From IMG/VR virus record IMGVR_UViG_3300037565_000040, positions 1 through 41,957 of that record: DNA of 41,957 nucleotides; one strand, given 5' to 3'. Position numbers and translations under genes: made by a program. Each line of letters opens with the position of its first letter. Positions within the stretch are counted from its first letter, which is position 1. Positions 1-41,957 of the stretch are shown here, one piece after another. This DNA is from a virus (Duplodnaviria; Caudoviricetes). The notes beneath the pieces are model-generated. The model was not told the origin of the DNA and did no database searches. It saw only the letters and a list, made by a program, of their open reading frames with translations.

Positions 1-127
1 CAGATTAGCTTACTCTCGTTGAACTTGCCGCCAAGAGGCCCGAATATCTGTTTGCTGCGCTCTATCGCATCCTCTGACGATACCGTAGTGCGCCGGAACA
101 TGATCGCGTTGAACGCCGAGCCGTAAC
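1..127. repeat. Terminal direct repeat, identical to 41831-41957 (circular assembly overlap)
   Basis: cagattagct...gccgtaac occurs at both ends. 127 bp is a common assembler k-mer length, and the repeat lies inside the terL ORF. Confidence 0.95.
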
Positions 128-275
128 GCTTCTCCTTGATGGCCCACTTGCCCAAAACACCATCTGTCTTGCCGCCGCCGCGCGCTCCACCAAAGAAAAC
201 CTCTGGGAGCGGACAATCTACAAGCGCCTTTTGCGGTCCAGCCTGCGGACGCCAGACGCTAATGTTCTGCGGCAT
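1..275 (-). CDS. terL: Terminase large subunit, N-terminal part (continues across the circular join into 41830-40654)
   Basis: Manual translation from ATG at 275: MPQNISVWRPQAGPQKALVDCPLPEVFFGGARGGGKTDG...NAIMFRRTT, with Q-motif and Walker A (GGARGGGKT), in frame with the 40654 ORF. Confidence 0.93.
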   Translation of the reverse strand, partial: MPQNISVWRPQAGPQKALVDCPLPEVFFGGARGGGKTDGVLGKWAIKEKRYGSAFNAIMFRRTTVSSEDAIERSKQIFGPLGGKFNESKLI

Positions 276-678
276 GTTCCTTTGCCCAATCCTCTTCTGT
301 CATGGGCTCATCGCTGATTTCGTAGTTGTGGTTCACGTTCTCAGAGCGTTCGACAAGGAAGCCGTGAAGCTTTGCTTTGCCCATCGACGCAGCAACAGCA
401 GCGCTAGCGCCCTTCTCATCCTTCATCGCAAGCTGTCGCGCCGCCTCTAGCTCTTCGGTCAGGCTTTCGAGCGTTACGCCCACCTGTTTTGCTGCACGTT
501 CCTGCAATTCAGTGATCCGATCACGAACCTTGATGTTTCTTGACAGGCGCGAACCCGCTTCTGCGGCTGACTTCTCTTCGACTGTGTAGCCCGCTTTTAG
601 ATACGCTTCTGTTGCTGAGAGGCCCTTTGCTACCCCTTGGGCGAAGCGTTCATGCTTAGCGTTGGAAAGAACTGGCAT
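259..678 (-). CDS. terS: Terminase small subunit
   Basis: KHERFAQGVAKGLSATEAYLKAGY...AAEAGSRL is a typical TerS HTH N-terminus; the gene lies directly upstream of terL. Confidence 0.9.
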   Translation of the reverse strand: MPVLSNAKHERFAQGVAKGLSATEAYLKAGYTVEEKSAAEAGSRLSRNIKVRDRITELQERAAKQVGVTLESLTEELEAARQLAMKDEKGASAAVAASMGKAKLHGFLVERSENVNHNYEISDEPMTEEDWAKEHAAEH

Positions 679-920
679 TACACCGGCACCACTGAAATCA
701 ACTGCCCATCGACCTGGACGCTGTTGCGCATGGCCTTGGCCCGACGCTCTGCATCCTCGAAGTCATAGGCAAACAGGTTGAACGTGTATTGTGACCCGTT
801 CATTCGATAGGAAAAGCAGAAGGCGTAGAGAATGCCGCCCTCGCCGTCTGGGCGAATGTGTTCCGGGTCTGGGCCTTCGCGACGGTTACGCTCTGCTGCG
901 AGGTCGATAACGTCGCTCAT
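678..920 (-). CDS. Hypothetical phage protein
   Basis: GGAG RBS before ATG at 920; TAATG overlap with terS. Confidence 0.7.
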   Translation of the reverse strand: MSDVIDLAAERNRREGPDPEHIRPDGEGGILYAFCFSYRMNGSQYTFNLFAYDFEDAERRAKAMRNSVQVDGQLISVVPV

Positions 921-985
921 TGCATTCTCCATTGTTCCAGGCTTCCCACCCGGATTGACGCGAGACACCGCGCGCTGCGGAACAC

Positions 986-1013
986 GAAAAAGCCCCGGCG
1001 CTAACCGAGGCTC
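986..1013 (-). terminator. Rho-independent terminator at the end of the late leader
   Basis: Minus strand reads AGCCTCGG-TTAGCG-CCGGGGCT-TTTT. Confidence 0.7.
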
Positions 1014-1022
1014 TGGTATTGC
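1007..1022 (+). repeat. 16-bp direct repeat, left copy, flanking the moron
   Basis: GAGGCTCTGGTATTGC, identical to 1538-1553. Confidence 0.9.
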
Positions 1023-1055
1023 GAAATTCGGATATTCAGACCCTATTGTATTTTA

Positions 1056-1107
1056 TCCGAAATAATCGGACTTAGGGCTTGCGTTATCCGAATTGTTCGG
1101 ATAGATT
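1056..1107 (+). promoter_or_regulatory. sigma70-type moron promoter with palindromic operators
   Basis: TTGCGT(1079-84)-17 bp-TAGATT(1102-07). The spacer carries the palindrome TATCCGAA-ttg-TTCGGATA (1085-1103); a second TCCGA-N5-TCGGA site is at 1056-1070. Confidence 0.75.
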
Positions 1108-1129
1108 GGTTTCAACAAAGGAGACCGAC

Positions 1130-1339
1130 ATGGCAAAGTTTCAGTGGAACAACGAAGAATTCACAAAGGCCGTCAAGCTGGTAGACAACCTCATGCCTAA
1201 CGCTCTTGAACCCCTGCACGCTGTAATGGGCGAAGCCTTCATGCGTTACGTCGAAGCAGCCGTTTCAATTGGGATACTTCATCGCTGCACAGAAACTAGC
1301 CGCTACTTTGCCATCAACCCTGCATACAAGGCGTCCTGA
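1130..1339 (+). CDS. Moron gene 1, hypothetical 69-aa protein
   Basis: AAGGAG RBS then ATG at 1130; opposite strand to the flanking late genes. Confidence 0.75.
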   Translation: MAKFQWNNEEFTKAVKLVDNLMPNALEPLHAVMGEAFMRYVEAAVSIGILHRCTETSRYFAINPAYKAS

Positions 1340-1340
1340 A

Positions 1341-1538
1341 TTGACCCCCACACAATTCGCCGAATGGCTCGCAGAGATGAAGGCCCGGTTCACCGATATC
1401 AAATCGGACGCCGACTGCGCCCGCCTTCTCGGCAAGTCTGACGACACCATTGTCAGCTACAAGCGCAAAGGCACTGACAGGACTGTTGCTCTCGCTTGCC
1501 GCGCCCTTCTGCATCGTCTTGAACCTTATGGCTCCTAG
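1341..1538 (+). CDS. Moron gene 2, small HTH DNA-binding protein
   Basis: TTG start, (M)TPTQFAEWLAEMK...SDADCARLLGKSDDTIVSYKRKG...VALACRALL; Cro/Xre-like HTH pattern. Confidence 0.75.
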   Translation: MTPTQFAEWLAEMKARFTDIKSDADCARLLGKSDDTIVSYKRKGTDRTVALACRALLHRLEPYGS

Positions 1539-1553
1539 AGGCTCTGGTATTGC
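1538..1553 (+). repeat. 16-bp direct repeat, right copy
   Basis: GAGGCTCTGGTATTGC, identical to 1007-1022. Confidence 0.9.
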
Positions 1554-1560
1554 TTGGGAA

Positions 1561-1637
1561 TGAGGCGGGAGCCGGATTTAGGTTGGTATGCCCTCACATC
1601 CAACACCGTTCGCAATGAGGGATTGCGACCCGCCTCA
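1561..1637 (-). ncRNA. Predicted three-way-junction RNA with complementary (kissing) loops
   Basis: Plus-strand coordinates: P1 TGAGGCGGG/CCCGCCTCA; P2 GTTGG(T)ATG/CATCCAAC with loop CCCTCA; P3 TCGCAAT/ATTGCGA with loop GAGGG. Strand inferred from operon direction. Confidence 0.5.
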
Positions 1638-1737
1638 ACTTATGAGAGCGCCTTGCCCTCTTGTTCTGTGTCGGTCTTCTCGGCCACCGTACCGACAGAA
1701 GTGGTGCAATGCGAACATCGACGCGGCAATAAGACGC

Positions 1738-1923
1738 CTAGTTCACCGCCGACACGCAGCCCATGTCACGTTGATGACCTTGGGCAATTAGAACCTCTCC
1801 AGACTGCTGTTCAGAAACGACGATCAGCGCCCTGCACGCTTCGCCAATTACGCGCTGTTCCGGCTTGAGCTTTTGAAGCGCCGCGATCAGCGATTTAACG
1901 TCCGTGGCATATTCCTTGACCAT
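1738..1923 (-). CDS. Hypothetical protein
   Basis: 61-aa ORF with an AGGAG RBS. Confidence 0.6.
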   Translation of the reverse strand: MVKEYATDVKSLIAALQKLKPEQRVIGEACRALIVVSEQQSGEVLIAQGHQRDMGCVSAVN

Positions 1924-1963
1924 CAGTTCGGCTCCTGCCCTTCGCGCTCTAGGACCGCCTCAA

Positions 1964-2150
1964 AATATTAGTCTGGGGACGCCTTACGGCGCAGCATGGC
2001 TGGAATTGAACCAGCGACCCTTTTGGCGCTACTCGGACCCGGCCTCCGCACTACCAGAGGCGGGCGACCCTTTCGTCTTAATACCGTCGCTCTACCGAAC
2101 TGAGCTACATGCCTACGGGTCAGTGTAACCCGCACCCCAATCTGAATATT
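1964..2150 (-). ncRNA. tRNA-like structured RNA (canonical D and T arms, enlarged anticodon domain, embedded in a four-way junction)
   Basis: Minus strand: GGCAUG-UA-GCUC AGUUCGGUA GAGC-[73 nt]-GCUGG UUCAAUU CCAGC-CAUGCU, flanked by two hairpins and closed by an outer stem. G-U pairs are valid on the minus strand only. Confidence 0.7.
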
Positions 2151-2151
2151 A

Positions 2152-2328
2152 CTACGAAAGCTCTCTGCCTTCCATCTCAATCACAGCGTCCAGCATTTGC
2201 TGCGTCTGCTCTGGTCCAATTGCTTCAATACAGACAGCAGCAATGGCGGCGAACAGTTCTGCGACTTCCTGGGGTTCTGTGATTTCGTGTTCGTCGTCGT
2301 CTTCGTCGGCATTGATGAGGGTGAACAT
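2152..2328 (-). CDS. Small acidic hypothetical protein
   Basis: AGGAGG RBS before ATG at 2328: MFTLINADEDDDEHE... Confidence 0.7.
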   Translation of the reverse strand: MFTLINADEDDDEHEITEPQEVAELFAAIAAVCIEAIGPEQTQQMLDAVIEMEGRELS

Positions 2329-2680
2329 GAAAGCCTCCTGCCGATGGGGTGGGGTGCGCCGTATGCATCCGACGACTTCGCGGAGAGGTAATGGATAACC
2401 CACGGGCCGCGCGCCCTGCTGCCGGAATGTTGGCAGCGACCTCGATGTAAGGGACGAGCGGGCGAACTGTGTGCAAGGATCGCTGGTGAGTGTCTTGCCC
2501 GCTCGATTTGGTGTGAGAGGTGAGACTTGGCCGGTACGGTTGGCCATCACCCACCATAATGGCTCATGAAACCACTATGCGCTTCGGGCTGCTCTCAAAC
2601 TTGGAAATCTAACATCCGGCGATCAACCCGGACGGCCTGTTGTCAGGTCTTAGTCTAGACGCAATAACGTCTATTTTAAA

Positions 2681-2709
2681 AACCTAGCCGCGCCGGTTTG
2701 ATTTGTCAA
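2681..2709 (-). promoter_or_regulatory. pR'-like late promoter overlapping the stop codon of the upstream regulator
   Basis: Minus strand TTGACA-17 bp-TAGGTT. Confidence 0.65.
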
Positions 2710-3293
2710 GCTGCCCGCCGTTTATCCCCAATGCCATAATACTTCGCCAAGGCGTTTAGCCCTTCACGAAGCCAGCCAACCATGTGATGAGCTTCCGTGT
2801 CTCGAATTACGCAGGTGTAGAGCGCGGCATAAATCGCCCCCTGCCCCCGCAATTCGTTCTGGCGCTCCTGAATAGCCAATTGAGCATCGCGCCAGCGCTT
2901 CGTTGCCCGCTTGTAGAACGCAACGTTTTCCTCGGTTACAGAATTGCCGTGAACCCGGTTCAGATCCACCCCGGACGGATCACGCGGCGCTCGAATGGCA
3001 ATCGCGTTATTCCGGTGGTCCTCTAGAAACGCCATAGCGGCCTCGTACTGGCGGGTAGACAGTTCCTTGGCCATGCACAGCCTGCCGACGAAACAACCCG
3101 CTCTCTGGTCACGGCTGTGCTCTGGTGGCACATTGTGAACCCGTATCCTCGCCTCAATGCCAGGGCGAAGCGTTTCGCGTTCGTCTCGCTCCATTCGATC
3201 TTTGACCCGCTCCATTACGTCAGCCTTCTTTCGGGACAGTCGCCCGGATGCTGTTCTGTTGCCTGCTTTTAGCCTTGGTCCACGTTTGCCCAT
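2706..3293 (-). CDS. Putative late-gene regulator (Q position)
   Basis: Last gene of the early operon, just before the late promoter. Basic N-terminus (GRLSR), C-terminal LREGLNALAKYYG. Function inferred from position and resemblance to alphaproteobacterial phage proteins at this locus. Confidence 0.55.
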   Translation of the reverse strand: MGKRGPRLKAGNRTASGRLSRKKADVMERVKDRMERDERETLRPGIEARIRVHNVPPEHSRDQRAGCFVGRLCMAKELSTRQYEAAMAFLEDHRNNAIAIRAPRDPSGVDLNRVHGNSVTEENVAFYKRATKRWRDAQLAIQERQNELRGQGAIYAALYTCVIRDTEAHHMVGWLREGLNALAKYYGIGDKRRAA

Positions 3294-3312
3294 CTTTAGC
3301 CCCTTTGATGGT

Positions 3313-3720
3313 TTAGGACAGAAGGTCGGCAAGGCGGCGTTCAATCCAGCCTCGCTCTTGCTCAAGCATTCTCTCGTAGTTGCGGTCTTGCTGAATGCGC
3401 ATTCTGGAGCTGAGCGAAAATGAGCGCATGGCTGCCAGATCAGGGTCCAGCATGTTAACGCCCATCGTTTTCTTCTCGCGAAGCTTGTCTGCCGCCGACT
3501 TGCCCAAGAGCTTCCTGAGTTGCCCCTGCAAATGCTCGCGCTCGCTATATGGATCGGCTGCGCTTTGCGCGCCCGGTGGCATCCCGCCCATTCCATAAGG
3601 GATGCCAACCCCCGGCACAGACAGGTCAGCCATCGTCTGCGTCACCGCCTCTTTTGCCATTGATGGGCCTGCCGCAAGCGCACCGCCCATTAGTCCGAGA
3701 AAGCCCCTGCGCTTCATCAC
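3313..3720 (-). CDS. Hypothetical protein with a twin-arginine-like N-terminus
   Basis: MKRRGFLGLMGGALAAGPSMA. Confidence 0.7.
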   Translation of the reverse strand: MMKRRGFLGLMGGALAAGPSMAKEAVTQTMADLSVPGVGIPYGMGGMPPGAQSAADPYSEREHLQGQLRKLLGKSAADKLREKKTMGVNMLDPDLAAMRSFSLSSRMRIQQDRNYERMLEQERGWIERRLADLLS

Positions 3721-3995
3721 TCTCCCCCTTTGGAATGGGAGGCGAGGACTTTGTCCCGTCGCTTCTGCCAGATTTCATCCATTGGGCTCCCTTCGGTCCA
3801 TCCTGACGCGCCCGTCGAAAGTAGCTCCCGCATTTCCTCTATTGCCTTGGCTTGGGCTTCGAGAAGGTCGGCGGCTTGCCACTCCACCTCTGTTTCCTTG
3901 CCGTACAGCGGACCTTTTCGACCATACTGAAAATCAACGCTTTCCTTTGCCATGGCTATCGCCCGTAGACGGTCCACCAGATCACTCACTTTCAT
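3717..3995 (-). CDS. Hypothetical protein
   Basis: 4-bp start/stop overlaps with both neighbours. Confidence 0.65.
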   Translation of the reverse strand: MKVSDLVDRLRAIAMAKESVDFQYGRKGPLYGKETEVEWQAADLLEAQAKAIEEMRELLSTGASGWTEGSPMDEIWQKRRDKVLASHSKGGE

Positions 3996-4165
3996 CCTTC
4001 ACTTCCTTCCGTTGGGGGCTTTTCCTTGCAAATACGGGAAACCGCAGACCAGCCCTTGCACCGTTCTGCGTAGCTTGGGCCTATCCACCAAAGCCGCATG
4101 GCGCTCAGGAGGCGCTTTCGCCAGTCCCGGAACCATGCAAGCTCTTGGGCGTCCGCTTCGGTCAT
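3992..4165 (-). CDS. Hypothetical protein
   Basis: ATGA overlap chain; MTEADAQELAWFRDW... Confidence 0.5.
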   Translation of the reverse strand: MTEADAQELAWFRDWRKRLLSAMRLWWIGPSYAERCKGWSAVSRICKEKPPTEGSEG

Positions 4166-4335
4166 TGAACGCCTCGCACCTTGTCGGCTTCCTTCCCGTA
4201 TGCCGTGTAAGCATCGGTTAGGGCCATGCGCTTCCAATCGCGGTCCTCTTGCGTTTCAGAAGGACTTTCGAGAATGCGCCAGACCCTTTTGCGCAGGATT
4301 GTGTGTGCCTCGTCTGTCACCCGCTGGTAGGTCAT
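4162..4335 (-). CDS. Hypothetical protein
   Basis: ATGA overlap chain; MTYQRVTDEAH... Confidence 0.55.
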   Translation of the reverse strand: MTYQRVTDEAHTILRKRVWRILESPSETQEDRDWKRMALTDAYTAYGKEADKVRGVQ

Positions 4336-4688
4336 TCGTCGGCCCACCGCCCCTGGTTCAAAAATGTGGCCGGGTGCGGAATGAACTTGTCTTCGATCTT
4401 CCGCTTGAACGTGTTCTTGTCGATCAGGCTTTCGACATAGCGGCGCGTCCCGGCTATGATCTCGTCTGCCGTGGCCTCAATCTCGATTTCCACGAACTGG
4501 CCGCTGTCCCGGTCTAGGGTGCGGGTCTTGAACCCGCCCTTTACGATGGCGTCGAACTTGGCCTTTGCGAGAGGCTTGCCAACGCGCTTGGGATAGATTG
4601 ACCAAAACTCGGCAAAGCGGCTCTCTGCCTTTTTGGCTTCCTGTGGGGCTTCCTGATCTGGAAACAGGGGGGCAACGTTACTGCGCAT
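4332..4688 (-). CDS. Replication-initiator C-terminal-like domain protein
   Basis: FAEFWSIYPKRVGK...AKAKF and FIPHPATFLNQGRW are motifs typical of the C-terminal domain of lambdoid replisome organisers. Confidence 0.7.
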   Translation of the reverse strand: MRSNVAPLFPDQEAPQEAKKAESRFAEFWSIYPKRVGKPLAKAKFDAIVKGGFKTRTLDRDSGQFVEIEIEATADEIIAGTRRYVESLIDKNTFKRKIEDKFIPHPATFLNQGRWADE

Positions 4689-5154
4689 TCATGGCCTCCA
4701 GTCGGGCTTGGTGTTTGCGTATTCCGTGAAGCACCGTGGTGTGGTCCCTGCCGCCGAGGCGCTTTCCAATTTGGGGAAGGCTCAGAGGCGTTTCGTGGCG
4801 CATCCGGTACATCATCTCATGACGCGCCAAGACCACGTTGTGCGGCCTTCGGTGACTGAAAATGTCGATCTCTGGAACGCCGTGCTTCTGGCAAACTTCC
4901 CGGACGATGATGCGCCACATGGGGGTGTGCTGATATTGGGGCTTTTCTTCTTCTGGCTCCGGGACCACGCAAATATAGTCACGCGGCTTGACCTTCATGT
5001 CGAAGTGCGCAGGGCGGATGGGGCGGGGCTTCGACTTCTCATACGGAAACCGTGGCCGCGCCTTTTGGATAAGCTCATCCTCTCGGATTTCACGCACGAG
5101 ATGGCGAACACTCTGCGCCTTCATCAGCGGAACAAAAGTAGGAAGGGCACCCAT
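4678..5154 (-). CDS. DnaA C-terminal (domain IV) HTH-containing protein
   Basis: VVLARHEMMYRMRHETPLSLPQIGKRLGGRDHTTVLHGIRK matches the DnaA domain IV signature. Confidence 0.9.
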   Translation of the reverse strand: MGALPTFVPLMKAQSVRHLVREIREDELIQKARPRFPYEKSKPRPIRPAHFDMKVKPRDYICVVPEPEEEKPQYQHTPMWRIIVREVCQKHGVPEIDIFSHRRPHNVVLARHEMMYRMRHETPLSLPQIGKRLGGRDHTTVLHGIRKHQARLEAMNAQ

Positions 5155-5429
5155 TAGCGGAACTCCGGTCCAAACGGGATGTCGTCGTCCATTCCACCGG
5201 GAGAGAATGCAGGGCCACCGGAGGATTGTGAGGGGCGTTCCTGGCGGCTGTTCTGCTCATCCTTGGGCCTGGGCGGCATCAGCACCAATTCGCCATTGAC
5301 GGGCAGTGCATCGAGCTTGACGTTCCAACCGCCAGACTTGTTGGCAAAGGCAACCCCTACCCGCGTCCAAAATCCCTTTGAGTTGTTGTCGTCTTTTCTA
5401 ACGGTGAATGCTTCTAAGCGGTCGGTCAT
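5154..5429 (-). CDS. Putative single-stranded DNA-binding protein
   Basis: FWTRVGVAF...VKLDALP core and an SSB-like acidic tail DDDIPF. Confidence 0.7.
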   Translation of the reverse strand: MTDRLEAFTVRKDDNNSKGFWTRVGVAFANKSGGWNVKLDALPVNGELVLMPPRPKDEQNSRQERPSQSSGGPAFSPGGMDDDIPFGPEFR

Positions 5430-5785
5430 TTTTTCATTTCCTCGATGTGTACGGTGACAGCCCCGCCCTTGATGGGGGCAGCTATCTCGCGGGTTGCGGT
5501 GAAGTGTTTGTCGTCAATCCCAAGGGCGTCTGCGATGCCGTCGCGCCAGTGCTTGGCCTGAGCCTCGCAATTGTCTTCGTCTGGCAGGTTCGCGGTCTTG
5601 GGGTGGAATACCCAATGCAGTTTGACGGCCTTCCAATCGACCTTGCGGCCTTGAAGGGCTTCCAGTGTCAGTGCCCATGCCATTTCACGCGCTGCCTTTA
5701 CGGCGCGGGCTTTCTTCGACCAATGAGCCTGTGTTCCATTGCGCTTTAGGGCCTTTTCGAACCAGGGGAGAGTGATCTGGATCAT
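5426..5785 (-). CDS. RusA-like Holliday junction resolvase
   Basis: PDEDNC...K...DGIADALGIDDKHF matches the RusA D-x-D-N...D...DD pattern. Confidence 0.75.
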   Translation of the reverse strand: MIQITLPWFEKALKRNGTQAHWSKKARAVKAAREMAWALTLEALQGRKVDWKAVKLHWVFHPKTANLPDEDNCEAQAKHWRDGIADALGIDDKHFTATREIAAPIKGGAVTVHIEEMKK

Positions 5786-6450
5786 GCTGCGCCACCGAAC
5801 AATTCGGATTGGCGCGCATCCTTGCGGTCCATCATGCGCAGAATAGTTTCGCCCTGATGCGCTTTGTCCCAGACGTACCAAGCATTAAGCATGGGCTGTG
5901 CGCCCTGCCCGGTGAAGTCGATGCGCCAGCGCATGAGATAGACGCGCGCAGGCGTGTATTCAGACCAGAGGGCAGCGCGCTCTGTTCCCGAACCCATCCA
6001 ATTGACGGGCAGAAGAAGGGCCATATATTCTACACCAAGCGTCTCTAGCGCATGGCGAACCCAGCCAGGATCTTCGTTGCACAGCGCAAACGGCGGGTTG
6101 GTAACTATCGCTTTGGCGCGTGGCTCTCGATAGTCATAGAAGCTGCGAATTTCTGCGCCACAGCCACGGTCCACTAAGTCGGACCTGATAGCCGTCAGTC
6201 CAACCGCCTCTATCTCGCGAGCCATAGCGCCGTCGCCTGCGGCTGGCTCCCAGACTGTGCCGAAATCGGAAAGCTGGGAAAGCTCGGCGTGAAGGAATGC
6301 GCGAGTCGGCTCCGGCGGCGTTGGGTAGAAGTCATCTTTCTCCCTCGCCAGCCCCTCTTGAGACTTAGCCAAAGTGCCGTCGAGCATTTCGGCCACGACA
6401 GGGTTAGCCGTCTTTCCTGTCGCCCGGAAAAGTCCGCGTGCAGACCCCAT
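5782..6450 (-). CDS. DNA N6-adenine/N4-cytosine methyltransferase
   Basis: DFYPTP, WEPAAGDG (SAM binding), IVTNPPF (catalytic motif IV). Confidence 0.88.
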   Translation of the reverse strand: MGSARGLFRATGKTANPVVAEMLDGTLAKSQEGLAREKDDFYPTPPEPTRAFLHAELSQLSDFGTVWEPAAGDGAMAREIEAVGLTAIRSDLVDRGCGAEIRSFYDYREPRAKAIVTNPPFALCNEDPGWVRHALETLGVEYMALLLPVNWMGSGTERAALWSEYTPARVYLMRWRIDFTGQGAQPMLNAWYVWDKAHQGETILRMMDRKDARQSELFGGAA

Positions 6451-6451
6451 C

Positions 6452-7105
6452 TTACTTCCCTGCCCTTTTCTCTGCCTCTTGTGCTTTGATAGCGGCGACA
6501 AGCTGGGCGTTTCGGTACGCTTCCCCGCGCTTGATACGGCTCACGACTTGCTGGGATACCCCGAAACGAGCGGCAAGCTCCGATTGCGGCGCAACCTCGG
6601 CTAAGGCAAGTTCGCGCAACGCCTGAGCCTGCTCATTTGTGAGTCGAGCGTTCGGATTTTTCTGCCCATGCTTGTGCGTGCCGTGGAGAAGCGTGTCGGC
6701 CATGTTTTCGGCGGGGGTAGCCCATCGCAGGTGGTTCGGATTTACGCATGCGCGAACACCGCACGAATGCGCCGCCTGATGAGTTGCACTCGGCGCGACA
6801 CCATGCGCTGAAAAGCACATGACCCTGTGCGCTTGGGATTTCGCTACATCGGGGATGCGCACGACGCCGTAACCGTGAACGTTAATAGCGAAGGGCCACA
6901 AAAGGCACTCCGAACCCTCGTGCCGGGCATTCTCCAAAATCCACGCATACGGCACGCCATTCCTTCCAGGGCGCATGCCAACAGGGGAGCCTGTTGCCAA
7001 CAGACGCTTGTAGTGCCGGTGACATAACGCGCGCACTTTTGCGGGCCGGTCACATCCATCCACAGCGCAAGCGCAGTCATATTTCAGACTAAGTTTTTTA
7101 GTCAT
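6452..7105 (-). CDS. HNH homing endonuclease
   Basis: N-terminal CAVDGC...LCHRHY Zn module; ECLLWP...AHRV...AAHSCGVRACVNPNHLRWATPAEN; C-terminal HTH. Confidence 0.9.
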   Translation of the reverse strand: MTKKLSLKYDCACAVDGCDRPAKVRALCHRHYKRLLATGSPVGMRPGRNGVPYAWILENARHEGSECLLWPFAINVHGYGVVRIPDVAKSQAHRVMCFSAHGVAPSATHQAAHSCGVRACVNPNHLRWATPAENMADTLLHGTHKHGQKNPNARLTNEQAQALRELALAEVAPQSELAARFGVSQQVVSRIKRGEAYRNAQLVAAIKAQEAEKRAGK

Positions 7106-7160
7106 GGCTTCCTACCGGGCTTGGGAGTGGTAAGGCGCTCTAGGATGGGATCGGGGAGGG

Positions 7161-7562
7161 TCATTCCGCATCCCCAAGCTGTTCATTGATGAACTTGCGG
7201 AGAACGCGGAGGCTGTCTGTGGCGAGCGCGCCAGCTTCTCCGCCGATTTCCTGCACTTGATCCGAGGCAAGAACCGTTTCGCCAACTTCGGAAGCCGCGA
7301 TAAGCATGATGGTGCTTTTTGACGGCGCGACCACCAGCAGCAAAGTGGACGCCGACCCAACCACCACAAGGGTGCGAACAAACTTGAACAGTGGATCGGC
7401 AACGCGGTCGCCGCCGCCAAGGGCGCTGTCGTATTTATTAATGGCCGCGATTACCCCGACACCAGCAGCGGAAAGAAAGGCAAGAGGCGCGACCCAAGAA
7501 GCAGCGGCCTTAACCCCGTCAAACGCTTCCGCCAGATACAGCAGCCAAGACAGGCTATTCAT
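7161..7562 (-). CDS. Hypothetical membrane protein
   Basis: Two hydrophobic segments; PSKSTIMLIAASEVGE. Confidence 0.7.
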   Translation of the reverse strand: MNSLSWLLYLAEAFDGVKAAASWVAPLAFLSAAGVGVIAAINKYDSALGGGDRVADPLFKFVRTLVVVGSASTLLLVVAPSKSTIMLIAASEVGETVLASDQVQEIGGEAGALATDSLRVLRKFINEQLGDAE

Positions 7563-7587
7563 CTCTCAGTCTCCTATGGTGTTGGGG

Positions 7588-8022
7588 TCAATCTGTTGAG
7601 CGTCGGCGCGGTACGTTCTGGCCTTGTCCAGTTCCGCCGTTGCCCGCTTGGTGTGATGCAGCGCCCGTTGACGCCATCTGGTCGCGATTGATCGCCGCTG
7701 TGAGAAAGGCAACTTGTGCCTCAAGCTCAGCAATACGGTCCGCCAAAGCCGCATCGGCTTCCTCCTGGTGCTTCCCAATAAGGGCTTGAATGGCCTCGAC
7801 TTCGGACAGACGCGGCGACATGTTTTCTTCGGCGTCCCAATAGGAGCGGACGCGACGAACCTTCATCCCCAGCATCGAAGCCAGCTTCGCCTTGCGCCAC
7901 TCATGGTTCATGGTGGGCCAGCGCTTCACGGCATACGTGCGGAGGTCTTGAGCAAGGGCCGCAGTCATCTCGCGGCCTGACTTGGCAAACTTTGCCATCT
8001 GGACGGCATCCCTTCGGTGCAT
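7588..8022 (-). CDS. CII-like HTH regulator
   Basis: KLASMLGMKVRRVRSYW HTH followed by a coiled coil; located downstream of cro. Confidence 0.55.
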   Translation of the reverse strand: MHRRDAVQMAKFAKSGREMTAALAQDLRTYAVKRWPTMNHEWRKAKLASMLGMKVRRVRSYWDAEENMSPRLSEVEAIQALIGKHQEEADAALADRIAELEAQVAFLTAAINRDQMASTGAASHQAGNGGTGQGQNVPRRRSTD

Positions 8023-8464
8023 GGTGATTTCACCGAAGGCACAAACGAAAGGACGCAGAAGTGACGAAGGAAGTAACGGTCAGCGAGGAATTGAAGGCTT
8101 GGCTTGACCGTCGCGGAATGCGCGGTATCGGACGGCAATCCGGTCGCGCTCAGAATGGAACGGGGCTGGAGGCGCGCCCCGTAGGAATGAGTGCGGGACG
8201 CATGGTGGAGGAGTCCACACGCCCCGCTTACGGCAGCAGCGGTGGAGGAAGCCGCGCGCCGATCTGGAATTCGGGTGAAAAGGACCGGGACCGAAGCCCC
8301 GGCCAAGTTCACAGGGAGGGTAACAGCGCAACGGAGGGAGAAGCCCGTTGCACTTTCTTGCGCCTTGTGAGCAGCAAGTGCGAACCGACACACGCCCCAA
8401 GCGAGCGACAGCCCCCGCTCCGTGTCGGTTCCCATTTGATGCTGGTTAAGGGCGGAGCGCATGA

Positions 8465-8803
8465 CTAAACGCACTCCGGAAGCTTGGTAGGGTTCAGGAG
8501 ATGGGTGAACTTGGCTACATCGTCGGATTGGGTGACGAGAGGGCGGAATGCAGAAATTGGCATCGCCGCTTCTTTGTCGCTGTCCACCTCGTATCCAAGA
8601 AGGGGATTGATAGAGACATCATTTCTGATTTCACAGAGGAGCAGAGCCGTGCTCCCCTTGCTGGGGCCAAAGCTCACGGTCACGACCTGTCGGATCGTGT
8701 AGATAGCGCCAACTTCTGGATACACTGCCCCCGCAACCCTGTGCTCTGGCAGCGCGGTTCGAATGCAAACGCACTTCACGCCCGGTCTTGCCCAACTAGC
8801 CAT
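8465..8803 (-). CDS. Hypothetical protein
   Basis: GGGAG RBS; GVKCVCI...GAIYTIR...FRPL. Confidence 0.7.
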   Translation of the reverse strand: MASWARPGVKCVCIRTALPEHRVAGAVYPEVGAIYTIRQVVTVSFGPSKGSTALLLCEIRNDVSINPLLGYEVDSDKEAAMPISAFRPLVTQSDDVAKFTHLLNPTKLPECV

Positions 8804-9002
8804 TGTCCTGCTCCCTCTTGTTAGGTGCGAAAACGACCAGCAAAGGTGGCAGAACGACAATCGCCGCCATGAACCAGCCAATGAGCCAGGGACGGGTCCA
8901 CTCGACATTCACGCCAAGCCAGATAACGCCAGCGAGGAAAGCCAATGCCCCTATGGTCAGTGCAAAATCTCGGAGCATGGCTGTGGTGTGGCGGGAGGAC
9001 AT
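8796..9002 (-). CDS. Small two-TM membrane protein
   Basis: Two hydrophobic helices; GGGAG RBS. Confidence 0.6.
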   Translation of the reverse strand: MSSRHTTAMLRDFALTIGALAFLAGVIWLGVNVEWTRPWLIGWFMAAIVVLPPLLVVFAPNKREQDNG

Positions 9003-9004
9003 GG

Positions 9005-9253
9005 TTAGGCTCCCACCTTCTGCTTGCGGGCACGTGTCTCAGCAGCCTTGCGGCGGGCTTCCTCTCGGCGCGCAATGTTGGCTTCGCGTTCGGCCTCGTA
9101 CTTGTCCCATTCGGCCTGAGCGGCGGCGCGGGCCTCGTCTTCTGTGGCCCCATTGAACCGGACTGGCAGGTAATCCCCGAAGCCCTGATCGATGTAGGCA
9201 ATCCAGGTCATGCGAGCGGGCGCGTTTTCGCTGCAATAGGTGCGGATGTTCAT
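9005..9253 (-). CDS. Hypothetical protein
   Basis: GAGG RBS before ATG at 9253; charged helical C-terminus. Confidence 0.65.
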   Translation of the reverse strand: MNIRTYCSENAPARMTWIAYIDQGFGDYLPVRFNGATEDEARAAAQAEWDKYEAEREANIARREEARRKAAETRARKQKVGA

Positions 9254-9281
9254 ATCGCTTCCTCTTGGGTGGGGAGGGGGG

Positions 9282-10217
9282 TCATGCAACTGCCCGTGCG
9301 CCAGCGTTTCGACGTTCGCGCTTTGCCTGCATGGCCCGCGCAAAATCAGGATGATCATGACGATAGGGATTGTTAGGCTGAACAGAGCTGTTCTCGCTCA
9401 ACGTCCCGATGTAGACGTTGCCGATTTCGTATGCGCCCTGGTCCTTCAGGCGGCTCATGACATAGCCGTCGCGGCGCTTCCCGCGCTCAGCCCACTTGCC
9501 GCTCTCCTGCCAAATCGACCACCACTGCCAAAGGGTCAGGTTCCACTCAATGCCGCGATATTTGGCGTTGTTACGCTGGCTGAGAAAGGCATAGATCGGA
9601 GTTCTGTACATCCCAGCTCCATCCGCCATCATCCGCTTACCGAAGTCGCGCACTTCCCTGTACTGGGCGAAGGTGCAGCCGTACTTTTCGAGATAGCGCT
9701 GATCTTGAGCAGCCTTCTTGCGCTGGCTGTTCATCCGCGCCTTTGCGGCGCGACCACCTCCTGCCTGCCTCATGCCTTCATGCTTGGTCATAAGCTGGCG
9801 AACGCGCTCCCGGCTAATGCCGTGCTTTTCGCCAATCTCTTGCAGTGTCATACCGGCGCGGTACATCGCGGCCATCTTTGCGGCCCGTTTCCGTGCCGGG
9901 CCTGCGGTGTTGCGCGTGTCGTTCGGGAATTTCACGCCAAGGCGCTTGCAGTATCGAGCGAAAGAACTTTTGGAGACGCCCAGAAGCTCACGAGCAACCC
10001 CGTTCATCAGTCCAAGGTCATAAAGCTCCCGAATGATCGCAAGACGCCGGGAACTAAGGCGATGGGCATTGACGGCAACACCAGCCCTGATGGCAATCGA
10101 CCGCACGTAGGCCGGAACCAGCCCGTATTCCTGAGCAAGGTCGAACACTTCCTCGCCAGCAGCCACGCGATCCGCGACTTCTTTGTTGCGCTGTCTCGCA
10201 AGTTCATGACGCATCAC
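9282..10217 (-). CDS. Multi-HTH / sigma70 region-4 domain protein with a C-terminal HNH-like domain
   Basis: GMTLQEIGEKHGISRERVRQL (sigma r4); RGIEWNLT...YVMSRLKDQGAYEIGNV...EN (beta-beta-alpha-like). Confidence 0.7.
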   Translation of the reverse strand: MMRHELARQRNKEVADRVAAGEEVFDLAQEYGLVPAYVRSIAIRAGVAVNAHRLSSRRLAIIRELYDLGLMNGVARELLGVSKSSFARYCKRLGVKFPNDTRNTAGPARKRAAKMAAMYRAGMTLQEIGEKHGISRERVRQLMTKHEGMRQAGGGRAAKARMNSQRKKAAQDQRYLEKYGCTFAQYREVRDFGKRMMADGAGMYRTPIYAFLSQRNNAKYRGIEWNLTLWQWWSIWQESGKWAERGKRRDGYVMSRLKDQGAYEIGNVYIGTLSENSSVQPNNPYRHDHPDFARAMQAKRERRNAGARAVA

Positions 10218-10435
10218 ACCGTCTCCGTCTTACGAGGGCGGCGGCGCTTCACGCCTAGGAATAGGTCGGGCCTGATAACTTCGGGGGAGAGGCCGGTGAT
10301 CCTCGCCACATCGCCAAGCCGTTCGGCGGGAACACGTTCCCACTGCGAGACAGCGCCAGGAGTGACGGTCAAAGCCTTGGCCAAGTCCGATACCCTGATC
10401 TTGTCCCTGACTGCTTCGATGCCGGTGAGAGCCAT
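10214..10435 (-). CDS. cro: Cro-like (YdaS-type) regulator
   Basis: LAKALTVTPGAVSQWERVPAER...IRPDLF; divergent from cI. Confidence 0.88.
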   Translation of the reverse strand: MALTGIEAVRDKIRVSDLAKALTVTPGAVSQWERVPAERLGDVARITGLSPEVIRPDLFLGVKRRRPRKTETV

Positions 10436-10470
10436 GCTGCAAATCAATCCAGTTAGTTCGACTTCACCTA

Positions 10471-10499
10471 CATGTATAGTTTCCCTAACCCCCCGTCAA
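10471..10499 (-). promoter_or_regulatory. pR-like promoter with an operator
   Basis: Minus strand TTGACG-17-TACATG; operator GTTAG-ggaaa-CTATAC (10474-10489) overlaps the spacer and -10. Confidence 0.7.
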
Positions 10500-10525
10500 G
10501 CAAATCTTGCGGCGATTGTGCAGCC

Positions 10526-11185
10526 ATGAACGAATATGGTGCGCCAATGGAACTGAACGCTCGCATTTTTCACGCAAGGAAAGAGGCCGGACTCTCGCAA
10601 GAGGCTCTGGCCGTTGCCGTAGGAAAGACCAGGGGCGCTGTCGCCCAGTGGGAATCCGGCGACGTTCACCCCCGACCCGCAACGCTCGCAGCTATTGCCA
10701 AGGCAACCGGCAAGTCCTTATCGTGGCTACAAACTGGGGAAGACAGCGGGGGCTTGTCGGTGATTGGGGAAGTAGCGGCGGGGGTGTGGAAGGAGGCAGG
10801 TGCGTATTATGTTCCGCATCGTGTGCCAGTAGCGCCAGACCCGAATTATCCACCTGAAGCGCAGCGGCTCTACAAGGTGACTGGAACGTCAGTAAACCGC
10901 ATGGTTGCGCATGGTGAGTTCGTACATTGCATCTCGGTCGAGCGCGGGGGCATTCGCTTTGAAAGCGGCGACCTGGTGATTGTGCGCAGGATCGTGCACG
11001 GCATGGCTGAGTACACGGCCAAGATTTCCGTATGGGAAAATGGGCGCTGGATACTCCGCCCCGCAAGTGATGACGAACAATGGCAGCAGGACATCGAACT
11101 AGGTTCTGACGATAGCGCCGAAATCACCGTGACCGATATTGTCATTGCGAAATGGACGCCGATTGGGCGCGCCCGTAGTACCTAA
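10526..11185 (+). CDS. cI: CI-like repressor (Xre HTH plus S24 peptidase)
   Basis: GLSQEALAVAVGKTRGAVAQWESG HTH; VAAG cleavage site; GTSVN catalytic Ser; YTAK catalytic Lys. Alternative start at 10547. Confidence 0.92.
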   Translation: MNEYGAPMELNARIFHARKEAGLSQEALAVAVGKTRGAVAQWESGDVHPRPATLAAIAKATGKSLSWLQTGEDSGGLSVIGEVAAGVWKEAGAYYVPHRVPVAPDPNYPPEAQRLYKVTGTSVNRMVAHGEFVHCISVERGGIRFESGDLVIVRRIVHGMAEYTAKISVWENGRWILRPASDDEQWQQDIELGSDDSAEITVTDIVIAKWTPIGRARST

Positions 11186-11503
11186 TATCTAATATTCTAG
11201 TTCTTTAGGAGGGTATCTTTTACCCTCTCTGACCCTGAGCTTAGACCGGGTATCCGCCATAGACCCCCAAACCCCCTATAGCCTTTAAGCTACAGGAAGG
11301 CTGGGGGCCTAGCGCTTTTTCTGACCCTTGAGTTGAGCCGGATAGAGCCGCCACGAGGTCTTACGATCCCTCGGTCCTCAGTTCCCAGACGCGCCGTAGG
11401 ATGAACTAACCCCGCGCAGTCGCACCTTTGCCTGGAAAGCCCCGTCGATTCGACACGGCCACGCTGATGCGATGGCTGCAATCTATTGCGCCTGTTGGCG
11501 GAT

Positions 11504-11566
11504 GTCTAGTCTCCCTAAACTTTTTCCAACAAAACGCTTGCATGGTCGTTAGTCTTACTATACAAC
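11504..11566 (+). promoter_or_regulatory. pL-like promoter with two operators
   Basis: TTGCAT(11538-43)-17-TACAAC; operators GTCTAG-tctcc-CTAAAC (11504-20) and GTTAG-tctta-CTATAC (11548-63). Confidence 0.7.
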
Positions 11567-11630
11567 TGCATTCAACAAAGGCACGAACAGCGCAAGCCGA
11601 TCTGCCCCAAACCGAATGCAGGAGATGAGA

Positions 11631-11777
11631 ATGAAGCTGATCCACCAGAACGGCCAGACAGCAATCTGGGAAGTCACCGAGGCTTATGGCTCTGACTTCT
11701 ACGTTTACTCCGGTGACAAGCTGGTTCGGGTCTGCCCATCGATTGGCATGGCTCGTGAAGTGGCGGCAGGTCTGTGA
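11631..11777 (+). CDS. Small hypothetical protein (48 aa, below ORF-track cutoff)
   Basis: AGGAG RBS; MKLIHQNGQTAIWEVTEAYGSDFYVYSGDKLVRVCPSIGMAREVAAGL. Confidence 0.65.
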   Translation: MKLIHQNGQTAIWEVTEAYGSDFYVYSGDKLVRVCPSIGMAREVAAGL

Positions 11778-11947
11778 TGGAAAAGCCATTCGAAGTCTGC
11801 GCTGAAATTGAGGGCGACGACACCCACTACCAGCCAGTTAGCAAGCACTCATCGCGCAGGGCTGCTGAACGCGCCGCTCGTGATTACGAGAACAAGACAG
11901 GCCTCGCGACATGGGTCGATGGCCCCGATGAAGGGGATGACCAATGA
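11777..11947 (+). CDS. Small hypothetical protein (56 aa, below ORF-track cutoff)
   Basis: TGATG overlap upstream and ATGA overlap downstream; MEKPFEVCAEIEGDD... Confidence 0.6.
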   Translation: MEKPFEVCAEIEGDDTHYQPVSKHSSRRAAERAARDYENKTGLATWVDGPDEGDDQ

Positions 11948-12591
11948 TCGTCGCATCCCTCTGCGATCTGACCGGCAATTTCGTTCGCCCTTGGGCCGAA
12001 GCTGGATATGAATGTTACTGCGTTGACGTGGCGCATTCGATCCGCCGCGACCGTGAGGAACGGGTTGGGGCTGGCGTCATCCACTACGTCTGGGGCGATG
12101 TTCGTAACTGGACGCCGCCAGAAGGCCGCACCGTGGCGTTTGGGGCTTGCTGGTCGCCTTGCACCCATGTCGCCGGTTCTGGCGCTAGGGACTTCGCCAA
12201 GAAGGGTGGGTACATGCTCCGCGATGCTGTGGAGATGTTTGAATCCGGTCGGCAGGTTCTGCGCTGGTCTGGTGCCCCATCGTTCAATGAGAACCCCGTA
12301 GGCGTCCTTTCCAGCATCCCGCACATCGGGAAGCCTGACCACTACTTCCACCCGTCTGACTATGCCGGTCTTTGCGAGGCCGACAACTACACCAAGAAAA
12401 CCTGCATCTGGGCGCACAACGGCTTTGTCATGCCGGAAGCCTGCCCTGCGCCTTGGCTTGGTGAACCAGACGACCGCATTCACAAGGCCCCACCGGGTGA
12501 TGATCGCGCCGATTTCCGCAGCGCCACGCCGATGGGCTTTTCCCTAGCAGTTTTCAACGCGAATGCGCCGCACCTACGCGCAGCCGCCTAA
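11944..12591 (+). CDS. DNA C5-cytosine methyltransferase-like protein
   Basis: SLCDLTG (motif I variant), SPCT (catalytic PC), NENPVG (ENV-like), YTKKTCIW. Confidence 0.78.
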   Translation: MIVASLCDLTGNFVRPWAEAGYECYCVDVAHSIRRDREERVGAGVIHYVWGDVRNWTPPEGRTVAFGACWSPCTHVAGSGARDFAKKGGYMLRDAVEMFESGRQVLRWSGAPSFNENPVGVLSSIPHIGKPDHYFHPSDYAGLCEADNYTKKTCIWAHNGFVMPEACPAPWLGEPDDRIHKAPPGDDRADFRSATPMGFSLAVFNANAPHLRAAA

Positions 12592-12621
12592 CCCACCCTC
12601 TTACCCTCAATGGAGGATGAA

Positions 12622-12999
12622 ATGGCAAAGTTCACCGAAGGGCCGTGGCAGGTCATGAACGAATACGATGGAGCAACCATCGTCATTGCCAACGTAGATG
12701 GCGAAACGTTCCCCGATGGCACGTCCACGTTCAGCTATGACTTTGTTTGCGACACCGACAGCGATGAAGGCACGGCGCATTCTAAAGCCGAAGCCCGCGC
12801 CAATGCCCGCCTAATCGCACAGGCACCAGCAATGCTTGCGGAACTTGAGAAGCTGGATGGCCATCTGAGCATCCTCATGGGCAACATACACGGCTCGGCC
12901 AAGCTCGACCATCGATGGGAAGGCATGGAAGACGTTGTACGCGGATGGCGCGAGGGCATCGAGGAAGTCATGGCCGCTGCCACTGGTGAAGCGCCATGA
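12622..12999 (+). CDS. Hypothetical phage protein (TPGPW...ANARLIAAAP type)
   Basis: KFTEGPW...ANARLIAQAPAML; GGAGG RBS. Confidence 0.8.
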   Translation: MAKFTEGPWQVMNEYDGATIVIANVDGETFPDGTSTFSYDFVCDTDSDEGTAHSKAEARANARLIAQAPAMLAELEKLDGHLSILMGNIHGSAKLDHRWEGMEDVVRGWREGIEEVMAAATGEAP

Positions 13000-13427
13000 C
13001 CTACGCAGGAACCACATGGCTTGTCTCAGGCGGCGAACTGCCTTGGACGCCAGAGGATATTAGAGAGCACCTGGGGCTTCTTGATCCATCGTTTGATGGG
13101 CTTTTGAAGGGCGTGATTTTCAGCCAGTGCAGCAGGTACGGCGTCGGGTTTCGCGGTCAGGTCTGGGCAGTTGCGAGGGGCGATGACCTCTCCGATTTCT
13201 TCGCCAGCGCCAATTCCATCGGCAAGCTGGAAAAGATCGGCCCTGCCTATCTTATCGACGGCAAATCCTACCACGATTGCACCTATGGCGTCGAGCCTGA
13301 GAAGGCCCGCAAGGCTTTCCGGTCGATCATCAACTGGTGCCACGAAGATGAAGGCATCTACCGGGCCATGCGTCGGGAAGATCGCGGCGAATACCGCCCA
13401 ACTCGATACCTGGAGGCAGCGGAATGA
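12996..13427 (+). CDS. Hypothetical protein
   Basis: ATGA overlaps on both sides. Confidence 0.7.
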   Translation: MTYAGTTWLVSGGELPWTPEDIREHLGLLDPSFDGLLKGVIFSQCSRYGVGFRGQVWAVARGDDLSDFFASANSIGKLEKIGPAYLIDGKSYHDCTYGVEPEKARKAFRSIINWCHEDEGIYRAMRREDRGEYRPTRYLEAAE

Positions 13428-13660
13428 CCGAGAAACTGTCTGCCCTAAATGCCGGTGGTTGGTTTGACTTCTCAATGAACCGACAGCCTCGCTGCCCGCA
13501 CTGCGGAAGCGACTTCGACATAACCGACAATGAGGCTTGGCATCTCTTCGACCAGAACGAGACACACACTGTCGAATGTCCTGTTTGTGATCTGCCGTTC
13601 TACGTCAACAGCCACGCGGTCTGGAGCTTTAGCACCGACGAGCAGGAGGACGATGAATGA
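13424..13660 (+). CDS. Zinc-ribbon protein
   Basis: CPHC...CPVC. Confidence 0.75.
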   Translation: MTEKLSALNAGGWFDFSMNRQPRCPHCGSDFDITDNEAWHLFDQNETHTVECPVCDLPFYVNSHAVWSFSTDEQEDDE

Positions 13661-13763
13661 CCCGCGCTTGGACCTTCTACACCCACCATCCAATAACCGC
13701 CAACCTACTCATAGCCCTGTTCTTTGCTGCTGTGAAAATGGCTTTCCTGCCGGAGATGATCTG

Positions 13764-13928
13764 ATGGTTTACGCAATCTTCTTTCTAAGCCTGCTGGCCG
13801 TTCCGGTTTCGCTCTGCACTGCAATCTGGTCTCCAGATTTGCGCACCTTCCTGATCTTCGGGGTGGCCGTCCTTAACGCCGCATTCTGGGTCGCGGTTAT
13901 GGGCCGGGTTGGCGAGAAAATGAAATGA
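13764..13928 (+). CDS. Small two-TM membrane protein
   Basis: GGAG RBS; MVYAIFFLSLL... with two hydrophobic segments. Confidence 0.5.
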   Translation: MVYAIFFLSLLAVPVSLCTAIWSPDLRTFLIFGVAVLNAAFWVAVMGRVGEKMK

Positions 13929-14068
13929 CCCCCACACCCCTTGAAATCCTTTCCCTAGCCCAACTCCGCAGGGAAGACCCTGAAACCGCTCTACGCCTTG
14001 CAACAGAGGCAGGGAAGCAATCCGACAAATCTAAAGGCTGGATTGAACAGCCGAAGGAGACGAAATGA
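13925..14068 (+). CDS. Small hypothetical protein
   Basis: ATGA overlaps on both sides; MTPTPLEILSLAQLRR... Confidence 0.5.
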   Translation: MTPTPLEILSLAQLRREDPETALRLATEAGKQSDKSKGWIEQPKETK

Positions 14069-14394
14069 GCATCTTTGACAGCATGGAAAATCAGGATCGC
14101 CGCCGCTCCGCGTGGCAGAAGAAGGCGCAGGAACTGTTTCTCCCTGGCATTGATCCTGCCGACCTCAAGAAGGGAATGCGCGTCACCATTTCGCCAAACC
14201 TTCGCTACGAGGACAACAGCTACACCGACAAAATCCACACCGTTCTAGCGGTCAATTCCGCACAGGTCATGACCAAGATCGACAATCATTGGTCTGACAA
14301 GCCGGTGATGCTTTTGGTGTGCGACCACCACTTCTATTCCGCAGACGAATTTGATCTGGCGATGGCTTTGGAGAACTCCAATGAGCGCAGTTGA
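14065..14394 (+). CDS. Hypothetical protein
   Basis: AAGGAG RBS; 109 aa. Confidence 0.7.
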   Translation: MSIFDSMENQDRRRSAWQKKAQELFLPGIDPADLKKGMRVTISPNLRYEDNSYTDKIHTVLAVNSAQVMTKIDNHWSDKPVMLLVCDHHFYSADEFDLAMALENSNERS

Positions 14395-14584
14395 AGCCGT
14401 AAAGGCAAATGAGCTGGGGACGAACCTGGAGCGCATGGAGCGCCTGTCTTTCGCCGCCTACAAGCTCGTGTCCCGCTATCGAGACATGCCCAATTACCCC
14501 GATTGCCAGCCTCTTAAAGCCGCTATCTGGCGGGAATACCAAGAGACGTTGGTAGAGCTTATGGAGGCCATGCATGGCCGTTGA
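14381..14584 (+). CDS. Hypothetical protein
   Basis: GGAG RBS; overlaps both neighbours. Confidence 0.6.
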   Translation: MSAVEAVKANELGTNLERMERLSFAAYKLVSRYRDMPNYPDCQPLKAAIWREYQETLVELMEAMHGR

Positions 14585-15317
14585 CCTGATGACCGCCCTA
14601 GCCGCGCCATTCCCGCCCAACGAAATAGAATGGCGCGTCGGCAGCACCAACGGGGACAAGACAAGCGGCCTTGCCCTTGCCTACCTCACAGCCCGCCATG
14701 TCATGGACCGGCTAGACGAAACCGTAGGCCCGACCAATTGGCAAGACCGCTACGAGTTCCACGGTTCGCGCACGGTTTGCTATCTGTCCATCCGCATTGA
14801 TGGCGAGTGGATCACGAAGGCAGACGGGGCCGGTGACAGCGACGTTGAGGCCGAGAAGGGCGCGATTAGCGATGCCCTGAAGCGCGCCGCCGTCAAGTTC
14901 GGGATTGGCCGCTACCTCTATGACCTTGGCAATACCTGGGTCGAGCTGGAACCCGCTGGCCGGTCTTTCCGCATCAAGCGGGACCAGTATCACAAGCTCG
15001 AAAAGGCGCTGCAAGCTTTGGTCAACGACGGGCTGGTGCCAGAGCGCGCCCCTCGCCTCCGTACCGTGGCTGAGGAAAAAACCAAGTACGAGGAAATGCA
15101 GGCCGAGATGCACCAGATCAGCGCAGATGGGTCAGCAGCCCTAGAACGCTGGGTCAATGACCCGTCAGTGCTTGCCGATATCAACAGCCTTGAACGGTAC
15201 TCCAGCCAACTGAAAACCGAGTTCAAGGAAATTCTGAGCCTCGCTGTGACGGCGGAAAAGGATGCGCCTGATCCCAATTCCCAATTCGACCGCATGGAAC
15301 GCGAAGCAGCCGAATAA
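14574..15317 (+). CDS. Rad52/Rad22-family (Sak-like) single-strand annealing protein
   Basis: LAAPFPPNEIEWR...LAYLTARHVMDRLDETVG...KGAISDALKRAAVKFGIGRYLYDL. Confidence 0.9.
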   Translation: MAVDLMTALAAPFPPNEIEWRVGSTNGDKTSGLALAYLTARHVMDRLDETVGPTNWQDRYEFHGSRTVCYLSIRIDGEWITKADGAGDSDVEAEKGAISDALKRAAVKFGIGRYLYDLGNTWVELEPAGRSFRIKRDQYHKLEKALQALVNDGLVPERAPRLRTVAEEKTKYEEMQAEMHQISADGSAALERWVNDPSVLADINSLERYSSQLKTEFKEILSLAVTAEKDAPDPNSQFDRMEREAAE

Positions 15318-15371
15318 CCCCATTCCTAGAGGGACCGGGGAGCGGCCAACAACCCTCCCCGGATAGTTTCA

Positions 15372-15608
15372 ATGCCAGATGATGAAATGGTCAAGATCGA
15401 AGCCCTAGCGGACTTCATGACACAGTGCCAAAGGCGCATTGCGGCCATCCATGACGATGAAAGCTACCGCCTGACCTATATGTGGGTCACAGGCGCGCCG
15501 GAGTGGTCAGACCTGCCTGAATGGTCCGTTGATGACCTGTCGCATCATCTGGAAGCAAAGCGTCAGGAAGTCGTGCGCAAGGCGATGCCTGGAGCGCTTG
15601 CAGGATGA
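15372..15608 (+). CDS. Hypothetical protein
   Basis: ATGA overlap with ninB. Confidence 0.55.
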   Translation: MPDDEMVKIEALADFMTQCQRRIAAIHDDESYRLTYMWVTGAPEWSDLPEWSVDDLSHHLEAKRQEVVRKAMPGALAG

Positions 15609-16000
15609 GCCGCGCCACCGTGATCCTATACACAGAAGCCGACCGGCACCGGGTCCGCGCATGGGCCTACAAGGCCCCGAAAGGAACGCGGGTCGAGTTC
15701 AAAGAGGTCAAGCGCTCGCTGCCCCAAAATGATCGCATGTGGGCAATGCTGACCGACTTTGCCCAGCAGGTCGAGCAAGCGGGCCGGAAGTTCACCCCTG
15801 ACCAGTGGAAGGTGATTTTCCTTCATGCGCTGGGCCAGGAGGTTCAATTCCTCCCCAGCCTTGATGGGCAATCGTTCGTTCCGTGGGGGCAGTCATCGTC
15901 TGACCTCTCCAAAGCCGAAATGACGGACCTGATCGAGCTTATTTTTGCCGAAGGGGCAAAGCGCGGCGTCGTGTTCCATGACAGCGAGGCAGCCGCATGA
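15605..16000 (+). CDS. ninB: NinB/Orf recombination protein
   Basis: KRSLPQNDRMWAML...SSSDLSKAEMTDLIELIFAEGAKRGVVF. Confidence 0.9.
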   Translation: MSRATVILYTEADRHRVRAWAYKAPKGTRVEFKEVKRSLPQNDRMWAMLTDFAQQVEQAGRKFTPDQWKVIFLHALGQEVQFLPSLDGQSFVPWGQSSSDLSKAEMTDLIELIFAEGAKRGVVFHDSEAAA

Positions 16001-16188
16001 AACTGACGCCCTCGGAAAGCAAGCTAATCGAGCTTATCGAAGCCGCTGGCGGGAGTTACTGCCCCGGCGCTGACTATGCCGCCCCGCCAGAGGTTAACCG
16101 GCTTGTGCGACGCTTAGAACGCAAGGGATTGCTTGCGGTCGAGCCAACGCAGGACGGGCCACGATACACGGTGCGCGGCCATGCTTGA
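15997..16188 (+). CDS. Small winged-helix-like hypothetical protein
   Basis: VRRLERKGLL; overlap chain. Confidence 0.55.
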   Translation: MKLTPSESKLIELIEAAGGSYCPGADYAAPPEVNRLVRRLERKGLLAVEPTQDGPRYTVRGHA

Positions 16189-16552
16189 ATACGTCGCACC
16201 CACCAAACGCCGTTCGATGACGAAGGCAAGGGCAACGCGTATCTTCCTCGAAAACGAGGGCCGGTGCTGCAATTGCGGTCAACTCATCCGGCAAGGTGAA
16301 GGCTGGTTTATCGAGCATGTCGAAAGCCTCGCTCTAGGCGGCGCTGACGACGATACGAACGCCCGCCCTGCCCATACCAAGTGCAAGGCCAAAAAGGACG
16401 CCACAGACGCCGCAGCGAAGGCTCAGAGGGACCGAATGGTCACAGCGTCATGGGAAGGCAAGCGGAAATCCAAATGGCCCTCCCAGCGCCTCGGCAAAGG
16501 CAATTCCCAGCATTCGGCCACAAGGCCCATCAGAAGGAAATCAGAAGCATGA
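16181..16552 (+). CDS. HNH endonuclease
   Basis: CCNCG...IEHVESLALGGADDDTN...H.KC..K. Confidence 0.8.
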   Translation: MLEYVAPTKRRSMTKARATRIFLENEGRCCNCGQLIRQGEGWFIEHVESLALGGADDDTNARPAHTKCKAKKDATDAAAKAQRDRMVTASWEGKRKSKWPSQRLGKGNSQHSATRPIRRKSEA

Positions 16553-16746
16553 GCACCAATGTAGCAATCGCGGAACTTCTCCAGAAGCAGACCTATGGGG
16601 AGCGCATGAAAATGGCCGAGAGCCTCGCGGATGTGTTGGACGATGCCAGACGCAGCATGTCCATCGAAGACGGTTTCGATGCGGACCATGTGGCCAGCAT
16701 TCTTCAAGGATGGGCTGATGCTGAGGTTGAGGAGCCGACAGAATGA
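16549..16746 (+). CDS. Hypothetical protein
   Basis: ATGA overlaps. Confidence 0.6.
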   Translation: MSTNVAIAELLQKQTYGERMKMAESLADVLDDARRSMSIEDGFDADHVASILQGWADAEVEEPTE

Positions 16747-16997
16747 AACCGCTGTTCCTAATCCTCCTAGCCCTGCCTCTATGCGGGTGTGACCTGAATG
16801 CTTTGACGGGTGAACCCTCGGAGTTCCAGAAATACCAGCAGAGAATATCTGCCCTTGAAACACAGGTGGCCAGCCTGTCCGCGCCGGTCGTGGCAAGTGC
16901 AGCGCCAGTGAAGGCAGATCCTGTCCACCAGCCCATTCCAGAGCCTGCACCAGAGCCAGAATGCGTTCCCGTTTTCAGGGTGAAGACATGTCCATGA
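16743..16997 (+). CDS. Putative lipoprotein
   Basis: MKPLFLILLALPLCGC, a signal peptide with a lipobox-like LCGC. Confidence 0.65.
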   Translation: MKPLFLILLALPLCGCDLNALTGEPSEFQKYQQRISALETQVASLSAPVVASAAPVKADPVHQPIPEPAPEPECVPVFRVKTCP

Positions 16998-17149
16998 CCA
17001 AGCCAGACTGGTGCCCGCAACGGGTATGGGATGATGCGGTGGAGGCAGTCGGCTCTCCCGATGTTTATGTCGGCAGGCTGTCCACTCAGGTCATGTATGA
17101 ACAAGTCGCCCACGCCCTTCTCACCGCTCTCCAGGAGACACAGAAATGA
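16994..17149 (+). CDS. Hypothetical protein
   Basis: MTKPDWCPQRVWDDA; ends LTALQETQK. Confidence 0.6.
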   Translation: MTKPDWCPQRVWDDAVEAVGSPDVYVGRLSTQVMYEQVAHALLTALQETQK

Positions 17150-17150
17150 C
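17120..17150 (+). repeat. 31-bp direct repeat, copy 1
   Basis: CTCACCGCTCTCCAGGAGACACAGAAATGAC, identical to 17383-17413. Confidence 0.92.
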
Positions 17151-17412
17151 CACACCAAGCAATGAACAGTTGGAGGGGCTGGTGGAGAGGGTGGAAGCGC
17201 TCGATCCGGTCCAGCGCCAAATGGTTGAGGCATGTGTTTCCCTCGGCTCCGCCTGGGTGACGGCATCAGGAAGCCCGAACGACCTCATGCTGATCGATTG
17301 GATGGCGAAGGGGTGGGTGAACCCTGTCGAGCCTCCGGGCGGAGCGATGAGCCTTGCTGCCTATGCGTTCACCGCCGAAGCCCTCACCGCTCTCCAGGAG
17401 ACACAGAAATGA
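17146..17412 (+). CDS. Hypothetical protein between the 31-bp repeats
   Basis: AGGAG RBS lies within the repeat; also ends LTALQETQK. Confidence 0.65.
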   Translation: MTTPSNEQLEGLVERVEALDPVQRQMVEACVSLGSAWVTASGSPNDLMLIDWMAKGWVNPVEPPGGAMSLAAYAFTAEALTALQETQK

Positions 17413-17413
17413 C
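17383..17413 (+). repeat. 31-bp direct repeat, copy 2
   Basis: Identical to 17120-17150. Confidence 0.92.
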
Positions 17414-18092
17414 AGAGACAGTATCGACTTGGTATCTCGGATCGCAAAATGATGGGCTGTTCATAATCGACAAGCCGCCGCGCCCGTCGAACGATGACCA
17501 ATGGCATGACAGGCCGGATGGGCCAAGCCTCGTGATCCCACTCGGGTCAACGGCTAAGGATAAGGCGCAGGCTATCGTGGATGCTCACAACGCCGCCCTC
17601 CGCGCTGCTACCCCTCCCGCACCGGAGCGGCTTAGCCATGAGACTTCCATCGAGACTATAGATGTTCGCGCCGGAACGTCTGCATTCGTGCGCAACCAGG
17701 AGCGCAAGGAGGTGGGGGTGAAGCCGCTGGAGTGGCGACAAGAGCCGATCCCGCCGATGGGAGAATGGCTCGCATCATCTCCAGTCGGCCTTTACTGCAT
17801 ACTGATTAGCAGCGATAAATTCCGGCTCCGTTTTCGCGATCAAGCAACGATCGGAACATTCGACACGCTGGAAGAAGCCAAAGCCGCCGCCCAAGCCGAT
17901 TACGACGCCGCCATTCGCAGCACCCTCACCCCTGCATTTGGGGGAGAGGTGATGGATGCCGCCCGAGCGGGATGGGAGCGTGGGCGCAATTCGTGGTGCC
18001 CCGCCGGAGTGTTGGCAGATGAAGCGCGCACTGAACGCGAGTGGGCAGAGGCATTGCCCCGCATTCTGGCCACACTCAAGGCAGGGGAATGA
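17409..18092 (+). CDS. Hypothetical mosaic phage protein
   Basis: VKPLEW...TLEEAKAAAQADY module; RBS lies within the repeat. Confidence 0.75.
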   Translation: MTETVSTWYLGSQNDGLFIIDKPPRPSNDDQWHDRPDGPSLVIPLGSTAKDKAQAIVDAHNAALRAATPPAPERLSHETSIETIDVRAGTSAFVRNQERKEVGVKPLEWRQEPIPPMGEWLASSPVGLYCILISSDKFRLRFRDQATIGTFDTLEEAKAAAQADYDAAIRSTLTPAFGGEVMDAARAGWERGRNSWCPAGVLADEARTEREWAEALPRILATLKAGE

Positions 18093-18367
18093 CGATGGGC
18101 AGGAGAAGGCATCGCGTCGTCACTGCGCATCCGGGGGAATTGCGGGTGGCGTTTGGTAGGGCAGACGACGCCTCACTAGATATTCAGTACGCATGGGGTG
18201 GGAAAGGCGCATCAAAGCCAGACGCGAGATGCGTGTCCAATGCGTTCGAGGGTTCCATCATCCACGATGGCAAGACTTTGCGCGAAGTTCTCGTGGAGCG
18301 GGGCTACGACATTACCACGCTAAAATTCAGCATCCAGATGCTCACCAAGGACCATCCCAATGACTGA
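18089..18367 (+). CDS. Hypothetical protein
   Basis: L.ERGYDITTLKFSI; ATGA overlap. Confidence 0.65.
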   Translation: MTMGRRRHRVVTAHPGELRVAFGRADDASLDIQYAWGGKGASKPDARCVSNAFEGSIIHDGKTLREVLVERGYDITTLKFSIQMLTKDHPND

Positions 18368-18575
18368 GACAGAGAAGCCCGCGCCCGATGGGTTGGAGGC
18401 TCTAATCCAGCGGGTCACCAACGCCGAAGCCGAAGTCAAGCGCCTTACCGAAGAGAATGAAGTGTTGAGGGGTGTGCTGAGGGATGCTCTGTACGCGATC
18501 ACTGAAATCGACAACGCGCACAAAGTAGCGCGGAAAATTCGCGCCACCCTCAACAGCAGGGAGAAGGTAGAATGA
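18360..18575 (+). CDS. Hypothetical coiled-coil protein
   Basis: AAGGA RBS; AEAEVKRLTEENEVLR. Confidence 0.6.
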   Translation: MTETEKPAPDGLEALIQRVTNAEAEVKRLTEENEVLRGVLRDALYAITEIDNAHKVARKIRATLNSREKVE

Positions 18576-18679
18576 CCTTCCACACCCGTTACTGGAAACG
18601 CCAGTTAGTTCTAGGAGCTTTGGCCCTGTTCGTTCTTGGTGTTGTGTTTGGCTTTGAATTGATAGGGGGGTGGGAATGA
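18572..18679 (+). CDS. 35-aa single-TM peptide
   Basis: ATGA overlaps on both sides; LVLGALALFVLGVVFGF. Confidence 0.45.
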   Translation: MTFHTRYWKRQLVLGALALFVLGVVFGFELIGGWE

Positions 18680-18885
18680 GCTCGAGCCCTGCAATCGTAA
18701 AGCAGCGCGACGTTACCCGCATCATGCGCGGAGCTCGAGCGGCTGGAGTGGAGCTCGGCATCATTATCAAGAATGGCCAAGCTCATTTTGTTCCCCTTGA
18801 CCAAATCAAGGAGGAATCCGAACCTTCCGCGCTCGAGGCGTGGAGGGCCAAGAGAAATGCGGATAAGGCTCGTGGGCGTTCATAA
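18676..18885 (+). CDS. Putative excisionase / recombination directionality factor
   Basis: Small basic ORF overlapping the 5' end of int; PAIVKQRDVTRIMRGARAAG. Confidence 0.5.
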   Translation: MSSSPAIVKQRDVTRIMRGARAAGVELGIIIKNGQAHFVPLDQIKEESEPSALEAWRAKRNADKARGRS

Positions 18886-19897
18886 AGTCAAAGCCAAGCT
18901 GGCCGATGGAAGCACCGCCTATTACTATTATGCTTGGCGCGGCGGTCCCAGGATCATGGCCAAGCCAAACACTCGAGCCTTTGGCATTGAGTATCACCGG
19001 CTAACCCGGGCCCGGGAAGATGCCCCCGGGAAAGGCAATGTTGCCGAGCTCATCCGGGAATATCTCAAAAGCCCCGCTTACAAGCGCCTGCGTCCGTCAA
19101 CGCAGAAGTCTTACGACTGGGCAATCAACAAGATCGAAGACGAATTCTACGACATGCCCATTCGCGCCCTTGGCGAAAAGGGAGCTCGAAAGCTTTTGCT
19201 CGAGTGGCGCGACAGCTTCGCCAGTACGCCCCGGGCCGCAGATATGGTCATGGCGGTTCTCAGCAAGATCATCGCCTTTGCAGTGGACCGGGAAGATATT
19301 GCCAAGCACCCGCTCGAGAAAGTGGAGAAGCTGGCCGATAGCTCGAGGCGCGACAAGATCTGGACCGACGAACAGGTTGCGGATTTTAAGGCTAAGGCCC
19401 CTGCCCGCATGGTGCTGGCTCTCGAGCTCGCACGATGGACCGGGCAGCGCCAAGGCGATCTGCTGGCGCTTACGTGGTCAGCCTATGACGGAACGCATAT
19501 CACGCTTCGCCAGAGCAAGACCGGAGCTCGAGTGAGGGTAAAGGTTGCGCAGGAGCTCAAGGCTCTACTGGACGCGGAGAAGGCCACCCGGGACGCCAAC
19601 AAGGTGGCTGCGGTGACGATCCTGACGAACCGGATGGGACAGCCCTACAAAGAAGGCTTTCGGTCGTCTTGGGCCAAGGCTTGCGAGCTCGCTGGCGTGA
19701 AGGGCGTTACCTTCCATGATCTGCGCGGCACGTTCATCACCCTGGCGCATCGTGAGGGCTCGAGCATTCGAGAGATTGCCGAGGTCACTGGGCACTCTGA
19801 AAAGGACGCCGAGGCCATCATTCGTAAGCATTATCTGGCTGGCGATTCTGCCGTCACGCGGCTGGAAAACCGGAACAAAAAGGACGGCAACCTGTAA
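18857..19897 (+). CDS. int: Tyrosine integrase
   Basis: WTGQRQGDL (R), QSKTG (K), FHDLRGT (HxxR), TGHS (H), RKHYL (Y). Confidence 0.95.
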   Translation: MRIRLVGVHKVKAKLADGSTAYYYYAWRGGPRIMAKPNTRAFGIEYHRLTRAREDAPGKGNVAELIREYLKSPAYKRLRPSTQKSYDWAINKIEDEFYDMPIRALGEKGARKLLLEWRDSFASTPRAADMVMAVLSKIIAFAVDREDIAKHPLEKVEKLADSSRRDKIWTDEQVADFKAKAPARMVLALELARWTGQRQGDLLALTWSAYDGTHITLRQSKTGARVRVKVAQELKALLDAEKATRDANKVAAVTILTNRMGQPYKEGFRSSWAKACELAGVKGVTFHDLRGTFITLAHREGSSIREIAEVTGHSEKDAEAIIRKHYLAGDSAVTRLENRNKKDGNL

Positions 19898-19978
19898 AAC
19901 GGCCATTTCGGTGTAAAATATGCACCGCTTAATGGGCGATTGAGTTGGACGCAAAGGCCCGGAAATGCTAGATTTTAA

Positions 19979-20023
19979 TGGTCGGAGCGGCCGGATTTGA
20001 ACCGACGACCCTTTGTCCCCCAG
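19979..20023 (-). other. attP: attP core: 3' half of tRNA-Pro(GGG)
   Basis: Minus strand CTGGGGGACAAAGGGTCGTCGGTTCAAATCCGGCCGCTCCGACCA, running from the anticodon loop through the T arm to CCA; 81 bp downstream of int. Confidence 0.9.
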
Positions 20024-20136
20024 TTCCCGCATCGCGGCTAGAATGTCAATGGGGTCAATTGGATAACAAGGGCCATTTTGTTTTTCGCCCATTCTGGGCG
20101 CATTGATTCAGAACAAGAATTTGGAGCTCGTGTAAA

Positions 20137-20445
20137 ATGATCCCACCTTATGCATACCCCCTAGTTGAGCCGCGCCCGCTGCACCCGAACGCCACACCAT
20201 CCGAGCGGCTAGAGTATCAGCGCCAGATGGAAGAATACCGCCGCGCGGTTCGAGAACGAAACGAACAGATGAATTGGGATGAGGCCGCGCATCTGGTGTT
20301 AGCGGGCGTTTTCGTCTTGCTGTCCGTTGTGGCGGTGCTTGGAGGAGCTTATGCGGTTGCCGGATTTCGTGGCGTCTCTATCGCTATTGCCTGCCCGCTG
20401 GTGTTCTGGCTGGCTGTGGTCGAAGTGAAACGCCGTCTAGACTGA
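20137..20445 (+). CDS. Membrane protein next to attP
   Basis: Two C-terminal TM segments. Confidence 0.6.
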   Translation: MIPPYAYPLVEPRPLHPNATPSERLEYQRQMEEYRRAVRERNEQMNWDEAAHLVLAGVFVLLSVVAVLGGAYAVAGFRGVSIAIACPLVFWLAVVEVKRRLD

Positions 20446-20609
20446 ATTGGATAACTGGAAAGGAATGGGGGATGGCCCAGCTTCTACCCGTTGAATGCGG
20501 GGCTTGTGGATGGAAGGGGCGACGGAAGCCGGGTAATCTGGTGTTCTGCCCTAAGTGCGGACAATGCGCCGGTTTTCAGACTGGCACAAACCACCCCGAT
20601 TAATGCCAA

Positions 20610-20858
20610 ATGGCAGAGTATGACATGGACTGGAAACCGATAGAAGCAGCGACCGACGAAGTAAAGGCTAACTGCGTTCTTGGATATGGCCACAAGGTTT
20701 ACCGAGCCGATCCTCACAGGAAGGATATGGACTACTTTCTTGCTTGGCACGAAGGTGGTCGCTGGGTCACGGACGATGTTGACGTTGATACAAGGGAGGT
20801 TGCCTTGATTGCCTTTGTTGTTCTTACGCCCCCAGAAATGGCAGAGGATGAGAGATGA
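20610..20858 (+). CDS. Hypothetical protein
   Basis: MDWKPIEAA motif (DUF551-like start). Confidence 0.55.
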   Translation: MAEYDMDWKPIEAATDEVKANCVLGYGHKVYRADPHRKDMDYFLAWHEGGRWVTDDVDVDTREVALIAFVVLTPPEMAEDER

Positions 20859-21061
20859 GTGAAGAAGAAGTCAAAGCGTGGGTAAGGGAGTACATCTCCG
20901 CGAAGACCCAAGCCTTCCTGTCCAGCGAGGATGGCTTGAAATACCAATCCGATGTCTATTCCGGCTTTGGCGCATTACGGATGACCGAGGGTGGCGAGAT
21001 TGAACGTGTTTCCCCGGAAGAGATAGCAGAAAGCACGCTACCTAATCCCCCTCGCTCCTAA
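20855..21061 (+). CDS. Hypothetical protein
   Basis: GAGG RBS; ATGA overlap. Confidence 0.55.
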   Translation: MSEEEVKAWVREYISAKTQAFLSSEDGLKYQSDVYSGFGALRMTEGGEIERVSPEEIAESTLPNPPRS

Positions 21062-21281
21062 ACATAACCCCACCCATGCCAAGAAAGACAGGAATGGGTT
21101 CTGTCTCTCCATGGCAGCGACCGACTAGAACAAGCTTTTGTTGCTCGTCATCCGTGATCCGGGAAAGGGACCAGTCGGTTATTCGCGTTCCACAGACGCC
21201 GCAACGGTAGTCCAGAGAACGGGGCTTTGAGCGGACAAAGGTGGTATCGCCCGCCTGTTCAAGCGCCGATGCTGCCATCAT
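21042..21281 (-). CDS. Hypothetical protein, possible Zn ribbon (start uncertain)
   Basis: CGVCG...RCHGE. Confidence 0.4.
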   Translation of the reverse strand: MMAASALEQAGDTTFVRSKPRSLDYRCGVCGTRITDWSLSRITDDEQQKLVLVGRCHGETEPIPVFLGMGGVMFRSEGD

Positions 21282-21609
21282 CCCCGCGCCCCGAAAGCTT
21301 CTTGGTCAATTCGTTGGCAGACCCGACTACAATGGGTGGAATAAGGCAGTCATTGACTTCCAAGCCCAGCAGCACTTGCCCGCCTGCAATGACCAGAAAG
21401 CCGCGCGTGACGCCTTCGAGATCCTGTCCGGTAACGACTTCCGCCGCCTTGACGAACGTGGGCAAACTGTCTTCTGGAATGACCTTCCAGGGTGCGCCAG
21501 CCGTGGCAAAGGAATGCAGGGTTGCTTCAAACGGGTATTGGCATTCTTGAGCTTGCGCGGAAATAGGCGCGAGCAGAAGCGCTCCCGCGATGAGCAGGGT
21601 TTTCAACAT
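21259..21609 (-). CDS. Secreted hypothetical protein
   Basis: Sec signal MLKTLLIAGALLLAPISAQA; two Cys residues. Confidence 0.7.
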   Translation of the reverse strand: MLKTLLIAGALLLAPISAQAQECQYPFEATLHSFATAGAPWKVIPEDSLPTFVKAAEVVTGQDLEGVTRGFLVIAGGQVLLGLEVNDCLIPPIVVGSANELTKKLSGRGDDGSIGA

Positions 21610-21627
21610 GTCGGTGCCTTTCGGGGG

Positions 21628-22662
21628 TTAGCGGCTACGCAGCCAAGTCAGGTATTCAAGCCCTGCCTCAATATCCAGAGAGGCGTGTACAATGGGGTTC
21701 TGGCGGTCTGTGGTAGGATCAATGATCGTGACCCCCGCATGGCCTTCCTGCTGCTCTGTATGGCCAAGGAAATGGCCGTAGCTGTCGGCTTCCTTGTAGC
21801 CCTTCGCTCGCATGAGCCACGTTGCCTGAGAGCGTGAGGCAAATTCCTCAAAATGGAGCGCTGCATTGTGGCGATGGCCAGAAAACACGAAATCAGCGGG
21901 CCAGCCCATCTGAGCGGTCTTGGTTTCCGCGTGCAGGGAGTTCCACATTGAGTTGCCTTTGTGGTCGTGTGCCAGATCGCACCGGCACTCTCGACCATTG
22001 GCAAACTCCAGCGTGACCTTCGCGCCCCATGATGCCATAGGCACCAGATCGGCATTCATCATGCGCAGGATGGTTTCGCCGTCGCCCCAGAGGTCATGAT
22101 TGCCCAAGGCCCAGAACAGCCAGGGGACGCCGCTCTCTTTCAGGAACCACTCGACAAGCTGGCGCTCCTGATGCTTGGATGTTTCCTGCTCTGCCCATTG
22201 CTTGCCGAGCTTGCCGTTCACCGGCCAAGAGTTGGACGCATCGCCCATGAACACACCAAAGGCGTGAGGGGTGTCAGCCACCAGCTCGCAATGCTCTAGC
22301 AGGAGGTCATAATTGCAGCCGTTGTCGCCAAGGTGAACGTCCGTAAACCAGACGATGGCGAGGGGTTCTTTTGTGTCGATGGCAATGCGCCGGTTTTTCT
22401 CAGCATGGAAGCGGGCGCGGTGCTTGCGGGATCGGCCCGCCAGATGGGTGATAAGGTCCGCGTTGCTCATGTCTGCGGAAGGGACCGGAGAGGCTGCGAA
22501 GGCGGGTCGCTCAGGTAATGTGCTGGCCAAAAGGATCTGCCCTCTAAGGGTGCTTCGTTTCATGCCCAGACGGCGGGCCGCTTCGGATTGGTTGCCTCCG
22601 CATTCTTCGAGCATCTCTTGAACGCGACGAAGGTCTTTTTCAGGTACGCCGGGATTTGCCAT
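21628..22662 (-). CDS. Fis-like HTH plus calcineurin-like metallophosphoesterase
   Basis: GGNQSEAARRLG; TDVHLG, MGDASN, GNHD, AHDH, SGHRH. Confidence 0.88.
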   Translation of the reverse strand: MANPGVPEKDLRRVQEMLEECGGNQSEAARRLGMKRSTLRGQILLASTLPERPAFAASPVPSADMSNADLITHLAGRSRKHRARFHAEKNRRIAIDTKEPLAIVWFTDVHLGDNGCNYDLLLEHCELVADTPHAFGVFMGDASNSWPVNGKLGKQWAEQETSKHQERQLVEWFLKESGVPWLFWALGNHDLWGDGETILRMMNADLVPMASWGAKVTLEFANGRECRCDLAHDHKGNSMWNSLHAETKTAQMGWPADFVFSGHRHNAALHFEEFASRSQATWLMRAKGYKEADSYGHFLGHTEQQEGHAGVTIIDPTTDRQNPIVHASLDIEAGLEYLTWLRSR

Positions 22663-22663
22663 G

Positions 22664-22963
22664 TCACTGCCCCCGCGCTGTGGCTCGCAGCTCTTCTACA
22701 GCCGCCCGCGTATAGCTCATGTCGGTTTGAAGCTGGGTCAGAATGCGGGTCTGATCTACCTTGTCCTGCCCCAATTGTCGGATCAGGTCTGACAAGCTGG
22801 ATTCCAGCACAGTGACCCGCTGGCTGACCGATAGAATTTCCTTGGCGTTGGTCCCCACGCCGTTTGTAAGATTGAACCATCCGCCGACAAGGCTAACGAG
22901 CAGCAATGCCACCGTCACAACGTTGCCGATGGAGAATTTCGGGTCGAAGTCGAGTTTTGGCAT
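22664..22963 (-). CDS. Lysis-module membrane protein (single TM plus coiled coil; holin/spanin-like)
   Basis: FSIGNVVTVALLLVSLVGGW followed by heptad repeats; downstream of the endolysin. Confidence 0.6.
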   Translation of the reverse strand: MPKLDFDPKFSIGNVVTVALLLVSLVGGWFNLTNGVGTNAKEILSVSQRVTVLESSLSDLIRQLGQDKVDQTRILTQLQTDMSYTRAAVEELRATARGQ

Positions 22964-23042
22964 ATTCAGAAACCCTCAACCCATCGGGTGGTAATTGTGT
23001 TTGCAGCCATTGCGCCGCCCCTAATGCTGGCGTGAGTGGTTA

Positions 23043-23077
23043 GGCCGGGGTAGAGTGTTGACGCACCCTGCCCCGGC
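23043..23077. other. GC-rich intergenic hairpin after the endolysin
   Basis: GGCCGGGGTAGAGTG-ttgacg-CACCCTGCCCCGGCT. Confidence 0.5.
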
Positions 23078-23086
23078 TGCTTTTGG

Positions 23087-23908
23087 TCAGGCTTTGAGGC
23101 GCTTTTCCACGATGGACCATGCAACGCCGATCAGGGTTGCGACGGCACCAGCAATCAGGCCGATTTCATTGTCACCGATCAGACCGGAGCCGATCAGGCC
23201 ACCGCCGAAGGTGGTAAGAACGTGACGGATCACGCCAGAGATAACGTTGGTCATTTTGGGATTGTCCTTGAGTTGGGAGGAAACACGGCCAACCGTCCAA
23301 TTGACGATAAGGCCCTCAAACCAGTCCATCAGCGTCTTGCGCTTTGGAGTGGTGGGAGATGGTGAAGGGGTGGGCTGAGAAGGCTGGGGCTGCGGAAGTG
23401 CTATCGCCATGTCCTTGGCCAAGTGCAGCACTTCGGAAACACGACGCGACCAGCCCTTGCCGAAATAGTTCCAGGTCGAGAGCCGCTTGAGGAACGCCAG
23501 CCGGTTGGCGCAGAGCTTTTCGACAAGCTTCACGCTGTCCCACTTGGCCACGGCTGCGAGGGTGATAGGGCCGATCTTGCCGTCTGGGGCTACGCCGACG
23601 ATCTCTTGCAGGTAGATGGCGGATCGAGCGGGACCGGAATTGACCGCGAAGTCAAAGACGGCGAAGTCAACGCCGTAGGGCAGATCGTCGCCCTTGATTG
23701 CGCTCCAATACCCGTCCCGGTAAATCTGCTTGACCTCCGCATCCGTGATGTTGCGAAGGTCTGTTTTGTTGGCACCCGGCTCATACCGGCGATAGGTGGC
23801 GAGCGTGATGCCTTTGTTGGTTGCCCCGCCCGGATCGGCAGGATGATCCGCCCAACCCCCTTCATGTTTCAAGACAGCAGAAAGGGCGCGCTCGAAATTC
23901 GCTCGCAT
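23087..23908 (-). CDS. Endolysin (GH108 plus PG-binding domain) with a C-terminal two-TM holin-like extension
   Basis: HEGGWADHPADPGGATNKGIT (EGG motif), DFAVNSG, DGKIGPIT, FGKGWSRRV; then a Pro-rich linker and RHVLTTFGG...GVAWS. Confidence 0.9.
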   Translation of the reverse strand: MRANFERALSAVLKHEGGWADHPADPGGATNKGITLATYRRYEPGANKTDLRNITDAEVKQIYRDGYWSAIKGDDLPYGVDFAVFDFAVNSGPARSAIYLQEIVGVAPDGKIGPITLAAVAKWDSVKLVEKLCANRLAFLKRLSTWNYFGKGWSRRVSEVLHLAKDMAIALPQPQPSQPTPSPSPTTPKRKTLMDWFEGLIVNWTVGRVSSQLKDNPKMTNVISGVIRHVLTTFGGGLIGSGLIGDNEIGLIAGAVATLIGVAWSIVEKRLKA

Positions 23909-23932
23909 GGGCAGTCTCCACAATGTAGGGGG

Positions 23933-24184
23933 TTAGTGTCGGGCGTTGCCCTTGGGCTTAATCAGCCGGTAGATGGGACGAAGAAGGATCATCAGGGCCA
24001 CACAGAAGCCCACCAGCGCCCAAGACCATTCGGGCGTGGCATTCATCAGGCAATCGAGCAATTGGCCGTCAGTGCCGCCGTTATCGTGGATTTCGCAGCA
24101 TGTGCGAATGGGGAAGAAGTGTTCGGCCCAGCCAAACCCGGTGCAGCCGTCGCTTACCAGACTATCTGTTCCGCTGCCTGCCAT
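23933..24184 (-). CDS. Small Cys-rich membrane protein, phospholipase A2-like motif
   Basis: SDGCT...CCEIHD...D..LLDCL plus a C-terminal TM segment. Confidence 0.55.
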   Translation of the reverse strand: MAGSGTDSLVSDGCTGFGWAEHFFPIRTCCEIHDNGGTDGQLLDCLMNATPEWSWALVGFCVALMILLRPIYRLIKPKGNARH

Positions 24185-24600
24185 GCTGCATCCACTTGGT
24201 CAGTCGTCAGGCCGTAAGCAGCCGTCAGCGTGTTGAGAAGCTGGTTTGTGCGCTCGAACGTGGTCGTATTCTTGAACACGATCAGGGCAAGGGCCTTGGC
24301 GTCCTGTTCGGTCTGGGTGCCTTCCGGCATTCCAGCGATAAGCTGTTCAACAGCCGCTTCTGTGACGCCTATTTTGCTCATCATGAACAGGAAGGCAGGA
24401 CGGGAAAGAGCCTTGAACGGAACGGGCGGCGCTTCATAGTCCGCGATAGTCCCGCCCCTGCGGATGAACGCAACTGGCCCATCGTCAGGCTGACGGAACA
24501 AGGTATGATTGGCAGGAACGGTTTCAGTCGCCCCGTTCGCATCAGTGCCCGTTACCATTGTGTGGGCAGCGTCGGCGTATATTGCAGATACGTAGATCAT
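24154..24600 (-). CDS. Tail-fibre-associated protein
   Basis: Follows the fibre gene; LSRPAF...FERTNQLL...GLTTDQVDAAW. Confidence 0.65.
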   Translation of the reverse strand: MIYVSAIYADAAHTMVTGTDANGATETVPANHTLFRQPDDGPVAFIRRGGTIADYEAPPVPFKALSRPAFLFMMSKIGVTEAAVEQLIAGMPEGTQTEQDAKALALIVFKNTTTFERTNQLLNTLTAAYGLTTDQVDAAWQAAEQIVW

Positions 24601-25853
24601 GAGAGCCTCGCGATTGCTACCCAATGGCCGCCAAACTGATTACCATCAACACCGGCGCTGACGTTTATGCAGAAGGTTTTCTCACTGGCGTAAGCCGACC
24701 CTGTTGAATACCCCAAACCAGCTGACATATCCTGCCATGAATTCGCGGAACCGGATGCGGGGTTGTAAGCAGTAATGTTAGGTATCTTACATTTTTGGAC
24801 GCGGAAGGTGCAGGGGACGGTGAAGGAGTTGGTGGTGGAGGCTCGAACTGCCACGATCCCACTATCTGTAATAGCTCCGGGCTTACTGCCGACAGGGTAC
24901 GTACTTTCCCAATACCGCTCACTTCGATAAACCGGATGAACCTCCCCCACCTCATACTGCCCATAGACGCCGGTAGCATCGGGATCGAGCTTTAGGCCAA
25001 CATCGAACAGTTCAAACACGCTGGACCCGGTGCCCATGCCATTCGTTACCGCCGAAGTGCCGAGGATATTCCCAGCCTGCCACCCGGTAGTGCCTTGGAA
25101 GGTCGAGCCGCAGGCCAGAACAATATCGAGGGTCAGGCCGATCACACCATCAGCCGTGAGCCATGTTCCGGTGGTATCGCCGGGAATGGAAACGGTCTGG
25201 ACGGTATCGGTGTTTGCTTCCCCTGCCCCTATGGTGAACAGGGCCACGTAGGAACGGTTTGTTGCTGAATTGCCGAGGTGAACCGCATAGGTTCCGGCTG
25301 GGCCTTTGAAGCCGAAGCGCAGAACAGAGTTCTTTGCCGAAGCGCCGCCATACTGGAAATCTGCGACGTTCGAACCTTCAAGGTTCTGGGTTAACGTCCA
25401 GTACTCACCAGCGGCAAGAGAGGCGTCCGCTACAGTCACAGTCGCCCGAAGACGGTTAGGCGAGCCAGCGGGCGTTACTGAGGCCACCTGCGCGACTGTA
25501 AGCGTACCTGCCGAGGTCACAAAGTACTGTGCCCATTGATCGACGGGGTAGCGCCCGTTTGCGGTGCCTGCGGTTGTGCCGTTCTCCTGGCTCCTCCGCA
25601 TGTCGTGGTTCACGATGCGATTGCGGCGAACGTCAACCAACCCATCAACCCCGATGTTTTCGAGGAACTGGTTTTTCTGCGCGGTCGAGAACGTAACGTC
25701 TGTGACGAACAGGTCGGCAATCTGCGCCATGACCTCGCGGAACGCATTATTTACGGCAGGAGCCTTCATGATGTTTTCGCGCAGGTCGATGCCGCCAACG
25801 TCTTCGTTGTTGATCGGCGTACCGTCCCAATCGGGAATGCTGTTCTTTGGCAT
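24597..25853 (-). CDS. Tail fibre / receptor-binding protein
   Basis: N-terminal attachment segment (VNNAFREVMAQIA); RNRIVNHDMRRSQ...PVDQW beta-rich domain; last structural gene before lysis. Confidence 0.75.
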   Translation of the reverse strand: MPKNSIPDWDGTPINNEDVGGIDLRENIMKAPAVNNAFREVMAQIADLFVTDVTFSTAQKNQFLENIGVDGLVDVRRNRIVNHDMRRSQENGTTAGTANGRYPVDQWAQYFVTSAGTLTVAQVASVTPAGSPNRLRATVTVADASLAAGEYWTLTQNLEGSNVADFQYGGASAKNSVLRFGFKGPAGTYAVHLGNSATNRSYVALFTIGAGEANTDTVQTVSIPGDTTGTWLTADGVIGLTLDIVLACGSTFQGTTGWQAGNILGTSAVTNGMGTGSSVFELFDVGLKLDPDATGVYGQYEVGEVHPVYRSERYWESTYPVGSKPGAITDSGIVAVRASTTNSFTVPCTFRVQKCKIPNITAYNPASGSANSWQDMSAGLGYSTGSAYASEKTFCINVSAGVDGNQFGGHWVAIARLS

Positions 25854-25864
25854 GTTCTATCCTC

Positions 25865-27523
25865 TTAGCGACGACCGGAAAGGGTGCCGATTGGCTGGAC
25901 TGCGCCGTCTATGGTGCCGCCGTGTCCGAATGCAGTGGGGCCGCGCGAACGGGCGCGAATAGCCGCCAGCATTTGTTCGCGGGTTGGGGTGGGTGCGCGT
26001 TGTGGCGCGTTGTATGAGCCAGCCCCGTTGACCGTGCCGCGAAGGGCGTTCGGGTTAGGCCGCTGGGCAACAGGGGTTGGCATTGCGAAGGGGTTGGCCC
26101 TTGGCATGGGAAGGGTTGGGCGCTGCCCCATTGGGGTAGGCATGGAGAAGGGCACCGGACGCGGGCGTGGCATTGGCGGGAAGCCAGCATTCGGCACCAC
26201 ATCAAGCGCCGTCCCTACTGTGGGAACCGCACTCGGCACAGCGTCCAGACCGGCGATTTGCACACGCGGCGGAGGCAATAACCGTTCGTTGCCCTTTGCG
26301 AAATTGTTCGGGCCAGGAATGGCTGTTGTCGGGAGAGGCGCGGCCAAGGTTTCGCGGGGATTGGCAAGCCCAAATTCGGATAGGAAAGCCGAACGGGTCG
26401 GCATGGCCCCTCGATCTGCCGTTATTCCCATTGCAGGAGAGGCAGGGGCAGGCACAGAGGCGACAGAACGGGTGGCGGGCGGTCTACCCACGCCGGAGGC
26501 TTCCAAAGCCCTCTGCAAGCCCGGATCGACGGCGGCAGCGGTGCGCTGCATTGATGTGTCGATCATTGAACGCTGGTTGCGCTGCTCAAGGGCGCGTTGC
26601 AGACCCGGATCGACTGCCGCATTAGCCCGGTCCATAGTGGTGCTGACCAGATTTGCCGGGGCATGGTTGGACGGGGGAAGCGGGGGAAGGCTTTGGCGCT
26701 GTGGTGTCGGGACAGATGCAACGGTCTGGCCGCGATCATAGGGCACGACTGGCATACCGGGGCGCGGACGCGGGAGAGGCGGTGGCGCACGATCCGGGGT
26801 TAGCGAACCAAGCCCTCCAACGACGCTGGTCGGGGTCTGGTCGGGGATCTGATAGGTGTATGCCTGTTCATTGCCCGGTGCGAGGCGCGGGGTAAACCAG
26901 TTAGTCGGCACTTGGCGCGAGGCTGCGCTTGTGGGGGCGTTGGTCCGGCCTTCGATCTGTTGCGGGCGCTGTGTGTCGGTCTGCGTGGCGACAACGTTCG
27001 GGACCGAGCCGGGTGGAATGAGCGAGGCACGTTGATTGGCCTTGTTCACCCACTGCCCTGCAAACTGGCCTGCCGACTGGTTGAGGTTGCCGCCATTGAG
27101 GCGAACGGCCTGCGCGGCCCGGTTGCGGTCCCCATAGACGCCCGTCAGCACATCAACGGCAGGACGCCCCGGATTGGTCAGAAGCGCACGAGCGCCGGTT
27201 AGGCCCTGCTGATGCGCCAGGTACAATTCACCGGCATTCGCTGGACGGCCAAGGGTGCGTTCCAATGACCGGGCATTGGTTGCCATCATTCTTGCGGCTG
27301 CATCCGCCTGTGCAGCAGGATCATTGCGCTTTGAACCCGTCAGCCCGTATTCATTGGCCGTGCTGTCCACGAACTGGAAAAGCCCCGAAGCAGACGAACG
27401 TGGGTTCTCTGCTGCAATGTTTCCGGAGCTTTCCAGATTGGCGATTGCCATCAGTGCATCGGTTGGCACACCATGACGCGCCGCCGCGCCTTCGATGATG
27501 CTGGCAATTTCATCAGCGGTCAT
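25865..27523 (-). CDS. Virion lytic transglycosylase (SLT) with a long Pro-rich tail; probable ejection protein
   Basis: IANLESSGN...SSASGLFQF...LYLAHQQG. Confidence 0.82.
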   Translation of the reverse strand: MTADEIASIIEGAAARHGVPTDALMAIANLESSGNIAAENPRSSASGLFQFVDSTANEYGLTGSKRNDPAAQADAAARMMATNARSLERTLGRPANAGELYLAHQQGLTGARALLTNPGRPAVDVLTGVYGDRNRAAQAVRLNGGNLNQSAGQFAGQWVNKANQRASLIPPGSVPNVVATQTDTQRPQQIEGRTNAPTSAASRQVPTNWFTPRLAPGNEQAYTYQIPDQTPTSVVGGLGSLTPDRAPPPLPRPRPGMPVVPYDRGQTVASVPTPQRQSLPPLPPSNHAPANLVSTTMDRANAAVDPGLQRALEQRNQRSMIDTSMQRTAAAVDPGLQRALEASGVGRPPATRSVASVPAPASPAMGITADRGAMPTRSAFLSEFGLANPRETLAAPLPTTAIPGPNNFAKGNERLLPPPRVQIAGLDAVPSAVPTVGTALDVVPNAGFPPMPRPRPVPFSMPTPMGQRPTLPMPRANPFAMPTPVAQRPNPNALRGTVNGAGSYNAPQRAPTPTREQMLAAIRARSRGPTAFGHGGTIDGAVQPIGTLSGRR

Positions 27524-27537
27524 GCGTTACCCCATAG

Positions 27538-27573
27538 AAAAAGGGCCACTCCGGAGAGTGACCCTTGGTTTTT
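27538..27573 (-). terminator. Rho-independent terminator after the ant operon (possibly bidirectional)
   Basis: AAAAAGGGCCACTC-CGGA-GAGTGACCCTTggTTTTT. Confidence 0.7.
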
Positions 27574-27589
27574 CGGTGATGTGCGCCAG

Positions 27590-27802
27590 CTAGGCGGCTT
27601 TCTGTAGTTCCTGCGGGATCATCGCTTCGACAGTGACAATCGCGTGGAGCAGACGTTCTTCGACCATACCAAGAAGCGTTTCCATGGCATCGCGCTGTCG
27701 CTGGTCGTCAATGTCTGCACATCCCATGTGAACGGCGTTCACGAGGCTAAGCGTCATGCCCAAGTGGTCGGAGAAATCGATCAGGTCGCTGTTCTTGCTC
27801 AT
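27590..27802 (-). CDS. Hypothetical protein
   Basis: ATGA overlap with ant; MSKNSDLIDFS... Confidence 0.65.
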   Translation of the reverse strand: MSKNSDLIDFSDHLGMTLSLVNAVHMGCADIDDQRQRDAMETLLGMVEERLLHAIVTVEAMIPQELQKAA

Positions 27803-28506
27803 GCTGCTGCCGCCTGCTTTGGGAATGCCTTGGCGAGAACTGTCAACCCCTTCGGAGTGACGCGTACCTGAGTGCCAATCCACTCGGTGCCGTCCGGGCG
27901 TGGGCCGGTGGTTACTTTGTGCTCCAGCAGCCCCGCATTGATCTTCGACTGGAACGCCAAGTCGTCTTTTGCGCCAGCGCGGCGGTAGGTCCAAGCGTTT
28001 GTGCGCATCCACCGGCAGAGCACGTGAGGCGGGACGCCCAGATGCTTCGCTGTTTCGGTGCGGTTCAAGCTGCCGTGCGCTTCCGCAATCTGCTCATACG
28101 CCTCAACGGTCGGGGTCATTTCTTCGACGCGGCTCTGTAGGGACAAGACCTTCTCGACATTTTCGAGCAACAGGTAACGAAGCTGTTGCGGATCATTGAG
28201 CGCTGCGACCGGGTCGGCTTTCCGTGCCTCCAGTTCGTCCAGCCGGTCGATGACCTTCTTGCGCAGAGGGATGCTGTAGCCTGTGACCAGTGTCATGGTC
28301 AGATCACGGGGCAAAGCAAACTCGTCGTACTGCTGACTGTTCTGGGGGTCTGTCCATTTCTGGATATACCCCATCTCGTCAAGATCGAGGGCGGCGAACA
28401 TGGTGCGAGTGTCGCGCATGACGTGCATGTGCTTTTTCTCACAAAGCTCCGCAATCTCGCGGGTGGTCATGGTGGCGGGCTTCGTGATATTGGTCAGGTC
28501 GTTCAT
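27799..28506 (-). CDS. Antirepressor (Rha N-terminal domain plus KilAC/ANT C-terminal domain)
   Basis: MTTREIAELCEKKHMHVMRD...LVTGYSIPLR; QVRVTPKGL. Confidence 0.88.
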   Translation of the reverse strand: MNDLTNITKPATMTTREIAELCEKKHMHVMRDTRTMFAALDLDEMGYIQKWTDPQNSQQYDEFALPRDLTMTLVTGYSIPLRKKVIDRLDELEARKADPVAALNDPQQLRYLLLENVEKVLSLQSRVEEMTPTVEAYEQIAEAHGSLNRTETAKHLGVPPHVLCRWMRTNAWTYRRAGAKDDLAFQSKINAGLLEHKVTTGPRPDGTEWIGTQVRVTPKGLTVLAKAFPKQAAAA

Positions 28507-28579
28507 CTGGGTACTTTCTCTACCTAGTTGATCATGGTTCCGCCCTGCGAAGGCGGGGCTAATGTTGACAGCGGCGGGG

Positions 28580-28963
28580 CTAGAGGCCTGCGAAACCTTC
28601 CCCGTCGCTGCCGTTGCGCCCAAACAGGCGCTTGAAATGGGCCATGCCCTTTTCGGTAATCTTGATCTCGTTGCCGATACCAAAAGTTCCGTCCGGGTAC
28701 TGCAACTTGACGCGCTCCTGCGTCATAAGGCCTTGGCTAAGTGGTTCCGGCGTTGCCACCTGCGTGTAGTCATTCCCTTCTTCGTCGTGGCCGTTGAAGT
28801 CCACGTGTACGATGCGCATAGGGCGCTCCATCTTCATAATCTGGCGGACTGCTAGAGCGATCTCGGCGCTCTGGGTCCGCTTGTTTGCTTTAGCGCGATG
28901 CTCAATCCACCGCTTTTCCTCAGCGGGGAGACGAATTCGCAATTGAGGGTCTAGTCGGGACAT
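28580..28963 (-). CDS. Arc-family repressor with a C-terminal KilAC-like extension
   Basis: DPQLRIRLPAE...A.ANKRTQSAEI; C-terminal IKITEKGMAHF. Confidence 0.8.
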   Translation of the reverse strand: MSRLDPQLRIRLPAEEKRWIEHRAKANKRTQSAEIALAVRQIMKMERPMRIVHVDFNGHDEEGNDYTQVATPEPLSQGLMTQERVKLQYPDGTFGIGNEIKITEKGMAHFKRLFGRNGSDGEGFAGL

Positions 28964-28974
28964 TTTTCCTTTCC

Positions 28975-29043
28975 ATGCCACACCGTGCGGCACGTCATGT
29001 GTGGCATGCGTGTGGCATAGCCGTCAAGCTGTTTGTGTGGCAT
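28975..29043. promoter_or_regulatory. Arc/Mnt operator region between divergent genes
   Basis: GTGTGGCAT at 28999, 29010 and 29035, with an inverted copy ATGCCACAC at 28975; minus-strand TTGACG at 29022-27. Confidence 0.7.
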
Positions 29044-29052
29044 TTGAGCGGC

Positions 29053-29292
29053 ATGGCCCGCGACGACCAACATTTTAGGCTGCGCATCCCCGAAGACCTC
29101 AAGGCTCGGGTGGAAACTGCTGCGCGTGAGAACCACCGTTCCATGACCGCCGAAATCATCGCCCGCCTTGAACTGACATTCTCCCATGGCCCCATGGTGG
29201 ATGAAGAACTGGCGCAACTCGTTATCGAGAAGCTCCAGGTATTCAGTGAGCGCCTTGACGAACTGGAGACAAAGCGCAGTGAAGAAAGTTAA
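29053..29292 (+). CDS. Arc/Mnt-family repressor
   Basis: DQHFRLRIPEDLKARVETAARENHRSMTAEIIARLE. Confidence 0.9.
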   Translation: MARDDQHFRLRIPEDLKARVETAARENHRSMTAEIIARLELTFSHGPMVDEELAQLVIEKLQVFSERLDELETKRSEES

Positions 29293-29578
29293 GAACCTGG
29301 CGCTACCGGCGCTGTTCGTTATCGGCATGTGGGCGCTTAGCGCAGTTGTCGGGCCTGAGACTTGGCACTCTTGGACGCCGATCATGTTAGGCGTTCTAGC
29401 GATGGCGATTTACGCCCACTTTCAGGTCAAGTTTGAGAATATCGAAATGGACCTCGACATGATCGAAGAGGCTCTAGACCGCATAGAGCCAGACTACCAT
29501 CACCAAGTTGCCCGTTTCCGCTATGGCCGTTCGCGTCCCGATATACTCAATCCGAGGGCTGACAATGCCTCAGATTGA
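29279..29578 (+). CDS. Two-TM membrane protein (moron)
   Basis: GGAG RBS and GTG start; two hydrophobic helices. Confidence 0.6.
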   Translation: MKKVKNLALPALFVIGMWALSAVVGPETWHSWTPIMLGVLAMAIYAHFQVKFENIEMDLDMIEEALDRIEPDYHHQVARFRYGRSRPDILNPRADNASD

Positions 29579-29771
29579 CTTAGAGCCTAAAGATTACTCT
29601 GCAACCTCCGTGAAGGGGGAGGCTGTTTTCCGCCAAGGCGGGTTGCGCAAGCTCTTCCTGTGGCTTGCCCTAATAGCAGCCCTCATTGGGCTGCGTTACG
29701 TATTTGAGATGGCATTGCTGCCCTTCGTGGCCCCGGCGGCAGAAGCCGTTACTAGGCTGTTCTTCAATTAA
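29565..29771 (+). CDS. Small membrane protein (moron)
   Basis: GAGG RBS; LFLWLALIAALIGL. Confidence 0.55.
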   Translation: MPQIDLEPKDYSATSVKGEAVFRQGGLRKLFLWLALIAALIGLRYVFEMALLPFVAPAAEAVTRLFFN

Positions 29772-31341
29772 GCGCCGTCAGTCGCGGCAGCGGCAACTGA
29801 GGGAGCGGGAGTTGCGGTGCCTGAGCACCTGCGCCCGCCGTTAGTGCCTGTGTGACCGCTGGCGCTGCGCCTGACACGACTTGCGGCATCTGCCCGCCAG
29901 ACCGTGCCATAGCAGCAGCAAGGCGGGCATTATTGAGGGTCATTGCAGTTGCGGCGCTGCGCCCTGCCATCCCTACGCCCATTGTTCCAGCGCCCAGAGC
30001 CGCACCAAGGCCGGGACCGCCAATTGCGTTGCCAACGGCAAACGGGATGCCGAAACTCCCACCCATACTGACAATTCCGGTCGGGGCCAGCTTGCCGAGG
30101 TAACGGGCCACATTCTCGATTTTGCCACCACGCGCCACAGACTGGATCGCGAGGATTTCTTGCCCCGACAGGCCCTTGAGTTGGCCTTTGACAATTGCCC
30201 GATCTAGCGCCCGGAATTCGGTGCGGAGAGCGTTCTCAAAGCCCGAACCTGAGAACTGCCCTGCCCGCGCCCCGGCAAGCTCGATGGCCGTCTCGATCAT
30301 GTCGCCCTTCATTGCGCGGCTGTATATCTGGTTGGCCTGTGCGATTTCCGGGGCGATGGGATCAAGGAATCGATGAAACTCGTCCATCATCGCCATTGCA
30401 ATGCGGCGCTCATCCCCATCCGGGCTTTTGAGTGCATTCTGGATAAGGCGACGAACCGACTGCATTTGATCGACCGACAGATTGCCCTGAGCGTAATCGT
30501 CAAAGGACCGGATAAGTTCGCTGACCTTCTGGTAGCTGTTATTGATGCGCCCGGTCGGCGTGATAATGCCTTCGGCGGCTGCGATTGCCCGCATATTCTG
30601 CGCCATCTGAGCGCTTGCGGGCTGTGCCAGAGTTGCCCCGCTCTTGCGCGCAGTTTCATACAGGGTTGATGCGCTGTCCTTGAGGGCTTCCACGCTGGGG
30701 ATCGCGTTCTGTGCAGCACGATTGGCCAGCGCGCCAGCGCCAGCGCCAAGCGCGCCACCAAAGGCCCCGCCGATTGCGCCGCCCTGCAAGGCTAGGTTCA
30801 TCCTTTCCTGCGCAGTCTCACCCTCGCCAGCGCCTGCAAGAGCGCCGTAGGCGGCACCTTCTGCCAAACCGCGTCCACCCATAGACAATGCCGTTGGCTT
30901 GGCTCCATTGAGCAGCGTAAGGCCACCGCGAGCCGCGCCAATGCCTGAGCCGACCGAGCCAGCGACATTGCCAACGGTGAAGGCCGTGGGATTAGCAGCT
31001 TCCGCCTCGGCAAAGCCTTGGCGGTTACGCTCAACCGCTTGGTTCCACGAACGGCCAGGATCAAACGGCTTACCCTGAACAGCGTCAATGCCCATCTCAA
31101 TCGGGGCCATCATTGTGCCAAGGATTTCGTCGCCCCAGCCGAAAGTCATGCCTTGCATCAAACCAGACTGCGCCGATTGGATCGCGTTTGGCGTTTGCGC
31201 CGGGGCAAGCCCGACCTTCTGATCAAAGTCGGCACGGGGCATGTCGCTGTAGTGCTTGGAATAGAGCGCATCGGCCAATTGCCGGTCACTCATGTCCTCG
31301 TACTGCGGATATTGCTGCCGAATTTCAGCAAGAGTTGCCAT
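29764..31341 (-). CDS. DNA ejection / internal virion protein
   Basis: QQYPQYEDMSD..LADALY N-terminus; QGMTFGWGDEI; Gly/Ala-rich; P22 gp16-like position. Confidence 0.7.
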   Translation of the reverse strand: MATLAEIRQQYPQYEDMSDRQLADALYSKHYSDMPRADFDQKVGLAPAQTPNAIQSAQSGLMQGMTFGWGDEILGTMMAPIEMGIDAVQGKPFDPGRSWNQAVERNRQGFAEAEAANPTAFTVGNVAGSVGSGIGAARGGLTLLNGAKPTALSMGGRGLAEGAAYGALAGAGEGETAQERMNLALQGGAIGGAFGGALGAGAGALANRAAQNAIPSVEALKDSASTLYETARKSGATLAQPASAQMAQNMRAIAAAEGIITPTGRINNSYQKVSELIRSFDDYAQGNLSVDQMQSVRRLIQNALKSPDGDERRIAMAMMDEFHRFLDPIAPEIAQANQIYSRAMKGDMIETAIELAGARAGQFSGSGFENALRTEFRALDRAIVKGQLKGLSGQEILAIQSVARGGKIENVARYLGKLAPTGIVSMGGSFGIPFAVGNAIGGPGLGAALGAGTMGVGMAGRSAATAMTLNNARLAAAMARSGGQMPQVVSGAAPAVTQALTAGAGAQAPQLPLPQLPLPRLTALN

Positions 31342-32306
31342 TAGCGAATTCCAAGCGGGTCATTTGCAGCCGGGGAAGCCGCAGGAGCCTTGTAGTTGGC
31401 GAGCGGGTTGGGAACCTGCCCCTGCAATCTGCGGCCCTCTGCGGGGGTAATTTGTCGGTTGGCAACGGCCTGAGCGATTTCGGCCTGAGCGACGGTATAT
31501 TCGTTGATCGCCTTCATGGTCGAAAGGATCATCTGATTACCACCGGGCTGATTGATAATCTGCGGCAAGGACGCCTTGAACAGCGCCAGATCGGCATCCG
31601 ACATTGTGCCCGAACCAGGCGGGCGCTGTCCCGGCACCATCTGGTTGATGAGGGCTTGTGCGGCCTGCACTTCGTCCACGCCCTGCGTCGGGATGCCAAG
31701 AGAACCCGCCATCTGGACAAAGCTACCTTCCATGCCCTGAGGCGCGCTCTGCAAGAGACGGTCAAGCTCACCTAGCCGGATGTTGTTGCTCTGGGCGTTC
31801 ATTCCGGCGTTGATAAGGTCGCTCGTCTGCGTGGCGAGGTTCTTGTCAAGCTGGTCATAGTAAGCGTCGGTCGCGCCCATGTTGTTGTTAATGACCGTCT
31901 CAGGCCCGCCGTTGATGAAGTCCGCAAAATCGGGGTGCTGCTGTGAGAACAGATAATTTTGCATGTCTGCGGTCATGTTCGGGGCCTGCGGCTGGCTCCG
32001 CTTCAACCCTTCGGACCAAGCCGCACCAATATCCCCTGTGGCCTGTGCCATCTGAACGAGGTCGTCATAGCCCTGAGACTGGAGCCATTCCACCGTGGCG
32101 TTGCGGGACTGTTCTTCTTTGGCCTTTTCTTCAGCCTCGAGCATGTACTGGTTATCGAGTTCAGCGCCCCGCATGAAGCCTTGACCGCCAGCAGCAAGAC
32201 CCTTAGCAAAATTGTTACCAGAGAGCAGCCCTGTACCAAGTCCAATGAGCGCATTTGCCCCGTTCTTGGACTGGAAGCCCTTCCAGAAATCGTCTTGTCC
32301 CCACAT
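31341..32306 (-). CDS. DNA ejection / internal virion protein
   Basis: GSGTMSDADL motif; Q/N/A-rich; position. Confidence 0.65.
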   Translation of the reverse strand: MWGQDDFWKGFQSKNGANALIGLGTGLLSGNNFAKGLAAGGQGFMRGAELDNQYMLEAEEKAKEEQSRNATVEWLQSQGYDDLVQMAQATGDIGAAWSEGLKRSQPQAPNMTADMQNYLFSQQHPDFADFINGGPETVINNNMGATDAYYDQLDKNLATQTSDLINAGMNAQSNNIRLGELDRLLQSAPQGMEGSFVQMAGSLGIPTQGVDEVQAAQALINQMVPGQRPPGSGTMSDADLALFKASLPQIINQPGGNQMILSTMKAINEYTVAQAEIAQAVANRQITPAEGRRLQGQVPNPLANYKAPAASPAANDPLGIR

Positions 32307-32309
32307 GAC

Positions 32310-33041
32310 CTAGCTCCCCCACACGTTTTTGTAGATGCCTGAGCCAATCGCCCCTGCTCCAAGCATCTGCTGCCACCATGGAGCCGTTGGCGTTGTGGTC
32401 GAAGTGGTTGTGCCAGCAGACGGTGCGGAAGCCGCAAGAATGCCTGTTGCCCGTTGCAGATCGTTCCATCCCGCGTTGTTCTGGGCATCGAACAGTCGCG
32501 CCTTGTCCTGAGCCTGCGCGGTGTTCCAAGTGTCTTGGATCTGGCCAGCCTGGAGATTGGCCGAGGCGGGCATATTGGACATGCTGTAGAGCGTCCCCAT
32601 ATTGCCGATAGCCTGTTGCTGGCGCTGCATGTCGTAGGGAGCCAGTGCGCCGACTAGGTTCTCTGTCAGCGTCTCTTGGTTGGACGCGCCGCCGAACCGG
32701 CCAGATGCATTGAATGCGCCATTGGTCTGGGCCTGCACATCATCCATGATCCGGGTGCGCAAGGGGTCATCACCGAAATTGCCCTGCGCAATCTGTGCCT
32801 GTTGCCCAAGGGTGCCGGAAACCCCGCCTGAGAAAATCGAGTTGTTCGGGTTGTTCGTCAGCGCCCCGATACCCGCCTGCGTCTGGCTGGACAGGTTCGG
32901 CACAAGGCTTTCGCCATAGACCTTCTGCCCGGTACCGAGCGCTGTGTTCAGCTTGGAGCCAATCGTGGAAACAGCCGTGTCCAACTCTTTGTTGGCAAGG
33001 CCGCTCGTCTGTGTAGTGGTTTCAGTACCGCCGCCGCCCAT
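32310..33041 (-). CDS. DNA ejection (pilot) protein
   Basis: MGGGGTETTTQT start; SGRFGG; C-terminal hydrophobic stretch. Confidence 0.65.
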   Translation of the reverse strand: MGGGGTETTTQTSGLANKELDTAVSTIGSKLNTALGTGQKVYGESLVPNLSSQTQAGIGALTNNPNNSIFSGGVSGTLGQQAQIAQGNFGDDPLRTRIMDDVQAQTNGAFNASGRFGGASNQETLTENLVGALAPYDMQRQQQAIGNMGTLYSMSNMPASANLQAGQIQDTWNTAQAQDKARLFDAQNNAGWNDLQRATGILAASAPSAGTTTSTTTPTAPWWQQMLGAGAIGSGIYKNVWGS

Positions 33042-33454
33042 CAGGTTAGCTCCTTTTGCAGTCCATTCTTGAAGCCCGGAAGGGGCGAGTAGTCCGGCAA
33101 GACTTTTGACCAGTCCCGCCCGCAAATCCGATGGGCTTTAAGCCCGTATTGAACCAAGACGCCCTCTAGCGCAGCGGCAGCATGGCGGATGGTTGAAAGC
33201 CTATGCTTTGGCCCGCCCTCGATTTCCCCGACAACGGCAGTCGTCCAAGCCATTAATCCGTCTATCGAGACGACCCAAAGACCAGCAGCACCGTCGCTCA
33301 CCTCGAATATGAACGCTGTGCCGTCCAAAAGCCGCCCATAGAGCGCCGTAAGGTCAAAGTCCGGATCTTGGGCCAAGGCTGGCTGCAAACGCGCCTCAAT
33401 GGTCTCCCACTCGCGATCTATGCGAGCAGTGTCCAACAGTGTGACTTGCATCAC
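33041..33454 (-). CDS. Hypothetical protein (GNAT-like position in podovirus tail modules)
   Basis: Overlap chain; ICGRDWSKVL. Confidence 0.6.
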   Translation of the reverse strand: MMQVTLLDTARIDREWETIEARLQPALAQDPDFDLTALYGRLLDGTAFIFEVSDGAAGLWVVSIDGLMAWTTAVVGEIEGGPKHRLSTIRHAAAALEGVLVQYGLKAHRICGRDWSKVLPDYSPLPGFKNGLQKELT

Positions 33455-33798
33455 GCCATGCGCTGCGTAGCGTCGGCTGCGAAGTAGTTCACCCAGACAT
33501 GCACCAGTCCGCTGGCATGAGATGATGTCACGCGGATCACTTCGTCGGTATCGAGACGAAAGCCGGGAAGCGTCACTTCCTCTTTTGCGGTCATTGCCTT
33601 TGCATTGCGCCGGTAATAGCTCGTGGTGCCGTCATAGGTTTCCACGGTCAGGTTTGGCGTGTTGCCGCCCACCTCGACACACACAACGCTTTCCACCAAG
33701 GCCGCTTTGCCGAGGCTCAGAACGGTCGTTGGCGTATTGCCCGTAAGAATGGTCTTTTCAGTGAGCAGACCGCCATTGCTGAGAACCTGAAAGCTCAT
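33451..33798 (-). CDS. Hypothetical virion protein
   Basis: Beta-rich, 115 aa; ATGA overlap. Confidence 0.65.
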   Translation of the reverse strand: MSFQVLSNGGLLTEKTILTGNTPTTVLSLGKAALVESVVCVEVGGNTPNLTVETYDGTTSYYRRNAKAMTAKEEVTLPGFRLDTDEVIRVTSSHASGLVHVWVNYFAADATQRMA

Positions 33799-35267
33799 TT
33801 GCGCCCCGCGGTTGCCGCCACAACGTGATTAACCCCGTTGGCATAGGACCAGTCATCGCCAGCGTCGATATTGCGGCGAAACGCAATGTTCATGCCCCTG
33901 CCTCGCAATGGAACGCGCCCAGCACTGACCTTTGCCGCGCCCGTTTTCCATGTTGTCGAGCTATTAAGGCTGTCTTTGACGCCCAATTGCAGGGTGCCGC
34001 TGGCAGCATTATCAATCGGGGTGGCCCAGCCGATCAGGCCCGAAACAGGGCTGTTGCTAAAACCGCTTTCCAGCACCGCCGCATAGTTCGCGCCCGAAAA
34101 GGTCGCGTATTTCAGGTTCTCATCGAGCGCCGCAAACACCGGCTCGCCACCCTGCCAGAACCGATCGTCTAGCGGAGGCAAATTGTCATTATCGATCGGC
34201 CCGAAATCGTTCATCCCGTCCAGCGTATAGCCGGGGGTTGCAATCTGGCTGAGATAGGTGGTTTGCTCCTGCCAGTAGAACCATTTGTTAAATTGCCAGG
34301 AATAGCCCAGACAATCATCGAACACGGTTTCGGAGGTGATTTGCAGCGAGGGATAGCGCCACACCACCAGCTTGTTGAGTGGATCTAGCCCAACCTGCAC
34401 CTTTGCCAAATCGGCTTGGTCAACGCGGTCGAAAAACCATTTGTCGATCTTGCCTGCCCCAATGTGCGCCAGACCATTGGCCTGAGAGAACATTTTAAAA
34501 CCGTCCGTGGACAGCCAATAGGCAACGCCATCAATGCCGATCAGCGAGCGCCGGCCAACCGAACCGCGCTTGTCAAACGCCTTGAGCAGCGAGAACGTAC
34601 CAGCAGGCCCGGAGCCGAACTGCATGACCCGGATCGCATCAGCCTGAAACAGCAGCGCCGCATTGTTCTTGAGGTCGATACCCCCAATCAATGCACCGCC
34701 ATCCTCTAGCGGCTGCTTGTCCGCGCCCTTCTTTTTCCATTCGGTCTGGTCGCCAATGGCCGATGAGCGCACCAGCCGATTGTCCCGGTTGCTGTTCGCA
34801 TCAAGGCAGTCCAGCCCCACCAGCGTATTCGCACACCGGAAAATGTCACGCGGCGCACCAGCGTCAGCAATGGCCGTAAACCCGGCTGGGCTTTCAATGT
34901 CGTAAGCCTGCAACCCGTCCGTGGTATTGGTGGCCATCAGCTTGTTGCCAAAGCCGGTCAATGACCAATCATCGCCAGAGGTGCAGTTGAACCCCGTTCC
35001 GATAGGCGTACCATCCAGTGCATAGGTTGCGCTAAGCTCGTAAGCCGCCGTGGCCGTAAAGGCGAACACCACGTTCGTCCCGTCGCGCTGGGTCAGCGAC
35101 ACCATGCCCCGGCAGGCTCCGGGCAATGCCGTGGCGCTTGCGGGCGTCTGGAGCGACGGTGCAGGGCCGTAACCGATTTGCTGGGGCTGCACCCCTTGCG
35201 CCTGCATGAGAACGCCTGGGGCAAGCTCTCCTGCGTCTGGGGCGAACTCTGAGAATGCGAACTGCAT
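33795..35267 (-). CDS. Tail nozzle / head-closure protein (P22 gp10-like)
   Basis: 490-aa beta-rich protein (YWLSTDGF) directly after the adaptor. Confidence 0.7.
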   Translation of the reverse strand: MQFAFSEFAPDAGELAPGVLMQAQGVQPQQIGYGPAPSLQTPASATALPGACRGMVSLTQRDGTNVVFAFTATAAYELSATYALDGTPIGTGFNCTSGDDWSLTGFGNKLMATNTTDGLQAYDIESPAGFTAIADAGAPRDIFRCANTLVGLDCLDANSNRDNRLVRSSAIGDQTEWKKKGADKQPLEDGGALIGGIDLKNNAALLFQADAIRVMQFGSGPAGTFSLLKAFDKRGSVGRRSLIGIDGVAYWLSTDGFKMFSQANGLAHIGAGKIDKWFFDRVDQADLAKVQVGLDPLNKLVVWRYPSLQITSETVFDDCLGYSWQFNKWFYWQEQTTYLSQIATPGYTLDGMNDFGPIDNDNLPPLDDRFWQGGEPVFAALDENLKYATFSGANYAAVLESGFSNSPVSGLIGWATPIDNAASGTLQLGVKDSLNSSTTWKTGAAKVSAGRVPLRGRGMNIAFRRNIDAGDDWSYANGVNHVVAATAGRK

Positions 35268-35887
35268 TAGAACTGCGTCGGGGTAGTTTCCCCCGTCCCA
35301 ATGCGGTTGACGCCTTCGCGCATCAGCCGGGTGAATTCAAGCTGTTCCATCTGCTTGAACATTAGCGCTGCATTCGGGTCTGCCCAGCGGTTAGCCTCGA
35401 GCGATGCCCTGGCCCGATACATAATCAGGTCATAAGCGTAGAGCATCCATTCGTTTTCAGCATCTCCGTCCGTCGCTGGAGCTGCCACCTTGATGTGGCC
35501 AGTCGGGCGCATGGTGTAAACAGCATCGGGCGGCGGATAGAGCCGCACCGTCTTGTTCACATAGGCCCACGAATAAGGCTGGTTGCTGGTAACGTTCCCC
35601 TCAAGCGTTTCTGACCATCGATAGTCACGGCGCTTGAGCGCATTCACCTCACCGTTGCCTTCAATCAAGTAGAGCGCATCGAAGGTGTAGAAGTCCCCAA
35701 CCGTGGCAATGTCGTAGTCGGACTGCCCTGCGACCGTGCTGAATGTGTTCGAGCGGGTTTCATTGAACCAGAACCGGCGCGGCTGGAAATAGCGAATAGC
35801 TTGCTGGATCTTGGTGCGGATCGCTGCGGTATCGCTGCGCTCGCTGTCATCCTCAATCTCAGCAATCATGGCGGCTTGAGTGGTCAA
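35267..35887 (-). CDS. Head-tail adaptor (tail tubular protein A-like)
   Basis: TVAGQSDY...VRLYPPPDAVY...NEW; position. Confidence 0.72.
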   Translation of the reverse strand: MTTQAAMIAEIEDDSERSDTAAIRTKIQQAIRYFQPRRFWFNETRSNTFSTVAGQSDYDIATVGDFYTFDALYLIEGNGEVNALKRRDYRWSETLEGNVTSNQPYSWAYVNKTVRLYPPPDAVYTMRPTGHIKVAAPATDGDAENEWMLYAYDLIMYRARASLEANRWADPNAALMFKQMEQLEFTRLMREGVNRIGTGETTPTQF

Positions 35888-36051
35888 GATAGTCTCTCCT
35901 TACAAGCCTTCTCATGGAAATGGACGCCGCGCCCGATCTTCTGCCCACAATGTCGGCAGACGCCCTTTTCACGCGGTTTGGGGGCTTGTGCGGGGGCTGC
36001 GGGCACAACCTTTCGTGGCTGCGCCCGCAGGTAGTATTCAAAGGCCTTCAT
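35884..36051 (-). CDS. 55-aa C2HC zinc-finger protein (absent from the ORF track)
   Basis: MKAFEYYLRAQ...VCRHCGQKIGRGVHFHEKACKERLS; TAATG and TTGA overlaps with neighbours. Confidence 0.65.
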   Translation of the reverse strand: MKAFEYYLRAQPRKVVPAAPAQAPKPREKGVCRHCGQKIGRGVHFHEKACKERLS

Positions 36052-36449
36052 TAGCCGTCATTATCTGGAATGTAGGCGATGATGACCTCAAGAGCGCCAG
36101 CCGTGGGGCCGGAACCTGCGGTCAGGGTTGCCGTGATGGTGCGGTCGGCGGGAACCAAGAGGTCGGTTTCCACGTCAAGCTCAATCTGGCCAGCAGAGGT
36201 GAGAACAAGCGCCGAAGCGTATTCGTCCGCGTCATCTGCGTAACCAATGTCGAGCGTCTGCACAGTCGTTGAGGCGGTGAATGCAGTGGTCACGAAAGCG
36301 CCAGAGGCGTTCGGAACAATCACTGCACCAGCCGGGATCGTGCCCACATCGACGGACAGAGTGCCGTTGTAGGTCATGCTCTTGCGCAGATAATGGACCA
36401 TCTGCTGGCTGTATTCGCGGGCGGTCGTGCCCTGAGTACCGGTTGCCAT
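36051..36449 (-). CDS. Capsid decoration/cement-like protein
   Basis: Small beta-rich protein right after the MCP; AAGGAG RBS. Confidence 0.6.
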   Translation of the reverse strand: MATGTQGTTAREYSQQMVHYLRKSMTYNGTLSVDVGTIPAGAVIVPNASGAFVTTAFTASTTVQTLDIGYADDADEYASALVLTSAGQIELDVETDLLVPADRTITATLTAGSGPTAGALEVIIAYIPDNDG

Positions 36450-36461
36450 TGTCAGATCTCC

Positions 36462-37568
36462 TTAGGTGTGAGCAGCGGCATAGGTGGACACAACAACCGC
36501 GCCGAAATCGACGCTGTTGAACTGGGTCCGCTTCATGCCAATGATGCCCTGAGCGCTGATGCCGAGCTGGCGACCATAGTCGAACTCTTCTTCAACCCAC
36601 TTGTACGGCGAGTTTTTGGAGAAGCGCGACGACTGAGCGAACAGCATGGCCTGAGCGCCGAACAGGACAGCGCGACGAACGTTGGCCTCTTCCGTGGCAT
36701 TGCTGGAGTGAACGCCGGTCGTAACGTCTTCGTTTTCACGAAGGATCACGCCGTCATATTCACCGATTGCACCGGTATAGATCGGGTTGCCGGAAGTCTG
36801 TCCGCCCTGGAGGGCCGCAAGCTGAATATCAGCCCACGAAATCGAACCGGAAGCCTGCGCTTCCAGCTTGAGGTCCGTGACCTGATACGGATGCAGGTAC
36901 ATGACGTACTTGTCCGCACCGTTGATGCGCACAGGGCGGATCTTCGGGTTCATGGTCTGGGCTTTTTCCTTCGCCTTGACGACCATATCGAGGGTCATCG
37001 TGGACGAAGAAGATGCACCAACAGCCTGATCTGTCGAACCAGTCGCATAAATGCGGTTGGTCGGGGCCGACACAGAGTTAAGGCCGGTGTAGAGAGTGGA
37101 CAGGCTGGTCGAAACGCCGCGATAGGTGATGGACGAGGCGGTATAGCCGCAGCCCTGGATGAAGAACGACAGAGACAGGCGTTCCGCATACCAATCGGCC
37201 AGTGCCATCTTGCCTTCTTCACGAAGGTTGAACAGCACACGCTGCTGGTCGATGGTGTCTTCACCGGCCACGCGCACGGCATGGGCTAGTTCGCTGACGA
37301 GAACGCTGTCCGAATAGGTGGTCAGGCTCTCTTCATTGCCCTCAAGCGTAGTGCCTTCGGACACACCAGCACCACGCAGACGAGTGCGCAGGCCGACAGT
37401 TACCTTGTCGCCAGCGGACTTGTTTTCGGTCTTGAGCTGGATGATGGAATTCGGGGTCGTGCCAATGAGCGGAGCGATCTCGAGGCCCTTTTTGACCTCG
37501 TAAGCCAAGTCTCGCGCCCATGTCTTGACCGCCAGGGCGTCGTTAACGCCATAGTTGGTCGTAGCCAT
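36462..37568 (-). CDS. Major capsid protein (N4-gp56 family)
   Basis: GDKVTVGLR...LEGNEESL...YVMYLHPYQVTDLK...NPIYTGAIGEYDGV...RAVLFGAQA. Confidence 0.88.
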   Translation of the reverse strand: MATTNYGVNDALAVKTWARDLAYEVKKGLEIAPLIGTTPNSIIQLKTENKSAGDKVTVGLRTRLRGAGVSEGTTLEGNEESLTTYSDSVLVSELAHAVRVAGEDTIDQQRVLFNLREEGKMALADWYAERLSLSFFIQGCGYTASSITYRGVSTSLSTLYTGLNSVSAPTNRIYATGSTDQAVGASSSSTMTLDMVVKAKEKAQTMNPKIRPVRINGADKYVMYLHPYQVTDLKLEAQASGSISWADIQLAALQGGQTSGNPIYTGAIGEYDGVILRENEDVTTGVHSSNATEEANVRRAVLFGAQAMLFAQSSRFSKNSPYKWVEEEFDYGRQLGISAQGIIGMKRTQFNSVDFGAVVVSTYAAAHT

Positions 37569-37716
37569 TACAGGCTCCTATGATGGGTGAATTTTCGAGG
37601 GGGTTGGCGTGGTTTAAGGTCGCCGCCGCGACGAACAGGCACTTGGGAAGGCCAGCCATCCAGCCCATATCGAGGGCCAACCGGAGCGTTTATGGACCGC
37701 CGTCCTTATGCACGGA

Positions 37717-38712
37717 CTATTGGAAAGCGTGGACAACCGATCCATACTTCTCCTTGTAGGCCGCGAATTCTTCATCACTCATCTCCGCAAGCTGCGAAGG
37801 CGTGACCTTGCCGATTTCGGCAGCAGCGCCACCGGTCTTGCCGAGAGAAATGCTGGCCTGCCGCGCTTCCTCGCGCTTAGCCACTTCGTTCATGTCCTTC
37901 TGCGGATCGGGTGTGGGTTCGGCGGGCTTTGGTGCCCAACCGCGTGTCCGCGCCAGCTTCTTGATGTAATCGCCAATGTCCCAGCCATTCTGAGCGACCA
38001 CAGCAATGTGCTGGTTCTCGATACGCTGTAGCTCTTGCAAGGCCTGCTGCTGCGAGTATCCATAAACTTCCGTCAGCTCTTCACCCAATGACTTACGCAG
38101 CGCGTTATGCGCTTCAACGATGGTCGGGTCTGACTGTGCGGTCGCCGTGTAGCGGCTGTTTACGTCATTATAGACGCGCTCCCATTCCTGCTGCTCGCGG
38201 GTCTGGGTTTCTCGCTGCTTTGCCTCTTCGGCTTCGCGCTGCTTGCGCGCCAAAAGCTCCTTCTTGGCCCAGTTGACGATAGCCACCGGGTCATTGTCGT
38301 CCGGAATGTCATCTTCTGGCTTCTTCTGCTCTTCGGGTTTGGGCTGCGCCTGCTGTTGAACGTCCAGAAGGGCCTGCAAACGCTCTTCAAGCCGGATGGC
38401 GCGTTCATTGGCCTCCAAGGCCTTGCGCTCGGCTTCCTTGCGCTTCTCATTGGTCCTGTGGAAGCGATTGAATGAAACGGTTTCGGAGCGGCTTTCGCTG
38501 CCCTCGCCGTCTTCGGTATCATCATCGTCGTCTTCTGCCGCCTGTGCGTCTGCCTGTGGCTCTGCGGCGGCATTGTCTTCGGTTTTTGGTTCCGGCTCGT
38601 CGGGTGCCGGTTGTTCACCTTCCATCATGCCGGATTTGAAAGCAGCAAAATCCTCATCGGACATTGCATCAACGTCGATTTCCGGTGTTTCCACCGTGTC
38701 AAGCTCAGCCAT
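37717..38712 (-). CDS. Capsid scaffolding protein
   Basis: Acidic coiled-coil protein between portal and MCP; C-terminal MSDEEFAAY. Confidence 0.75.
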   Translation of the reverse strand: MAELDTVETPEIDVDAMSDEDFAAFKSGMMEGEQPAPDEPEPKTEDNAAAEPQADAQAAEDDDDDTEDGEGSESRSETVSFNRFHRTNEKRKEAERKALEANERAIRLEERLQALLDVQQQAQPKPEEQKKPEDDIPDDNDPVAIVNWAKKELLARKQREAEEAKQRETQTREQQEWERVYNDVNSRYTATAQSDPTIVEAHNALRKSLGEELTEVYGYSQQQALQELQRIENQHIAVVAQNGWDIGDYIKKLARTRGWAPKPAEPTPDPQKDMNEVAKREEARQASISLGKTGGAAAEIGKVTPSQLAEMSDEEFAAYKEKYGSVVHAFQ

Positions 38713-38785
38713 AAGGCCTCCAGACTATTTAGGGGTGTCACCCAAGCGCGAAAGGGTCGCGCGCCCTAGCGTTTCAGCGCGCCCG

Positions 38786-40654
38786 CTACACCGTGAGGTT
38801 CATGCTGCCTGCCTCGAAAGGCGTAAGGGAAGCGATTTCAGCCTCAATGGTAGCTTTGTTGGCCTCTGCGCGGTCCCGTTCGGCACCCGCGTTGGTCTCA
38901 TTGATCTCTGCATCCAGCTTGCCGAGCTGCTTAAGCGCAGTCTGCATGGCGATGGCCTGCTGTTCGGGATCGGGGCCAATGCTCTTGGCCGCTTCCTTGA
39001 TTTTCTCGATAACGGAGGTTGGCAAGGGCGCATAATCCACCAGCGCAAGCTGGACCTGCGGGGGCAGTGCCGGAAGGATCGGCATGATGGACTGCCAAAC
39101 CACAAGCTTCTGATCGGCGCTATTGACCTGCTCATCAACAATAATGTCGTATTCCTGGCTGGCGTCGATGGCCATTGGCACATACTTCGCACCGCCTTCG
39201 CCCACGATCCGCACTAGCCGCCCGTCATTGAGGTAGTTTTGGATGATGTAGAGCATCAACCGGCCCTGCTCGCGGCGGTAGCGCTTGAGGTTGTCGAACA
39301 GCGGGGCAATGATGATCATGCCTGCCTGCCGACGCTGGAATTCGAGGGACGCCGCTTGATTGGCCTCACGCATCCCCAGCAGCTCAACCGAAATGCCTGT
39401 GACGTCTCGCACCGACTGGATGGCGAACTGCATCATCTGGAAGAACGAAGACGGGAATTGCCCAACAGGCTTTTCCTTGACCTTGCCATTAGCAATCGCG
39501 CCGGGAAGGAACTTGGCGATCTTGTCAGGACGCGCCCAATTTCGCTCCAGATCCCGAATATTATCGGTCGCATCCTCTTCGATCATCAGCCCGCCCTTGG
39601 CGCTGACATTGAGGATATGAAGGGCTTGGCTCATCCACTTGTTGGACCAGCGCTGCGGGTCTTTCATGATCCGCATCAGGCCATAGGGAAGCCCCGTGAC
39701 GCGATCCATGTAGGCAGTGACGAACTGGAAGCTGAAGCACTTGGGCGACAATGCCCGCGTGTCCTGCAACACCTTGCCGCCGATAAAGACGTTGCGAACC
39801 TCTTCGCCCTGAACACGCTGCACAGCATAGGGAATGCCCATCATGTCGGCGCGTTCTTTGAAGGCTGTGAACTTGTCCTTGTCCATGCGAGGCGACTTGC
39901 CTTCCATGGTCGCAACAATGAACTGTGGCACCTTCTTCTTGTATTGCAGATGCACCAGCGTAACGAGGTCGTCATCCTTGATATTCAGATCGCCCGCATT
40001 GCCCTCATAAAACCGGGCCTGTTCTCTGTCCTGGGCCTCCTCCTTGCCGTCAAGCGTGGCCCAGGACGCATCAATGTCGGCACGGTCAACGCCGTCGAAC
40101 ATTTCAAGCACAACAGAGGCAGGAAGGCGACGAACTCGCCACTGACGACGCCGGTCCACAAAGTTTTTCTTGCGGGCATTGCAATCCCACAAAACTTCAA
40201 GTGGGTTGACAGCATCCATGTCAGGAAGCCCCGCTTCGTCCATGTCGAAGTTAAGGGTCGTTTCGGTAACGCCAACGCCACAAGTTAGTGCATCAAGAAA
40301 GGCGTCACTGTCCTCATCGTCAGCGTCGGCCTGGTCACGGAACCACTTGCTGCCCTCGGTCAGCACCTCATTTGCCTTGGCATCGCCTTCCTCACGGGGG
40401 AAGTACTTCACTTCCTGCCGGTTGGCGATTTCCTGCCCGGAGATGGACTGAATGATCGGGTGGGTGCGGTTGAACGTGATGACCGGGCGCAATTGCTCCT
40501 TGAGGATCTTGCGTTCCTGTTCGGTCCACTGCTCTCCGGCCAGGAACTCGAAATCTTCTTTCGCTTCCTGATGCCACTTGCGGCAATGCTCCTTGTCGAC
40601 GCGAAACCACTCCTTGAATTGGCGGAGCTGGCCTTCTTTGTCTGTCTCAGCCAT
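38786..40654 (-). CDS. Portal protein (P22-like)
   Basis: 622 aa; EDFEFLAGEQW...RPVITFNR; GLMRIMKDPQRWSNK; located after terL. Confidence 0.88.
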   Translation of the reverse strand: MAETDKEGQLRQFKEWFRVDKEHCRKWHQEAKEDFEFLAGEQWTEQERKILKEQLRPVITFNRTHPIIQSISGQEIANRQEVKYFPREEGDAKANEVLTEGSKWFRDQADADDEDSDAFLDALTCGVGVTETTLNFDMDEAGLPDMDAVNPLEVLWDCNARKKNFVDRRRQWRVRRLPASVVLEMFDGVDRADIDASWATLDGKEEAQDREQARFYEGNAGDLNIKDDDLVTLVHLQYKKKVPQFIVATMEGKSPRMDKDKFTAFKERADMMGIPYAVQRVQGEEVRNVFIGGKVLQDTRALSPKCFSFQFVTAYMDRVTGLPYGLMRIMKDPQRWSNKWMSQALHILNVSAKGGLMIEEDATDNIRDLERNWARPDKIAKFLPGAIANGKVKEKPVGQFPSSFFQMMQFAIQSVRDVTGISVELLGMREANQAASLEFQRRQAGMIIIAPLFDNLKRYRREQGRLMLYIIQNYLNDGRLVRIVGEGGAKYVPMAIDASQEYDIIVDEQVNSADQKLVVWQSIMPILPALPPQVQLALVDYAPLPTSVIEKIKEAAKSIGPDPEQQAIAMQTALKQLGKLDAEINETNAGAERDRAEANKATIEAEIASLTPFEAGSMNLTV

Positions 40655-41957
40655 TACGCCACCATAAAGTTGTCGGTATCGTCGTAATCATCGTGCATCC
40701 TTGCCCGATACCGATCGATCGGTTTGCTGTCTGCGCTCTTGGCAGGCACCCACGGACGAGACATGCAGGCGTAGCGCCATTCATCCGCGGCGTGATCTTC
40801 CATGTCGCTGTCGAGGTCTTCCGGTCTTGCAACATCATGCTGTAGAACCGGGATCGTTCTGATGCTGTCCACACAGGTGGAGAAGCAAAAGAGCATCGGC
40901 CTGCCGTCATCGTCACCCTTTAGGCGCTGGCGCATCATATCCCAGCCGCCCATTGCGCCCCGTTGCGCCACGCGCTTGTTGTCTGCCGGGTTCCAGTAGA
41001 CCTTATGCGGTGCCATACGGCTTGCGATGCTTGGCCCGCCGTCCGATGAGAACGCAGCCGGGTCAAGAACGCCGTATTTGATCGTGTCCTTCGCCTCGCG
41101 CTCTGCAATGCCCTTGGCAACAGCATCAGCATCCAGTTTTAGACCTGTGTTCGGCTTTCCCTTTACGCAGCCGTACCATTCCCGGTATCGAACGATTGCG
41201 CCGCGTGGGATGATAATCTCAGGCTGCAACGGGTGCTGCGTGTCATCGCCAGCAATGGCCCACCAGCCGATGGAAAAGGGCTTTGCGCTACCCCAGTCAC
41301 CAGAGCGAAAGCGCACCCAGTCAGACGGCAATTCAAAGGGCTGAATGACATGGCGCTTTTCTGACCACTCATCGAAGAACGCGCCCTCGATTGCCGACCA
41401 GTCGCCATCAACCCATGCTTTGACCAGCGCCTTGCCGCCCACCATCTGCAAGCGGGTCAGATAGCCAGGATCACCATGCAACATGATCTTGTTGTCAGTG
41501 ATCCGCGACGGGATGACCGCGAACCTGTGTTCCGAGCCATCTTCTAACGTTCGCGTCATCATGCGCGGTCTGGCCGGGAACGGCACCAACCCGTAACGCT
41601 GTCGTAACCATTGCTGACCAGCGCCGCCCGGATTGGCAGTCAGGATCAACTGAACCGGAACGCCCTTTGCCGAGCGAAGCACACCGAACAGGCGATCAAC
41701 AGGAGCCGGGTCAGGATATTGCCCAGCCTCTTCAACCCATGCGTCAGTGACGTTGCGGCCTTGGTATTGTTCCGCATCCTGCACGCGGTCCAAATAAGCA
41801 AAGCTGACCTTGCCGCCGTTCGGCATTTTCCAGATTAGCTTACTCTCGTTGAACTTGCCGCCAAGAGGCCCGAATATCTGTTTGCTGCGCTCTATCGCAT
41901 CCTCTGACGATACCGTAGTGCGCCGGAACATGATCGCGTTGAACGCCGAGCCGTAAC
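40654..41957 (-). CDS. terL: Terminase large subunit, main part (start codon at 275 across the join)
   Basis: Walker B AWVEEAG; LTANPGG; nuclease domain GDWGSAKPF...EDHAADEWRY. Confidence 0.93.
   Translation of the reverse strand, partial: YGSAFNAIMFRRTTVSSEDAIERSKQIFGPLGGKFNESKLIWKMPNGGKVSFAYLDRVQDAEQYQGRNVTDAWVEEAGQYPDPAPVDRLFGVLRSAKGVPVQLILTANPGGAGQQWLRQRYGLVPFPARPRMMTRTLEDGSEHRFAVIPSRITDNKIMLHGDPGYLTRLQMVGGKALVKAWVDGDWSAIEGAFFDEWSEKRHVIQPFELPSDWVRFRSGDWGSAKPFSIGWWAIAGDDTQHPLQPEIIIPRGAIVRYREWYGCVKGKPNTGLKLDADAVAKGIAEREAKDTIKYGVLDPAAFSSDGGPSIASRMAPHKVYWNPADNKRVAQRGAMGGWDMMRQRLKGDDDGRPMLFCFSTCVDSIRTIPVLQHDVARPEDLDSDMEDHAADEWRYACMSRPWVPAKSADSKPIDRYRARMHDDYDDTDNFMVA
41831..41957. repeat. Terminal direct repeat, identical to 1-127
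   Basis: Exact sequence match. Confidence 0.95.

Follow-up and report, generated by a model that had tools for sequence, protein, structure and literature searches.

A tRNA-shaped unit with an insert in place of its anticodon arm and a predicted four-way-junction cap is an optional cassette upstream of the terminase genes of a temperate phage

In the leader of the packaging genes of an uncultured phage, one strand reads as the body of a tRNA from which the anticodon arm is missing and whose acceptor end is flanked by hairpins, which raises the question of what such a unit is, how it came to its place and what its RNA could do. The DNA analyzed (the window, 41,957 bases) is the entire viral record, and its genes for a repressor, an integrase, an Erf-like annealing protein, portal, capsid and terminase mark the phage as temperate. 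Devosia supplies the integrase's best named relative (81%), which makes Devosia or a bacterium related to it the likely host. Among 401 order-level genomes, a close integrase (79%) was found in G256 alone, and the family of this genome, with 243 genomes, was taken as the inferred host family. Adjoining the integrase gene lies half a tRNA, its 3' part with a terminal CCA (~19977-20022, minus strand), presumably tRNA-Pro, which was read as the attachment site.

The unit (1964-2150, minus strand, 187 nt, a predicted ncRNA) sits between a 300-aa gene (2706-3608), for whose protein no named relative was found, and the small terminase gene terS (259-678), on the minus strand. Downstream of it, on the same strand and ahead of the packaging genes, lies a terminator-like site (1014-989); no sigma-70-like promoter was found within 900-3000. 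The 5' neighbor, gene X (2152-2328, minus strand), encodes a 58-aa acidic protein with 28 protein matches including the query and no match to a Pfam, PHROG or NCBIfam family, and its stop codon lies 1 nt ahead of the 5' strand of the outer stem. Besides its presence in this phage lineage, gene X is chromosomal in 86 of the 243 genomes of the inferred host family, single-copy and in constant context (L463-L487), followed there by a pxpB-like gene. On the 3' side of the unit, what is left of gene X's original 3' end (1922-1964, minus strand), recognized by its match to a continuous gene in the relative L188, now bears the RBS of the next ORF. The sequence-only reading had placed the unit after a stop codon and about 30 nt before an RBS; the first distance is 1 nt, and the 30 nt turn out to be the gene X relic.

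Read from its 5' end, the unit opens with the 5' strand of an outer stem (2135-2150, mean pair probability 0.87-0.95), followed by hairpin H1 (2114-2134; 9 bp, 3-nt loop, pair probability 0.94), which abuts the 5' strand of the acceptor stem (2108-2113, tRNA positions 2-7 by Rfam alignment and fold). U8-A9 and the D arm come next (2089-2107, with A14, G15, G18, G19 and A21; the D arm itself 2105-2089), then a 73-nt replacement of the anticodon and variable arms (2016-2088, from fold and repeat analysis) and the T arm (1999-2015, with G53-U54-U55-C56-A57-A58, Y60 and C61, assigned by Rfam alignment, fold and core-base check). The 3' strand of the acceptor stem (1993-1998), after which no CCA is read, abuts hairpin H2 (1979-1992; 5 bp, GUAA tetraloop, pair probability 0.97), and the 3' strand of the outer stem (1964-1978) closes the unit. 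All parts described in the sequence-only reading are where it had placed them, and only the 5' hairpin, present at 2134-2114, needs amending, as its 9 bp are one pair more than claimed.

The acceptor (2113-2108 with 1998-1993) has 6 bp; at the 1:72 position stand A and G, both taken up by H1 and H2, and positions 74-76 read GCC in place of CCA. All 15 pairs in the D, T and 6-bp acceptor stems are intact, as are 17 of 17 invariant or semi-invariant bases of the classical tRNA core, with the anticodon loop and the CCA end left aside. The outer stem, H1, the acceptor and H2 are predicted to meet with zero unpaired bases, forming a four-way junction. The 73-nt insert begins with a weak closing stem, continues with a hairpin of 10 bp (2064-2038; pair probability 0.95 on average) and ends in a normal variable loop (positions 44-48, 2020-2016); a 5-bp anticodon stem with a 7-nt loop occurs in none of the predicted folds of the unit.

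The searches with ARAGORN and Rfam that had been proposed as a check gave 0 ARAGORN genes in the window and a match to the Rfam tRNA model, which spans 2114-1991, leaves the anticodon arm out of the alignment and scores 33.2 bits (cut-off 29, E 0.0004). A decoding tRNA was rejected, as the core bases are present but an anticodon stem-loop and CCA are missing and the acceptor is a 6-bp stem predicted to be sealed: it has 6 bp and not 7, A.G at 1:72, GCC at its end and a trailer predicted to be paired in H2. The earlier judgement that the unit has the shape of a tRNA without being one that decodes is supported. A tmRNA was likewise rejected, with 0 ARAGORN calls, no tmRNA family as best match and no CCA.

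The whole unit folds with a z of -3.14 (1/200 shuffles as good) and the opposite strand with -1.55 (12/200), and this strand difference, the G-U pairs and the GNRA loop favor the minus strand as the RNA; the unit also folds as DNA (z -2.25). When the flanks were shuffled with the tRNA arms enforced, the real sequence reached -73.9 kcal/mol versus -60.7 +/- 3.4 kcal/mol, with 1/400 shuffles as good, and the three flank helices have pair probabilities of 0.87-0.97. In the unconstrained ensemble a misfold is preferred, with pair probabilities of 0.12 for the D arm and 0.40 for the acceptor, and enforcing the tRNA-arm fold costs 1.8 kcal/mol. The 73-nt insert is not more stable than its shuffles, neither in context (110/400) nor alone (245/1000). 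The stem standing in for the anticodon stem is weak (pair probability 0.2-0.3), and a 3-bp mini-hairpin (2077-2066) is predicted at 0.85, yet is broken in the sister contig X8 described below.

The insert itself holds traces of how it may have arisen. A 10-nt direct repeat, AAAGGGTCGC, at 2073 and 2023, 50 nt apart, was matched in 0.6% of 3000 insert shuffles and bounds a division of the insert into 23 + 50 nt. The longer of the two parts has the look of a second run from D arm to variable loop, though a degenerate one (1.8% of 3000 shuffles). When the insert is cut at the repeat, what remains has the usual length of 23 nt and a loop carrying U33, UAA and G37, but 0/5 in-register stem pairs. 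An intron-containing or spliceable tRNA was rejected because removal of the 50 nt restores no in-register pair of an anticodon stem; no intron family in Rfam matched the unit at E <= 10. The case that the sequence-only reading had named as its own refutation, a one-off degenerate tRNA with a 50-nt insertion, holds in part: the insert does split into 23 + 50 nt at the repeat. The probable history is a duplication or fusion of tRNA parts after which the anticodon stem was lost, and the intact elbow core set against 0/5 anticodon-stem pairs suggests that selection may have acted on the elbow only.

The inheritance of the unit was followed in sister contigs, compared in eight (X3-X10) of ten listed runs, leaving aside X1 and X2, which may be the source; in two of the eight (X7, X10) the element is outside coverage. 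None of the ten listed is an RNA run, which carries no information on expression. The contigs of X3 and X5 carry the element without differences (pieces 1688-2160 and 1980-2130). In those of X4, X6 and X9, 1965 is joined straight to 2205/2206 with 6-10 other letters between. These contigs retain gene X, as well as what lies below 1965, and have neither the last 18 codons of this gene X allele nor any of the RNA; the X6 contig comprises 41,273 bases, 255 of them on the shorter side of the joint. The stretch 2152-2205 (minus strand) is a replacement 3' end of gene X that arrived together with the RNA in this phage, and a C-terminus very similar to it occurs in the protein P0003. The right junction of the cassette (1966/1965 in X4, X6 and X9) coincides with the end of the outer stem, the empty site has no target duplication, and the boundaries drawn in the sequence-only reading match the limits of the optional cassette. 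One sister phage, with 6 letters at its empty site where the others have 10, has a gene X cut to 44 aa (P0021, on a contig of 41,273 bases, as long as that of X6).

The X8 contig (18,409 bases) carries 2137-1976 with 4 differing letters (158/162 identical), with unrelated sequence upstream of the RNA; beyond 175 other letters it returns to the window's sequence at 1560, thereby having the RNA without the end of gene X and without the 61-aa ORF. Three of the differences are listed (2042, 2045, 2068), all in the insert: one changes a U-A pair of the long hairpin to U-G, one lies in the bulge of this hairpin and one breaks the 3-bp mini-hairpin; that 3/3 listed differences fall inside the insert has a chance of about 0.09 and is a weak hint. 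By eye, the 5' flank of X8 would pair with the 3' outer strand of the window, given one G-C pair missing on both sides, which is not covariation, as only the 5' flank is visible, and at 4/162 differences X8 appears too close to demonstrate selection. Because of the empty sites in X4, X6 and X9 and the X8 copy between different neighbors, the unit is a discrete, optional and separately inherited phage cassette. The 61-aa orphan ORF (1738-1923, minus strand), for which no homologue was found except itself, was rejected as part of this cassette, since X4 and X6 keep the ORF without the RNA and X8 has the converse; it is a separate, earlier cassette, unlinked to the RNA.

The surroundings are similarly composite. 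The 3' end of gene X is present in the window in three tandem versions, a sign of nested cassettes, each having entered by recombination in gene X; a direct repeat of ~16 nt at 1551 and 1020 (minus strand) flanks a ~530-nt insert that is missing in L188. From this insert and the three gene X ends, the leader is a hot spot of nested cassettes. At the place of the unit, the IMG/VR relatives L187, L188 and L189 carry either different fillers or none, and ordinary tRNA genes were found upstream of terS in 6 of the 60 terS loci that were scanned out of 80 fetched.

Diverged homologues of the unit were sought by sequence, by pattern and by covariance model. With blastn, 59 of 50,697 phage records were matched, none over more than 25% of the query among the 40 matches listed; the matches were short pieces only, those listed almost all tRNA D arms, and plasmids gave 0 matches. 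Patterns run on IMG/VR returned 22 unrelated loci for the GGUCCGAGU motif, 5 loci with different inserts for the tRNA body, and 14 loci, none alike, for the T arm with the GNRA hairpin, and a strict pattern gave 0 matches in metagenomes. A loose GNCGAA pattern, applied to metagenomes and genomes in partial scans (28/64 and 50/64 parts), returned at least 241 loci, the best with a local score of 25 versus 146 for self; 50 bodies without inner T loop, the one in the window included, are by eye mostly archaeal-type intron tRNAs. The model R1, built from one sequence and run on 100, 82 and 25 loci and 5 phage records, scored at most 38 bits on other loci versus 36 for plain tRNA and 236 for self, and matched 0/5 related phage records. 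No match to the unit was found in the 243 host-family genomes (BLAST with 3 candidates scored per genome, and pattern search), and it occurs as one copy per genome. None of these searches yielded a diverged homologue.

Bodies of the same general plan are nevertheless common. A D-arm/T-arm pattern with a long gap matched 83 loci in IMG/VR with 67 distinct middles including that of the window, and 44 of the 67 (43 besides that of the window) have an acceptor with at least 6/7 pairs and a T stem with at least 4/5 pairs around a middle of 59-87 nt, although a few may be tandem-tRNA artefacts. CCA is encoded in 9/44 and missing in 35/44, the window's RNA included. Many of the bodies (for example L014, L019, L021, L024 and L068, by eye) keep a complete anticodon loop 3' of the insert, which the window's RNA does not; in those that keep the loop, the insert lies near position 29/30 (by eye). 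By eye, L014, L016, L019, L020, L021, L024, L068 and L072 (~1490-1625) look like complete phage tRNAs in which 40-60 nt interrupt the anticodon stem on its 5' side, ahead of an intact loop. L053, L066 and L077 (~1490-1620) have, by eye, sealed, extended acceptors and no CCA; they form a distinct group in which a short hairpin comes first, the middle arm is long and the acceptor is lengthened by at least 8 pairs, and had no Rfam match other than tRNA. None of the other long-insert bodies shares the insert of the window's RNA or, by eye on predicted folds, its two abutting hairpins. Pairing from flank to flank reaches 8 pairs in 24/44 elements and was uninformative. On this sequence evidence, tRNA bodies with replaced anticodon arms are widespread in phages, and uncultured phages hold dozens of anticodon-less tRNA shapes that tRNA finders skip or mislabel.

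Among characterized phages, T5 carries two RNAs of 125-144 nt, RNA1 and RNA2, annotated in GenBank AY543070 as 'tRNA-like stable RNA with unknown functions', which by eye share with the window's RNA an acceptor-like stem, a T arm and a longer structured middle replacing the anticodon arm. They differ in standing within the large tRNA cluster of a lytic phage, whereas the window's RNA stands by itself, as an optional cassette, in a temperate phage of 42 kb, and in having ends that are uncapped by flanking hairpins in predicted folds; R1 had no match in the T5 stretch (L201) at E <= 1. T4 rnaC and rnaD (NC_000866; the species 1 and 2 RNAs) are annotated as small stable RNAs and are described as late RNAs with unknown function in PMC9697503. 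Close to its 3' end, rnaC carries a T arm, as the window's RNA does, but both T4 RNAs lie within a tRNA cluster, a canonical D arm is not evident where they are annotated, and R1 did not match them. According to Mukai et al. (PMC5389517), allo-tRNAs are irregular tRNA-like genes of bacteria and phages, some translation-inactive and near toxin-antitoxin genes; they retain an anticodon, and their acceptor branches are of the 8/4 or 9/3 type, in contrast to the 6/5 branch and missing anticodon loop of the window's RNA. The tRNA-like architecture itself is not new, T5 RNA1 and RNA2 being so annotated; new here are the predicted sealed acceptor and the single-RNA cassette. No published description of this RNA or of a four-way-capped tRNA mimic was found in a literature search with subscription journals, older T4/T5 papers and supplements outside its scope.

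The closest working analogue, judged by architecture, is the YrlA Y RNA (RF02553), which according to Chen et al. 2014 (PMC4201824) is circularly permuted, running from a 5' motif through V, T arm and acceptor loop to the D arm, with its ends in the Ro60 module, and is found in bacteria and phages adjoining Ro60. Both RNAs have a D/T elbow, a closed acceptor, no anticodon loop and an extra module at the anticodon position; in YrlA, however, the T arm precedes the D arm and the acceptor is closed by a loop, whereas the window's RNA has the normal order and a predicted four-way-junction closure. The YrlA model gave 13.3 bits on the unit versus a cut-off of 69, on the D arm only, YrlB (RF02565) had no match in the unit, and Ro60 (TROVE) was found 0 times in the phage and as one partial match in the 243 host-family genomes. 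Of the motifs named in the same paper (PMC4201824), the insert holds that of YrlA, GNCGAAN0-1G (2077-2070, internal; 15.6% of shuffles, 93 copies in the genome), and that of vertebrate Y RNAs, GGUCCGA (2039-2033; 2.9% of shuffles), the two together occurring in 0.4% of 20000 shuffles, with the motifs picked after seeing the sequence. Bulged helices presenting either motif have a probability of at most 0.01, and a Y-type bulged helix between the 3' strand of H1 and the GGUCCGA stretch was rejected at a probability of 0.00. A phage Ro60-Y RNA system has been described (PMC12135203), which requires a gene that the phage of the window is without.

Our preferred reading, held tentatively and with somewhat less than even confidence, is that the RNA of the unit is a stable, unchargeable tRNA look-alike that baits a host protein recognizing tRNA shape. 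We infer that it would be transcribed as part of the leader region upstream of the terminase genes. As tRNA-processing enzymes need a 5' leader and a 3' trailer, the four-way cap would hide both and protect the RNA from RNase P and CCA addition, the outer stem would shield its ends from exonucleases, and the elbow would be the sole normal tRNA surface left exposed, through which, together with the new arm, a host tRNA-targeting defense or quality-control enzyme could bind. The 17/17 core positions, the gap-free cap (1/400), the discreteness of the unit, the tRNA-bearing slot in relatives and the wide occurrence of such bodies, with the annotated T5 RNA1 and RNA2, support such an elbow decoy. 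Most known enzymes that attack tRNA do so at its anticodon loop or CCA end, both missing in the unit, and the anticodon-nuclease decoy of the sequence-only reading, in particular, would be without the loop that such enzymes cut. A report (10.64898/2026.07.10.737580) counts against a decoy as well: a cleavage-resistant phage tRNA supplemented the pool and neither inhibited the OLD tRNase nor shielded host tRNA from it. Also against it are an insert that folds no better than its shuffles and a junction at the base of the stem that could just as well reflect recombination at a DNA fold-back. This report, the lack of a diverged homologue and the fact that no target or partner of the RNA was identified are the strongest counter-evidence to the bait. 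Rather doubtful is a wider version, in which temperate phages trade single-RNA cassettes via the leader hot spot and the unit is a non-cleavable, non-chargeable trap for a tRNA-targeting defense enzyme; if true, it would amount to an RNA-only counter-defense and give the tRNA-like RNAs of T4 and T5 a testable job.

The main rivals are a passenger and a cis-acting leader element, with an antisense regulator, fold-back DNA and a Ro60 partner less likely. The unit may have no function at all, being a decaying chimeric tRNA gene (from a 50-nt duplication or a two-fragment fusion) shuffled through a hot spot of small cassettes, to which we give an appreciable, if minor, chance: the 10-nt repeat (0.6%), the degenerate second D-arm-to-variable-loop stretch (1.8%), an insert no more structured than shuffles, the missing diverged homologue and a region full of short optional inserts with three tandem gene X ends all point that way. 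Random decay should, however, also strike the D and T arms, yet 17/17 bases and 15/15 pairs are intact, and it leaves unexplained the gap-free cap (1/400), the coincidence of the cassette edge with the outer stem's end, and the lone recurrence in X8. That the unit acts in cis on the leader upstream of terS, through RNA stability, RNase P/E processing or read-through of the terminator at 1014-989, fits its place 1 nt past a stop codon on the strand of the terminator-like site before the packaging genes, as well as the recurrence of neighboring stem-closed modules (2505-2455, 1638-1561) in relatives; RNase P is also stated to cut one closed-acceptor Y RNA in PMC4201824, where a 7-bp stem is given as the likely reason that just one of three Y RNAs is cut. 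With a stem of 6 bp and a leader and trailer both predicted to be paired, the RNase P/Z processing signal put forward in the sequence-only reading is disfavored by inference, and viable-looking sister genomes (X6, 41 kb) without the unit and with unchanged neighbors, together with the other neighbors in X8, make a cis-acting role unlikely.

A trans-acting antisense regulator, with the tRNA body as frame and the pairing sequence in the replaced arm, would resemble the C4 RNA of P1, which acts in an antisense manner, its loops being complementary to sites flanking its gene and upstream of the anti-repressor. The phage does have an anti-repressor region, and 12 nt of the insert, which overlap the repeat, are complementary to a leader at 38749-38760 (minus strand), 37 nt upstream of the gene after portal. 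Such regulation is nonetheless quite improbable, as genome-wide matches of 10-, 11- and 12-mers are not above shuffles (6%, 12%, 29%), the anti-repressor region has no match of at least 10 nt, Rfam C4 is not matched at E <= 10 and the X8 change at 2068 falls inside the complementary 12-mer. Very improbable, too, is a gene-less fold-back mobile DNA (MITE-like) with tRNA-derived sequence by chance, which would account for the imperfect terminal inverted repeat, the precise presence or absence, the different flanks in X8 and the folding as DNA (z -2.25), but not for a single copy per genome, an empty site without target duplication, an allelic gene X end brought along as recombination would do, or termini that diverge more from X8 than the interior. 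The Y-RNA-like scaffold of the sequence-only reading, an un-permuted Y RNA whose anticodon arm is a Ro60-binding module, draws on the joint occurrence of both motifs in the insert (0.4% of shuffles, chosen post hoc). Given their single frequencies (15.6% and 2.9%), presenting helices at 0.01 or less, the normal order of the arms, the YrlA score (13.3/69 bits) and the TROVE counts (none in the phage, one partial match in 243 genomes), it is very improbable as well.

For the bait reading and its rivals alike, near-identical phages with and without exactly this protein-free unit provide a natural control. If the RNA proves expressed and protective, tRNA shape alone can be a counter-defense; if inert, the unit is a record of tRNA gene remodelling in a phage recombination hot spot.

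Two further structured elements of the leader were recorded beside the unit. The module at 1638-1561 (minus strand) is well-folded (z -3.6) and closed by a conserved stem, TGAGGC...GCCTCA, around an interior that varies throughout, and such a module precedes a terminator-type hairpin in L187, L188 (2849-2921), L189 (2897-3015) and the distant L490 (4772-4834); no Rfam family was matched by it in the window or in the loci of the relatives. A second stem-closed module (2505-2455, minus strand, z -3.6) lies upstream of gene X, and its counterparts across L187, L188 and L189 comprise two that are near-identical and a third with a changed interior.
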